DNA of 29,397 bases, taken from positions 1-29,397 of the forward strand of contig CAZDTP010000052.1 of the NCBI GenBank assembly GCA_964508365.1, written 5' to 3'. The position numbers and the translations under genes are program-made. Below the pieces are notes generated by a model. It worked only from the letters and a program-made list of their open reading frames with translations. It made no database searches and had not been told where the DNA came from. This document shows positions 1-29,397 of this stretch, piece by piece. The first letter of the stretch is position 1; every line of letters begins with the position of its first letter. This stretch comes from an uncultured archaeon (GTDB lineage: Archaea > Asgardarchaeota > Lokiarchaeia > Sigyniarchaeales > SOKP01).

Positions 1-435
1 TTGAAGCTCTTTCAAACCATATGGGATATAACATTGTCTATCCTAATAAATCAATATAATCTTTTGATTTTTTTCTTTTAAGGAAATTGAAATGATTTGT
101 ATCTCTATGATTTCTGCAATTTGGACAAGTCTGGATATTCTTATATAGAAGCTAATCTAAATAATTCCAACTGTTTTATATTTTCTTTTCCTAAAAATTG
201 TTTTAACATTTTAAGAAATGGTGTTTCTCCAGTATCTCTGGGTCCTAGTATCATTAGTGCCTTATCAAATCTAAGAGTATGGAATAATATATATGATACA
301 AACTCCATTACATCAATAAGTTGATCTTTTTCAAAAATATCCACTAATACTTTGTTAATCGTTGGACATTAGCATTTGAAGTTGGAGTATAATATTTATC
401 AGAAGGTTTAAAACTGATAAGTTGTATACTATTAT
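1..435 (-). pseudogene. Degenerate D5/P4-family primase-helicase (D5_N plus SF3 helicase) of plasmid/virus type
   Basis: Joining frames on the minus strand gives NA(K)CPTINKVLVDIFEKDQLIDVMEFVSYILFHTLRFDKALMILGPRDTGETPFLKMLKQFLGKENI..RLVQIAE. This follows the D5_N and SF3 Walker A pattern, but with K>E in Walker A and frameshifts near 375 and 143. Confidence 0.75.
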
Positions 436-578
436 TAGTTTTTTTACACCACACATTATAGTAACAAAACGTAAAATCCTGACAATCTATTAAAAAAATA
501 AGAGTAAAGATTATAGAGAAAGAGATTATATTAAAATGAAAAATTTGAAAGAATTTTTATCAGAAGGGAAAGATTGGT

Positions 579-2456
579 TTGAACACTGAACGAGTCGTCG
601 AAGAAGCACGAGCGTATGCAGAAGAAATAATAGAGACGGTTCGAGAGCCTCTCCTTGTTCTTAATGAGGATCTTCGGGTGATCTCTGCGAATAAAAGTTT
701 CTACGATACGTTTCAAGTATCCCCAGAGGAGTCAGAGAAGGAACTTATTTACGATTTGGGAAACCAACAGTGGGACATCCCCAAGCTTCGTGAGTTGCTA
801 GAAGACATTCTCCCCAAGAACGCCAAATTCGAAGCCTACGAGGTGGAGCACGACTTCGAGACCATCGGAAAGCGAATAATGGTTCTCAATGCCCGAAAAA
901 TATATAGAGAGACTAATAATTCGCAAATAATCCTCCTTGCCATCGAAGACATTACCGAGCGCAGGAAGGCTGAACGAGTCGTCGAAGAAGCACGAGCGTA
1001 TGCAGAAGAAATAATAGAGACGGTTCGAGAGCCTCTCCTTGTTCTTAATGAGGATCTTCGGGTGATCTCTGCGAATAAAAGTTTCTACGATACGTTTCAA
1101 GTATCCCCAGAGGAGTCAGAGAAGGAACTTATTTACGATTTGGGAAACCAACAGTGGGACATCCCCAAGCTTCGTGAGTTGCTAGAAGACATTCTCCCCA
1201 AGAACGCCAAATTCGAAGCCTACGAGGTGGAGCACGACTTCGAGACCATCGGAAAGCGAATAATGGTTCTCAATGCCCGAAAAATATATAGAGAGACTAA
1301 TAATTCGCAAATGATCCTCCTTGCCATCGAAGACATTACCGACCGTAGGAAAGCAGAGAAAGAAAAAGAACAATTGCAATCAATTTTATCTAGTCAAAAG
1401 GATCCTGTTTTTGTCATATTTGGAGATTATACAATTGCTTTTATGAACCAATCAGCATATGAAATATTTGGAGCTGAGATTGCTGGGAAAAAATGCCACA
1501 ATATAATTAAAGGATCGGATTACCCGTGTGATCATTGTCCAATAAAAGCTATTACGGAATCTAATATCTTAGAAGTTCGGTTTGAACAATGCGTTATACT
1601 GCCCTATTCAGAGGAAACTAAATTTTTTGACGTGAAGGCTACACATATTGAAAATTATGACGGAAAGCCCGCAATCGTAGAATTATCAAGAGATATCACC
1701 CATCTTAGAATGGCAGAGAATGATTTAAAAAAATCTGAAAGTATGCTTCGTGAATCTCTTACTAAGACAAATTTTTATAAAGATTTACTCACTCACGATA
1801 TGAATAACATCTTACAAGGTATTTTATCAGGCGCGCAGTTTAGTGAACTAATTCATAATGATCCAAATCAACTTGAAGAACTACGATCTAGTATAAGAAT
1901 AATAAGAGAACAAGTCATTAGGGGAACAAATTTAATTCGTAATATTCGCAAGATTTCTCAACTTGAAGAACACGAAATACAGTTTAAAAAGGTTGAGATT
2001 TGTAATATTTTAAAAAATTCAATTTCAAATGTAAAAAACACTTACCAAGATAAAAATATAAACATACAAGTCGATTCTATCGATAAAAAGCTTTATGTTC
2101 AAATCGGAGAATTTTTAGAAGATGTGTTTGAAAACATCTTGATTAATGCAATAAGACATAATAAAAACCCATTGGTTAAAATCACCATTAGGATTTCCAA
2201 GTATAAAAAAAATAGCACAAATTATTTTAAAATAGAATTTCTGGATAACGGTGAAGGAATTGATGACAATCGAAAAAAGATTATCTTTCATAGAGGGAAC
2301 GCTAAAAAAGGAAGCGTTCCTGGAATGGGTTTAGGGCTGTCTCTTGTGAATGTTATTGTTGAAAGTTATAATGGAGAAATCTGGGTTGAAGATCGTATAA
2401 AAGGAGATTACACTAAAGGGAGTAATTTTGTTCTTTTAATACCAGAGGTGATCTAA
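579..2456 (+). CDS. PAS-domain sensor histidine kinase (three PAS domains plus HisKA/HATPase)
   Basis: H-box LLTHDMNNIL, N-box NILINAIRHN, G1 DNGEGI and G2 GMGLGLSLV. Two near-identical PAS domains (IIETVREPLLVL...) precede a Cys-containing PAS. Confidence 0.93.
   Translation: MNTERVVEEARAYAEEIIETVREPLLVLNEDLRVISANKSFYDTFQVSPEESEKELIYDLGNQQWDIPKLRELLEDILPKNAKFEAYEVEHDFETIGKRIMVLNARKIYRETNNSQIILLAIEDITERRKAERVVEEARAYAEEIIETVREPLLVLNEDLRVISANKSFYDTFQVSPEESEKELIYDLGNQQWDIPKLRELLEDILPKNAKFEAYEVEHDFETIGKRIMVLNARKIYRETNNSQMILLAIEDITDRRKAEKEKEQLQSILSSQKDPVFVIFGDYTIAFMNQSAYEIFGAEIAGKKCHNIIKGSDYPCDHCPIKAITESNILEVRFEQCVILPYSEETKFFDVKATHIENYDGKPAIVELSRDITHLRMAENDLKKSESMLRESLTKTNFYKDLLTHDMNNILQGILSGAQFSELIHNDPNQLEELRSSIRIIREQVIRGTNLIRNIRKISQLEEHEIQFKKVEICNILKNSISNVKNTYQDKNINIQVDSIDKKLYVQIGEFLEDVFENILINAIRHNKNPLVKITIRISKYKKNSTNYFKIEFLDNGEGIDDNRKKIIFHRGNAKKGSVPGMGLGLSLVNVIVESYNGEIWVEDRIKGDYTKGSNFVLLIPEVI
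586..1353 (+). repeat. Tandem duplication of a 384-bp (128-codon) PAS module
   Basis: 586-969 matches 970-1353. By eye there are only 4 mismatches (929/1313, 959/1343, 962/1346, 968/1352). Confidence 0.97.
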
Positions 2457-2457
2457 A

Positions 2458-2841
2458 GCGGAAAAAATATTCATCGTTGATGATGAAACTATACAACAAT
2501 ATTTTTACAGGAAACTTCTAACTTTTCATGGTTTTGAGGTTGTAGGTGTCGCAGAAGACGGAGAAGAAGCTATCAGCATGTTTAACTCATTCTCAGAGAA
2601 ACCAAAAGTAATTTTGATGGATAACCGGATGCCAAAAAAGAATGGAATTGAAGCCACAAAAGAGATTTTACAAATCGATAAAAATGTAAAGATTATATTT
2701 ATAAGTGCTGATGACAGTATTAAAGAAGAGGTGTTATCAATTGGAGCTTTTAGCTTTTGGGATAAACCTTTTATGATTGAATCATTAATAAATAAAATTA
2801 ATGCTGCATTGGACAGCTATGATTCCCACTATTCTACGTAA
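2458..2841 (+). CDS. Stand-alone CheY-like response regulator (start codon non-canonical or mutated)
   Basis: The frame is open from 2452: (A)EKIFIVDDE...ILMDNRMPKKNG...IFISAD...DKP. The ATG at 2578 would remove the beta1 DD acidic pocket. SD GAGGTGA lies 6 nt before a GCG at 2458. Confidence 0.8.
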   Translation, partial: AEKIFIVDDETIQQYFYRKLLTFHGFEVVGVAEDGEEAISMFNSFSEKPKVILMDNRMPKKNGIEATKEILQIDKNVKIIFISADDSIKEEVLSIGAFSFWDKPFMIESLINKINAALDSYDSHYST

Positions 2842-3003
2842 TCCTATATAAACAATTTTTTAGCTATCAAGGCAGCAGTAGAACAATTAGAAAAACATTT
2901 TACATAAGTAATTTCTTTAAAATTGAGCCTCAAGATAAATTTAATAATTTTGAAATGTAGATTTAAAACACTCTAATTAGATTAATTATATTCAAAAAAA
3001 TAA

Positions 3004-3363
3004 TTTAAAACCATTGCGGCGGGGCTCTTAATTGTAATCCTTGGAGGAGGTAGTTTTATTCTTTTGTTAGACTATTTATATATGTATCGTGGTGCGAGTA
3101 TCCTTAGAATATTTTCCATTTCACCTTAGGGATTTAAAAAAGTAGTTCCAAGACAACTGATTTTTGAAATCAATTGGTCTGATTTCGAATTAATTCAATT
3201 ACGTAGAACTTCTGCATCTGTTTCTGCGATCCATTTGAAATCTCAGATAGCATATAGATTTAACTTCATTTCAAATGATGAAGTATAAAACGACATTATT
3301 ATTAAAGGATCACTGCATTTTAGTGGGACAAATTGTAGAGCAATTATATCTAAAATGGAATAA
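3004..3363 (+). pseudogene. Degenerate membrane-anchored protein (TM helix followed by a small beta-rich domain)
   Basis: Frame +1 reads TIAAGLLIVILGGGSFILLLDYLYMYRGASILRIFSISP*GFKKVVPRQLIFEINWSDFELIQLRR...EV*NDIIIKG. In-frame stops are at 3127 (TAG) and 3286 (TAA), and there is no start codon. Confidence 0.5.
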
Positions 3364-3394
3364 TTTGTTTGGATAACAAATTATTTTAAAAACC

Positions 3395-4492
3395 TTATAT
3401 TTTTTTATATTTTTTTATTTTCAAATCTTTTTCAAAAAAGCCGGATGATATTAAATTCTTTTTTTGTTCATCAAAATGAGCATAAAGTTCAATAGGCTCA
3501 ATCTTTTTTACTGGGTTAATCATATTTTTTCTATAATTAAGTAATCGCTTGCGAGTTAGATAAATCGAGTAATCGGATATATCACATCCTATCCACCTTC
3601 TATTTAATTTATCGGCAGCTATTATAGTAGTTCCAGAGCCACAAAAAAAATCTGCTACTAAATCTCCTTTATTACTACCTATTTTGATTACTCTTTCAAG
3701 CAAATCGTGGTGTTTTTGAGTAGGAAAACCTGTCCATTCTTTTGATGCCGGTTGTAAACATGGAATTTTCCATACATCGTCCAGCTTTTTGTCTGTCACA
3801 GTTCGATAAATTACATGACCATTTCTATCTTTAGCATTTTTTAAAACTCCGTTTACCATTTCACGCTTAAGTTGTTTAATTGGCTTATTGCGGGGGATTC
3901 GCTGTTCATTAAAAGTAAAATCCGATGACTTAGAATACACTAAAATATTATCATGTGCTCGAGGGAGCGTTTTTTTTCCCGCAGAATACTTATTATAGTA
4001 ATACCAAATAATCTCATTTATGAATCGATTCTTTCCAAAAATCTCATCTAAAAGAAGTTTAACATAATGACTAGCATGCCAATCTAGATGAATGAAAATT
4101 AAACCTTTTTTTGACAAGAGCTTTTTAAAAATTGAAATTCTATCAAAAAGCATTTGTAAGTATGAGTCTATATCTTTATTCCAGTAATCAAAGTAAGCAA
4201 CTGAGTCATATCTATTATTTCCTTCTGAAATGTTGATAGAATAATTTGATCCGGAGAAAAAGGGGGGATCTATATAAATTAAATCAATAGTTTCTTCGAA
4301 ATTATTTAACAAATAATACGCTACTTCTAAATTATCCCCCCAATATAAAAGATTTTTCCAGATTTGTTCAGAAGTTTCTTCACTATTGGAAAATTCTAAA
4401 TCAATTCTTTTATAATAATCTCGATATGTTGTTTTTAATTTAGAAATATTTTTTAAGAAATCCTTTTTATTTTCCCAGATTAGCTTTACCAT
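3395..4492 (-). CDS. Beta-class N6-adenine/N4-cytosine DNA methyltransferase (Mod-like), orphan
   Basis: Motif IV DLIYIDPPF precedes motif I DFFCGSGTT; also WGDNL, FPTQK and RRWIGCDIS. Confidence 0.93.
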   Translation of the reverse strand: MVKLIWENKKDFLKNISKLKTTYRDYYKRIDLEFSNSEETSEQIWKNLLYWGDNLEVAYYLLNNFEETIDLIYIDPPFFSGSNYSINISEGNNRYDSVAYFDYWNKDIDSYLQMLFDRISIFKKLLSKKGLIFIHLDWHASHYVKLLLDEIFGKNRFINEIIWYYYNKYSAGKKTLPRAHDNILVYSKSSDFTFNEQRIPRNKPIKQLKREMVNGVLKNAKDRNGHVIYRTVTDKKLDDVWKIPCLQPASKEWTGFPTQKHHDLLERVIKIGSNKGDLVADFFCGSGTTIIAADKLNRRWIGCDISDYSIYLTRKRLLNYRKNMINPVKKIEPIELYAHFDEQKKNLISSGFFEKDLKIKKYKKI

Positions 4493-4522
4493 TATTAATC
4501 ATTAATTTAGGGTTAAACCGAA

Positions 4523-5803
4523 TTAAAGAATTGATAGATTAAATATAGTTATTGTAATAATTGTCATTGAAATCAGGATACTTATGGTAATAATAATATA
4601 AAAGATTAGATGAATGACATACACTTTTTTGTTCTTCTTCTTATTTAAAGCTCTTGTAGAATAAAATAATTTGTTCAATATTGCCGCTGATAATCCGATT
4701 GTTAACATCAATAACGCGTTTCCTTCGTTAATTAAACTTTTATAAAACGCAGTAGCAACGAAAAGAGATGAAGCACCCCCGGAAAGTAACCCGATTCCAA
4801 ATACAATTAGATAATATGCGATGATATTTAATTCAAAAAAACTTAACACGATTGTTAAAACTAATCCAATTGAGTATGTTCCCGCAAATATTAGTGCGCT
4901 CTTAATTGAGAGAGGATTTTTGATCTTTTCTAACATTAAATGAGTTTCTTTTTTTCTTAGTATTAAAAATGAACCAATTAATCCTATAATCGATGTAACT
5001 AGAATAGGATAAAGAGCATAACCTAATAAGGTAGGAGTAATCATTAACACAATGATCATCCTAATCAGCATAGTTTGAATAACAAGCCAAACTGATGAGG
5101 AAGAGGCACCAGCTTCAGCTAATTCAACGGTTGTAGCCTCGCTGTGAGCAAAACCTCCTAAAAATGAAATATAATATAGATTTTTTTCAGTTGTGCTTTT
5201 TAATAAAAAATAACTAAAATATTTTACAGTTAAAATTACGATGAATATTATAATTATTGATTTAACAACAATACCGAAAACTTGGAGATTATCTGGAATT
5301 AGGATATAAAGTAAAACTACGATTGCAATAAACTCAACGGTCCCAGTCCATTCAATTTCCTTTAATTTTCTTATTTTATAAAACTGCTTTTTTGTAGATA
5401 AGATAATCAAAAATATAACAGAAATGGCAATAGCAAGATATTCATTATAATAACACATTATACCAACAATCATCGCTAATATCATTGATAGAGTAGTAGT
5501 ATACCCAGGATCTTTTTCCCGAAATAACCTATATATAGATCCAATCAACAAAAAAATGATCATTCCGCCAAAAAACAATACAATTAGAATAAATCCTTCA
5601 GATACAGGTAAAAATGTATTATTTAAAATTATTAAAGAGGTCGAAATCATTGAAAAAAAGATGTGATCTCGAGCACCATATTGGGCTGCTACTCTAGTGC
5701 GCTCTATTCCTATAACGAAGCCACAAAAAAACGACACTATGATTTTAATGAATAAACCGTAAAATTCTGCTAATAATATCATTTGTGATAACAATAAATT
5801 CAC
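4523..5803 (-). CDS. MgtC/SapB-family membrane protein with DUF4010-like C-terminal region
   Basis: N-terminal GFVIGIER..YGARDH and GYTTT motifs, GGFAHSEATT, and about 12 hydrophobic segments. Confidence 0.8.
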   Translation of the reverse strand: MNLLLSQMILLAEFYGLFIKIIVSFFCGFVIGIERTRVAAQYGARDHIFFSMISTSLIILNNTFLPVSEGFILIVLFFGGMIIFLLIGSIYRLFREKDPGYTTTLSMILAMIVGIMCYYNEYLAIAISVIFLIILSTKKQFYKIRKLKEIEWTGTVEFIAIVVLLYILIPDNLQVFGIVVKSIIIIFIVILTVKYFSYFLLKSTTEKNLYYISFLGGFAHSEATTVELAEAGASSSSVWLVIQTMLIRMIIVLMITPTLLGYALYPILVTSIIGLIGSFLILRKKETHLMLEKIKNPLSIKSALIFAGTYSIGLVLTIVLSFFELNIIAYYLIVFGIGLLSGGASSLFVATAFYKSLINEGNALLMLTIGLSAAILNKLFYSTRALNKKKNKKVYVIHLIFYIIITISILISMTIITITIFNLSIL

Positions 5804-5931
5804 CTTTTATGTTAAATCATCTAACGAATTGATAAATATGTTGCATTAATCCTAAAAATGTTTTACGAAAAGAAATTATCACTTAGGAATTAGCTCTCGT
5901 AGAACTTAAAAAATAAAAGAAGAAAAAATTC

Positions 5932-6645
5932 TTACTCTAAATTATTTGCTAAGATATCTTCTAATTCTTTATCAGAAAGGAATCCCTTATGAGCCATCGT
6001 TTCCCTAATTTTTTCAATAACTTGAGGTGCTCCTTTTGATTCTTCAATGAAATCCTCTAAAGAAGTTAGTTTAAGTCTAACTGCTTCAATTTCTTTATTC
6101 TTCGCTTCAATTTCATTCTTAGCAGTGATTATTTCGTTTTCCTTCCTATCCAACTGTCCAGTTAACTCGTCTTTTAAGCTTTCGATCTCAACATACTTAT
6201 CAGAAATTGTCTGTTGAAGATCTTTCTTAACGCTTTCTAGCTCTCTTTCTTTTTGATCGTGTTCTTCTTTTAGAGAACCTACTTTTGGTTCTAATTCCTT
6301 CAGTTTTTCCTTTGTTTCATTATATTTCATCTCAAAGTCAGATTTGTCATTTCTTAATGAATCTACTTCCGTACTTATTTTATTTCTCTCTTCTGACACC
6401 GATGTTAACTCTGCTTTAGTTGAATTTAGATCTTGAGTAGTTCCGTTGAGCTTTTTTTCACTCGCAGCTAAATTCTCTTTAGTTTCGCTCAACTCTTTTG
6501 ATACGGACTCTAACTTCTTTTCTTTTTGCTTTAATTGCTGCTCTAAATCTTTAACTTTTGCTCTAAGGTCTAATAAAAATCGTCCATCTATTTTTTGGGA
6601 CTTTTCCGGGTTCATTTCCGCTTTTTGCCAGTCAATATTAGTAAT
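5932..6645 (-). CDS. Coiled-coil protein with SHOCT-like C-terminus, paralog 1 (probable ATT start at 6645; first ATG at 6615)
   Basis: Heptad-rich K/E body ending in HKGFLSDKELEDI. The segment ITNIDWQKAE upstream of the ATG is conserved with paralog 2. SD GGTGT lies 7 nt before the ATT. Confidence 0.85.
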   Translation of the reverse strand: MTNIDWQKAEMNPEKSQKIDGRFLLDLRAKVKDLEQQLKQKEKKLESVSKELSETKENLAASEKKLNGTTQDLNSTKAELTSVSEERNKISTEVDSLRNDKSDFEMKYNETKEKLKELEPKVGSLKEEHDQKERELESVKKDLQQTISDKYVEIESLKDELTGQLDRKENEIITAKNEIEAKNKEIEAVRLKLTSLEDFIEESKGAPQVIEKIRETMAHKGFLSDKELEDILANNLE

Positions 6646-6811
6646 ATTTCTTACACCTTCATTTATTTTCTTTTTATATCATTATTTTATATTATTAATT
6701 TTATGTTGTACAATATATAATTTTTTCAAATTATTTATTAACTCGTATGATATTTGCTTATGTAAGATTTTTTAAAATTCAAAGTTGTTGCTTAAGGCAA
6801 ACTCATATAAT

Positions 6812-7474
6812 CTAATCAAATTCTTTGAAAATATCTTCCAATTCCTTATCGGAAAGAAACCCTTTATGAACCATCATTTCTTTAATTCGTTCTAAAACTT
6901 TTGGTGTGGATCTTACTTCTGAAAGATTTGCTTCAAGCAATTTGATTTTATCTATAAATTCATCAGTTTCTTTTTGATTTGTTTTAATTACCTCATTTAG
7001 ATTATCTATCTCCTTTTTTCTTTTTTCTAAATCGTTCTTATAGTTTTCTATAGTCTTTTCCTTGAATTTAATTGTTTGTTCCATTTCACTTGCTTTTTTT
7101 GTCGTTAATTTTAATTCACTCTTCAAATTACTAATGTTATCGTTTGCTTCAGTAAGTTTTGCTTTGATTTCTTCAAGCTTTGGCTTTAATCGAGTTAATT
7201 CAATATCAGTATTTAGTTTATTTTCAGAAACATTATCCAAATTCTTCTTTGCAGATGAGAATTTCTCACTTATCTTAACAAGACTTTTCTCTCTTCCGGT
7301 TAACTTATTTTGAGTTTCCTTTAATTTTTCCTTGGTCTTCTGGAGTTTTTCCTTATTTTTATTTAAATCTCTTTCCAATTCGTTAATTTTAGCTTGTAAA
7401 TCTAATAAAACCCTTCCTTCTACTTTTTGAGCCTTTTCTGGGGCTAACTCCGCGCGTTCCCAATTAATAGTAAT
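6812..7474 (-). CDS. Coiled-coil protein with SHOCT-like C-terminus, paralog 2 (probable ATT start at 7474)
   Basis: The frame is open from TAA(7480-7478): ITINWERAELAPEKAQKVEGRVLLDLQAKINELE, with no ATG/GTG/TTG before 7378. It ends in HKGFLSDKELEDI, and SD GGTGA lies 7 nt before the ATT. Confidence 0.85.
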   Translation of the reverse strand: MTINWERAELAPEKAQKVEGRVLLDLQAKINELERDLNKNKEKLQKTKEKLKETQNKLTGREKSLVKISEKFSSAKKNLDNVSENKLNTDIELTRLKPKLEEIKAKLTEANDNISNLKSELKLTTKKASEMEQTIKFKEKTIENYKNDLEKRKKEIDNLNEVIKTNQKETDEFIDKIKLLEANLSEVRSTPKVLERIKEMMVHKGFLSDKELEDIFKEFD

Positions 7475-7714
7475 TTTTTACTCACCCTTTTGACTTATTT
7501 GTAAAAGTTTAAAACGTTTTTAGATTACCTAATTAAATTCTCAATTATTGTTTAGATTTTCTCTATATTGTTTTATCGCTATATAAATTAATTCTTCTTC
7601 TGCTATATTAAACTTTACGAAGCATTAATTTTTTATAATGCTAATTTATTTTATTGAAAATAGCTTTGGTTTATTTGAAAAGGCAAGATAATTTTATTTA
7701 ATGGAATTCTAATC

Positions 7715-8524
7715 GTGATTCGGATGGCTAGAATACATATTGGCTGCGCAGGATGGGATTATAAAGATTGGATAGGACCATTTTATCCTAAGCTGCTCGA
7801 ATCATACAATAGACTTGTTTTTTATACAAAATATTTCAATGTAATTGAAATCAACAATACATTCTACAGTCTTCCTAAATTTTCAATCGTTCAAAATTGG
7901 AGCGAACAAGCTCCAGCAGATTTTAAATTTATAGTTAAAGTCTGGCAAGAGATTACCCATAATTTCAAAGACGTTAACATTAAAGATTCAATCTCTCAAT
8001 TTTTTTATCGGCTAAGCCCTTTAAAAGAAAAAACTTTTGCCTATTTATTACAATTTCCTCCATGGTTTAAGTACAATGAAAAACACCTTCACCAACTAAA
8101 ATATCTAATAAGTGAACTCCCTACTGAGAACAAGTATATATTTGAATTACGGGATAATTCTTGGTTTAATGAAGATCTGTTATACGAATTATTAGAAATT
8201 TCAACAATTATCTTAGGGACAACGTACATGCCGGGAATTAAAGCGTACTATATGCCAAGACAAAATACATATTATATTCGCCTAATCGGTGATCGCGAGT
8301 TAACAGTCTTTGATCGAATTCAAAGAGACCAAAAAGAAAATTTGAGCAACCTGGTTAATAAAATTAACACTCTTAAAAAATCTCCTAATATTTATGAAAT
8401 TTTCATTATCGTAAATAATCATTTTCAAGGAAATGCACCTGAATCTGTGAACATGCTAAAAGAAAAGCTCAATCTACCCGTAAAAACATTTAATCAACAG
8501 AAAAAATTATCAGATTATTTTTAG
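7715..8524 (+). CDS. DUF72 (YecE/YunF-family) TIM-barrel protein
   Basis: IGCAGWDYKDWIGPFYP, IEINNTFYSLP, LLQFPPWF, FELRDNSW, YIRLIG and IVNNHFQG motifs. Confidence 0.92.
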   Translation: MIRMARIHIGCAGWDYKDWIGPFYPKLLESYNRLVFYTKYFNVIEINNTFYSLPKFSIVQNWSEQAPADFKFIVKVWQEITHNFKDVNIKDSISQFFYRLSPLKEKTFAYLLQFPPWFKYNEKHLHQLKYLISELPTENKYIFELRDNSWFNEDLLYELLEISTIILGTTYMPGIKAYYMPRQNTYYIRLIGDRELTVFDRIQRDQKENLSNLVNKINTLKKSPNIYEIFIIVNNHFQGNAPESVNMLKEKLNLPVKTFNQQKKLSDYF

Positions 8525-8720
8525 CAACCCAAGTAAAGAAGGCTGATATATAAGGCCAATATTAAGTTTGAAATATCAAATATATCACATTAAAATTAGG
8601 TAAATTTTAATTATTAGAATCGAGTATGCTTTTAAATATCTATTGTATTACTGTCTCTTTACAATCTTTAAATTTTACATATTATAAAATTTTAAATATT
8701 CGAAGCCTATCTTTTTTTAT

Positions 8721-10016
8721 ATGGATACTATAGATAACTTGAAGAAGTTAGGACTGAAAGAAAATCGTAAATACTTAATTCTGGTAATTTGGCTTCTTGT
8801 AAATATCACAATTATTCAACTCCCTTTCGAATTTAATATCCAGATTTTTTCAGTTGATATAGATATTTTAAATTTAATTGGGGTTATTATTTATGTGCCT
8901 TTTTTAACTTTCTTAATCTTTACATTCTTATATTCTCTTGGGTCAAAAAAAGATCTTAAAGAAGTTGCTGCATGGAAAATGCTTTTAACTTTCTTTTTAA
9001 CGCTTCCTTTAATGTTTTTTCTGATACCGATTATGGTTGGAATCTTTATATTTTCTTTAATATCTTACATATTTTTCACATCCTGGTTTATTTTATATGG
9101 TGCTTATCTTTCAAGCAAAAGATTAGATAACAGTCTTAAAAAGCGAGTTTATAGCTCATTTTACAGAGTTATTCAATTCTTTGGAGGATCTGTAATTTCG
9201 ATAGTTCTTTTAGTCGCTTACTTATTTGGATCACAAATAATTGGAGACCTTATCGGCTTAACAATTACCCAAAAAATTTATAATACTTTAAATTATGTCG
9301 TAATTTTTGTTGGGATTATTGTGATAATTTTTATAATCGTTGGAATCGTCTTTATATTTAAGAGAATTTTTAACGCTTGGTTAGGAATGTTCTCACTCTC
9401 CGTAGTTATCTACACTTTTTATTTACTCGTAAAAATCTTTTTGGCTTTGAGAAGCACAGGTGGAGAAAGTAGTTCAGTAACAACTCAGGTAATAATGCTA
9501 ATTGTTGATTTGTTTATATTATTATATTCAATTGCTACATTAATGGGTTCTCAGGCTGAGCTATTAAGAAAAAAGATCAACATGAAACGAATCGGAGTTG
9601 ATTCAATTTTAATATGGTTAGTGTTTTCAAAGGTAGCTTATGAATTTATTCATAATTATCCATTTACGCTATTTAGCGGCTTCGCGTATGTTGACATCAT
9701 AGACCTTTTGAATGCAGATGTTATTAATCTGGTTAAAAATATCGCTGTTTTACTTTTCTTTCTAATTCTATTAGTATCATTAGGTTTTAATCAAATAAAG
9801 AAATATAATCTTAACGAGAGAATGTTTAAAGATAAAGTCGATCAAGAAGTTAAAGATTTATTAAGCCCAGTAGAATTCGTGGAACAAGTGAATGAACCTC
9901 TCTATGCTTCTGAGTCTTTACATGAACAAGATAAGGGTAAATTGAATTCTTACAAAGAAGAGAGACCTAACTCTGAATCTACTAAAAATAGTTCTCCAGA
10001 AGATATCCAATTATAA
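8721..10016 (+). CDS. Hypothetical multi-pass membrane protein with acidic soluble C-tail
   Basis: 431-aa ORF with about 10 hydrophobic segments and no family motif that I recognise. Confidence 0.8.
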   Translation: MDTIDNLKKLGLKENRKYLILVIWLLVNITIIQLPFEFNIQIFSVDIDILNLIGVIIYVPFLTFLIFTFLYSLGSKKDLKEVAAWKMLLTFFLTLPLMFFLIPIMVGIFIFSLISYIFFTSWFILYGAYLSSKRLDNSLKKRVYSSFYRVIQFFGGSVISIVLLVAYLFGSQIIGDLIGLTITQKIYNTLNYVVIFVGIIVIIFIIVGIVFIFKRIFNAWLGMFSLSVVIYTFYLLVKIFLALRSTGGESSSVTTQVIMLIVDLFILLYSIATLMGSQAELLRKKINMKRIGVDSILIWLVFSKVAYEFIHNYPFTLFSGFAYVDIIDLLNADVINLVKNIAVLLFFLILLVSLGFNQIKKYNLNERMFKDKVDQEVKDLLSPVEFVEQVNEPLYASESLHEQDKGKLNSYKEERPNSESTKNSSPEDIQL

Positions 10017-10164
10017 ATAAGAACTCTCACTTTCCTATTTTTTTATTTTTAAGATTTAATCGATAGGAAATTACTAATTCTTATGAGATTAATCCTTTAA
10101 TAATTAGTTTTATTAACCACTAAATTAAAACAAAACATACTTATATTAATGGGTGGTATCTCTG

Positions 10165-10689
10165 ATGAGCAAAAGTGAGAATAAAATTGATAAGGAATTA
10201 TTTCTCGAGAAATTTGAAAAATTGTCGCTAAAAATTGAACAGTTAACGCTTGAAATCTCAAAAATGAAAGAAAAACTAGATAAAACCAACAAAATTAACA
10301 GGGGCTTCGGATTAAAGGCAATAAGAAATTCCAAACCTTTAACATTTGCAAGAGAGATTTATGGGCTAAGGAGCCCTACAAAACAATACATCCTATCTAT
10401 TAGAACTGTTTCGGAAGTATGGAAAGGAAGAAAAAATGATTTTTTAGTTGCTATTAGACAGCAAGAAAATGAAACGCATATGGACCTTAAAGCGCTAGGA
10501 ATTAGAATCCCAATTGATGACATGAAAAATCTTACAACTTTGGCAAAAGAGGTCCTTTCAATGCTCTATATTTCTAGTGAATTAAAGGGTATTGAAGTTA
10601 CTGAAATTTTAAGAGAAATTGTAACTCAAATCAATAAAGATGGACAATCCATGGTTCGAGAAATAAAGCAAAATATGGAACTTCAATAA
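10165..10689 (+). CDS. Hypothetical protein: N-terminal coiled coil plus possible PC4-like beta domain
   Basis: The ATG at 10165 follows GGTGGT. The segment TVSEVWKGRKNDFLVAIRQ...KALGIRIPIDDMKNL resembles the PC4 pattern. Confidence 0.7.
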   Translation: MSKSENKIDKELFLEKFEKLSLKIEQLTLEISKMKEKLDKTNKINRGFGLKAIRNSKPLTFAREIYGLRSPTKQYILSIRTVSEVWKGRKNDFLVAIRQQENETHMDLKALGIRIPIDDMKNLTTLAKEVLSMLYISSELKGIEVTEILREIVTQINKDGQSMVREIKQNMELQ

Positions 10690-10737
10690 TAAAAGATCAA
10701 AAATTATTCATGTTTTACTAATTTCAAAACCTTAATT

Positions 10738-11898
10738 ATGATTATAATGCTAGAAAAATACGAATTAATAGCAAAAAAGATGGGTACTCCTTGGTCAAAG
10801 GAGATGGAAAAAATTCTTACAACTCTATTTTCCTCTGAGGAAGCTGACATTCTTCTAGTTTTTAATGGAGCGTATTTAGATAGATTTAGTGCTAAGAAGA
10901 TAGCAAAAAAACTCAAGCGTCCTATAGAAGAAGTTCAACCTATTTTAAGAGAAATGGCTCGAACTCAAAGATTATTTTCTGCTACGAAAGGCGGAGAAAC
11001 TACGTATTCAATGTTTCCTTTAATTCCAGGACTTTTTGAGTTATATTTTTCCAATCACGAACGAGCCTCAGCAGAAGAAGCGGACGTGTTAAAAGTATTT
11101 GCAGAGGAATATGAAAAATATTATGACCAGGGATTTGTTACAAATTCCGTAAGCTCTAGTTATCCCTTCATGAGGGTATTTGTCGATCAAGAAGTTATAG
11201 ATGAAAGTGTCAATAAAGGTAAAGGGGAACTCCTAGATGTCAACGAGGAGGTAGAGGTAATAAAAAATAAAATACTACCCTTTGAGCAAGTAAAAACTTT
11301 AGTCGAAAAGTCCCGCCGAGTTTCAGTCATGGATTGTGCTTGCAGAACTCATATGAAAATACACAATGATGGTATACCTATAAATGATTATCCCATAAAT
11401 GTATGTATGAATTTCAATATATTTGCAGATTACTGTATCGAACATGGTTTTGGAAGGGAGCTATCTAAAGAAGAAGCTCTTAAAACATTGACAGGAGCTG
11501 CCGAAGCAGGATTGGTACATACAACTCAAAACATAACTGAGAAAATATCCTTTATCTGTAACTGTGATCGTGATTGTTGTATAATGCTTAGAGGGATTCG
11601 ACAATTTGACGATCCGAATATCGTCGCAACTTCAAATTTTCTTCCGGAGTATGAGAAAGATAATTGTATATTTTGTTTGAAATGTACTGAGATCTGTCCA
11701 ATGGAGATTATAGAACTTGTCGATGAAGGAAGTGAAGATCAACATATTTCGATTAATACCGATAGATGCATTGGTTGCGGAGTTTGTTCATATAATTGTC
11801 CAGAGGAAGCTATATCGATGGTGAAGAAGTTTGATAAAATACCAGTAGAAAATATGATGCTAGCAATGACAAAAACTATCGAGGGTAGGATGAAGTAG
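10738..11898 (+). CDS. 4Fe-4S dicluster-domain protein with extra Cys motifs
   Basis: CIFCLKCTEICP and CIGCGVCSYNCP clusters, CACR and ICNCDRDCC motifs, and a helical HTH-like N-terminus. Confidence 0.88.
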   Translation: MIIMLEKYELIAKKMGTPWSKEMEKILTTLFSSEEADILLVFNGAYLDRFSAKKIAKKLKRPIEEVQPILREMARTQRLFSATKGGETTYSMFPLIPGLFELYFSNHERASAEEADVLKVFAEEYEKYYDQGFVTNSVSSSYPFMRVFVDQEVIDESVNKGKGELLDVNEEVEVIKNKILPFEQVKTLVEKSRRVSVMDCACRTHMKIHNDGIPINDYPINVCMNFNIFADYCIEHGFGRELSKEEALKTLTGAAEAGLVHTTQNITEKISFICNCDRDCCIMLRGIRQFDDPNIVATSNFLPEYEKDNCIFCLKCTEICPMEIIELVDEGSEDQHISINTDRCIGCGVCSYNCPEEAISMVKKFDKIPVENMMLAMTKTIEGRMK

Positions 11899-11962
11899 TA
11901 AAAGGTTTTCTACTATTGAACTTCAATTAAAAAAAAACTAAAGCAAATTTGTGAATTAAATT

Positions 11963-12736
11963 TTGATTAAATTAAAATTTGAAGAAGATGAAGGATTAGG
12001 AATAATAACTTTTATTGATAAACCTATGAATCTAATAGATTCGGACTTTATCGAAGAGTTGGAATCAATCTTAAATGGAGCTGAAATTAAAGGAATTAGA
12101 GCGCTCCTGTTTAAAGTGGATAAAGGTAATTTCTCCGCTGGTGCTAATGTAGCGTTATTATTAGAGCAAAATGAGAAATCCTCAAGAGATATGATTAAAA
12201 GGTTTTTAGATATTGTTTATAGAATTGAGAAACTCCCTTTTCCTACAATGGCAGTTATAAAAGGTATGTGTGTTGGAGGTGGCTTTGAATTAGCATTAGC
12301 GTGTGATTACATCTGGGCTAGTGAAAAAGCACAATTTGCTGCTGCTGAAATATTAATAGGAATAGTACCTTTAGGTGGAGGAGCACAGAGACTTGCACAG
12401 AGAACAGGGATCACAAGAGCTAAAGAAATTGCATTAGGCGGGCGTTTTAGCAAAGCTGAAAAATTAGAAAGATGGAATGTCATTAATCGAGTACTTCAAG
12501 AACACGAACTCATTGAAAAAGCGATTAAATTCATGAAATTTCAATCAAATGGCCCAACTATAGCTTTTGATACAATTAAACAATTACTAAGAGAATATTA
12601 CGATAAAGGATTAGAAGAATCTGACAAATTATTACAAAATATCGTTCCTAAGCTTTTTAATACAGAGGATATTAAGATAGGTATCGAATCTTTTACGAAA
12701 GAAGGACCAGGTAAAGCAATATTTAAAGGTAAATAG
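11963..12736 (+). CDS. Enoyl-CoA hydratase/isomerase (crotonase family)
   Basis: FSAGAN, GGGFELALACD and AEILIGIVPLGGG; both catalytic Glu are present. Confidence 0.93.
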   Translation: MIKLKFEEDEGLGIITFIDKPMNLIDSDFIEELESILNGAEIKGIRALLFKVDKGNFSAGANVALLLEQNEKSSRDMIKRFLDIVYRIEKLPFPTMAVIKGMCVGGGFELALACDYIWASEKAQFAAAEILIGIVPLGGGAQRLAQRTGITRAKEIALGGRFSKAEKLERWNVINRVLQEHELIEKAIKFMKFQSNGPTIAFDTIKQLLREYYDKGLEESDKLLQNIVPKLFNTEDIKIGIESFTKEGPGKAIFKGK

Positions 12737-12797
12737 CTTCAATAAAATTAAAATTTTCGCCTTTGATTAAAAATCAAATTTAAATTAGTTCAGATAT

Positions 12798-12819
12798 TCG
12801 TGAAACAGAAGTTTCACGA
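12798..12819. promoter_or_regulatory. Perfect 9-bp inverted repeat upstream of the antitoxin (possible operator or hairpin)
   Basis: TCGTGAAAC-agaa-GTTTCACGA. Confidence 0.45.
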
Positions 12820-12894
12820 TGTGAAATTTATTAAGTTAAAGACTCTCTTTTAGAAGTAGAAAAATGTAAAAAGTAGAATTTTCTATAGATTCTC

Positions 12895-13161
12895 ATGGTT
12901 AATTTAAAACTGAATAATAAAAGCTTGCTCGAAAAACTTCAAGCAGAAATCACTCTAAAGTTAGGAAAAAAGATGTCTCAACTGGAATTGTTAGATAAAA
13001 GTATCGAATTTACATACAACAGGCTCAACGAATTTTTTTTAGAAAACATAGATAAACCAACATTAACTAATGAATTCATAGAAAGACTTAAAAAAAGTGC
13101 AAGTGATGCGCCTCTTTACCATTTAGATAAATCTGATGATAAGTTAATTTATAATCTCTGA
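12895..13161 (+). CDS. Putative VapB-type antitoxin
   Basis: 88 aa with a ribbon-helix-helix-like N-terminus and C-terminal SDDKLIY, directly followed by a PIN-domain remnant. Confidence 0.7.
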   Translation: MVNLKLNNKSLLEKLQAEITLKLGKKMSQLELLDKSIEFTYNRLNEFFLENIDKPTLTNEFIERLKKSASDAPLYHLDKSDDKLIYNL

Positions 13162-13308
13162 AATTTTAAAACTGAACTTTAAAATATAATGGAGAAATTG
13201 CTGAGTTTTAGTGATGCATCGTTAATATTTTTCTATCAGAAAATTAATGCTGATCTTCTCATATCGTTTGATAGTCATTTCGATTCTATATTGACTAGGA
13301 AATTTTAG
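13162..13308 (+). pseudogene. C-terminal remnant of a VapC/PIN toxin
   Basis: 13189-13308 encodes MEKLLSFSDASLIFFYQKINADLLISFDSHFDSILTRKF, with the LSFxD and SFDxHF PIN motifs. The N-terminal part of the domain is absent. Confidence 0.8.
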
Positions 13309-13467
13309 CGTCTAACGGGCTCTTTAAAGCAATTATTATTTTTATCTTTAAAACGCTAAATTTAAGAGTTTTAAGTGATTTAAATTTGGAATTGTTTAAA
13401 TATACCATGAACATTTTTATTGATTAATTATCAAAATGAAAATTAAATTATGTAGAGATGAGATATA

Positions 13468-14259
13468 TTGGATTATGAAGATATAATATTTAAAAAGAAA
13501 GATGGTATAGCACACATAACCATCAATCGACCTCAACGCTACAATGCTTGCACACAACAAACCGTCCATGAATTAATCGATGCATTTAATCGGTGTACGG
13601 ATAATGATATCGGTGTTGTTGTATTTACCGGCGCTGGAGAAAAAGCATTTTGTACTGGAGGTGATCAAACTACTCGAGAAAAAGGAGGTTACACGGGAGA
13701 ATATTTGTTGCCCTTAGAGGTTGGCTGGCAACATGTTACTCGTTTGATTCGCACTCTACCCAAACCTGTTATAGCCCGAGTAAATGGATTCGCAATTGGA
13801 GGGGGACATGTATGGCATGTTGCATGTGATCTAAGTGTTGCAGCAGACCACGCGCAACTTGGACAAGCGGGACCTCGTGTTGGTTCATTTGATCCTGGTT
13901 ATGGAACGGGTGATTTAATGCGTGCTGTTGGAATGAAACGAGCGAAAGAAATATGGTTTCTTTGTCGTAGATATACGGCCCAACAGGCGTTGAACATGGG
14001 TTTGGTAAATTCTGTTGTACCATATGAAAAACTTGATGAAGAAGTAGAGAAATGGTGCCAAGAAATACTAGAAAAAAGTCCAACAGCGTTGAAGATGTTG
14101 AAGTTTGCGTTCCTAGCAGAAACAGATGGAACTCACGGTATCACACAATTAGGTGTTGGGGGATTATCTCTCTATTATGGCACTGAAGAAGCAGTGGAAG
14201 GCAAAAATGCGTTTGTTGAAAAGCGTAAAGCAGATTTTATGAAATTCAGGGAGAAGTGA
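13468..14259 (+). CDS. MenB/BadI-family crotonase (DHNA-CoA synthase or 2-ketocyclohexanecarboxyl-CoA hydrolase)
   Basis: FCTGGDQ, GGGHV, GQAGPRVGSFDPGYG, EIWFLCRRY, SPTAL and LYYGTEE. Confidence 0.9.
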   Translation: MDYEDIIFKKKDGIAHITINRPQRYNACTQQTVHELIDAFNRCTDNDIGVVVFTGAGEKAFCTGGDQTTREKGGYTGEYLLPLEVGWQHVTRLIRTLPKPVIARVNGFAIGGGHVWHVACDLSVAADHAQLGQAGPRVGSFDPGYGTGDLMRAVGMKRAKEIWFLCRRYTAQQALNMGLVNSVVPYEKLDEEVEKWCQEILEKSPTALKMLKFAFLAETDGTHGITQLGVGGLSLYYGTEEAVEGKNAFVEKRKADFMKFREK

Positions 14260-14266
14260 GAATAAA

Positions 14267-15118
14267 ATGGATATAAATAAGGCATGTATTATAGGTGCTG
14301 GAGTAATGGGTTCTGGAATCGCACAACTTGTAGCTATGCATGGATATAATGTAACTCTAGTAGATATAAGTGAAGAGATACTAAAACAGGCTAAAATAAA
14401 AATTGAGAAAAATCTAGAAAGGTTTTTTGTGGTAAAAAATAAAATCTCAAAAGAAGAATCAGAAAAGATCCTTAACAATATTGCTATAAACACTAATAGG
14501 GATGAAGCCATAAAAGAGGTACAGATTATTATTGAGGCGGTATTTGAAGATATGGCTTTAAAACAAGATTTACTATCTGATTTGGATAGAAAATGTAAAG
14601 AAGATGTCATTATTGCTTCAAATACCTCTTCTTTAAGTATTACAGATATGGCAAGTAAAGCGAGAAATCAAGAAAGAATCGTTGGTATTCATTTCTTTAA
14701 TCCTGCCCCAGTAATGAAATTGATAGAATTAATAAAAGGAAAAAACACCTCTGATGAAATTCTTGAAATATCTAATAAATTTGCTCTTAGTTTAAATAAA
14801 ACTGTAGTAACTGTTAACGACTCCCCAGGTTTTATTACCACTAGACTAATTTACGTATTATGTAATGAAGCAATAAACATGAAGCAAGAAGGAATAGCTA
14901 GTACAGAAGATATAGATACAGCGGTTAAATTAGCATTTAATTTTCCAATGGGTCCATTGGAACTCTCTGATTTGGTAGGAAATGACATATATCTTCACAT
15001 TGGAGAATATCTCACAGAAAAATTAGGGGAAAACTATAATCCAAGTCCACTGTTAAAAAAAATGGTGAAAGAAAACCTTATCGGTCGAAAAACCAAACGC
15101 GGTTTTTATACTTACTAA
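14267..15118 (+). CDS. hbd: 3-hydroxyacyl-CoA (3-hydroxybutyryl-CoA) dehydrogenase
   Basis: GAGVMGSGIA, IEAVFE, ASNTSSLSI, GIHFFNPAPVM, PMGPLELSDLVG and GRKTKRGFY. Confidence 0.93.
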   Translation: MDINKACIIGAGVMGSGIAQLVAMHGYNVTLVDISEEILKQAKIKIEKNLERFFVVKNKISKEESEKILNNIAINTNRDEAIKEVQIIIEAVFEDMALKQDLLSDLDRKCKEDVIIASNTSSLSITDMASKARNQERIVGIHFFNPAPVMKLIELIKGKNTSDEILEISNKFALSLNKTVVTVNDSPGFITTRLIYVLCNEAINMKQEGIASTEDIDTAVKLAFNFPMGPLELSDLVGNDIYLHIGEYLTEKLGENYNPSPLLKKMVKENLIGRKTKRGFYTY

Positions 15119-15265
15119 ATAAAGAAAAAATTTAAAATTCTTTGCTAAAAATAAATTTGATTAAGAAACATATATAAGTCCATATGATAAAGAAAATAAC
15201 TTGGTTTTTATCTCCAAATTAACTAAAAAGAGGCTTTATTTCAATAAAATACTAATAAAAAATAC

Positions 15266-15276
15266 AAAAAAAAAAA
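15266..15276 (-). terminator. U-tract terminator candidate
   Basis: A11 run on + (T11 on minus) just past the stop at 15282. Confidence 0.45.
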
Positions 15277-15281
15277 GAATT

Positions 15282-15533
15282 TTAGCGAACTCCAAGGTTT
15301 CTATAATGAACCATTCTTCGAACGTTATTAATTGAAACCAATTCTTCTAGGTATTTTGCATTATATTTTCCTTTTTTTAGTAATTTCAATAATGCTTTTT
15401 TACCTGGTTTCTCTTTGGCCTTGATTTCTACTTCTTTTGGCTGTTCTAGTTCCACAGGAAGTTCTTCTAAAATTATAAATTCAATTTTAACTTCTGGTTC
15501 CTTTTTCCTTAAAAGAATTTGCTCTGTTTTCTT
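15282..15533 (-). CDS. Small K/E-rich hypothetical protein missed by the ORF track (no canonical start)
   Basis: Open frame KKTEQILLRKKEPEVKIEFIILEELPVELEQPKEVEIKAKEKPGKKALLKLLKKGKYNAKYLEELVSINNVRRMVHYRNLGVR*. It is preceded by GAGGTGA and followed by a T-tract. Confidence 0.5.
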   Translation of the reverse strand, partial: KKTEQILLRKKEPEVKIEFIILEELPVELEQPKEVEIKAKEKPGKKALLKLLKKGKYNAKYLEELVSINNVRRMVHYRNLGVR

Positions 15534-15557
15534 TTTTTCACCTCTATTTTAATAATT

Positions 15558-15785
15558 TTATAAATTTCTTATACTAAATTCAAATTTTTTTGGTTTTAAA
15601 TAAAAAAACCCTTCAGATTTTTTCCATTTCTTAATTAATCGCGCCTTCTCTACTTTATTCGTTTCTTTTAATGTGAAAGGAATCTGTACTGTCTCTATTT
15701 TAGACGATTCTTCAAGCTTATCCTTCAAAGCTTCTGATAATGGTTTTTCCAATTCATAAATTATTATATTTTTATTTTCTATCAA
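15558..15785 (-). CDS. Small K/E-rich hypothetical protein
   Basis: TTG start 7 nt after a strong GGAGGTG; 75 aa. Confidence 0.65.
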   Translation of the reverse strand: MIENKNIIIYELEKPLSEALKDKLEESSKIETVQIPFTLKETNKVEKARLIKKWKKSEGFFYLKPKKFEFSIRNL

Positions 15786-16027
15786 ATTTCGCCACCTCCC
15801 CGATATTCATTCGGGTTTTAGCTAATAATTATTAGATCAATTGTTCATATTTAGTTTTTGAAAATGTAGTATGAATGGAAAGTTAAATTATGAATGGACT
15901 CTTGATTTCTTTGCGGACAATATGAACAGAGAATGAATAATAAGATTATTTGAGAGATAATAAGGGATTTTTTTAAATTGCATACGTTAATATAAATATT
16001 TTAAATTTATGTGAAGTTATAATTAAA

Positions 16028-16201
16028 ATGCCAAATAAAGAAATAATTTGTGATAACTGCGGAGAAAATCCTAACGATCGTATATATGAATGCTTTGAGT
16101 GTAGAAATGAAATTTGCGATAATTGTGCTAATGTTTGCGATAATTGTGATGAAAGTTTCTGTGATGGTTGTTATCACGATCATAAAAAAGTTTGTAAATA
16201 A
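16028..16201 (+). CDS. 57-aa Cys-rich zinc-finger microprotein (B-box-like), below the ORF-track cutoff
   Basis: MPNKEIICDNCGENPNDRIYECFECRNEICDNCANVCDNCDESFCDGCYHDHKKVCK, with five CxxC pairs plus H/H/C. Its stop abuts the next ATG. Confidence 0.8.
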   Translation: MPNKEIICDNCGENPNDRIYECFECRNEICDNCANVCDNCDESFCDGCYHDHKKVCK

Positions 16202-16606
16202 ATGAAAGGGAGTTACATTCTCTTCATCTTTCTCCCGAATGAGACGAGAATTAGAATAGGATCATTAGGCTTGCTAACCTTCCCTAAGGGATATTACTTA
16301 TATGTTGGCTCTGCTATGGGAAGTAATAGCTCTACATCTTTAGAAAATAGAGTTAAAAGGCATATATCGGAGTCTCATAATAAGAAATTATTCTGGCATA
16401 TAGATTACTTCTTAGCAAGTGATATTTCCGTACTAATTAAAATATGTTTAATTCCATCTTTGATTCGGTTGGAATGTGTTTTAGCTGGAGAGATCTTATT
16501 GGTCTGTGATAATTACATTAAAAGTTTTGGATCCTCAGATTGTTTCTGTTCTAGTCATCTAATGTACTTCAAAGATTTTCAGGGAATAAAGCGAATTTTT
16601 AGTTGA
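16202..16606 (+). CDS. DUF123 / GIY-YIG (Uri superfamily) nuclease
   Basis: KGSYIL...GYYLYVGSAMG, RVKRH, WHIDYFL and FGSSDCFCSSHL. Confidence 0.9.
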   Translation: MKGSYILFIFLPNETRIRIGSLGLLTFPKGYYLYVGSAMGSNSSTSLENRVKRHISESHNKKLFWHIDYFLASDISVLIKICLIPSLIRLECVLAGEILLVCDNYIKSFGSSDCFCSSHLMYFKDFQGIKRIFS

Positions 16607-17132
16607 TAAACAAAGAAACATCAAGTAAAACTAAGAGTATGACAAAAACAATTATAATGGAAATTTCAATCAATATTCCTGATTTTTTATAATTTCGTTT
16701 AGGAAGCCAATTAAACAGTTTTAATCTTACCCAATCGACAATTTGATGCATATAATATTTATCACCCCATTTAGAATCAGGGTTTTTGCTTTTAATTTTT
16801 TTTTGTATAGGTCTTAAGATAAACCAGTCCCACAAATCCACAATGTTAGCGAATAGGAGACTTAACCAATAGGGTATAATAAAAATAACAAACGAAAACA
16901 ACGAAACAGCGTAGATTATATAATGCCATATGAGCCAAAATTTATCATCTTTCATAGAATCAGGAGTGTGGTAAGTAATAAACGATAAATCGTCTACAAT
17001 TATATGAGATATAAAAGCAAATATAATTGTAAATATCACATTCCACGGAAAAATAAAATACATAAAGCAGAGGATTTGAATAAAAACTGCAATCAGATTA
17101 TGAGTTATAGTTTCCATAAGACTCTTCTTCAC
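16599..17132 (-). CDS. Membrane protein, possibly a YdjM-like metal-dependent hydrolase
   Basis: N-terminal TH, SHIIVD, and conserved-looking His/Asp residues among TM segments; likely start METITH. Confidence 0.55.
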   Translation of the reverse strand: MKKSLMETITHNLIAVFIQILCFMYFIFPWNVIFTIIFAFISHIIVDDLSFITYHTPDSMKDDKFWLIWHYIIYAVSLFSFVIFIIPYWLSLLFANIVDLWDWFILRPIQKKIKSKNPDSKWGDKYYMHQIVDWVRLKLFNWLPKRNYKKSGILIEISIIIVFVILLVLLDVSLFIN

Positions 17133-17258
17133 TTTATTTTAGTTAGACACAAATTATAAAGCACTAAATTTTATTAAATTCTTAAAATTTTTTAACTTTG
17201 TAATTGATTTTAAAATATTAAAATTCAAACTTAAAATTTTTAAAGAAGTGAAAAAATT

Positions 17259-18203
17259 ATGGGAATGTTAGATGGAAAAGTTGCTATTATTACTGGCGCT
17301 GGGCGAGGTTTAGGTAGAGAAGAAGCGTTAGCAATGGCAAAAGAAGGTTGTAATTTAGTTATTAATGATTTAGGTGCAGGATTTGACGGGAGTGGAGCAG
17401 GAACAAAAGTAGCTGACATCGTTGCCGAGGAATGTAGAAAATTGGGTGTTAAAGCAGTCGGAAACTATGATTCTGTTACAGATTTTAATAAGGCAAAAGC
17501 AATGATCGATCAGGCAGTATCCGAATTTGGAAAATTAGACATTGTCGTGAACAATGCTGGAATCCTAAGAGATCGTATGCTGTTTAATATGTCTGAAGAA
17601 GAATTTGATGGGGTAATTGCTGTACATTTAAAAGGTACATTTAATATGACTCGTCACACAGCTAATTATTTTAGAGAAACGGGAAAAAATGATCCTAGTT
17701 TAAAGAATTTTGGCAGAATAATCAATACCGCTTCTGATGCTGGATTATTAGGAAATATGGGCCAAACTAATTATGGAGCTGCAAAAGCAGGTATCGCTGC
17801 TTTTACAGTGATCGCCGCGATGGAACTTAAAAAATATGCTACAGTTAATTGTATAGTTCCTGTAGCTAGAACACGACTTACTACTGATGCAACTCCTACA
17901 ATGATTGAAATTATGAATAAGTTGGATGACACAGGATTTGATGTTTTTGATCCTGCGAATGTAGCTCCTATGGTCGTATATCTTGCTTCAGATAATGCTA
18001 AAAAAATATCAGGCGAAGTATTTCGAGTAGTAGCAGATAGGGTATTTGCTTTTCAAGGTTGGCATACTTATAATCAAATTGATAATGGGGGTAAGCCTTT
18101 CACACCTCAAATTTTAGCTGAGAGAGTTAAATCCGATTTAATGAAGGGAGCTCCAAAGAAAGAAACATTAATGGAAGCAATTGGTTCATTAATCAAAATG
18201 TAA
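17259..18203 (+). CDS. Short-chain dehydrogenase/reductase (FabG/HSD17B4-like acyl-CoA dehydrogenase type)
   Basis: TGAGRGLG, VNNAGILRD, catalytic YGAAK, and an extended C-terminus. Confidence 0.93.
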   Translation: MGMLDGKVAIITGAGRGLGREEALAMAKEGCNLVINDLGAGFDGSGAGTKVADIVAEECRKLGVKAVGNYDSVTDFNKAKAMIDQAVSEFGKLDIVVNNAGILRDRMLFNMSEEEFDGVIAVHLKGTFNMTRHTANYFRETGKNDPSLKNFGRIINTASDAGLLGNMGQTNYGAAKAGIAAFTVIAAMELKKYATVNCIVPVARTRLTTDATPTMIEIMNKLDDTGFDVFDPANVAPMVVYLASDNAKKISGEVFRVVADRVFAFQGWHTYNQIDNGGKPFTPQILAERVKSDLMKGAPKKETLMEAIGSLIKM

Positions 18204-18225
18204 TTTAAGCTTTCATTATTTCTTA

Positions 18226-18236
18226 TTTTTTTTTTT
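18226..18236 (+). terminator. U-tract terminator candidate after the SDR gene
   Basis: T11 run between convergent genes. Confidence 0.45.
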
Positions 18237-18238
18237 AC

Positions 18239-18520
18239 TTAGCTTTCCAACTGTTTAATAATTTCTTGGAATATTTGATAAATAATTAAAATAACCTTGT
18301 CAAAATCGCTCTCTGTTAAATCTGTATCGCCTTTTTTTAATGTGTTTAAAAGGTATTCCAATTTATCTAAAGCGATTTCAATACAACCTCTTTTTTCAGT
18401 TATACTTAGTTTCTTCATGTGACTTTTTAGAAATATTATCTCGCTAAGTAGAATGTTTACCAATTTTTCTCTTCTTAGTTCAAAGAAATCAGAATATTGC
18501 CATTTAATAACTTTACTCAT
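18239..18520 (-). CDS. Hypothetical helical protein
   Basis: 93-aa ATG ORF filling the space between genes; no motif recognised. Confidence 0.65.
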   Translation of the reverse strand: MSKVIKWQYSDFFELRREKLVNILLSEIIFLKSHMKKLSITEKRGCIEIALDKLEYLLNTLKKGDTDLTESDFDKVILIIYQIFQEIIKQLES

Positions 18521-18657
18521 GATAACTATTATTTTCTTGATTTTTCTTAATTTAAGAAGTAGATTGGAATACTTAATTCTTAAAGAGACCAGTTATTGTT
18601 TAATTCTCCTTAAAAATTAGAGTAAGAAAAAAATTTTAAATAAAATAATATAAAATT

Positions 18658-20148
18658 TTATCTTTTTAGCCTTCGGAAAGGCGGCTTTAATCCGTCAGGA
18701 AGCGGTGTTTTGTATGGCTTATCTTTATGAACTTTATTGTGTTCCTTATGCGCGTATTCAACTAAATTTGGATTTTGCATGAATTCAAGGGCGGATACAG
18801 CTAATATCTTAGCTGCTGTTAACATCCCTTTATGACCGATACTCATCCCCGAAGTAGCTACATTTTGCCAAGAATGCCCGGGAGATCCCGAGATCTCACA
18901 AGCGGTCATAAATTCTCCAAGAGGTAATTTCCAAGAAACATCTGCTACATCTGTAGATCCAGGCATAACTTTACCTTTTCCCATAGGGGGAATTATGATT
19001 TTATTCAAAGGTTGACTTAAAATAACTTTTGCAAATTCTAACATATCGGGAGGTATCAGTCTGATGTATCCCTCAAGTGAGTCTTTTGGTATAGTCTTTT
19101 TTAGTTCATTAGCAAAAGCAATATCATCTTTATTAAATCTAGGGGCACCAACTTTTTTCATGGAGTTTGAAATAACATCGTCAACTACTTTCGTATACAT
19201 TGTGTTATACGTACCACTTAAAAAATCGATTTCCATCGTAGTGTCTGTCATTAAAGTCGCACCTTTTGCTATATTAATAAGCCTAGCGTATAATTCTTCA
19301 ACTTGATGGCGTTCTGGAGCGCGTACAAAATAATGTACTTCTGCTTCAGCAGGTACAACATTTGGAGTATCGCCTCCATGAGTTATAACATAATGTAATC
19401 TTGCATCAGAAATCATATGTTCTCGCATAAAATTAGCTCCTACATTCATTAACTCAACAGCGTCTAAAGCACTCCTCCCATTTTGAGGGTCTCCCGCGGC
19501 ATGAGCTGTACGTCCGTGAAATTTAAAAACAACTGAATTCATCGCTAAACAAGTCATCAGATTCAACATATTGAAACTTCCTGGATGCCATGTCAAAGCA
19601 ATATCAACATCATCGAATAGTCCTTCTTTAATCATATAACCTTTTGCGTTGAAAGTTTCCTCCGCAGGACAACCATAATAGCGTATCGTTCCACTAATAT
19701 TACCTAAATCAATAGCGTCTTTTACTGCTAATACTGCCCCTAATGAGCCTACTCCCAAAAGGTTATGCCCGCATCCATGACCTGGAGCGCCTTCTACAAA
19801 CGCCTCTTTATGAGGTGTTGCTTTTTGGTTCAGCCCTGGGAGAGCATCGAATTCTCCTAATATCCCTATAACTGGTTTACCTTTACCGTAATCCGCGAAA
19901 AAAGCAGTAGGCATGTCAGAAACATTAGATGATACAGAAAAACCTGCCTCATTTAGAGTTTTTATTAAAAGACTAGAAGATTTAAACTCTTCCAACCCTA
20001 ATTCTGCAAATTGCCAAATCTGATCACTAATATCAATCAATAATTCTCGATTTGCTTTTATCCATTTGATTGCATGTTTGTACATGATTTGCCAAAATGT
20101 AGAATTGCTAATATTTTTTATTTTAAAAAAAGAAATTTCATCCTCCAA
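18658..20148 (-). CDS. M20 amidohydrolase, AbgB-like (p-aminobenzoyl-glutamate hydrolase subunit B family)
   Basis: ELGLEEFKSS, GEFDALPG, GHGCGHN, GCPAEE, TWHP, GRSALDAVELM and GSTDVADVSW. The true start may be further downstream. Confidence 0.88.
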   Translation of the reverse strand: MEDEISFFKIKNISNSTFWQIMYKHAIKWIKANRELLIDISDQIWQFAELGLEEFKSSSLLIKTLNEAGFSVSSNVSDMPTAFFADYGKGKPVIGILGEFDALPGLNQKATPHKEAFVEGAPGHGCGHNLLGVGSLGAVLAVKDAIDLGNISGTIRYYGCPAEETFNAKGYMIKEGLFDDVDIALTWHPGSFNMLNLMTCLAMNSVVFKFHGRTAHAAGDPQNGRSALDAVELMNVGANFMREHMISDARLHYVITHGGDTPNVVPAEAEVHYFVRAPERHQVEELYARLINIAKGATLMTDTTMEIDFLSGTYNTMYTKVVDDVISNSMKKVGAPRFNKDDIAFANELKKTIPKDSLEGYIRLIPPDMLEFAKVILSQPLNKIIIPPMGKGKVMPGSTDVADVSWKLPLGEFMTACEISGSPGHSWQNVATSGMSIGHKGMLTAAKILAVSALEFMQNPNLVEYAHKEHNKVHKDKPYKTPLPDGLKPPFRRLKR

Positions 20149-20254
20149 GTAAAGGGAACATTTTTACACTTAAATAAAATAAAACCATAAATATCAATTA
20201 AAATACTTTATACTATCAAATTTTAAACGATTTAATGAAAAAAGGTGATCAAAT

Positions 20255-21295
20255 GTGAGCGATGAGAAACTGGATATTAAAGAAACTCAATCGCAACGGA
20301 AAAGGTATTACTGGCTCGACCACGCAAGAGGTTTTATCATGGCTTTGCTTGTTATTACGGAATTTCTACCTACAGTCATTAGGGAAGGATCTGAAATCGC
20401 CCGATTCTTTCTTGCACACCCAGCAAATCAAACAATCGTAGAATATATGAATTTTTACGATATCGGCGCTCCTGCTTTTATTTTTATAATGGGTCTACTC
20501 ATGCCATTGTCTTTTTCACATAGAAAAGAAAGAGATGGAGTAAATAAGGCAGTTAGACACATGGTTATTCGTTATGGGATAATTTTAGTTCTAGGTATTT
20601 TGGTGATGTTTATTGATCATGGTGAATTAATTATGATAGTAGGGGATGTTCCCGTTATTATTTGGGACGTTTTACCTTCTCTTGGACTGGTTGGATTAAT
20701 TGCCATACCATTTCTATGGTTAAAACCTAAACCCCGTGCAATCGTAGCTACAGCTATGCTGATCTTCTATCAATTTATGCTTCTTTATGGTGGTTGGCGA
20801 GAATACGCGATTATATCTATTCACGGCGGAATTTTTGGAACGATTTTTGGCTTCTCCGCTATAATGATTTACGCGACCTGCTTAGGGGAAGTAATGCTGC
20901 TTAACAAAGAGTATCCAGATAAAAAGAAATATCAAATTTATGCAATTGTTGGTGCTATAGCTTTATTAGGAGGTTTGTTACTTTCGTTTGTTCCTGGATG
21001 GTATCCAAATAAGCGTCAGGTAACTTTAACATATATATCAATAAGTTTAGGAGCATCGATCTTGTTGTCGTTTATCTTCATAGGCATTGATAAAAAAGTT
21101 CAGAAACCGATATTCATTCTAGATAGTTATGGAAAATCTCCTTTCATAATTTATGCGATAGCGATCGTATTAGAATTTTTATTAAGTGATATTATTGGAC
21201 TAGAGATGGATATTCTAATTTTCATAATAATGGTAATCGTTATGTCTGTTATAGCGATTCTTCTTGATAAGTGGGGCAAAATAATAAAATTATAA
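20255..21295 (+). CDS. Membrane acyltransferase, HGSNAT/DUF1624-like
   Basis: N-terminal RYYWLDHARG, PAFIFIMG and multiple TM helices; GTG follows SD GGTGAT. Confidence 0.75.
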   Translation: MSDEKLDIKETQSQRKRYYWLDHARGFIMALLVITEFLPTVIREGSEIARFFLAHPANQTIVEYMNFYDIGAPAFIFIMGLLMPLSFSHRKERDGVNKAVRHMVIRYGIILVLGILVMFIDHGELIMIVGDVPVIIWDVLPSLGLVGLIAIPFLWLKPKPRAIVATAMLIFYQFMLLYGGWREYAIISIHGGIFGTIFGFSAIMIYATCLGEVMLLNKEYPDKKKYQIYAIVGAIALLGGLLLSFVPGWYPNKRQVTLTYISISLGASILLSFIFIGIDKKVQKPIFILDSYGKSPFIIYAIAIVLEFLLSDIIGLEMDILIFIIMVIVMSVIAILLDKWGKIIKL

Positions 21296-21427
21296 ATTCT
21301 AAATCATATTTAGTTAACCTTTTTTTTTTCTAATTCTAAAATTTGAATACTTAAATAATATTAAATCTTAAATATCAATAACAAGATTATTCTAATAATT
21401 CTAAATATACATATTAAAATGGTTTAA

Positions 21428-21784
21428 ATGAGTGAAGATAGGATTAAAGAGGTGCTGGAAAGTTTAAAATCAATAAAGGGAGTTCATGGTGCGGCTATTA
21501 TTGAGAAGTTTGGCTTGATTAAGGGAAGCGCTTTACCTGGATGGGTCGATCCAGAAGCCGTTGCGGCTATGGTCACTCTTATTCTAAAAGCTTCTCAAAG
21601 AGCTACAAAAGAATTGGAACAAGGTCAATTTTTCAATGCAATAATTGAGAGTGCAAAAGGAAAAATACTCTTTTCTGAAATTGAAGGAAATATCTTAACG
21701 ATTATTGCTACAACTGATGCTAAACTCGGTATAATTAATCTAAAGTTAGGAGCTGCTGCAGACGCTCTGAAAGGGCTTATATAG
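21428..21784 (+). CDS. Roadblock/LC7 (MglB-like) protein
   Basis: 118 aa; GVHGAAII..GLI, AVAAM and final AKLGII pattern typical of Roadblock. Confidence 0.9.
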   Translation: MSEDRIKEVLESLKSIKGVHGAAIIEKFGLIKGSALPGWVDPEAVAAMVTLILKASQRATKELEQGQFFNAIIESAKGKILFSEIEGNILTIIATTDAKLGIINLKLGAAADALKGLI

Positions 21785-21807
21785 CTAACTTTTTATTTTT
21801 CCTGTTT

Positions 21808-21924
21808 TTAATTATTTTTTAGTAGGTTAGACAGAATCTCTCTCGTAATATTAGGATCAGCTTGACTTTTAGTTTTTGCCATAACTCGACCGATTAAGGC
21901 TTCTAATGCTTTTGGATTTTTATA
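21808..21924 (-). other. gatB: Out-of-frame C-terminal tail of GatB
   Basis: The alternative frame encodes YKNPKALEALIGRVMAKTKSQADPNITREILSNLLKNN*, which is the expected GatB/YqeY tail. Confidence 0.85.
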
Positions 21925-23264
21925 AGAGGATTTTCCTCAATTACATCTTTACACATTTTTTTAATGATATTTTCATCAGAAAGTCGAGTTCGACCTCTTT
22001 CTTTGATAATTTGAGAAACTGAAATTCCTTGCATGATGTCTTCAATAAAACTTTTAGCAATTTTAGATGTTATTTTCCCTTCTCTTAAGTATTTGATTAT
22101 ATCCCCTATGTGTTTAGGAGTGAGTTTGGTTTTATCAATAGTTAAATTGTTTTCATTTAGCCAACCAGATATATTGTTCATTAACCAATTACAATATACC
22201 TTGTATTCTTTAGATCCAAATGTTGGATCGGCGTTTGCTCCCACTTCATAAAAATCCGCGATCCGTTTATCTAACACTAAATTCTCAGAATCAAATTCAG
22301 ATAACATATATTCTCTTCGAAGCCTTAGTGCTCTGTCTGTTGGCATTTCAGGAAGGTACTCTTTTACTCTCTGAATAAATTTGTCGCCAATTTCAATTAG
22401 TCCCAAATCTTGTTCAGGAAAATATCGATAATCTTCTTCAAATTCTTTTGATCGTAGTGATAATGTAATTTTTCTTTTATCGTCCCAATGTCTCGTTTCT
22501 TGGATTAATACCTTTCCCCGTTTAATTGCGTTTTTCTGCCTTATAATTTCGTGCCTTAACGCTCGTTCAACTTCTCTAAAACTATTAATATTTTTTACCT
22601 CACTACGATCATGACCTTTTATAGAGATATTAGCATCGACTCTAACTGAACCCTCCAGTTCCAGATTTGAAATCCCAGTATATTGAACAATAGATTTCAA
22701 TTGTTTTAAAAATTCTCTCGCCTCCTCTGGTGAGCTAATCACTGGCTCAGTAACAATTTCAATAAGGCAAACACCTGAACGATTATAGTCTACTAAAGTA
22801 AATGGCGAAGAAGCTATACTTCCCTGATGAACTAATCGAGCGGGATCCTCTTCGAGATGAATTCTGTTTAATTTGATCTCTTTTTTATGATTATTTAACC
22901 TAACCGTAATTTTACCACCATCAGCAAAAGCTTTCCCCCCCGCCTTATTATACTGACTAATCTGAAACCCTTTAGGTAAGTCTGGATAGTGATAATTCTT
23001 TCTAAAAAACCAGAATTGGTGGTTAATATCACACTCTAAAGCTAAAGCTAATCTAGTAGCAAAATCGATGGTTTTCTCATTTAATACTGGAAGGGAGCCA
23101 GGCAAACCTAAACAAATAGGACATACAAAAGTATTAGGTTCTGCATTGCGATAATCGTTGCTACAACTACAAAACAGTTTTGTTTTTAGATTAGTTAATT
23201 GAATGTGGACTTCTAATCCAATAATCACTTTATTGTCTTGGTCACTCAGATTGCCTACCTCCAC
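21903..23264 (-). CDS. gatB: Aspartyl/glutamyl-tRNA amidotransferase subunit B (3' frameshift; possible CTG start at 23249)
   Basis: IGLEVHIQL, KNYHYPDLPKGFQISQY, IHLEED, RVDANIS, EVKNINS and DYRYFPE. Confidence 0.95.
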   Translation of the reverse strand: MEVGNLSDQDNKVIIGLEVHIQLTNLKTKLFCSCSNDYRNAEPNTFVCPICLGLPGSLPVLNEKTIDFATRLALALECDINHQFWFFRKNYHYPDLPKGFQISQYNKAGGKAFADGGKITVRLNNHKKEIKLNRIHLEEDPARLVHQGSIASSPFTLVDYNRSGVCLIEIVTEPVISSPEEAREFLKQLKSIVQYTGISNLELEGSVRVDANISIKGHDRSEVKNINSFREVERALRHEIIRQKNAIKRGKVLIQETRHWDDKRKITLSLRSKEFEEDYRYFPEQDLGLIEIGDKFIQRVKEYLPEMPTDRALRLRREYMLSEFDSENLVLDKRIADFYEVGANADPTFGSKEYKVYCNWLMNNISGWLNENNLTIDKTKLTPKHIGDIIKYLREGKITSKIAKSFIEDIMQGISVSQIIKERGRTRLSDENIIKKMCKDVIEENPLIKIQKH

Positions 23265-24729
23265 TCGTCAATGGGGGTGTTTTTCGAAAAATATCTAACT
23301 CTTTTTCAAGTTGGTAACCAATATTGAGAATTCCTTTTTCATCAAAAAAGTCTCCAATAATCTGAAAACCTATAGGTAAATTATTGCTATCAAAACCACA
23401 TGGAATTGAAAGTGCTGGGATTCCCGCTAAATTAACAGAACAGGTTAAGATATCTTGAGTATACATTTCCAGTGGATCTTCAATTAATGATCCAACCTTA
23501 AATGCCGTTGAAGGCATTGTTGGGCAGACGAGCGAATCACATTTCTTAAACACTTCAATAAAATCTCTTCTAATTAGAGATCTAACTTTCAAGGCTTTAA
23601 TATAGAACATGTCATAATATCCTGCTGATAAAGCGTAAGTTCCTAGATAAATTCTTCTTCTTACCTCTGGACCAAAATTTTCGCCTCGTGTTTTACTAAA
23701 AGCATCATAAACATCATTTGAGGGATTACTACTGACTTTTCCATACCTTAATCCGTCATATCTCGCCAAATTTGAACTTGCTTCACACATACATAATAAA
23801 TAATATGTAGCTATTGTGTATTCTAAATGAGGAATTGAAACCTCAACAGTGGTTGCTCCTAAGCTTTCTAATTTCTCGATTGATTTATTTATAGCTTTCT
23901 TCACTTCATTATCAATCGCTTCTCCGAAAAATTCTTTCGGAACTCCAAGTACTTTTTTTTTAAGTGGTTTTTTTATTTCCTCCGTATATTTATCTACTTT
24001 TATATCAACTGATGTAGAATCGAGAGGGTCCTTACCTGATATGATCTCAAGGATTAAGGCTGAATCGAAAACACATTTTGTAATCGGACCGATTTGATCC
24101 AGTGAATTTGCAAATGCAACTAATCCATAACGAGATACTCTGCCGTAGGTGGGTTTTAATCCTACAACTCCACAAAACGCTGCTGGGCATCTAATACTCC
24201 CTCCCGTATCGCTCCCTAATGCAAAAACAGATTGGCCTGAAGCAACTGCTGAAGCAGATCCTCCACTCGATCCTCCTGGAACTCTAGTTAAGTCCCAAGG
24301 ATTATAAGTAGGACCATAACAACTATTTTCCGTGGATCCTCCCATTGCAAACTCATCCATATTTGTATTGCCAATATGAATTGCCCTTTCTTTTATTAGA
24401 CAATCAATAACGAATGCATTGTAAGGAGGATGAAATCCTTCCAATATTTTTGAGCCACAGGTCGTTGGAAACCCATTTACACAGATTAAATCTTTATTTG
24501 CAAGTGGTAATCCACAAAGCCTTCCAATATTTTTGCTATTTTTTAGGTTTAAATCGTGTTCTTTTGCTTTTTCAAATGCTGCATTTTTTGACAAGTTAAC
24601 ATAAGAATGAATTAAATGATCAGTTGATTCTATTCTGTCATAGGTCGATTGAACTACATCTTGTACTGTGATTTCTTTATTCTTGATTTTTTCAAGTAGT
24701 TCATAGCCCATGTAATGGTATAATTCCAT
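23242..24729 (-). CDS. gatA: Aspartyl/glutamyl-tRNA amidotransferase subunit A
   Basis: Amidase signature PGGSSGGSA, GSDTGGSIR, GLKPTYGRVSRYG, LARYDG and GTYALSAGYY. Confidence 0.96.
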   Translation of the reverse strand: MELYHYMGYELLEKIKNKEITVQDVVQSTYDRIESTDHLIHSYVNLSKNAAFEKAKEHDLNLKNSKNIGRLCGLPLANKDLICVNGFPTTCGSKILEGFHPPYNAFVIDCLIKERAIHIGNTNMDEFAMGGSTENSCYGPTYNPWDLTRVPGGSSGGSASAVASGQSVFALGSDTGGSIRCPAAFCGVVGLKPTYGRVSRYGLVAFANSLDQIGPITKCVFDSALILEIISGKDPLDSTSVDIKVDKYTEEIKKPLKKKVLGVPKEFFGEAIDNEVKKAINKSIEKLESLGATTVEVSIPHLEYTIATYYLLCMCEASSNLARYDGLRYGKVSSNPSNDVYDAFSKTRGENFGPEVRRRIYLGTYALSAGYYDMFYIKALKVRSLIRRDFIEVFKKCDSLVCPTMPSTAFKVGSLIEDPLEMYTQDILTCSVNLAGIPALSIPCGFDSNNLPIGFQIIGDFFDEKGILNIGYQLEKELDIFRKTPPLTSGGRQSE

Positions 24730-24846
24730 ATCAACTAACCATCCTTTTAAATATATTAGAATCAGTGTTTCTTAAATAATTCATCGAAAAAATGATTGGA
24801 CTCTTTAATATGTAGAGGGCTCCTTTTGTCCTTTTCTCGAGCCACC

Positions 24847-26148
24847 TCACGGTGTTTTCCTTGTTAGAGTCCGAGGGAAAGGGATCGCGTCTTTAATATT
24901 ATCCAAACCGCACATCCATTGGACTACGCGTTCCACACCTAAACCGTAACCCGAGTGAGGGACGCTGCCATAACTTCTCAATGCGAAATACCAGCTGTAA
25001 TTCTCAGGGTCTTCACCATCCGCTTCCAATCTTTTTTTCATATCATCAACTAGTAAACTTCTTTCAGATCCCCCAATAATTTCACAATAGCCTTCTGGAG
25101 CAAGCATATCAAAACATAACGCTTCCTTGGGATTTTCTTCGCTTGGTGGTTTATAAAATCCCATAATTTCTGTTGGATAATGGGTTACAACTACGGGAAC
25201 TTTGAAGTGTTCTGCTATTTTTGCCTCTTCCAATGTTCTTAAATCCTTACCCCATGGAACATTCATTTGATATTCTTTATTAAGAATTTCTAATGCTTCA
25301 GCATATTTGATAGTAGGGTATTCAGCTTTTGCGTAATGTTCGAGTAATTTAAAGTCTCTTTCTAATATTTCAAGTTCTTTTTTGTTGTGCTTCAAAACTT
25401 CCTGGACAATATATCTAATTTCATCTTTAGCAACTTCAGTAACTCCATCGAGTGTCATCCACGCGGCTTCCATTTCTGCCATCCAAAATTCGGCTAAATG
25501 TCTTGAAGTTTTTGACTTTTCAGCGCGAAATGTGGGTCCCATATTATATATCTTTCCCAGCGAGAAAATACCCGCTTCAGCATACAACTGCCAAGTTTGA
25601 CTAAGATACATGATATCCTCAAAATATTTAACTTCAAAAAGTGTAGCACCTCCTTCAGATTGGCTTGGCTGGAAAATTGGTGCGTCAAATTCGTAATAGC
25701 CTCGACTTCTAAAAAAATCGTGAATTGCTCCAACTACTGTGTGCCGAATTTTCAAAACTGCGTTTAATTTTCTCGATCTTATCCACAGATGCCTATTATC
25801 ATATAAAAGCTCAGGTGATTGGTGTTCAGTAATTGGGAAAGGATCGGCAATTTGGATAATCTCCATCTTAGATACTGATACTTCATATCCGTTGGGCGCT
25901 CTTTCATCTTCCTTCAATTCACCCGAAATCTTTACTGAGGATTCAATCGTCAATTTTTCAGCTTTTTCAAAGAGTTCAGCATTATTATTTTTAGAAATCA
26001 CGCACTGGATGATGTCCGACTCGTCTCTAAGCACAATGAATACAAACTTATTACTTTTACGTTCTCGATAAACCCATCCTCTCAAATTTACAGTATGAGG
26101 TTTGTTATTTATAGCTTCTTCAATCGTTATGTATTTTAATTCAGTCAT
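24847..26148 (-). CDS. asnS: Asparagine--tRNA ligase (archaeal type)
   Basis: OB-fold LRGWVYR, motif 2 PTFRAEKSKTSRHLAEFWMAEME, and motif 3 PHSGYGLGVER...PFPRT. Confidence 0.92.
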   Translation of the reverse strand: MTELKYITIEEAINNKPHTVNLRGWVYRERKSNKFVFIVLRDESDIIQCVISKNNNAELFEKAEKLTIESSVKISGELKEDERAPNGYEVSVSKMEIIQIADPFPITEHQSPELLYDNRHLWIRSRKLNAVLKIRHTVVGAIHDFFRSRGYYEFDAPIFQPSQSEGGATLFEVKYFEDIMYLSQTWQLYAEAGIFSLGKIYNMGPTFRAEKSKTSRHLAEFWMAEMEAAWMTLDGVTEVAKDEIRYIVQEVLKHNKKELEILERDFKLLEHYAKAEYPTIKYAEALEILNKEYQMNVPWGKDLRTLEEAKIAEHFKVPVVVTHYPTEIMGFYKPPSEENPKEALCFDMLAPEGYCEIIGGSERSLLVDDMKKRLEADGEDPENYSWYFALRSYGSVPHSGYGLGVERVVQWMCGLDNIKDAIPFPRTLTRKTP

Positions 26149-26289
26149 AATACCTAATTTAATAAATATTGTTGAAAATAAATAGTTAATTTCTACATAG
26201 AAAAGTAACTCTTCAAAAGAAAAAAGATTATTACTATTAGCTTTTAAAACTGAAAACAGGTGAAAAAAACAAAATTAGAATTCAATATT

Positions 26290-26838
26290 CTAAACAATGA
26301 ATATAGCGGCTGCTAAAGTACATGCCCATTCCTCCTCCTCTCTAACTATAGCGTGGGCAGTTATACTTTTAGTTTCTACAATCTTACCACCCATTTTATA
26401 AACTTCTTTTTTTTCATCATAATTTAGATCAGGATCAAATGGCACCCCAAGGGTTGATGCAAGCATTTCTGCTGCTAAATCCTCAGCAATGTCAGCTACC
26501 TTTTCAGGTTTTTTTCCAAAATCGTGATATTCACTTAAATAGCCATAGTGCCCTTTATCTGCGGGTTTTGCCACTCCGATTGATGAAGCGATAATCCTAT
26601 TATACTCATTCGATTCTTCTCTAGCAAGTACACAATGCACAATTTGACCGGCGCGTAATTGTTTTAACCCATCTTCTTTCTGAATTTCAATACAATAGGG
26701 TGGTAGTATTGAAGACACGCTCACTAAGTTATATTTCTCAATACCTGCATCTCTAAGTGCTTGTTCAAATGCTGCTAATTTGATTTTATGAAATCCTTTA
26801 CCAGCTACTAAAAATACCTTCTTGGGAACAAGTGACAT
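26290..26838 (-). CDS. pdaD: Pyruvoyl-dependent arginine decarboxylase
   Basis: FEQALRDAGIEKYNLVSVSSILPP contains the Ser-Ser self-cleavage site; also GYLSEYH. Confidence 0.92.
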   Translation of the reverse strand: MSLVPKKVFLVAGKGFHKIKLAAFEQALRDAGIEKYNLVSVSSILPPYCIEIQKEDGLKQLRAGQIVHCVLAREESNEYNRIIASSIGVAKPADKGHYGYLSEYHDFGKKPEKVADIAEDLAAEMLASTLGVPFDPDLNYDEKKEVYKMGGKIVETKSITAHAIVREEEEWACTLAAAIFIV

Positions 26839-27121
26839 CTTATAATGATAAATCTATTATATTAATCAATTAATTATAAAATAAATCTTAATTATATTTA
26901 AATTTATTTTAACATCAATATAGAATTGCAAAAGAAAAAAGGTTAGATTATACTAATTAATCAGAACTTCAAAATATTAAAATAGTAGTAATAGAATATC
27001 TAAGATCTTAGAAAATTAGAAAGTCTTTCACTTTTGAATAAATCTTTAAAGATATTGCAATAATAAGATAAAAGTCTAAGGTGATTGAAATTAAATTAAT
27101 TATGTTTTATTCGATTTTAAA

Positions 27122-28156
27122 TTGAATAAATATATGCTTAAAAAGCTAGCACGCATTAATATAACTATGACAGATACATCAGATGATGATTTCTTAGTTA
27201 GGAAAATTACACCATATAATATTTATCAAACTAAAACGATAGAAGATTTACTTAGATCTTTAAAGAATTGCGGATTTCAAGGAAGAAATCTTGGTAACGC
27301 TTTAGATATCTTGTATAAAATGGTTTCATCTCAAGATGTTATGACAGTGCTAACTTTATCTGGAGCAATGGTTCCTGCTGGAATGGGCGAAATCGTATGT
27401 GCTCTTATTGAACACGACTTAATAGATGTTATAGTAAGTACTGGTGCTAATATTATCCATGATCTTGTTGATGTATTTACGGGTGGTGGCCATTATTTAG
27501 GTACAAGTAAAGTTGATGACGGAGAATTATTCAAACATCGAATCAATAGAATATACGATGTATTTTTACCAGAAACAAATTATAAGACTACAGCAAATGA
27601 AATTTTAATTCTGATAAAAGAGATTTTTGAGAGTAGGAAGATTGATATAACACCCTCGGAATTTTTAAGTAAGCTAGGGGATAAAATAGAAAAACGCTGT
27701 ATCTTATCACTTGCGACAAAACACGGGGTCCCAGTTTTTATTCCCGCATTTTCTGATTCTGAATTAGCTTTGGATTTGATTGTATATTCTTTAAAAGAGA
27801 ACTATGAATTCAAATTTGATATAATCGGTGATGTCATGAAATTTGGTGAACTTATAAAAAAATACAAAGAACATGGTACTTTGATAATCGGTGGCGGCGT
27901 ACCGCGAAATTGGGCTCAACAGATTTTTCCATTATTGGATCAGATTGAAGAGATGGAATCTATAGGATATAAATATTCTGTTAGAATCCATACTGCAACC
28001 GAGTATGATGGAGGACTATCAGGTTGCACAGTATCAGAATCAAAATCTTGGGGGAAATATTCTTTAGAATCTAGTTATGTGAGTGTATGGTGTGACGCTA
28101 CAATTGCTTTACCGATCTTGGTAACTGGACTATTTCAGAAATTACACTTAATTTAA
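27122..28156 (+). CDS. Deoxyhypusine synthase family protein
   Basis: GFQGRNLG, LSGAMVPAG, STGAN, INRIYDV, IGGGVPRNW and GGLSGCTVSESKSWGK with the catalytic Lys. The likely start is ATG 27167. Confidence 0.92.
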   Translation: MNKYMLKKLARINITMTDTSDDDFLVRKITPYNIYQTKTIEDLLRSLKNCGFQGRNLGNALDILYKMVSSQDVMTVLTLSGAMVPAGMGEIVCALIEHDLIDVIVSTGANIIHDLVDVFTGGGHYLGTSKVDDGELFKHRINRIYDVFLPETNYKTTANEILILIKEIFESRKIDITPSEFLSKLGDKIEKRCILSLATKHGVPVFIPAFSDSELALDLIVYSLKENYEFKFDIIGDVMKFGELIKKYKEHGTLIIGGGVPRNWAQQIFPLLDQIEEMESIGYKYSVRIHTATEYDGGLSGCTVSESKSWGKYSLESSYVSVWCDATIALPILVTGLFQKLHLI

Positions 28157-28223
28157 AAAGAAAAATTAAAAAGAAGAAAAAAAAATATTATTAAAACCTT
28201 AGTGGTATCTGATTATGCGTTGT

Positions 28224-28349
28224 CTAACTATAGAAATCTAAAGTATCTTCGTCTTCATCTTCCCATTCTTCATTATCATCGTCGTCTTCATCTTCCCAAT
28301 CTTCTTCATCTTTACCTGTAAGATTTTCTACCATATCATCTACACACAT
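28224..28349 (-). CDS. 41-aa highly acidic Trp-containing microprotein (below the ORF-track cutoff)
   Basis: MCVDDMVENLTGKDEEDWEDEDDDDNEEWEDEDEDTLDFYS*. A T-rich tract lies downstream (28160-28185) and a TTTAAATA box lies upstream. Confidence 0.65.
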   Translation of the reverse strand: MCVDDMVENLTGKDEEDWEDEDDDDNEEWEDEDEDTLDFYS

Positions 28350-28753
28350 CCTTTAACCAATCTTTTTATTTTTTGATTTAACTGAAATTGAAATTAATAG
28401 GAGTTTCTAAGTATCTACAAAGTATTATTAACTATTTAAACATTCTGCTTTAATTATTCATGTTCTTAAATGAGTGAAACATTTAAAAATATAAAAAACT
28501 TTAAAAATGAAGAATTAGCGAATGAGTGTTTATCTCTCGCATATTAGGGGATTTATATTAAGTTTTATTGTCCAATCTCTCTTTTCAGATACTTTTATAA
28601 TAGATTACTTATGTAGAGTTAATCCTGAATTTAGAATTCAAAATTTTTCGAACTAAAGAATAGTCGCTTTCAAACCCATTCAAATTTTTTAAACAAATAT
28701 AGAACAGGTTATTTAATGAGTTTTAGAAAGTAAAATTACTCTTTTGTTGAAGT

Positions 28754-29397
28754 TCACTCTTTTTCAGTTTTATCCACCTGTTTCAATAAGTATTTAGAAA
28801 AAATATTCATATAAAGGCATTCTTCTGGCGCCATTTCGGGAGTTGATATTGGATGTTCTGTAAATTCAACATTACTATTTCTGATGATCACAAAAGGTGT
28901 TCTTTGATCTGCCTCACTTAGTAAAAATTGTGCAGCGCTAGCTAAATCATCAGCTATAGCCCTCTTTGTGATTTCCATCGGACGATTGAATAAATCAGGA
29001 TGTCCTATTAAATCTTCGATTGGTTCAAATCCAGCTGTTGCGATAGCAATTCCTATCGTACCCTTCCTTAAAGGCTGAACTCTTGAGTCAGCAATAATTA
29101 AACCAAGATCCTTTAGATTGTATTTCCTTTTAAGACTATCGCGATATTCCCAAACTACTTTCTTTAAGTTGTTTGGTAGTAATACAACCTTATTAGGTCC
29201 AGCATTAGATTGATCTATTCCTGCATTAGCGATTAAGAAATCATTGACTTTTGCCAATATTACATGCGTCATTCCACCTAAAATCATTGATGCCTCCCTA
29301 ATTATTAGTTCTACATACCTTTCGTCCATGTCGTAAAGTTTAGATAGTTTTTTTGCCTCTAGAGAGATTCTTTTTACATCGGCTAAACTAACTACTC
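28754..29397 (-). CDS. cofE: Coenzyme F420-0:L-glutamate ligase (CofE) family protein, 5' partial
   Basis: ANAGIDQSN, IIADSRVQPLRKGTIGIAIA, DLFNRPM and AIADDLASAA...TPFVIIR. The frame stays open to the window edge. Confidence 0.82.
   Translation of the reverse strand, partial: VVSLADVKRISLEAKKLSKLYDMDERYVELIIREASMILGGMTHVILAKVNDFLIANAGIDQSNAGPNKVVLLPNNLKKVVWEYRDSLKRKYNLKDLGLIIADSRVQPLRKGTIGIAIATAGFEPIEDLIGHPDLFNRPMEITKRAIADDLASAAQFLLSEADQRTPFVIIRNSNVEFTEHPISTPEMAPEECLYMNIFSKYLLKQVDKTEKE

Follow-up and report, generated by a model that had tools for sequence, protein, structure and literature searches.

Tandem coiled-coil paralogs from a Lokiarchaeial genome: candidate members of a modular linker family with ATT start codons

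Two tandem genes on the minus strand of the window, the whole 29,397-nt stretch of DNA analyzed here, encode the paralogs ccA and ccB, which are best explained as long-retained members of a modular coiled-coil linker family specific to the Lokiarchaeia. We give about an even chance to the reading that they are homodimeric linkers in which a docking head is combined with a tail that can be exchanged, with a probable connection to the lokiactin system. Each paralog would most likely form a parallel homodimeric rod of about 28-30 nm. The head, comprising about 20 residues and the first turns of the rod, would dock on a partner present throughout the class, and the C-terminal module would be exchangeable, appearing as a helix-turn-helix tail in family f1, as a Zn domain in a paralog on contig C55, and as gelsolin in other orders. 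Such a linker would keep the target of the head at a fixed distance from the partner of the tail, or would cross-link by self-association of the tails.

The Lokiarchaeia have an actin cytoskeleton and long protrusions and, to our knowledge, the characterized parts of their actin system are so far actin, profilins, and gelsolins only. The family probably belongs to the lokiactin-associated machinery. It is restricted to the class, occurs in nearly every genome searched, and joins a head to a rod whose length is defined and to an end that can be exchanged; a docking function of the head would make the family a concrete candidate for a linker layer still missing from this system.

The ccA-ccB locus

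BLASTP alignment of ccA and ccB reveals 37% identity over 229 columns (E 8e-37), in agreement with the tandem, co-oriented pair of paralogs put forward in the original prediction. The two motifs that it had listed, W-x-x-A-E-x-x-P-E-K-x-Q-K-x-x-G-R-x-L-L-D-L-x-A-K for the head and P-x-V-x-E-x-I-x-E-x-M-x-HKGFLSDKELEDI for the tail, were found letter for letter in both proteins. The features of the locus are collected in Table 1.

Table 1. Features of the ccA-ccB locus, in positions of the window
Feature	Position	Strand	Basis or remark
ccA, upstream coiled-coil paralog, 220 aa + stop, ATT start	6812..7474	-	translation
ccA Shine-Dalgarno-like site GGTGA	7482..7486	-	7 nt before ATT; read directly
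ccA start codon ATT	7472..7474	-	in-frame TAA at 7478-7480, two codons upstream
ccA head, residues 1-35: short helix, loop, first rod turns	7370..7474	-	profile A2, E 4.4e-21
ccA rod patch KL.GREKSL....EKF..AK..LD / E.KL..DIE.T.LK, residues 57-97	7184..7306	-	columns at 95% identity or above
ccA tail, residues 189-220: rod end, KGFL turn, terminal helix	6815..6910	-	profile A3, E 2.8e-23
ccB, downstream coiled-coil paralog, 237 aa + stop, ATT start	5932..6645	-	translation
ccB start codon ATT	6643..6645	-	GGTG at 6654-6657, 8 nt upstream
ccB head, residues 1-36	6538..6645	-	profile A2, E 5.6e-22
ccB rod patch ELE.VKKDLQQTISDKYVEIESLK, residues 135-158	6172..6243	-	at least 95% conserved in ccB orthologs
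ccB tail, residues 206-237	5935..6030	-	profile A3, E 6.0e-24
T-rich tract right after ccB stop, TTTTTTCTTCTTTTATTTTTT	5908..5928	-	read directly

Parts of both genes are covered by contigs of two sediment RNA libraries, which is a hint of their expression. The source samples come from salt-marsh, and runs X6-X22 hold only small shares of the window. A scan for bacterial sigma-70 promoters and hairpin terminators found sites no commoner than in shuffled sequences; such a scan is ill-suited here because the host is an archaeon. The T-rich tract behind ccB may be an oligo-T terminator of the archaeal type that sets ccB apart from the MgtC/DUF4010 gene.

ATT start codons

Only an ATT start allows translation of the ccA and ccB heads. 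The predicted lengths of 220 and 237 residues hold when the genes are read from these codons, and not from ATG, GTG, or TTG, which yield products without the head. The first such codon of ccA is a TTG at 7378, 32 codons downstream and past the whole head, and the sole canonical start of ccB is an ATG at 6615, inside the conserved W..AE..PEK motif. In relatives, the codon homologous to the ccA start is ATT, ATA, GTT, ATG, TTG, or GTG, and the layout of GGTG, spacer, and start is the same in all of them. The ccA codon is covered by an independent DNA run (record 17) and that of ccB by DNA run X4 (record 9), in both cases with no difference; the RNA-library contig X23 (record 2), which also spans the ccB start, has one difference, with none listed at the start codon. 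Frameshifting from a GTG inside the Shine-Dalgarno site was considered in place of ATT initiation and rejected: a shift of -1 would be needed in ccA and of +1 in the C55 paralog, and in ccB this reading runs straight into a TAA. Several public gene calls of the family start at an internal Met and give proteins of 146-148 aa as against about 237, and gene callers that accept only ATG, GTG, and TTG truncate or behead both ccA and ccB.

Distribution and retention of the pair

The pairing had been expected to be conserved elsewhere, and the tandem arrangement is indeed kept in every locus read, these representing 27 species in two genera of one family. The relatives bear Promethearchaeota and Helarchaeota names, as befits the Asgard-like genome that had been suspected. 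The ccA orthologs form a clade spanning the two genera with support of 100/98, and the tree places the duplication before the split of the genera. The length of ccA is 220 or 221 aa in 23 of the 27 species, whereas ccB orthologs measure between 218 and 258 aa, with indels in the middle of the rod.

The pair is embedded in a collinear gene block with genes for a DUF72 protein, a membrane protein, and a DNA methylase; synteny alone is therefore no proof of functional coupling. In genus g1, ccB is followed by the gene for an MgtC/DUF4010 membrane protein; in genus g21, as in one g1 genome, no such gene stands between ccB and the methylase. The methylase, of type II/III-like character, lies downstream on the same strand at all loci, and it is one of the reasons for which ccA and ccB could be taken for chromosome-segregation (SMC-like) proteins or for a restriction-modification or defense unit acting with it. 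Several relatives are named "chromosome segregation ATPase" by JGI, and SMC, Rad50, JetC, and LmuB profiles give weak matches. These matches, however, lie on coiled-coil arms only, the SMC models scoring 37-40 bits where the cut-offs are 567-729; an ATPase head is lacking from these 220-237-aa proteins, which are all helix outside the head loop and the KGFL turn; no system-specific PADLOC model was matched; and the adjacency of the methylase falls within the long collinear block. We consider this whole interpretation very improbable, and SMC membership itself to be effectively refuted.

The head

The profile A2 (I.IDW.KAE..PEK.QKVEGR.LLDLRAK) defines the head-rod family by its N-terminal match, and in both ccA and ccB the head is followed directly by a long heptad coiled coil. 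The third paralog of the genome, on contig C55, matches the same profile (E 3.2e-23). The head is the best-conserved part of these proteins, with a mean column identity of 71% across 52 heads of three paralog classes. Profile searching detected it in all but one of the 158 other genomes of the class (157) and in no genome among 239 from other Asgard classes. In 178 clusters obtained from 1.84 billion representatives searched, the genuine matches always place the head within the first ~60 residues and nearly always at residues 1-40. The isolated head gave nothing meaningful against Pfam at E<=10, and neither head nor tail alone had a match below E 0.07 among PDB profiles.

The head is also found on proteins that lack the KGFL tail and have very different rod lengths, their total size being 183-400 aa. 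The conserved job of the head, therefore, needs no tail, and its presence on tail-less proteins with varied rods fits a docking module better than the end of a filament.

The tail

The tail of both proteins is a helix-turn-helix with the sequence ..M.HKGFLSDKELE.. and is far more narrowly distributed: profile A3 detects it in 121 of 134 genomes of family f1 and gave no match in the 25 genomes searched from the rest of the class. All tail-bearing proteins read at the sequence level carry a head in front of it. The original prediction had likened it to the SHOCT oligomerization motif (PF09851), and, by motif reading and AlphaFold2 modeling, the two do share a short C-terminal helix with a turn of the pattern G-hydrophobic-hydrophobic-S/T-D/E-x-E followed by a helix. 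The likeness was not upheld by the profile, which has no match in the whole source genome at E<=0.1, although it has matches in nine control genomes; the isolated tails likewise gave no SHOCT match and nothing meaningful against Pfam at E<=10.

The rod and the state of the dimer

The heptad rods that had been predicted are evident from a hydrophobic power at 3.5 residues of 20 in ccA and 12 in ccB, and from AlphaFold2 (monomer), which models one long helix in each protein. In ccA (pLDDT 86) a helix at residues 5-10 is followed by a loop, the long helix (16-204), a turn (205-208), and a terminal helix (209-219); the corresponding elements of ccB (pLDDT 88) are a helix at 6-11, a loop, the long helix (21-220), a turn (221-224), and a helix at 225-236. 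The long helices thus measure 189 and 200 residues, giving a rod of roughly 190-200 residues. Conserved ends on a ccA rod of fixed length would fit end-to-end polymerization as well.

Apart from one brief local shift, ccA keeps a single heptad register between about residues 9 and 205; in ccB, the best register switches in windows whose starts lie at about residues 126-144. Rod patches were defined as columns at 95% identity or above across orthologs of the two genera; the ccB patch ELE.VKKDLQQTISDKYVEIESLK falls within the stretch of changing register, and that of ccA may represent a surface binding site. Charge periodicity is marginal, at 9.75 residues in ccA and 8.5 in ccB, and no peak was seen near 19-20 or 39-40 residues in either protein, where periods of 19.7 or 39.5 residues would be expected to appear.

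The pairing of the chains was assessed from g-e′ charge pairs on the assumption of a parallel in-register dimer and for the N-terminal half of the rod only. The mean net values were +4.5 for AA, +8.0 for BB, and +2.6 for AB, and AB exceeded the mean of the homodimers in none of the 21 species scored, these species not being independent of one another. Three indirect arguments (the lengths, the register shift of ccB, and the g-e′ pairs) disfavor an in-register ccA/ccB heterodimer.

These data bear directly on the proposal of an obligate ccA-ccB heterodimer and/or of a head-to-tail heteropolymer resembling intermediate filaments or tropomyosin. Such a polymer could be built from a conserved head and tail flanking a long rod whose heptads run nearly without a break in ccA; the paralogs have stood side by side since before the two genera split, the almost invariant length of ccA is ruler-like, and the marginal charge periods are of the kind used for lateral packing of rods. 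We nevertheless find it rather unlikely, given that ccB varies in length through mid-rod indels where ccA does not, that its register shifts where that of ccA is essentially continuous, and that the g-e′ pairs favor homodimers in all species scored. Furthermore, the class-wide head also occurs on Zn- or gelsolin-ended proteins, the Pfam Filament scores (17-25 bits, the cut-off being 40) and the Tropomyosin score fall below threshold, and the 19.7- and 39.5-residue periods were not found. Putative homodimers of ccA and of ccB, each of which would serve as a linker, are accordingly the arrangement that we favor.

Relatives with Zn and gelsolin ends

What is new is that the head and rod are joined, in relatives, to gelsolin or to the published Loki "Zn domain." The C55 paralog, which has a gene for a Rag-like GTPase a few kb away, is of head-rod-Zn ribbon architecture, and the C55-type Zn profile recognizes the Zn domain at the C-terminus of Loki two-domain gelsolins (2DGel) in relatives at E 2.1e-11, 1.8e-9, and 1.5e-7 and the 2DGel copy of its own genome at E 2.2e-4. 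A head-rod-gelsolin architecture is present in five relatives, the gelsolin end of which aligns with domain 1 of Loki 2DGel (hhalign probability 96.2%, E 2.8e-9); two more families of the class have full-length genomic copies of this architecture, and no gene of this type was found in the genome studied here. Because gelsolin binds actin, and the Zn domain also ends Loki two-domain gelsolins, a lokiactin link is probable for the family. The case for such a link is drawn from the domain fusions of relatives and not from ccA and ccB themselves. The 2DGel proteins matched by the Zn profile include one with a PEPVQV-type (PEPVQV/PEPVHV) repeat linker, as described for the MK-D1 gelsolin (PMC9433394). 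In the same study, Akil et al. detected no binding to F-actin when the Loki Zn domain was examined in isolation.

The neighborhood of the head-rod-Zn gene suggests a different role, namely a membrane or envelope scaffold unrelated to actin, in which the head would dock on a membrane-anchored pair of left-handed beta-helix (hexapeptide-repeat; LbH) proteins and ccA and ccB would extend that system. Two tandem membrane+LbH genes adjoin the head-rod-Zn gene at 15 of 15 loci read from families f1, f2, and f4 of the order, and the MgtC/DUF4010 gene behind ccB in genus g1 also encodes a membrane protein. In the 4-kb loci read, however, the LbH pair is beside neither ccA/ccB nor the head-rod-gelsolin genes, and the MgtC gene, apart from its absence in g21 and one g1 genome, is parted from ccB by the T-rich tract. 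We regard the scaffold as unlikely and retain the modular linker, with a probable place near lokiactin, as the preferred explanation.

Comparison with known systems

No paper on the ccA/ccB family was found in the literature, and it is described in neither the ESCRT survey (PMC10936438) nor the Thor gelsolin paper (PMC7444086). Searches of Pfam, NCBIfam, PADLOC, PDB profiles, and Foldseek returned generic coiled-coil noise only, in accordance with the claim of an undescribed family; on present sequence searches the family appears to be found in a single archaeal class, the Lokiarchaeia. The whole-protein matches in Pfam, NCBIfam, and PADLOC (MAD, Fez1, Filament, SMC, Rad50, JetC, and LmuB) were all rejected as sub-threshold coiled-coil similarity. 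The PDB profile search with the whole family gave myosin and tropomyosin coiled-coil noise, with keratin matches at E 1e-4 or worse and confined to coiled-coil segments; in the Foldseek comparison of the ccB model with the PDB nothing reached E<=0.001, and the few structures listed were at E>=5; and the nearest clusters of the protein atlas, unnamed or crescentin-like and of low recognition (1836), were uninformative.

The head-rod-tail layout is shared with intermediate filaments, crescentin, and FilP, as are weak Filament and Rod_CreS matches, but these (17.0 and 24.8 bits against 40 for PF00038; 16-19 against 100 for Rod_CreS) amount to coiled-coil noise, and the rod is about 190-200 aa rather than about 310. 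The paired rods of ccA and ccB also differ from type I/II keratins in being of unequal and variable length.

With tropomyosin the proteins share conserved ends and a heptad rod about 200-280 aa in length; the rods are parallel and two-chained in tropomyosin, as those of ccA and ccB would presumably be; a strict length is a property of ccA. One could envisage ccA as an Asgard tropomyosin analog, a fixed-length ruler (220 aa, about 28 nm) polymerizing by head-tail overlap along lokiactin, with ccB as its variable-length partner or competitor. If true, the archaeal relatives of eukaryotes would have in ccA their first example of a coiled-coil cable that decorates filaments, and it would have originated from the head-rod scaffold that carries gelsolin or Zn domains elsewhere. 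We consider it improbable. The tropomyosin profile (PF00261) scores 20.6 bits against a cut-off of 38.6, the tropomyosin periods are lacking, and the head is found on tail-less proteins. Nearly continuous heptads and a nearly constant length are seen in ccA, those of ccB being shifted and variable.

Archaeal gelsolins and Zn-domain proteins also resemble parts of the family. Thor 1DGelX (Akil et al. 2020, PMC7444086) consists of a gelsolin domain and a predicted coiled-coil domain of unknown function; going by its description, it resembles the five head-rod-gelsolin relatives and differs from ccA and ccB, which have no gelsolin domain. The Loki Zn-domain proteins (Loki2DGel, MKD1-2DGel, and "unrelated multi-domain proteins"; Akil et al. 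2022, Commun Biol, PMC9433394) were described without reference to the head or the head-rod family. Whereas their Zn domain has a (CxxC)2 motif and a conserved Tyr loop, ccA and ccB have no Cys pairs and end in the KGFLSD tail instead. The C55 paralog unites the two, having the head and rod of ccA and ccB and a Zn end; both modules are restricted to Loki-type archaea, the Zn domain being always C-terminal and the head always N-terminal.

Architecture of ccA and ccB

The upstream gene ccA and the downstream gene ccB encode proteins which, at 37% identity (E 8e-37), are clear paralogs, confirming the original observation, and both contain the shared N-terminal (head) and C-terminal (tail) motifs exactly as first written. 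The intervening rods have 3.5-residue hydrophobic periodicity (power 20 in ccA and 12 in ccB). AlphaFold2 models based on the family alignment predict helices at residues 5–10, 16–204, and 209–219 of ccA (pLDDT 86), and in ccB a helix at 6–11, a loop, a helix at 21–220, a KGFL turn at 221–224, and a helix at 225–236 (pLDDT 88). At the coiled-coil rise of 0.148 nm per residue the rods would measure approximately 28–30 nm. The heptads of the original prediction were thus real; the rods are not uniformly diverged, since each ortholog set retains conserved patches: KL.GREKSL....EKF..AK..LD and E.KL..DIE.T.LK in ccA, and ELE.VKKDLQQTISDKY.E.ESLK in ccB, the last within the stretch where the ccB register changes. 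The acidic residues of ccA show a marginal period of 9.75 residues (power 6.3 versus a 95% null of 5.9) and the charges of ccB one of 8.5 residues (6.8 versus 4.5). In the N-terminal rod half, core position "d" is often polar (N, T, R, K, S), and "a" is almost always Leu, Ile, or Val.

Scans of Pfam, NCBIfam, and PADLOC returned sub-threshold coiled-coil matches only for ccA and ccB. The head and tail alone matched nothing; PDB profile searches and Foldseek were empty. No curated family fits, which agrees with the view that the family is undescribed. The tail had been likened to SHOCT, but membership is not supported: the Pfam SHOCT profile had no match at E ≤ 0.1 anywhere in the 4.07-Mb genome, while matching 9 of 14 control genomes. 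The tail may nevertheless have a SHOCT-like shape, since it is predicted to be a helix-turn-helix.

Head and rod with other C-termini

A third paralog joins the head and rod to a zinc ribbon. This Zn domain has been described as a Loki-specific C-terminal (CxxC)2 domain, present on two-domain gelsolins (2DGel) and "unrelated multi-domain proteins" (Akil et al. 2022, PMC9433394). The Zn profile of the head-rod proteins matches 2DGel C-termini from four other genomes of the order (E 2.1e-11, 1.8e-9, 1.5e-7, and 5.7e-4) and, weakly, the 2DGel of the same genome (E 2.2e-4). Six proteins of this genome possess the domain, mostly short coiled coils plus Zn. Of the five besides the third paralog, one is a Pro-rich plus Gln-rich coiled coil, two are short (137 and 119 aa) and begin with a helical or coiled-coil part, one is a coiled coil of 418 aa, and one is the domain by itself (78 aa). 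The 2DGel gene has a Zn-domain gene at a distance of 3 kb.

Five further head-bearing relatives (P0091, P0146, P0152, P0165, and P0166) end in a gelsolin domain, their C-termini aligning with gelsolin domain 1 of Loki 2DGel (hhalign probability 96.2%, E 2.8e-9), and full-length head-rod-gelsolin copies occur in two further families of the class. Three head-rod-gelsolin proteins have a CPKCG..CPNTFC zinc ribbon ahead of the gelsolin domain. This coiled-coil-gelsolin architecture was not found in the Asgard gelsolin literature examined. Judged by sequence, the same head and rod carries a gelsolin domain, the gelsolin-associated Zn domain, or the KGFLSD tail, and it is chiefly from these exchangeable ends that we surmise a family of modular linkers associated with the actin system. 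The best-supported reading is that ccA and ccB would each be a homodimeric coiled-coil linker, with the head as docking module and the tail as exchangeable end, probably acting in the lokiactin network.

Homodimers or a heteromeric filament

The original prediction, which is partly supported overall, had the two proteins forming a heteromeric filament or scaffold. Three indirect arguments make an in-register dimer of ccA with ccB less likely. The length of ccA is 220 or 221 aa in 23 of 27 species, whereas that of ccB, owing to indels in the middle of the rod, spans 218–258 aa. The heptad register of ccA is essentially continuous from approximately residue 9 to 205, save one brief local shift, whereas that of ccB shifts in windows starting at approximately residues 126–144. 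Finally, in the N-terminal half of the rods, which is free of gaps, attractive g-e′ pairs average a net +4.5 for AA, +8.0 for BB, and +2.6 for AB, and AB does not exceed the mean of the homodimers in any of the 21 species, which are related to one another; the scoring presumes parallel in-register dimers. The near-invariant length of ccA favors a ruler or polymer role and keeps the filament alive, but as somewhat disfavored and, in our estimation, unlikely. Under the preferred reading each paralog would pair with itself.

Distribution and duplication

Relatives are present in 39 of the 40 nearest genomes, with ccA and ccB in tandem wherever the locus could be read. The 38-aa head profile matches 157 of the 158 other class members searched and none of 239 genomes in other classes of the phylum, and the protein family is restricted to Asgard (Loki-type) archaea; the tail profile matches 121 of 134 genomes of the taxonomic family f1 and none of 25 elsewhere in the class. 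A search of 1.84 billion representative proteins with the head profile yields only 178 clusters, and every genuine match among them falls inside the first ~60 residues, in nearly every case at residues 1–40. One genome of the class encodes a gelsolin with the PEPVQV-type (PEPVQV/PEPVHV) repeat linker described for MK-D1, and other proteins are named Promethearchaeota or Helarchaeota, from which the class is taken as Lokiarchaeia in the broad sense.

The pairing is conserved. The order DUF72 (divergent), ccA, ccB, (MgtC/DUF4010), DNA methylase occurs in all 10 larger loci from the genus, one of which lacks MgtC, and in seven loci of a second genus, again without MgtC, so that this gene is dispensable for the arrangement. 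In a maximum-likelihood tree the upstream genes of both genera form one clade (100/98), the ccB clades lie outside it, and the Zn-type proteins are a separate clade (100/99); the topology indicates that the duplication predates the genus split and that both copies were kept.

Window positions 5800–7700 are fully covered by three salt-marsh metagenome runs, probably the source. Contigs from two sediment RNA libraries cover ccB at 6102–6251, 6317–6458, and 6369–6671 (97–99% identity) and ccA at 6970–7142 (about 93%), a hint but no proof of transcription.

Genomic neighbors

In 15 of 15 loci (one in this genome and 14 in relatives, from three families, f1, f2, and f4, of the order) two membrane proteins, paralogs of each other and encoded in tandem, border the Zn-type paralog. 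Both end in a left-handed beta-helix (LbH; hexapeptide-repeat) domain, and they are candidates for binding the head or the Zn domain; neither ccA nor ccB has neighbors of this kind. Most f1 loci also have genes for a Gtr1/RagA-like GTPase, a ThiI/THUMP protein, and a metallophosphoesterase in the vicinity. Directly after ccB is a T-rich tract. The downstream methylase is type II/III-like and sits inside a long collinear block, and hence no functional link to it is drawn.

Gene models and start codons

With the usual start codons ccA would begin at TTG 7378 and ccB at ATG 6615, and the N-terminal motif would be lost or cut into. Translation from ATT gives 220 and 237 aa, exactly the lengths predicted for the two co-oriented genes; a TAA two codons upstream precludes an earlier ccA start.

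Coordinates of the features discussed (contigs C and genomes G as labeled in this study; unprefixed positions are those of the window)
Feature	Location	Strand	Remarks
ccA stop-to-stop frame	6812-7477	-	ORF reading
ccB stop-to-stop frame	5932-6678	-	ORF reading
ccA ATT start	7472-7474	-	7-8 nt behind GGTG(A) site
ccB ATT start	6643-6645	-	7-8 nt behind GGTG(A) site
Response regulator	2445-2838	+	directly after PAS histidine kinase
Third paralog, head-rod-Zn ribbon	C55:7905-8825		C-terminus CPMCG..YVGH.P.Y.KK.CKKCGYEF
Zn-type locus (L055)	C55:6094-8825		same genome (G000)
Zn-domain/2DGel entry	C34:40336-40497		G000
Zn-domain/2DGel entry	C44:14541-14678		G000
Zn-domain/2DGel entry	C21:44257-44391		G000
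Zn-domain/2DGel entry	C9:8695-8838		G000
Zn-domain/2DGel entry	C19:41287-41439		G000
Zn-domain/2DGel entry	C21:47631-48152		G000
Head-rod-gelsolin copy	G162:C48:5985-7115		full length
Head-rod-gelsolin copy	G167:C2:124937-126097		full length

In 50-odd relatives the homologous codon, which precedes the conserved Trp by four codons and follows GGTG by 6–9 nt, is mostly ATT and elsewhere ATA, GTT, ATG, TTG, or GTG, often with an in-frame stop one or two codons upstream. The third paralog reads TGA-GAA-AAA-ATT-TCT-GTA-GAC-TGG. Frameshifting from a GTG inside the Shine-Dalgarno (SD) site was rejected: it requires opposite shifts in different paralogs (-1 in ccA, +1 in the third paralog) and meets an immediate stop in ccB. 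Independent DNA runs that span the two ATT codons show no differences there, and a sediment RNA-library contig over 6521–6671 has one mismatch, none being listed at the ccB start codon, and so gives no sign of RNA editing there.

Across the genome, a count of GGTG sites with, 6–8 nt further on, a codon that begins an ORF of 150 codons or more shortly behind an in-frame stop gives 75 canonical starts and 37 non-canonical ones (ATT 16, ATA 12, ATC 3, and ACG 6), versus 0–1 of each type for the control motifs CACC, CCAC, and CTCC. These four codons appear to be widely used as starts, and the ATT starts belong to a lineage-wide habit not peculiar to ccA and ccB. Cases in point are a Kae1-like gene, a Rossmann-fold oxidoreductase, and a small GTPase, in which every ATG, GTG, or TTG comes only after the N-terminal motifs. 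Several public entries for ccB orthologs (P0006–P0009, of 146–148 aa, and P0004, P0005, and P0010) start at an internal Met or are cut N-terminally, which fits gene callers that overlook non-canonical starts; one of these entries is on a 23.5-kb contig, so that contig ends are no explanation. The response regulator in the window (Response_reg, E 6.7e-23) has its domain from residue 4 of a frame reading TGA-TCT-AAA-GCG-GAA-AAA-ATA, with no ATG, GTG, or TTG for 40 codons. Its GAGGTGA site has no ATT, ATA, ATC, or ACG at the usual distance, and the first ATA follows the SD by 15 nt.

Comparison with known systems

New here are the head-rod-gelsolin fusions, the dated duplication, a family-only tail against a class-wide head, fixed ccA versus variable ccB length, and the conserved LbH neighbors of the Zn-type paralog. 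Tropomyosin has a 19.7/39.5-residue period, which is absent from the ccA and ccB rods. With the Loki 2DGel gelsolins, by comparison, the head-rod-Zn proteins have the Zn domain at the C-terminus in common.

Follow-up and report, generated by a model that had tools for sequence, protein, structure and literature searches.

The two neighbouring coiled-coil genes on the minus strand of the window, the whole 29,397-nucleotide archaeal contig analysed here, are very probably both intact and translated from AUU, with N-termini that we infer from comparison with homologues. Comparative data show that the use of near-cognate start codons is genome-wide and concentrated in the genus of the source genome. 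The best explanation of these sequence comparisons is that AUU, AUA, AUC and ACG, and sometimes GUU, would be working start codons behind strong Shine-Dalgarno (SD) sites in the whole genus. The source genome (G000) is a metagenome-assembled draft of 4.07 Mb in 149 contigs with 32% GC, of which the window is contig C52; going by the label of public homologues it belongs to a Loki-type Asgard archaeon, and the nearest DNA matches are salt-marsh metagenomes. The features used to read the two genes are the following.

5932..6645, minus strand: paralog 1 coding sequence read from ATT, 237 aa plus stop, placed by alignment to paralog 2 and homologues
6643..6645, minus strand: putative start codon ATT (AUU) of paralog 1, with GGTG 8 nt upstream and ACT as the next codon
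6653..6659, minus strand: SD-like AAGGTGT of paralog 1 (GGTG at 6657-6654), recognized by complementarity to the 16S 3' end
6679..6681, minus strand: TGA in frame ahead of paralog 1, followed by no ATG, GTG or TTG before the ATT
6613..6615, minus strand: first canonical start of paralog 1, ATG, 10 codons past the ATT, an unconserved internal Met
6812..7474, minus strand: paralog 2 coding sequence read from ATT, 220 aa plus stop, a predicted head-rod-tail coiled-coil protein with 220-aa orthologs in many genomes
7472..7474, minus strand: putative ATT (AUU) start codon of paralog 2, 8 nt after GGTG, with ATT, ATA, ATG, GTT or TTG as the codon in orthologs
7481..7487, minus strand: SD-like GGGTGAG of paralog 2, complementary to the 16S 3' end ...GGATCACCTCCT
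7478..7480, minus strand: in-frame TAA closing the frame upstream of paralog 2, read directly from the sequence
7376..7378, minus strand: first canonical in-frame start of paralog 2, TTG, 32 codons past the ATT; starting there removes the conserved head

On the minus strand, paralog 2 reads GGGTGAG (7487-7481), TAA (7480-7478), AAA, ATT (7474-7472) and ACT. An earlier sequence-only reading had described this TAA-AAA-ATT-ACT order with no ATG, GTG or TTG for 32 codons, and had placed an ATT-ACT at 6645 ahead of the conserved segment of paralog 1; all of these coordinates are correct, the next canonical codon in paralog 2 being the TTG at 7378. The same reading put each ATT 7 nt past GGTG(A/T), as at the canonical starts 14267 and 17259, and this too is borne out. 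In both paralogs the ATT follows GGTG by 8 nt, which is 7 nt after GGTGA or GGTGT, and the two canonical starts read AGTGA-N7-ATG. Because the 16S rRNA of the source genome ends in the same ...GGATCACCTCCT, complementary to the SD-like motifs of both paralogs, GGTGA can be taken as a true SD core, and the 8-nt distance falls within the 7-8 nt at which the canonical starts of the genome peak. Neither the ATG at 6615 nor the TTG at 7378 has an SD ahead of it. Both genes lack a usable canonical start, the frame being closed upstream and essential sequence lying before the first ATG, GTG or TTG.

A third paralog, on contig C55 and with a zinc-ribbon C-terminus, reads TGA-GAA-AAA-ATT-TCT-GTA-GAC-TGG, has the same head motif, and reaches its first canonical start 29 codons after the ATT. 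The ATT layout thus occurs in 3 of 3 paralogs of the source genome, and the genus shows it in 25 genomes, more than chance would give. Readthrough from upstream and reassignment of a stop codon were considered and ruled out by further in-frame stops, the lack of an upstream ATG and a divergent upstream gene. Leaderless initiation at a GTA or GTG within the SD was also rejected, as it leaves the fixed SD spacing and the ATG-bearing homologues unexplained.

Two further observations concern the codons around the start. Some orthologs of paralog 1 have an in-frame GTG within the SD itself, which counts against reading the ATT as the start. The conserved Ile codon (ATT or ATA) two positions past the start is also near-cognate and could in principle serve as a start, but it lies 14 nt from the SD.

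Judged by sequence, the products are rod proteins of about 220-240 aa from a family seen here only in Loki-type archaea (Promethearchaeota); its public homologues are labelled 'Promethearchaeota archaeon', and homologues are present in 37 of 40 related genomes. Its members consist of a conserved head of roughly 30 aa, followed by a single long helix and a short tail. Proteins of paralogs 1 and 2 align from residue 3-4 onward with 37% identity (E=8e-37), and in the family alignment they share the head form IDW..AE..PEK.QKVEGR.LLDLR.K and the tail form AP.V.E.I.E.M.HKGFLSDKEL. An AF2 model (pLDDT 88.8) predicts a short N-terminal helix at residues 6-11, a continuous helix at 21-220 and a C-terminal helix at 225-236. 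Pfam gave weak coiled-coil matches for both proteins, Rod_CreS and Filament among them, all below the curated cut-offs; the head alone gave just sub-threshold coiled-coil matches in Pfam, and the tails alone gave no SHOCT match at E<=10. Searches of the ESM Atlas returned unnamed or crescentin-like clusters only, with low recognition and no functional lead. The JGI label 'chromosome segregation ATPase' (SMC) on homologues is not supported: ATPase heads were not found, the Pfam matches are sub-threshold coiled coils and the model is one long helix. According to the model, the proteins would resemble crescentin and intermediate-filament-like proteins in having a single helix of about 200 residues between conserved ends, but their head and tail motifs are Loki-specific, the Pfam matches fall below cut-offs, and the family is known here from sequence and model. 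Genes near the paralogs encode a DNA methylase, an MgtC/DUF4010 membrane protein and a DUF72 protein, and they provide no functional context.

Conservation in the family is highest in the head, which is absent from any paralog 2 product begun at TTG 7378. Ahead of the first canonical start the head contains invariant P13, K15, G21, L24 and L25, and nearly invariant W6, R22, D26, R28 and K30. It evolves as coding sequence, with third positions the most variable, about half of the codon differences synonymous and conservative replacements. By contrast, the residue at the ATG 6615 site of paralog 1 is Leu in paralog 2 and Glu in paralog 3.

We tabulated the 5' ends of 80 homologues from 37 genomes by the codon just ahead of the conserved X-[ST]-[IV]-[DNE]-W head. 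Homologue matches nearly always begin at query residue 3, with the frame open just a few codons farther upstream. The codon aligned with the start position is ATT in 29 homologues, ATG in 22, TTG in 14, GTG in 8, GTT in 4, ATA in 2 and ACG in 1, counts that come from related genomes and so are not independent observations. A canonical ATG, GTG or TTG therefore stands there in 44 of the 80, and a codon that is not start-like in none. Among the 66 genes from 25 genomes of the genus, the counts are ATT 29, TTG 13, ATG 11, GTG 7, GTT 4 and ATA 2, and among the 14 genes from 12 genomes of the order's other families they are ATG 11, GTG 1, TTG 1 and ACG 1; orthologs of paralog 1 carry ATT (15), TTG (5) or ATG (1). 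A few homologues have shifted N-termini, with GTG, ATG or TTG 1 or 2 codons away. The homologue start codon always lies 7-8 nt past a GGTG, AGTG or CGTG motif, often 1-6 codons past an in-frame stop.

Public gene calls that use a canonical start give proteins beginning MSIDW, MGIDW, MSVNW or MSLDW, while calls for orthologs of the ATT type are shortened to 146-200 aa and have lost the conserved head. We read the ATT as the start codon because the aligned codon is always of start type, because 11 of the 14 homologues from other families have ATG there, and because public full-length homologues begin M-S-I-D-W. The sequence-only claim of initiation at ATT in both paralogs is thereby upheld by the ortholog 5' ends, by ATG, GTG or TTG at the same codon in relatives and by the SD spacing. 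That reading had expected orthologs with ATG at these positions to refute it; some do carry ATG there, which marks the position as a start codon and does not refute initiation at ATT.

The same comparisons bear on the idea that the first canonical codons, ATG 6615 and TTG 7378, are the sites of initiation, with the upstream similarity being a conserved 5' untranslated region or DNA element. Standard gene finders do call these two codons, and the shortened public gene models agree with such calls; ordinary gene finders would be expected to shorten both proteins, since the starts are ATT behind an SD. Against it, no protein segment of the family is better conserved than the upstream block, which changes conservatively and synonymously, relatives with ATG, GTG or TTG at the ATT position encode the block as their N-terminus, and neither canonical codon is preceded by an SD. 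In orthologs, moreover, the first canonical start wanders from 5 to 116 codons past the conserved Trp. We regard starts at 6615 and 7378 as highly improbable.

Assembled contigs from independent samples argue that the ATT codons are real. In other salt-marsh samples, independent Logan contigs span both ATTs and show 0 differences (X4 covers 6538-6688, and X5 covers 6610-6760 and 7258-7514); gaps in the cover of X4, X5 and X20 carry no meaning. The contention that sharing by both paralogs argues against a sequencing error consequently holds. A contig from an RNA library spans 6521-6671 with 1 difference whose site was not located, and it says nothing about translation, strand or expression level. 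The source genome is a metagenome-assembled draft of many contigs, which could invite the suspicion of sequencing or assembly error, or of decaying pseudogenes that have lost an ATG. The chance of this is negligible, given the same bases in independent contigs from other samples, the same ATT, intact frames and purifying selection in many genomes whose proteins are 50-92% identical, and the same pattern at about 50 other genes. AUU initiation of two intact genes accordingly stands as the favoured reading.

The wider pattern emerged from a scan of the source genome in which each codon was scored by its distance after GGTG, at least 100 open codons were required, and the reading frame had to have an in-frame stop no more than 20 codons upstream, no canonical start between and none in the next 10 codons. 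The resulting counts depend on the chosen criteria (GGTG core, ORF length and bounding stop) and sample SD-led genes only. Canonical codons peak 7-8 nt after GGTG (34+24 = 58 sites). ATT, ATA, ATC and ACG peak at the same 7-8 nt (25+25 = 50 sites), compared with about 5 per position at 13-20 nt, and the other 54 codons have no peak after GGTG anywhere in the genome; for the near-cognate peak the Fisher odds ratio is 6.7 (p=7e-13). By codon, the sites are ATG 30, ATT 22, TTG 18, ATA 13, GTG 10, ACG 8, ATC 7 and CTG 0, with CTG (CUG) serving as the start at 0 of 174 sites. A genome survey for SD-led ATT starts, as the sequence-only reading had advised, thus finds 22 of them, part of the 50 near-cognate sites set against 58 canonical ones.

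Near-cognate codons make up about 46% of strict GGTG-led ORF starts in the source genome, housekeeping genes included, and the fidelity factor aIF1 is among these genes. Many such ORFs show recognizable N-terminal motifs ahead of the first canonical start, for instance those for uS4 (ATC), for uS11-like, HisA-like, GcvT-like and MvhD-like proteins, for proteins with P-loop and Rossmann N-termini and for response regulators. In small samples (800 kb) of three other genomes of the genus, we counted 7 near-cognate against 10 canonical starts; uS4 starts at ATC there as well. The first 1.2 Mb of a complete genome of the same order but another family (G032, 31% GC) has 3 near-cognate against 22 canonical starts, 19 of the 22 being ATG. 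The contrast between the source genome and G032 is significant (p=0.0014), and that between the three other genomes of the genus and G032 alone reaches only p=0.06 with these small samples. AT-richness alone does not explain the near-cognate habit, because G032 has equal GC and shows 3 against 22.

The sequence-only reading had seen deliberate translational tuning in the shared ATT, as in bacterial infC. Under this proposal, AUU would have been selected in these genes for low expression, for the stoichiometry of the pair or for a response to the level of aIF1. Several observations are in its favour: ATT is kept in 15 of 21 paralog 1 orthologs, including 8 of 8 in the closest clade; all three paralogs of the source genome use ATT; and any AUU gene would in principle be aIF1-sensitive, aIF1 itself being ATT-started. 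Also, ATT outnumbers ATA plus ATC at the family's start position by 29 to 2, while the sense Ile codon two positions later is ATT in 26, ATA in 35 and ATC in 9. However, this ATT excess may reflect shared ancestry among related genomes, and genome-wide the ratio of ATT, ATA and ATC at starts, 22:13:7, mirrors Ile codon usage.

The history of the start codon likewise speaks against tuning. In a quick 81-row tree, made from the sequence past the start codon, the family's start codon must have changed 22 times or more and exchanged the canonical for the near-cognate class, or the reverse, 13 times or more, and sister taxa differ (ATA versus ATG, ATT versus ATG). Such repeated switching implies weak constraint on which start-type codon serves. 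InfC-like tuning lacks specific support because near-cognate starts occur genome-wide, ribosomal proteins included, and neither paralog fits infC-type autoregulation, their products being coiled-coil proteins and not a fidelity factor. Gene-specific tuning is possible but unsupported, and we consider it unlikely. Compared across these genomes, a lineage-wide relaxation of start-codon choice fits better.

The sole initiator-type anticodon arm found in the genome, by arm motif and by eye, is GGGCTCATAACCC, with a normal CAU anticodon. The candidate initiator tRNA, identified by eye, has an acceptor stem of the A1:U72 type and carries an intron that lies outside the anticodon loop; ARAGORN, also when set to allow introns, detected few tRNAs and did not pick up the initiator. 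Since the anticodon is normal, the simplest mechanism would be for Met-tRNAi to pair, tolerating the mismatch, on a 30S subunit anchored by the SD. The 30S subunit would be anchored by pairing of the GGUG(A)-type SD to the 16S 3' end, so that the P site would hold the codon 7-8 nt further downstream, and there the ordinary initiator tRNA (CAU) may accept AUU through a third-position mismatch. The proteins would then most likely start with Met, probably cleaved off before Thr.

Decoding by an unusual tRNA is another conceivable route to AUU initiation, through a modified C34 on the initiator tRNA or through an Ile-charged tRNA. Animal mitochondria start at AUN codons (codon tables), which the use of AUN and ACG here resembles; f5C34 lets mitochondrial tRNA-Met read AUA, and a tRNA gene sequence cannot show modifications. 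We think this route quite improbable, as just the standard CAU initiator-type arm was found and a change at position 34 alone leaves the ACG and GTT starts unexplained.

Pairing by an ordinary initiator tRNA has to be reconciled with the finding that Sulfolobus aIF1 rejects AUU in vitro (PMC4705826), and so it would require a lineage-specific relaxation, possibly a weakened or retuned aIF1 proofreading. The aIF1 gene of the source genome has no canonical start ahead of the zinc knuckle. It has an ATT six codons before the first Cys, kept in 19 of 19 copies in the genus; in other families the N-terminus of aIF1 is at TTG, GTG, ATG or ATA. By analogy, an aIF1 that starts at ATT suggests a parallel to the autoregulation of infC and eIF1, with proofreading set permissive. 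We hypothesize, at about even confidence, that the genus is in a natural state of relaxed stringency in which AUU, AUA, AUC and ACG are routine, that its level may be set by the AUU-started aIF1 through feedback like that of infC and eIF1, and that the two coiled-coil genes are ordinary aIF1-sensitive members.

Bacterial infC (IF3) is the classical case of an AUU start with translational autocontrol (Butler et al. 1987, as cited in PMC4705826). The likeness lies in an SD-led AUU start read by a normal initiator tRNA and in a fidelity factor's own gene starting at AUU, here apparently that of aIF1. The factor here, however, is aIF1, of the eIF1 family, and not IF3, and the parallel is known from start codons alone; near-cognate starts make up about 46% of strict GGTG-led starts in unrelated genes here, whereas bacteria have 1 or 2 such genes per genome. 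E. coli pcnB is also AUU-started. A reconstruction of 61,358 prokaryotic starts, which relied on annotated starts, found 1 switch from AUG to AUU (Belinky et al., PMC5622118).

Archaea have been described as users of AUG, GUG and UUG (PMC4705826, PMC6237735). The system would share with Sulfolobus and Pyrococcus the pre-positioning by the SD and then the complex of aIF1, aIF1A and aIF2-tRNAi (PMC4705826, PMC6237735), but the aIF1 of Sulfolobus discriminates against AUU and this genus appears to accept AUU, AUA, AUC and ACG routinely. Ribosome profiling in Haloferax placed near-cognate codons among putative alternative sites and left them there (PMC7261190), and the limited collection of literature that we searched contained no report of ATT or ATA starts in Asgard archaea. 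Eukaryotic near-cognate initiation is alike in its single-mismatch codons (AUU, AUA, AUC, ACG, GUG and UUG) and in the weak start of a fidelity factor (PMC4705826, PMC11775629), eIF1 being autoregulated from a start in poor context (PMC4705826). In contrast to eukaryotes, initiation here would be SD-anchored with no scanning or Kozak context, and CUG, the best eukaryotic near-cognate codon, is unused.

Standard gene finders truncate or miss genes with near-cognate starts, which would distort Asgard proteomes, ortholog tables and searches for eukaryotic signature proteins. In bacteria, near-cognate initiation is otherwise known as a rare exception, and in eukaryotes it is known to occur at a low level. 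If true, the habit of this genus would be a natural experiment on how start-codon stringency is set and how it evolves.

The coiled-coil pair at window positions 5932-6645 and 6812-7474 (paralogs 1 and 2, both on the minus strand) has the following neighbours, and none of the three shows an evident link to it:

Window 579-2456, plus strand: multi-PAS histidine kinase.
Window 3395-4492, minus strand: N6/N4 DNA methylase.
Window 4523-5803, minus strand: MgtC plus DUF4010 membrane protein.

Window 6521-6671 is spanned by a contig of sediment metatranscriptome library X20. This contig takes in the 5' part of paralog 1 with its ATT and SD, stops 26 nt upstream of that ATT, and proves neither transcription nor a transcript start.

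Further features lie elsewhere in the source genome:

Contig C55, 7896-8828 (locus L003, 1489-2421), plus strand: third coiled-coil paralog, with the head common to paralogs 1 and 2.
Contig C25 (locus L068, 1414-1767): aIF1/SUI1 gene.
Contig C92, position 10278, plus strand: ATC start codon of uS4.
Contig C25, about 38500-38650, minus strand: candidate initiator-type tRNA.

The third paralog starts at an ATT in the context TGA-GAA-AAA-ATT, and no canonical start follows until a GTG 29 codons further on. Its C-terminus carries a CPxCG...CxxCG zinc ribbon in place of the KGFLSD tail. In paralog 2 orthologs of four related genomes (G009, G005, G021 and G017; loci L016, L026, L028 and L029), the start position is occupied by GTT (AGGTGGGCGGAA-GTT), and close relatives have ATA or ATG at the matching position. 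Since two of its three bases depart from those of ATG, GTT may be an even weaker start; alternatively, the ATA two codons downstream may be used instead.

The aIF1 frame in the source genome opens behind a TGA and contains no ATG, GTG or TTG ahead of the zinc knuckle; an ATT six codons ahead of the first Cys is kept in 19 of 19 copies from the genus, while TTG, GTG, ATG or ATA stands at its position in the order's other families. For uS4 (IGDPRRLKKKFKKPK...), an ATC start with GGTGA 7 nt upstream occurs in three genomes of the genus (the source genome, G012 and G008, the latter two read within genome samples L166-L197).

The candidate initiator tRNA has an A1:U72-type acceptor stem, three anticodon-stem G:C pairs and a CAU anticodon; its intron, roughly 65 nt long, lies outside the anticodon loop. 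It was missed by ARAGORN, which detected only 14-30 tRNAs in the whole source genome.

Start-codon use was compared with G032, a complete genome of the same order and equal GC content (31%) but another family, sampled over its first 1.2 Mb (L098-L157). There, ATG accounts for 19 of the 22 canonical GGTG-led sites, whereas TTG and GTG together make up 28 of 58 in the source genome. Relaxation in this genus therefore extends to the first codon position as well.
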